Positions 1 through 7,344 of a DNA stretch of 7,344 nucleotides are shown here, one piece after another. The first letter of the stretch is position 1, and each line of letters begins with the position of its first letter. Source of the stretch: a virus (Duplodnaviria > Heunggongvirae > Uroviricota > Caudoviricetes). The DNA lies in IMG/VR virus record IMGVR_UViG_2602041568_000002; one strand, 5' to 3'. A program made the position numbers and the translations under genes. Under the pieces are notes generated by a model that worked only from the letters and a program-made list of their open reading frames with translations, was not told the origin of the DNA and did not search any database.

Positions 1-281
1 CTGACCCGCGACGACCATTTTGCGCAGGTCACCTTTATCTGCCGCCACTCATAAGGCGGCGTCCACAGAAAGGCTTTCCAGCCCCCGTGCTCTTCCAGAA
101 ACGACTCCAGTACCGTGGCCTCCTCACGGGGGACAGAAAGCGTCACGCTGTACGTTTTCAGGTTGGCATTCAGCCCGGCAGGCGCTCGCTGGGAATAGCC
201 ATCACCAAAGCGCACCTTTCTTACAGAAGGGGCCGAAGCCACATCCATACCGGGTTTCACTTTCCAGCGGAAGGTTTTCAT
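1..281 (-). CDS. M: Tail tip assembly protein gpM, partial: start codon at 281..279, C-terminal ~16 codons lie beyond the window start
   Basis: Reverse-complement translation from the ATG at 281..279 reads MKTFRWKVKPGMDVAS..., which I recognise as the N-terminus of lambda gpM. It sits immediately downstream of H as in lambda, and its ATG overlaps the H stop (ATGA). Absent from the ORF track only because the frame runs off the window edge without a stop. Confidence 0.88.
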   Translation of the reverse strand, partial: MKTFRWKVKPGMDVASAPSVRKVRFGDGYSQRAPAGLNANLKTYSVTLSVPREEATVLESFLEEHGGWKAFLWTPPYEWRQIKVTCAKWSSRV

Positions 282-2839
282 CGTCCACCTCCGGAGAACA
301 GGCCACCATCACGCATCTGTGTCTGAATTTCATCACGGGCACCCTTGCGGGCCATGTCATACACTGCCTTCATCATCTGTGGACCTGGCAGACCATTCGT
401 ACCGTCGTTCTGAATCACCACGTGATTGTTCTGATTAAAATTAATGCCTTCAGCCCGCCGCATCTGCGCCGGACTTCCGGCACCGCCCACATAACCACCT
501 TCCGCATAGCCCCGCATCAGGCGGTACAGGTTGCCCACGCCAATCCGGCTGGTTGCCTCCTTCGTGAAGACGAATTCACCGCGGTGAACAATTCCCGCTG
601 GCTCATATTTGCCGCCGGTTCCCGTAAATCCTCCGGTCGCAAAATGGAATTTCGCCGCAGCGGCCTGAATGGCTGTACCGCCTGACGCGGATGCGCCGCC
701 ACCAACAGCCCCGCCAATGGCGCTGCCGATACTCCCGACAATCCCCACCATTGCCTGCTTAAGCAGAATTTCTGTCATCATGGACAGCACGGAACGGGTG
801 AAGCTGCGCCAGTTCTGCTCACTGCCGGTCAGCATCGCCGCCATATTCTGCGCAATACCATCAAAGGTCTGCGCGGCTGCACTTTTAACCTGCGACATAC
901 TGTCCGTGGCGCTCTCTTCCCACTCACACCAGCCGGACTTCAGGCCTGCCATCCAGTTCCCGCGAAGCTGGTCTTCAGCCGCCCAGGTCTTTTTCTGCTC
1001 TGACATGACGTTATTCAGCGCCAGCGGATTATCGCCATACTGTTCCTTCAGGCGCTGTTCCGTGGCTTCCCGTTCTGCCTGCCGGTCAGTCACCCCCCGG
1101 CTTTTCGCATCAATGGCGGCCCGTTTTGCCCGTTGCTGCTGTGCGAATTTATCCGCCTGCTGCGCCAGCGCGTTCAGGCGCTCCTGATACGTAACCTTGT
1201 CGCCAAGTGCAGCCAGCTGGCGTTTGTACTCCAGCGTCTCATCTTTATGCGCCAGCAGGGATTTCTCCTGTGCGGATAGCTGGCGACGTTGTGCCGCCTC
1301 CTCCAGTACCGCGAACTGATTTTCAGCCTTCCACAAATCCCGGCGCTGCTGGCTGATTTTCTCATTCGCTCCGGCATGCTTCTCCAGCGTCCGGAGTTCT
1401 GCCTGAAGCGTCAGCAGGGCAGCATGAGCACTGTCTTCCTGACGATCGCCCGCAGACACTTTCACGCCGGACTGTTTCGGCTTTTTCAGCGTCGCTTCAT
1501 AGTCCTTTTTCGCCGCCGCCATCAGCGTGTTGTAATCTGCCTGCAGAATTTTCCCGTCCTTCAGTGCCTTGTTCAGTTCTTCCTGACGGGCGGTATATTT
1601 CTCCAGCGGCGTCTGCAGGCGTTCATAAGCCTTCTGCGCCTCTTCGGTATATTTCAGCCGTGACGCTTCGGTATCGCTCTGCTGCTGCGCATTTTTGTCC
1701 TGTTGAGTCTGCTGCTCAGCCTTCTTTCGGGCGGCTTCAAGCGCAAGACGGGCCTTTTCACGATCATCCCAGTAACGCGCCCGCGCTTCATCGTTAACAA
1801 AATAATCATCCTTGCGCAGATTCCAGATGTCGTCTGCTTTCTTAAACGCAGCCTCTGCCTTAATCAGCATCTCCTGCGCGGTATCAGGACGACCAATATC
1901 CAGCACCGCATCCCACATGGATTTGAAGGCCCGCGCTGTCCTGTCTGCCCAGGTCTCCAGCGTGCCCATGTTCTCTTTCAGGCGGCGGGTCTGGTCATCA
2001 AACCCTTTCGTTGCGGCCTCGTTCGCCGCCTGCAATGCCCCGGCTTCATCGCCGGAACGCTGCAACTGAGCAACATACGCAATCTGCTCCGCCGTCACGT
2101 TATGGAACTGGCGTGCCATCGCTGTCAGCCCTGACGTCGGGTCTGTGGTCAGCTTCCCGAAGGCTTCAGCGACCTTGTCCACCTCCACGCCGGATGCAGA
2201 GGAGAAACGCGCCACACTCTGGCTGATGGATGCAATCTGAGCCTCACCGCTTACTCCCGCCTTAACCAGTGCGCTGAGTGACTCGCTGGTCTGGTTAAAC
2301 GTCAGCCCTGCCGCCTGCCCGGCTCTGGACAGGACCAGCATGCGATCTGCCGTCAGACCCGACTGATTGCCGGAAAGGACCAGCGTTTTGTTGAAATCGG
2401 ACAGGGTTGAGTTGCCCTGATACCAGGCATACGCCAGCGCACCGGTCGCCACCGCCAGCGAGGTGGCCCCGACCATCGGCAGGGTGATCGCACCGGCAAG
2501 CCCCCTGAACATGGGGATCATCCCGCCGAAGGAGTCCTTAACCTGACCACCCTGTTGCAGCAGGATCAGCCACGGACTTTGCCCGCCTGCAAGCTGCGTG
2601 GCCACGTCGGTGAACTGTGCAGGCAGCATACGCATGGCGGCTTTATACTGCCCGACGGAAATCCCCGCTTTCTGTGCAGCCAGCGCCTGTCGGCTCAGCG
2701 ACTGTTCAACGACTGCCGCTGTTTTTTTCGCATCACTTTCCGTACCGGAAAAATGACGCCTGACTCTGGCCATCTGCTCGTCAAATCTGGCCGCATCCAG
2801 ACTTAAATCAACGACCAGATCGCCTACCGGTTCAGCCAT
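278..2839 (-). CDS. H: Tail tape measure protein gpH (853 aa)
   Basis: 853-aa ORF starting MAEPVGDLVVDLSLDAARFDEQ, the same length as lambda gpH and recognisably the same protein along its whole length. It has a long Ala/Gln/Lys/Glu/Arg-rich central region (typical coiled-coil tape measure), a Gly-rich hydrophobic segment and a conserved C-terminus ...DEIQTQMRDGGLFSGGGR. AGGAGGAG Shine-Dalgarno ~8 nt upstream of the ATG at 2839. Confidence 0.97.
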   Translation of the reverse strand: MAEPVGDLVVDLSLDAARFDEQMARVRRHFSGTESDAKKTAAVVEQSLSRQALAAQKAGISVGQYKAAMRMLPAQFTDVATQLAGGQSPWLILLQQGGQVKDSFGGMIPMFRGLAGAITLPMVGATSLAVATGALAYAWYQGNSTLSDFNKTLVLSGNQSGLTADRMLVLSRAGQAAGLTFNQTSESLSALVKAGVSGEAQIASISQSVARFSSASGVEVDKVAEAFGKLTTDPTSGLTAMARQFHNVTAEQIAYVAQLQRSGDEAGALQAANEAATKGFDDQTRRLKENMGTLETWADRTARAFKSMWDAVLDIGRPDTAQEMLIKAEAAFKKADDIWNLRKDDYFVNDEARARYWDDREKARLALEAARKKAEQQTQQDKNAQQQSDTEASRLKYTEEAQKAYERLQTPLEKYTARQEELNKALKDGKILQADYNTLMAAAKKDYEATLKKPKQSGVKVSAGDRQEDSAHAALLTLQAELRTLEKHAGANEKISQQRRDLWKAENQFAVLEEAAQRRQLSAQEKSLLAHKDETLEYKRQLAALGDKVTYQERLNALAQQADKFAQQQRAKRAAIDAKSRGVTDRQAEREATEQRLKEQYGDNPLALNNVMSEQKKTWAAEDQLRGNWMAGLKSGWCEWEESATDSMSQVKSAAAQTFDGIAQNMAAMLTGSEQNWRSFTRSVLSMMTEILLKQAMVGIVGSIGSAIGGAVGGGASASGGTAIQAAAAKFHFATGGFTGTGGKYEPAGIVHRGEFVFTKEATSRIGVGNLYRLMRGYAEGGYVGGAGSPAQMRRAEGINFNQNNHVVIQNDGTNGLPGPQMMKAVYDMARKGARDEIQTQMRDGGLFSGGGR

Positions 2840-3266
2840 ACCGGACTCCTCCTGCGATCCCTTCTGATACTGTCATCAGCATTACGTCATCCTCCGTCAT
2901 GTCCGCCACATCCGGGGAAGCGGGGATAACTTCATTCCCGTCCGGGCCAAAGCGGACACCTCCGGCAAGCCCTGCCGCTTTCTGCATCAGCACATCATCT
3001 TCAGGCTCTTCGTCAGCCTCGCGCCGGTTCAGCAGACTGAAATCCAGCGGATGCATATCCGGATCGCTGAAAAACAGGCTGAGCACGGTGTACGTCAGCC
3101 CGGAAAAGTGCATATCCAGCAGAACATCATGAAAATAATGGGTACTGTAAAAGCGGTGCCAGTCGGCATACTCCGTGGATGACATCCCGGCAAGCATGGC
3201 ACGCCAGTCGGGTCTCCCCATCTCACGCGCCAGTTTCAGGGCAAAACTCAGCTCACCGTCGAACAC
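2832..3266 (-). CDS. T: T segment of the tail assembly chaperone gpG-T; no independent start, expressed only as a -1 frameshift fusion with G (fusion spans 2832..3670)
   Basis: 144-codon open frame (..FDGELSFALKLAREMGRPDWRAMLAGMSSTEYADWHRF...) recognised as lambda gpT. Its first codon is GTG, directly 3' of the slippery heptamer in the -1 frame relative to G. The frame ends with TGA at 2834..2832, overlapping the H start by 8 nt. Confidence 0.9.
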   Translation of the reverse strand: MFDGELSFALKLAREMGRPDWRAMLAGMSSTEYADWHRFYSTHYFHDVLLDMHFSGLTYTVLSLFFSDPDMHPLDFSLLNRREADEEPEDDVLMQKAAGLAGGVRFGPDGNEVIPASPDVADMTEDDVMLMTVSEGIAGGVRYG

Positions 3267-3670
3267 TTTCCCGCAGAAACAGGCTCTGCGGGCCCGGCGT
3301 CCTCTGTCTGTTCAGGGGCATTATTCACCACAAACTCATACATACCAGACAGCCGGTACACCACGTTTTCAGCATGAGAAATTGCCTCCGTGGGCCAGGT
3401 GGTAAGCACTTCCTGCTCAATCTGTTTAACGGCTTCATTCATGGACGGCATCTGCGTCTTCTGCGGATGGTTATGCCACAGGGACATCGCCACCAGAAAC
3501 GCGCCGGTTCTGATGGCGTCTTCCACAGTAAACTTCCGGTTGCTGTCTGACTCCGCCTGTTCTGCCTGCCGTTTCATCAGGGCGAGATGCTCAATGCGCT
3601 GCAGGGCTGACAGTTCAGAAAGCGTGACGGTCACACCGTTATGTTCAAATGATTCGGTTTTCAGGAACAT
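3248..3670 (-). CDS. G: Tail assembly chaperone gpG (140 aa)
   Basis: ORF MFLKTESFEHNGVTVTLSELSALQRIEHLALMKRQAEQ...PVSAGKCSTVS recognised as lambda gpG at the correct length. GGAGAG Shine-Dalgarno in the 15-nt V-G spacer. The slippery site lies 6 codons before its stop. Confidence 0.95.
   Translation of the reverse strand: MFLKTESFEHNGVTVTLSELSALQRIEHLALMKRQAEQAESDSNRKFTVEDAIRTGAFLVAMSLWHNHPQKTQMPSMNEAVKQIEQEVLTTWPTEAISHAENVVYRLSGMYEFVVNNAPEQTEDAGPAEPVSAGKCSTVS
3266..3272 (-). other. Programmed -1 ribosomal frameshift slippery heptamer G GGA AAG (G-T recoding site)
   Basis: Plus strand reads ctttccc at 3266..3272, so the minus strand reads GGGAAAG. In the G frame it is GCG-GGA-AAG (A-G-K, residues 133-135 of G). 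After a -1 slip the next codon is GTG at 3266..3264, the first codon of the T frame. Position and sequence match the classical lambda G/G-T site. Confidence 0.88.
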
Positions 3671-3685
3671 CGCTGACTCTCCGGA

Positions 3686-4426
3686 TTAACTGGCGGTGAC
3701 GGTAATTTCTGCAACCGCAGCAAACTCACCATTACCGGATACAACCGGAATGTTGACCTTGCCTGCAGCAACGCCGTTCACGGTGATGGTCATACCACTG
3801 ACCGACACGGTGGCTTTTGTTTTATCCGCAGACACCGCACGAAAGCTCTTGTCGGTTACGCCCTCCGGCTGGAAGGCCACGGTCAGCGTGGTGCTCTGCC
3901 CTTTCACCACCGAGGTGCTGGCAGGCGTCACGGTCATGCCGGTTGCCGCTGTTACCGTGCTGCGATCTTCTGCCATCGACGGACGTCCCACATTGGTGAC
4001 TTTCACCGTGCGGGTGATCACTTCCTTCGCCGTCACCGCCTTACCGATACTGCTGACCCAGCCACGGAACACATCGACCGTGCCGTTCGGGAAGCGGATT
4101 TTATAGGCACGGGTATCGCCTTCATTAAACCACGCCAGCAGCGCCTGCTGCCCCTGCTCTCCGGGCATCCACGCCAGCGTGAAGCTGGTATCTCCGGCAG
4201 ATTTCTGCCCCTGCCCGGTCGCAGTCCAGTCTGCATCTTCATCATCGAGATAGCTGTCGTCATAGGACTCAGCGGTCAGTTCGCCGGGCGTCAGGTCTTT
4301 AACTTTTGCCAGACGCGACCAGTCAACGTCTGAAAGCGGATTCGCATAAGGGTCACCGCTCCCCTTATAAACCCACAGGGTGGTCCCGGCACCTTTCACC
4401 GGCATTACAGGATTTGGTACAGGCAT
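3686..4426 (-). CDS. V: Major tail tube protein gpV (246 aa), with C-terminal Ig-like domain
   Basis: Track ORF 3686..4456 contains [43 protein letters not shown]..., recognised as lambda gpV. I place the start at the internal ATG at 4426 (246 aa, as in lambda) because it is preceded by GAGGA about 4 nt upstream; the track's ATG at 4456 would overlap the end of U and has no comparable ribosome-binding site. Confidence 0.93.
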
Positions 4427-4433
4427 AGCGTCC

Positions 4434-4829
4434 TCACATTTCATAGGTAATGACATAAGTCAGATCGGCTGAACTCCACAGGCCCGCATCATCGTCGCGC
4501 CGGTAGTCATAGCCGCTGGCCACCATACTGGTGATCAAATCTGACAGTGCCGGGATATCACTCATCACCGGATAAATCCGGGACTCCATCCACGCATCCA
4601 GCTCTGAATCCGGCACCTGAGCAGGCAGGAAAACTTCGATATGCAGCTCCGCCTGCCAGGTATCGCTGTCCAGCTCTTCGCCCGTGTATTCAGCGCCGGT
4701 GAGATAAACGGCAACTGCCGGAAAATCCTCTTCGTCAAAAACAACGGGGCGACCATCAAACAGCGTCGCCCCGTGTTCATGCTGCTCGAGTGCATCCAGC
4801 ACTGCGGCACGGAGTTCAGTATGTTTCAT
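4434..4829 (-). CDS. U: Tail terminator protein gpU (131 aa)
   Basis: [31 protein letters not shown]...[10 protein letters not shown] recognised as lambda gpU at the correct length. Its ATG (4829..4827) overlaps the Z stop (4828..4826) as ATGA. Confidence 0.95.
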
Positions 4830-5404
4830 CGCTTTATTACCATCCTCAGTTGATGCTGCAGCGCATAGCCCAGCTCTTTCGGAAGACGCTCACGCCGTAT
4901 CCGCTCAATATTCTGTTTAAACGCCGTGGTCAGCGGCACCGCCATCGGGATTTTCACCACATCAATGGGGTAACGGTTTTTCCCGGCCACACGCTGCATG
5001 ACATGCCAGCGGCCATTTTTCAGTTGCTGAATAAACGCGCCGGGAATACGACGGTTTCCCACCACAAGCACGCTGCCGCCACCTTTCAGGGCTGAACGCT
5101 GCCCCTTTTTACGACGCCTGCGTCGGGACAGGACAATCCGCGCGTTACCCAGCTTTATTACGGGCAAATCCCCCCGGTTAACCTTGATTCTGGCCTGCGG
5201 ATTTTTGACCGTGGCCCTTTTCAGCCTGGCCCTTTCCTTTACCAGTTTCCGGCGTACCTTTGTCTCACGGGCAACCTGTGACGCCGACTGCGATATCGCG
5301 GATGAAGCAACGCGGTTAATGGCCATTGCGGCGGCACCGGGCACCGCCGTTCTGCTGATACGGCTGAGGTTTTCAACGGCCTGCTCAAGACCTTTTATGG
5401 CCAT
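4826..5404 (-). CDS. Z: Tail completion protein gpZ (192 aa)
   Basis: ORF MAIKGLEQAVENLSRISRTAVPGAAAMAINRVASSAISQ... recognised as lambda gpZ; length and position between FII and U match lambda. Confidence 0.95.
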   Translation of the reverse strand: MAIKGLEQAVENLSRISRTAVPGAAAMAINRVASSAISQSASQVARETKVRRKLVKERARLKRATVKNPQARIKVNRGDLPVIKLGNARIVLSRRRRRKKGQRSALKGGGSVLVVGNRRIPGAFIQQLKNGRWHVMQRVAGKNRYPIDVVKIPMAVPLTTAFKQNIERIRRERLPKELGYALQHQLRMVIKR

Positions 5405-5415
5405 ACATCCCCCTT

Positions 5416-5769
5416 TCAGCGGCGACGGTTAACGGCAGGCGGTACGCCCCGCCCAAGCCAGAGATGACAGCTTCCGCCATCATCCGGCGAAATCCGGTCT
5501 ATCCAGAAGTTTTCCTCACCGATGGTCAGCGTGTCGCCGCGCCGCAGCTGCCGCACATCATCAGTCCGGACAAACAGGAACGGGCTGGAGCCTTCAACGC
5601 GCACGCCCTGTCCGGCATAGCTGATATTTTCAGGATCATCAAAAACACCACGTATCACAACACCGGACTGCTCACCGGATGTCATGGTGGCTGACGTTCC
5701 CATGTACCCGCGTATCGTTTCATCGGCGCGGGCAATGGCAGCATCGAACAGGTTATCGAAATCAGCCAC
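5416..5769 (-). CDS. FII: Head-tail joining / head completion protein gpFII (117 aa)
   Basis: ORF MADFDNLFDAAIARADETIRGYMGTSATMTSGEQSGVVIRGVFDDPENISYAGQGVRVEGS... recognised as lambda gpFII; 11-nt spacers to FI and Z. Confidence 0.95.
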   Translation of the reverse strand: MADFDNLFDAAIARADETIRGYMGTSATMTSGEQSGVVIRGVFDDPENISYAGQGVRVEGSSPFLFVRTDDVRQLRRGDTLTIGEENFWIDRISPDDGGSCHLWLGRGVPPAVNRRR

Positions 5770-5780
5770 AGCGCCTCCCG

Positions 5781-6176
5781 TTATTGCATTCTGGCCAGGC
5801 CGCGTTCTGTCATTTCGGCTGCCACACCGGCAGAGACACGGAACGCCGTTCCCGGCAGCACAAATGCCACAGTGTCATCCCGCGTGGCGTGAAGTGCATC
5901 AGTATGCAGCGTCACCAGTGCCACAACCGTGACCAGATCAGCCGTATCAGTCACGGTATCCGGCTGCGCTGATACAACCTCATTTTCATGTCCGGTCAGC
6001 GCATTTTCCGGGCTGACAGATGTGTCCTGACCAGCAGCGTCATCCGTGTCATCAAGCTCCTCTTCCAGCTCTGCCACACGGAGTGCCAGTTCTTCTTTCG
6101 TCCCCGTCAGGCTGACATCACGGTTCAGTTGCTCACCCAGCACCTGAAGACGGGCAATCAGTTCATCTTTCGTCAT
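5781..6176 (-). CDS. FI: DNA-packaging / head assembly accessory protein gpFI (131 aa here)
   Basis: Track ORF 5781..6215 contains MTKDELIARLQVLGEQLNRDVSLTGTKEELALRVAELEEELDD...AFRVSAGVAAEMTERGLARMQ, recognised as lambda gpFI. I place the start at the ATG at 6176, preceded by GGAGGAG about 5 nt upstream. The track's upstream ATG (6215) lies inside the intergenic hairpin stem and has no ribosome-binding site. Confidence 0.9.
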   Translation of the reverse strand: MTKDELIARLQVLGEQLNRDVSLTGTKEELALRVAELEEELDDTDDAAGQDTSVSPENALTGHENEVVSAQPDTVTDTADLVTVVALVTLHTDALHATRDDTVAFVLPGTAFRVSAGVAAEMTERGLARMQ

Positions 6177-6197
6177 GGACTCCTCCACAGAGAGAAA

Positions 6198-6215
6198 ATG
6201 GCCCCGAAGGGCCAT
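6198..6215 (-). promoter_or_regulatory. Intergenic RNA stem-loop between E and FI (7-bp perfect stem, UUCG tetraloop); function unknown
   Basis: Minus-strand RNA reads 5'-AUGGCCC-UUCG-GGGCCAU-3', starting 2 nt after the E stop codon and followed by UUUCUCUCUGUG and the FI Shine-Dalgarno. Seen directly in the sequence; coordinates are anchored to ORF boundaries and may be off by 1 nt. Confidence 0.45.
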
Positions 6216-6217
6216 GA

Positions 6218-7096
6218 TTACGCCAGTTGTACGGACACGAACGCATCAGGGTCAGCCAGCAGCATCAGCGGTGCTGACTGAATCATGGTGAACTCACGCG
6301 CCGGATCGCCGGTGGTCACCCAGTTTTTCGGGTAGCGGGCAGAGGCGTTAATACCTTCGCGCTGTGCGTCCGCATCCTGAATGCAGCCATAGGTGCGCAG
6401 ACCGCGTGCCTGAGTGTTCCCCAGCACCATCGTGTTGTCCGGCAGGAAGTTCTTTTTGACGTCGTTTTCCACGTACTGTCCGGAATACACGACGATCGCC
6501 GTATCGCCATACATCCCCTTATAGGACACCGCTTCGCCCAGATCTTTTACCGCTGTCTCCAGCTCGGAATGAGAGCCGCGACGGGTATCCAGCTTCTCCT
6601 TGACGGCTTTGAAGGAACGGAACAGCGCCCAGCCTTTCGGATCAAACACGATGATATTCACCACACCGCTGGCGTTCAGCGCGTAGGCTTCGATATCGTC
6701 GGTCGGGTCATACGTGGACTTGTCACGCTTGCTCCACTCCGTACCGCCGGACTGCGTGATGTTGTTCGCCACACTGCGGCCCATATCCACTTCAACCGGA
6801 TCGAAGGCTTCACCGGTCATGGTATATTTGCCCTTAAGCACGGCAGAAACGGCCTGCATCTCTTCGACCTGAGCAATGGCCAGCTCTTCGTCTCGCATGT
6901 TCTGCAGAATGATGCGACGGCGGCGGTAAGCCGGGTCCGCCAGATTCTGTGGATCTTCATCCGGCAGGCGACGCAGGGTCATCTGCGGATTCACCTCATG
7001 CTTCGGCTTGACATATCCCGGTGTAAATTCAGAGGTGGAGCCGCCACGGGAGCGGATAACCTCACCGGAAACAATCGGCGAAACGTACAGCGCCAT
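6218..7096 (-). CDS. E: Major capsid protein gpE, 5'-truncated by the assembly gap (codons ~50-341 present)
   Basis: Downstream of the N run the ORF reads MALYVSPIVSGEVIRSRGGSTSEFTPGYVKPKHEVNPQMTLRRLPDEDPQ...DPDAFVSVQLA, recognised as lambda gpE from about residue 50 to the C-terminus. The 18 codons upstream of the Ns in the track ORF ([18 protein letters not shown]) are an out-of-frame read-through of D, not part of E. Confidence 0.93.
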   Translation of the reverse strand: MALYVSPIVSGEVIRSRGGSTSEFTPGYVKPKHEVNPQMTLRRLPDEDPQNLADPAYRRRRIILQNMRDEELAIAQVEEMQAVSAVLKGKYTMTGEAFDPVEVDMGRSVANNITQSGGTEWSKRDKSTYDPTDDIEAYALNASGVVNIIVFDPKGWALFRSFKAVKEKLDTRRGSHSELETAVKDLGEAVSYKGMYGDTAIVVYSGQYVENDVKKNFLPDNTMVLGNTQARGLRTYGCIQDADAQREGINASARYPKNWVTTGDPAREFTMIQSAPLMLLADPDAFVSVQLA

Positions 7097-7143
7097 NNNN
7101 NNNNNNNNNNNNNNNNNNNNNNNNNNNNNNNNNNNNNNNNNNN
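7097..7143. other. Run of 47 N (assembly or scaffold gap, or masked bases)
   Basis: Direct observation: 47 consecutive n characters. Confidence 1.
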
Positions 7144-7344
7144 GCGGTCCGTTTTTTCGTCTCGTCGCTGGCAGCCTCCGGCCAGAGCACATCCTCATAA
7201 CGGAACGTGCCGGACTTGTAGAACGTCAGCGTGGTGCTGGTCTGGTCAGCAGCAACCGCAAGAATGCCAACGGCAGCACCGTCGGTGGTGCCATCCCACG
7301 CAACCAGCTTACGGGTGGAGGTGTCCAGCATCAGCGGGGTCATT
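7144..7344 (-). CDS. D: Head decoration protein gpD, partial: N-terminus beyond the window end, last ~10 codons lost in the N gap
   Basis: Frame reads ..[66 protein letters not shown] before hitting the Ns, recognised as residues ~35-100 of lambda gpD. The ATG at 7343..7341 is an internal Met, not the true start. Confidence 0.9.

Follow-up and report, generated by a model that had tools for sequence, protein, structure and literature searches.

The tail tape measure protein of phage lambda, gpH (NP_040595; PDB 8IYK and 9E7M), is an 853-aa protein encoded in the gene order G-T-H-M. Three copies of its C-terminal helix make up a coiled coil that gpI holds in place, and residues 818 to 849 are resolved together with gpI in both structures (PMC10721106, PMC12617516). 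The trans-envelope channel is formed by gpH*, not by the cleaved fragment gpHC (PMC12617516). Lambdoid phages are known to exchange short diverged fragments by relaxed homologous recombination, and whole modules are swapped less often than small pieces of genes (De Paepe et al. 2014, PMC3945230).

The window analyzed here is a 7,344-nt stretch of a Caudoviricetes virus (IMG/VR record IMGVR_UViG_2602041568_000002) that carries G, T (with the GGGAAAG slippery site), H, and M in the same order as lambda. Two of these genes frame the analysis:

278 to 2839, minus strand: gene H, an ORF for the 853-aa tail tape measure protein, ortholog of lambda gpH
1 to 281, minus strand: 5' part of gene M, a lambda-like right-hand flank by identity to phages (lambda M, 98.9%; 2B8, 92%; VT1, 77%)

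The window H aligns with lambda H (NC_001416) without gaps over all 853 codons, at 95.9% nucleotide identity, with 105 nucleotide differences and 27 amino acid differences in total. Two Pfam domains score above the gathering threshold, TMP_2 (PF06791) at residues 54 to 256 (E = 1e-69) and Tape_meas_lam_C (PF09718) at residues 627 to 701 (E = 3e-20), and chain H of PDB 8IYK is a full-length match. By domain content, collinearity, and position, the window H belongs to the lambda-family tail tape measure proteins. A plus-strand ORF at positions 20 to 685, antisense to H, lacks support.

A preliminary description of this DNA had proposed that the differences from lambda gpH cluster in a block at about residues 780 to 823, with agreeing flanks. 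Pairwise alignment with lambda H confirmed this: the peptide and DNA strings quoted for the block are present, positions 371 to 502 are exactly codons 780 to 823, the segment is not identical to lambda, and the substitutions are not evenly spread. The divergence was delimited in two ways:

371 to 505, minus strand: divergent patch, or recombinant cassette, codons ~779 to 823 (maximum chi-square interval)
365 to 533, minus strand: full tract of raised divergence from lambda, gene nucleotides 2307 to 2475 (informative-site table)

The patch was defined by a maximum chi-square scan of the nucleotide differences, unsupervised and with two breakpoints, which returned gene nucleotides 2335 to 2469 with a chi-square of 507; permutations reached at most 32 (P = 5e-43). 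These 135 nt hold 56 of the 105 nucleotide differences from lambda H (58.5% identity), and 19 of the 27 amino acid differences fall among the 44 positions of residues 780 to 823 (binomial P = 5e-19); lambda has TGGYVGTPGSMADSRSQASGTFE...QIGPAAL where the window has EGGYVGGAGSPAQMRRAEGINFN...LPGPQMM. The full tract, which takes in synonymous differences within the conserved codons 769 to 779, differs at 62 of 169 nt (63% identity), whereas the flanks are 98 to 100% identical to lambda, an abrupt change beyond chance. Outside the patch, nucleotide identity to lambda H is 98%, and residues 824 to 853, including most of the gpI-bound helix, are identical. No other part of the 7.3-kb window diverges as strongly from lambda (25 to 29 differences per 100 nt in the patch versus at most 11 elsewhere). 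Two frameshifts that compensate each other, or an error in sequencing or assembly, could also give a run of so many differing residues, and nothing else favors such an artefact; it is extremely improbable given that no more than 132 of 180 nt match when gaps are made cheap and that hundreds of complete genomes, independent of one another, contain the 169-nt sequence unchanged. Frameshifting in particular was rejected because the alignment contains no indels and the other reading frames of lambda do not yield the window peptide.

The same segment had also been described as locally AT-rich. There is indeed an AT-rich core of ~25 nt, encoding INFNQNN, but the GC content of positions 371 to 502 (0.538, versus a gene mean of 0.585 ± 0.039) ranks at the 15th percentile among 132-nt windows of the gene, other portions of which are equally AT-rich. 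AT-richness as a signal of foreign DNA was therefore discarded, being in the normal range for gene H. A regulatory or RNA element embedded in the AT-rich core was rejected as well: no sigma-70-like promoter or intrinsic terminator was found at positions 200 to 800, and no Rfam family was detected anywhere in the window.

The patch and its flanks have distinct ancestries. Between the window and lambda, dS is 1.26 to 1.37 in the patch versus 0.067 in the rest of H, and the patch groups with 2B8, PhiR63_1, and VT1-Sakai, whereas the flanks group with lambda. The comparison with other lineages gave patch identities of 100% to E. coli LR-24, 99.4% to PhiR63_1, 98.8% to 2B8, and 92.3% to VT1-Sakai; the H flanks are just 78 to 87% identical to VT1-Sakai (87 to 92% directly beside the patch). 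The H genes of PhiR63_1 (PV340573), 2B8 (LR595859), and the LR-24 prophage (NZ_AP027494) carry the window patch allele. That of LR-24 differs from the window H by 4 nt in all, PhiR63_1 has the variants L823 and A840, and 2B8 has a more diverged backbone (93 to 97%) with indels in the middle of H. Conversely, ten H genes whose backbones are 97.6 to 100% identical fall into three deep classes of patch (lambda/434, phage 21, and window type) at 58 to 84% identity, and 63 of the 80 sites that differ between the H genes of PhiR63_1 and PhiR30_1 lie in the patch. Congruence of the patch alleles with backbone clades is contradicted by these comparisons.

These observations bear on two further explanations. 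Rapid change in place within one lineage, through local hypermutation or relaxed constraint and with no exchange, would fit a region that is intrinsically variable across the family; it is nonetheless very improbable, as relaxed protein constraint cannot yield a 20-fold synonymous excess, one and the same allele is found on different backbones (that of 2B8 and, for block A, defined below, that of VT1-Sakai), and different alleles occur on near-identical backbones, a phylogenetic incongruence that refutes it. Even less credible is a diversity-generating retroelement (DGR), in which a reverse transcriptase rewrites the variable region from a template repeat. In its size (~130 nt) and its location close to the 3' end of a tail gene, the patch is similar to the variable regions of DGRs, but neither the window nor the 19.5-kb LR-24 prophage locus contains a second copy of the patch, substitutions affect all four bases, with A accounting for only 9 to 12 of 56, and the alleles form a few discrete classes, not a continuum. 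For the DNA examined, a DGR variable region was rejected for want of a template repeat and of adenine bias. The mosaic exchange proposed in the preliminary description is thus supported, and the patch is best read (probability of about 0.8) as one of several alleles of an old cassette polymorphism of gpHC, brought onto a lambda-like backbone of H by homologous recombination over a short tract.

The C-terminal part of H was divided as follows:

485 to 640, minus strand: conserved core, residues 734 to 785 (FATGGFTGTGGKYEPAGIVHRGEFVFTKEATSRIGVGNLYRLMRGYAxGGYVG), from conservation in homologs
434 to 502, minus strand: variable block A, residues 780 to 802 (EGGYVGGAGSPAQMRRAEGINFN), from allele classes
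401 to 433, minus strand: conserved island between blocks A and B, residues 803 to 813 (QNNHVVIQNDG), from low column entropy
371 to 400, minus strand: variable block B, residues 814 to 823 (TNGLPGPQMM), with four main alleles
293 to 388, minus strand: C-terminal helix, residues 818 to 849, from a match to the 32-residue chain 9E7M_Ha

Block A falls into three main allele classes (window, lambda, and phage 21 types) in 61 clean sequences, and the block B alleles reassort with it. With residues 824 to 853 taken as block C, 15 A/B/C combinations occur among the 61 sequences, a qualitative count and not a set of frequencies, the protein search having given mostly partial fragments biased to the query allele. 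Block A DNA is ~98% identical between the window and VT1-Sakai, and the patch allele of phage 21 is a lambda/window hybrid, as is the phage 21-type block A itself (TGGYVGGTGSPAQMRRSEGIRFE). The H gene of phage 434 combines the lambda block A with QIGPQAL and a differing C-terminal helix (VVTGQM). Phages 21, mEp332, and ev017, which represent the third allele, and phage 434 have H genes of like architecture with backbones 98% identical to that of the window.

Lambda had been taken as the norm and the window as the exception; this framing did not survive, as lambda, 21, and 434 themselves differ at the patch. In 20,395 records of 5426 complete E. coli genomes, the window-type patch (≥99%) was found in 625 records and the lambda type in 1455, and the third class is present in phage 21 and its relatives; several ancient alleles are accordingly at intermediate frequency. 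With up to 7 patch copies per genome and such record counts, exchange partners are plentiful. The patch is therefore a common multi-allelic polymorphism, not a peculiarity of the window.

The position of the patch matches that of a linker in the cleaved fragment gpHC that is hypervariable throughout the family and lies between the conserved core and the gpI-bound helix. Among 29 distant tape measure proteins, core identity is 72 to 76% and linker identity 17 to 24%, with a linker length of 37 to 47; the linker region of these homologs is low-complexity and indel-rich, and the island has as its counterpart in them a short hydrophobic strand-like motif. Among close homologs, the core is invariant. 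The window H matches 9E7M_Ha at E = 3e-11, which predicts binding to gpI. Block B overlaps the start of this helix, where it changes I818P, A821Q, A822M, and L823M from lambda to window. The gpI protein is essentially invariant across the patch alleles, and no covariation with the patch was seen: its C-terminal domain is invariant save for a 4-residue spot that does not track the patch allele. In-frame deletions of 16 to 18 aa occur in block A of prophage copies; such copies may be defective and are therefore no proof that block A is dispensable. An AlphaFold2 monomer prediction for gpHC, made from a shallow alignment, had a mean pLDDT of 37.7; it was uninformative and was not used. The dN/dS of the patch is 0.25 to 0.39, 4 to 5 times that of the rest of H; purifying selection is relaxed yet still present.

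In the proposed scenario, the cassette would be a weakly constrained linker between the core and the helix held by gpI at the tail tip. Because this linker would tolerate substitutions and indels, lineages could have diverged there to ~60% nucleotide identity while the flanks remained nearly unchanged. Codons 734 to 779 and 824 to 853 are near-identical among the alleles, so that homology is present on both sides of the patch, and the core is probably the left-hand anchor for exchanges. The conserved flanks and the island would supply homology for crossover by Red-beta or Rad52-like recombinases of phages or by RecA of the host, which would explain why whole blocks (A, B, and C) are shuffled among genomes. 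Gene conversion among lambdoid phages and prophages would have placed the cassette on the lambda-like H, the presumed direction of transfer. The window carries no recombinase gene, and catalysis by Red-beta, Rad52-like proteins, or RecA is suggested by analogy (PMC3945230). Like the mosaics described by De Paepe et al. (2014, PMC3945230), the patch is a short segment of distinct ancestry with homologous flanks and >90% identity to otherwise diverged phages or prophages, and its size is within the range reported there, although the tract of ~135 to 170 nt is shorter than the median of ~400 to 500 bp. Unlike those mosaics, the H locus has undergone exchange repeatedly and among several alleles and is not the product of one event. 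The patch is otherwise an ordinary lambdoid intragenic mosaic that is already in databases.

Scandella and Arber reportedly described classical pel-bypass H mutations in 1976, at positions that the accessible text does not map. No experimentally selected H mutations in residues 780 to 823 were found in the accessible literature, which gives A304V and region 300 to 400. The ManYZ-bypass determinants of lambda gpH lie at residues ~300 to 400 (A304V), and the bypass and SNIPE-escape mutations map there in lambda and to residues 100 to 150 in Bas14 (PMC13190303). Phages carrying any of the three patch alleles belong to one ManYZ-dependent, SNIPE-sensitive tape-measure clade, a comparison of two traits drawn from the text of that paper and not from per-phage data (PMC13190303). 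An effect of the swap on host range or injection, suggested earlier from the ejection role of the C-terminal region, consequently finds no support; moreover, the patch lies in the linker of cleaved gpHC and not in channel-forming gpH* (PMC12617516). The patch alleles would then be neutrally interchangeable.

However, the changes that block B makes in the first residues of the gpI-bound helix speak against neutral interchangeability, and deep alleles at intermediate frequency with tightly trimmed exchange tracts are also expected under balancing or diversifying selection. The alleles might be kept by such selection since gpHC is recognized by something variable; candidates are proteins by which prophages exclude superinfecting phages, host factors of the periplasm or inner membrane, and defence systems. 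A swap would then alter which hosts or lysogens can be infected. At least three ancient allele classes with dS near saturation, at high frequency on near-identical backbones, are in keeping with this idea, as are exchange tracts trimmed to the variable blocks, the raised dN/dS of the patch, and the status of tape measure proteins as known targets of exclusion and defence, e.g., of SNIPE, which associates with the lambda protein (PMC13190303). We nevertheless consider selection of this kind unlikely: dN/dS stays below 1, the three alleles do not differ in the ManYZ and SNIPE traits, the known bypass and escape mutations lie elsewhere, gpHC is cleaved off, and relaxed constraint accounts for a low-complexity, indel-rich linker in distant homologs. 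More speculative still is the notion that the linker is a balanced polymorphism whose exposed flexible part is recognized on leaving the tail tip by a prophage or host factor, for instance a protein that excludes superinfecting phages, a protease of the periplasm, or a defence associated with the membrane; if so, cassette swapping would offer an escape during injection that does not depend on ManYZ usage.

The practical value of these findings is mostly negative, in that the patch should not be taken as a host-range determinant without experiments. They also mark gpH residues ~786 to 823 as a permissive linker between conserved recombination anchors, which could serve engineering, through insertion of tags or peptides into gpHC, and could guide the choice of sites for studying the role of the cleaved fragment. 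For the lambdoid phages, the patch is a clean example of fine-scale (30- to 170-nt) block shuffling within an essential structural gene.

The window is late-gene DNA from a lambda-like phage or prophage and carries D (part), E, FI, FII, Z, U, V, G, T, H, and M (part) on the minus strand. Among complete E. coli genomes, its nearest relative is a prophage of strain LR-24, which is 99.2% identical over the whole window and whose H gene, coding for the tape measure protein gpH, is only 4 nt apart from that of the window. The window H and lambda H (NC_001416) align without gaps at 95.9% nucleotide identity.

Features of gene H and of the G/T overlap
278-2839, minus strand: gene H, 853 aa, the length of lambda gpH
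gpH residues 54-256: Pfam domain match, TMP_2
gpH residues 627-701: Pfam domain match, Tape_meas_lam_C
gpH residues 780-802: variable block A
gpH residues 803-813: conserved island, QNNHVVIxNDG
gpH residues 814-823: variable block B
gpH residues 824-853: variable block C
3266-3272, minus strand: conserved slippery heptamer GGGAAAG in the G/T overlap, for the programmed -1 frameshift to the G-T tail assembly chaperone fusion

At gpH residue 638 (window 926-928; GWCEWEE), the window and LR-24 encode Cys, and lambda and PhiR63_1 encode Ser; this Cys is unusual in that the rest of the window gpH is cysteine-free. At the D/E gene junction, a 47-N run (window 7097-7143) replaces about 233 nt and cuts short the D and E ORFs as they appear here. 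The interval that takes up 7344 nt in the window is 7530 nt long in E. coli prophages and reference phages; the run probably reflects masking or else a gap in the scaffold.

The preliminary description placed a block of clustered divergence from lambda at 371-502, which corresponds exactly to codons 780-823; the peptide and DNA strings that it quoted are both found there. Alignment with lambda H confirmed that this segment differs from lambda and that substitutions are clustered rather than evenly spread: 19 of the 27 amino acid differences fall within these 44 residues (P = 5e-19), and 62 of the 105 nucleotide differences fall within gene nt 2307-2475. A maximum chi-square scan for two breakpoints, run unsupervised, chose gene nt 2335-2469 (window 371-505), with 56 differences in 135 nt (chi2 507; top value in 200 permutations, 32), and nowhere in the whole window is divergence from lambda greater than in this patch. 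The local AT-richness invoked as a further signal did not hold up: at 371-502, GC content is 0.538 versus a gene mean of 0.585 +/- 0.039, which ranks this stretch at the 15th percentile among 132-nt segments of H, and comparable AT content occurs elsewhere in the gene.

Three independent lines of evidence essentially show that the patch arose by recombination, as the proposal of a mosaic exchange had anticipated. First, dS between the window and lambda is 1.26 to 1.37 in the patch versus 0.067 in the other 768 codons of H, an approximately 20-fold excess of silent change that rules out selection acting on the protein, whether relaxed or positive, as the cause. Second, the phylogenetic signal is incongruent: the window patch is 99.4% identical to that of PhiR63_1, 98.8% to 2B8, and 92.3% to the Stx1 prophage VT1-Sakai, and only 63% to lambda over the 169-nt tract, whereas in the flanks the window is 98 to 100% identical to lambda and VT1-Sakai falls to 78 to 87%. 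Third, PhiR63_1 and PhiR30_1 provide a reciprocal case, with 63 of the 80 sites that differ between their H genes located in the patch and only 17 across the other ~2400 nt.

Other candidate origins were rejected. Compensating frameshifts are at odds with an alignment that contains no indels, a cheap-gap alignment that pairs only 132 of 180 nt, and a window peptide that is not produced by lambda's other frames. For a diversity-generating retroelement, neither the window nor the 19.5 kb searched in the LR-24 prophage contains a template repeat, and the substitutions in the patch are not adenine-specific. A sequencing or assembly artifact is contradicted by the presence of the same 169 nt in hundreds of independent complete genomes. 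No embedded regulatory signal came to light either: searches found no sigma-70-like promoter or intrinsic terminator in window 200-800, and no Rfam RNA family anywhere in the window.

The V, G, and T stretch (window ~2845-4340, ~1500 nt) has a single difference from lambda versus 1 to 6% in E, FI, FII, Z, U, and H, so that the window is mosaic at a larger scale as well, with a very recent lambda-like V-G-T segment. Window 5945-6044 (FI) and window 4745-4844 (5' end of U) differ from lambda by 11 and 10 per 100 nt, respectively, and may be further short mosaic patches.

The framing of the window as an exception to a lambda norm had to be abandoned, given that three deep patch classes exist on near-identical backbones. 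Ten H genes that are 97.6 to 100% identical over their first 2246 nt hold all three, with between-class patch identity of 58 to 84% at the nucleotide level.

Patch classes
Window type: window, LR-24, PhiR63_1
Lambda type: lambda, PhiR30_1, 434 (in block A)
Phage 21 type: 21, mEp332, PhiR29_1, ev017

The allele of phage 21 is in its turn a hybrid, lambda-like across nt 2307-2355 and then window-like, and the window H combines a lambda-like backbone and lambda C block with A and B blocks of the window type. The blocks form 15 different combinations in 61 clean C-terminal sequences taken from a large protein collection, counts that are qualitative because the sample is skewed toward the query allele; such variety requires repeated crossovers inside about 200 nt. 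Across 5426 complete genomes of E. coli, 625 records have the window-type patch at ≥99% identity and 2296 genomes have it at ≥80%, and 1455 records have the lambda patch at ≥99%; with up to 7 copies per genome, recombination partners are everywhere. In MW057783.1, "Campylobacter phage CJLB-4," H matches the window as lambda does (96.1%) and its patch is 100% identical to lambda's; this H is probably lambda DNA contamination or a mislabeled record.

Cryo-EM and cryo-ET studies place the patch within the protein (PMC12617516, PMC10721106; PDB 8IYK, 9E7M). gpH is cut in a glycine-rich region around residues 690-710 into gpH*, the N-terminal product that fills the tail tube and makes the trans-envelope channel, and gpHC, a C-terminal fragment of ~14 kDa. 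Residues ~690-817 have no resolved structure; the structures resolve gpHC only at residues 818-849, where three helices form a coiled coil that the gpI trimer holds in the tail tip. Some 38 residues of the patch therefore fall at the end of the unresolved stretch, and the other ~6 open the gpI-bound helix. Confidence in an AlphaFold2 monomer model (pLDDT 37.7) was below a usable level. An exhaustive search with the C-terminal region recovered 5016 representatives at E ≤ 1e-3. In an alignment of 29 distant full-length tape measure proteins, identity is 72 to 76% in the core at 734-785 (GGYTGxGGKYEPAGIVHRGEFVFTKEATxRIGVxNLYxLMRGYAxGGxVG) and 17 to 24% at 786-823, a G/S/A/N/Q-rich linker of 37 to 47 residues followed by an amphipathic terminal helix ending in RPGGLI. 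The patch is, by this conservation profile, a family-wide hypervariable linker. The higher dN/dS in the patch (0.25 to 0.39 versus 0.07 elsewhere in H) agrees with weak constraint. Two E. coli prophage fragments, P0038 and P0045, have in-frame block A deletions of 18 and 16 residues (window ~446-502 equivalent), which also agree with weak constraint, with the caveat that the carrier prophage copies may be defective. The P0045 deletion sits between two AEG repeats (YAEGG...RRAEGI), short direct repeats that suggest slippage or recombination as its origin.

The suggestion that the patch affects host range or injection found no support: known ManYZ determinants lie elsewhere in H, and three patch types share one stated phenotype. 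In lambda H, the known determinant of ManYZ independence is A304V, and it is at residues 300-400 that PhiR68.2, a naturally occurring exception, differs (PMC13190303). The phages in that panel include lambda, PhiR26.1, and PhiR11.1 with lambda-type patches, PhiR29.1 and PhiR49.1 with 21-type patches, and PhiR63.1 with a window-type patch; the text of the study describes this tape-measure clade, save PhiR68.2, as needing ManYZ and being highly SNIPE-sensitive, a statement made for the clade and not per phage (PMC13190303). Covariation of gpI with the patch allele was sought and not seen, its C-terminal domain being invariant save for a 4-residue spot. This spot, at about gpI residues 161-164 and within the resolved part of that domain, reads RIQT, RTQT, TATS, or EYRA (gene I of the sequences L001, L002, L003, L004, L005, and L011; outside the window), and the RTQT variant accompanies window-type patches in 2B8 and LR-24 and also occurs in 434, which has a lambda-type block A.

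Balancing selection on the patch alleles would also leave ancient alleles at intermediate frequency and exchange tracts trimmed to fit them; under this reading, which we consider improbable, some factor might recognize gpHC as it leaves the tail tip. In the most likely mechanism, lambda-family tape measure lineages diverged most in the unconstrained linker, and crossover would use the tens of nucleotides of near-identity offered by the conserved flanking sequence and by the island that separates block A from block B, homology on which RecA or a phage Rad52-like recombinase (Red-beta) depends. Lambdoid phages and defective prophages frequently undergo such relaxed homologous recombination, with small fragments of genes swapped more often than whole modules (PMC3945230). 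We infer the recombinase responsible, which way the segment was transferred, and that the alleles are equivalent in function. The patch is an unexceptional lambdoid mosaic, abundant in databases, that lies in a permissive linker.

Follow-up and report, generated by a model that had tools for sequence, protein, structure and literature searches.

The question raised by this locus is whether a run of 47 ambiguous bases (N), lying between the head decoration gene D and the major capsid gene E of a lambda-like prophage, stands for 47 real bases left by a deletion that would make both genes defective, or for an assembly join whose recorded length means little. A preliminary description of the DNA had set out both answers and had picked neither. 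We analyzed the whole stretch that carries the run, 7,344 nt in length, which is called the window in what follows.

A scan of the full 7,344-nt window found one N run, at 7097..7143 (47 bases); an N run is deterministically part of the record, which leaves no role for chance. All genes of the window lie on the minus strand, and their order, D-E-FI-FII-Z-U-V-G-T-H-M, is that of the lambda late operon. The parts that matter here are these:

7097..7143, no strand: the 47-N run, an unresolved join of two contigs in AURV01000022.1, where relatives have about 233 nt
7144..7344, minus strand: D fragment on the 201-nt contig, codons 34-100 plus 2 nt of codon 101 (by translation and PF02924); 7344 is the end of the record
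6218..7096, minus strand: partial E, from codon 50 to the stop, 292 aa of the normal 341 (by translation and PF03864)
1..7096, minus strand: the 7096-nt contig, carrying E (partial), FI, FII, Z, U, V, G, T, H (853 aa) and M (partial), collinear with lambda-like prophages with no indels

On the D side, positions 7343..7144 translate as MTPLMLDT...ASDETKKRT, corresponding to residues 34-100 of a lambda-type D protein followed by 2 nt of codon 101, and the fragment falls within the head decoration protein D family (PF02924, HDPD; E-value 1.1e-13; 51.7 bits against a cutoff of 29.1; profile positions 35-104 of 116). The 201-nt contig that bears it is 99.0-99.5% identical to relatives. On the E side, 7096..6218 translates as MALYVSPIVSGEV...VQLA*, a product of 292 aa that runs from codon 50 of E to the stop and belongs to the major capsid protein E family (PF03864, Phage_cap_E; E-value 5.1e-58; profile positions 47-328 of 329). 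The A of the ATG for M50 is position 7096, the first base past the gap. Thus, the preliminary description, which had the gap take out the D/E junction with D stopping at about codon 100 and E resuming at about codon 50, agrees with the translations, in which D covers 34-100 and E begins at exactly 50. D codons 101-110 and E codons 1-49 sit under the N run, and relatives carry both.

Two minus-strand open reading frames cross the 47 N. The first, a 93-aa "D" frame at 7062..7343, is also called as a gene on AURV01000022.1 (positions 1..283 of that record), and the second, a 326-aa frame at 6218..7198, passes into the frame of E. Both are artefacts of N translated as X. Elsewhere in the window, the heptamer GGGAAAG, the -1 slippery site of lambda G/GT, is found at 3266..3272 (minus strand), where the G frame (3248..3670) overlaps the T frame (2832..3266). 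It occurs once against about 1.1 occurrences expected by chance, so that its position alone is meaningful.

The origin of the N run was traced through the exact 292-aa truncated E product, such as a gene caller would emit from the edge of a gap, which matched the public WGS record AURV01000022.1 (GCA_000467205.1). The window proved to be the reverse complement of this entire record, 7344 nt with the N included; the same 47 N lie at 202-248 of the record, where they separate a 7096-nt contig from a 201-nt one. Because the window is a whole draft WGS record of two contigs, the N run is a scaffold join, and its length can be no better than an estimate from paired reads. Two-piece collinear matches showed that both flanks belong to one locus in relatives, with order and orientation kept. 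Furthermore, 47 is not a conventional fixed placeholder, and a poor estimate from paired reads is therefore a likelier origin of this length than an arbitrary choice. Masking by the data provider was considered as a source of the N and ruled out, since the public record holds identical N.

Our literature searches found no paper describing AURV or GCA_000467205. A Salmonella DMA-1 sister paper was considered as the source of AURV and was ruled out, its accession being ATFA. The adjacent accession AURX was assembled from 2x101-nt Illumina reads with an insert of about 330 nt in CLC Workbench, and has 1,480 N inside its "contigs" (PMC4099087). AURW and AURX are adjacent accessions from a single laboratory's series, and, judging from accession order only, AURV may have been made by the same pipeline.

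We then determined the distance between the two flanks in related sequences. It was exactly 233 nt in two lambda-like phages of the lambda group, with the flanks collinear, and this stretch consists of 1 nt, 9 codons and the stop of D (AFAGTAISIV*), a 55-nt spacer and 49 codons of E. The shortfall in the window is 186 nt. From lambda lengths, the preliminary description had put the missing material at about 10 D codons plus stop, a spacer of about 55 nt and 49 E codons, roughly 235 nt in all, and the shortfall at about 190 nt; these figures were right to within 2-4 nt, and the comparison of the flanks with a lambda-type D-E region that it had proposed as a check gave the collinear result just described.

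The same distance was found wherever relatives were compared. Among the phage records listed, the region that measures 745 nt in the window spanned 931 nt in all 25, and the best 40 complete E. coli genomes had this 931-nt span without exception (40/40). Over the whole window, comparison with complete E. coli genomes was collinear, with 7530 nt against 7344. When 3305 ranked E. coli records were evenly sampled, each of the 56 records with two flanks had 231-233 nt, and ten assemblies encoding the window's exact tape-measure protein, with DNA identity of up to 99.65%, had 233 nt. A 60-nt flank search of genome_contigs recovered a Shigella flexneri chromosome with the same D-E distance at 92% identity, and a flank search of viral_contigs returned at least 120 relatives, the best of them 97.5% identical to the window. 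Among the fetched loci, 130 were measurable, and these had 233 nt (113 loci), 232 nt (12), 234 nt (3), 230 nt (1) or 139 nt (1). The 232-nt loci mostly have one T fewer in the spacer, and all but one of the departures from 232-233 nt came from a look-up restricted to broken E genes.

A direct search for the window's own arrangement, as a pattern of flank, 47 unspecified bases and flank, gave 0 matches in genome_contigs (species-representative genomes) and viral_contigs (IMG/VR); as a control, the pattern matches the window across its N. A 47-nt junction was likewise absent from the phage and E. coli records that were listed or sampled. One complete genome, E. coli MS 119-7 (NZ_CP146653.1, 3227994..3238230), has the 7.5-kb module stretched to 10.2 kb by an IS66-like ISCro1 and a tnpA accessory gene.

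The spacer that relatives carry between D and E folds into a hairpin with a 9-bp GC-rich stem and a U-run (-14.5 kcal/mol; z -2.0), which the HK629 annotation gives as a rho-independent terminator. A scan for consensus terminators did not call this D-E hairpin.

How far a recorded N length can be trusted was addressed with a model and with a documented case. In the model, a naive paired-read estimator subtracts the mean observed in-contig distance from the library mean to obtain the gap, and admits a pair only if each of its reads lies wholly within the 7096-nt or the 201-nt contig; the parameters were those of AURX (101-nt reads, 330-nt mean insert). For a true gap of 233 nt beside a 201-nt contig, it returned values from 104 N at an SD of 40 to 31 N at an SD of 120, with 47.2 at an SD of 100, and over a wider parameter grid many ordinary short-insert libraries gave 20-85 N. 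A true gap of 47 nt came out as about 38 N when the insert distribution was narrow, and since such a gap also yields small estimates, the model does not discriminate between the two. That 233 nt could have been recorded as 47 N is, on these simulations, a plausibility argument and not evidence. Gap-size estimation is steadier between large contigs (PMC4262078).

The documented case is a scaffold-level E. coli draft that carries the window's tape-measure protein (GCA_002110275.1, ADJY01000022.1). It has a 374-N gap inside E, at 5902..6275 of the fetched locus, the flanks of which overlap by 139 nt with 0 mismatches, and the recorded length is wrong by more than 500 nt. As this draft documents, N lengths in gene E are demonstrably unreliable. 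The draft is also an example of the poor scaffolding of lambdoid prophages in older assemblies, with N runs of 1964, 374, 961 and 158 in its prophage. Of a different kind are lone N bases in three IMG/VR contigs, at positions 8240 and 10180 of L132, 901 of L134 and 5990 of L139, where segments of different alleles of the tape-measure gene abut; L132 carries the H probe twice, and these contigs look like chimeric or concatenated ones.

The remainder of the record was compared with intact relatives. The 26 differences between the 7096-nt contig and the intact relative L147 are all substitutions, with 0 indels. FI, FII, Z, U, V, G, T and H are full length and equal to those of intact relatives, with nine full-length genes in the record, and no signs of decay (frameshifts, truncations or IS elements) were found in the neighboring genes within the window. 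The substitutions relative to L147 are clustered, with 14 of them within 78 nt of U (4729..4806) and 4 within 22 nt of H (572..593), and the two clusters look like small patches of mosaic recombination, not scattered point mutations. In five loci, L147 among them (the others being L034, L056, L107 and L145), the DNA of E from codon 50 to the stop is identical to that of the window, and the N-terminus of E is intact in 5/5; among all measurable relatives other than those selected for a broken E, every one has 49 intact codons there.

Several observations bear on why an assembly might break at this site. Among the 40 closest complete genomes, in which the D-E region is at least 99.7% identical to that of the window, 33 contain 2-3 copies of the region, which favors the collapse of a repeat; over all carriers, the region is present at 4853 places in 3292 genomes, and few columns of the region vary less than those of the hidden stretch and its edges. 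A contig of another draft, BENU01000043.1, begins 2 nt from the window's gap edge. Furthermore, the 233 nt contain the ends of 7 of the 120 IMG/VR loci, and three of these ends fall at the T5 run of E codons 26-28, no more than 2 nt apart. The ends of loci show an enrichment of about 2-3 fold over the 700 nt upstream of E codon 50; this is soft evidence because the ends of IMG/VR loci may include storage or prophage-prediction boundaries. Insertion of an IS element was considered as the cause of the break and set aside as unparsimonious, since the 233 nt of unique flanking sequence would still assemble onto the flanks.

Altogether, we conclude with a probability of roughly 0.9 that the 47 N are an assembly artefact, namely a scaffold join in the draft AURV01000022.1, whose recorded length does not represent a number of bases in the genome. 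Of the two branches of the preliminary description, the placeholder is supported, the draft record being two contigs plus N and relatives having 231-233 nt at the site, and the real deletion, in which D and E would both be defective, is left without support, with 47 nt seen in no public sequence that was searched and no decay in the rest of the record. We propose that a scaffolding step would have joined the 7096-nt and 201-nt contigs and filled the distance with 47 N, a number that may be a read-pair estimate or otherwise not measured. The genome most probably has the usual stretch of about 233 nt at this point, that is, the last 10 codons of D, the 55-nt spacer, which would hold the terminator-like hairpin and the ribosome-binding region of E, and E codons 1-49. 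The break itself may have arisen because this conserved D-E stretch is common to co-resident lambdoid prophages and would have collapsed in a short-read graph, and the low figure could reflect the downward bias expected beside very short contigs with short-insert libraries. As an unresolved contig join, the run has a length that is uninformative on any loss of capsid genes.

The alternative that survives best accepts the assembly gap and places a small real lesion of E or of the D-E spacer beneath it, such as a T5 to T4 contraction at E codons 26-28 or a partial deletion, so that no capsids would be made. Smaller real lesions of this stretch are present in a minority of relatives. A contraction of the T5 run to T4 (offset 164-168 of the hidden region) was seen in L156 and L162, and also in L153 and L160, in several independent assemblies that have the window's exact C-terminal E protein; its product is a 47-aa frame ending in TGG-TAA, followed 2 nt on by the 292-aa frame from Met50. 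Either a prophage lineage with a genuine frameshift or a homopolymer error of sequencing could account for it. Three other independent contigs (L088, L093 and L120) break exactly at the T5 run, and L157 has a +1 insertion in the same stretch of E. One further draft (GCA_026280165.1, JALZQF010000110.1; 637..777 of the fetched locus) has a 94-nt D-E deletion, with the junction ...GTTTAACCT|AAGAAATTTAAG..., that takes E codons 1-16 together with the RBS and the terminator hairpin; the DNA of its E from codon 50 to the stop is identical to that of the window, and its I and J genes are fragmented.

These genuine-looking lesions argue for a hidden lesion in the window. However, the look-up that supplied the supporting cases used the exact 292-aa truncated E protein and can return broken genes only, and it therefore says nothing on the frequency of lesions, whereas the measurable relatives gathered without that bias all have an intact N-terminus of E. 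The 231-233 nt found in 56/56 sampled complete genomes, and the intact state of the window's other nine genes, also speak against it. In addition, some of the broken cases seem to stem from error-prone assemblies, since homopolymer errors or broken genes are numerous in L153, L154 and L160. We consider a small lesion beneath the gap improbable. A related proposal is that the assembly broke because the D-E copy of this strain differs from the others, by a T5 frameshift, by a partial deletion as in JALZQF010000110.1 or by an insertion, and that the gap thereby conceals a defective capsid gene; we regard this as unlikely, if slightly less so. If it were true, the concealed defect would add one more decaying lambdoid prophage and not a new kind of element.

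A real deletion of about 186 nt would mean that the 47 N are 47 real but unread bases, with D roughly complete and E starting from Met50 without its N-terminal arm. The arithmetic fits, for the D tail would take 31 nt and leave 16 nt before the ATG of codon 50, and at least one relative, the draft with the 94-nt loss, has a real junction deletion. Against this, no sequence with 47 nt at the site was matched in genome_contigs, in viral_contigs or in the listed and sampled E. coli and phage records; a unique junction would be expected to assemble cleanly, without N; the rest of the record is undegraded; and N-run lengths in scaffolds of this kind are demonstrably unreliable. We judge such a deletion very improbable. 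A hidden lesion has a low probability, and the specific 186-nt deletion a lower one still. Finally, a pre-submission mask over an adaptor or contaminant span at a chimeric join, in which case the N would be neither a distance estimate nor genome sequence, is suggested by general submission practice (a length of 47 nt would suit a sequencing adaptor, and the 201 nt of the far piece barely exceed the usual 200-nt minimum) but is highly improbable too, since the two flanks come from one locus, correctly ordered and oriented and plausibly spaced, as would be expected of a paired-read join more than of a random chimera, and the CLC assembly of the neighboring project has scaffold N in its contigs (PMC4099087).

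The consequences are a matter of annotation hygiene only. The record gives no ground to call the prophage defective, and neither the 292-aa "truncated capsid protein" nor the 93-aa D read-through should be called from it; both have already been output by gene callers. The locus, a head/tail module of the ordinary lambda-like type, and the gap, an ordinary within-scaffold one, hold no biological novelty.

Comparison with known systems places the window as follows. Its flanks are 97.7% identical to those of the lambda group (HK629, HK630, DE3 and Lambda) and up to 99.9% identical to those of E. coli prophages. The gene order is the same as at the lambda D-E junction and the G/T slippery site GGGAAAG is in place, whereas the junction itself is hidden here. 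The window shares with defective lambdoid prophages (JALZQF010000110.1, and Logan contigs with the T5 to T4 contraction) the same 292-aa C-terminal E product and the same affected stretch; in those prophages, however, the lesion is read base by base and often accompanied by further broken genes, whereas in the window the junction is unread and the other genes are intact. With the within-scaffold N gaps of draft short-read assemblies, it has in common the collinear flanks, the 201-nt contig at one side and a non-conventional length, and the sole special point is that this length is 186 nt under the homologous distance, which is within the output of a biased estimator.
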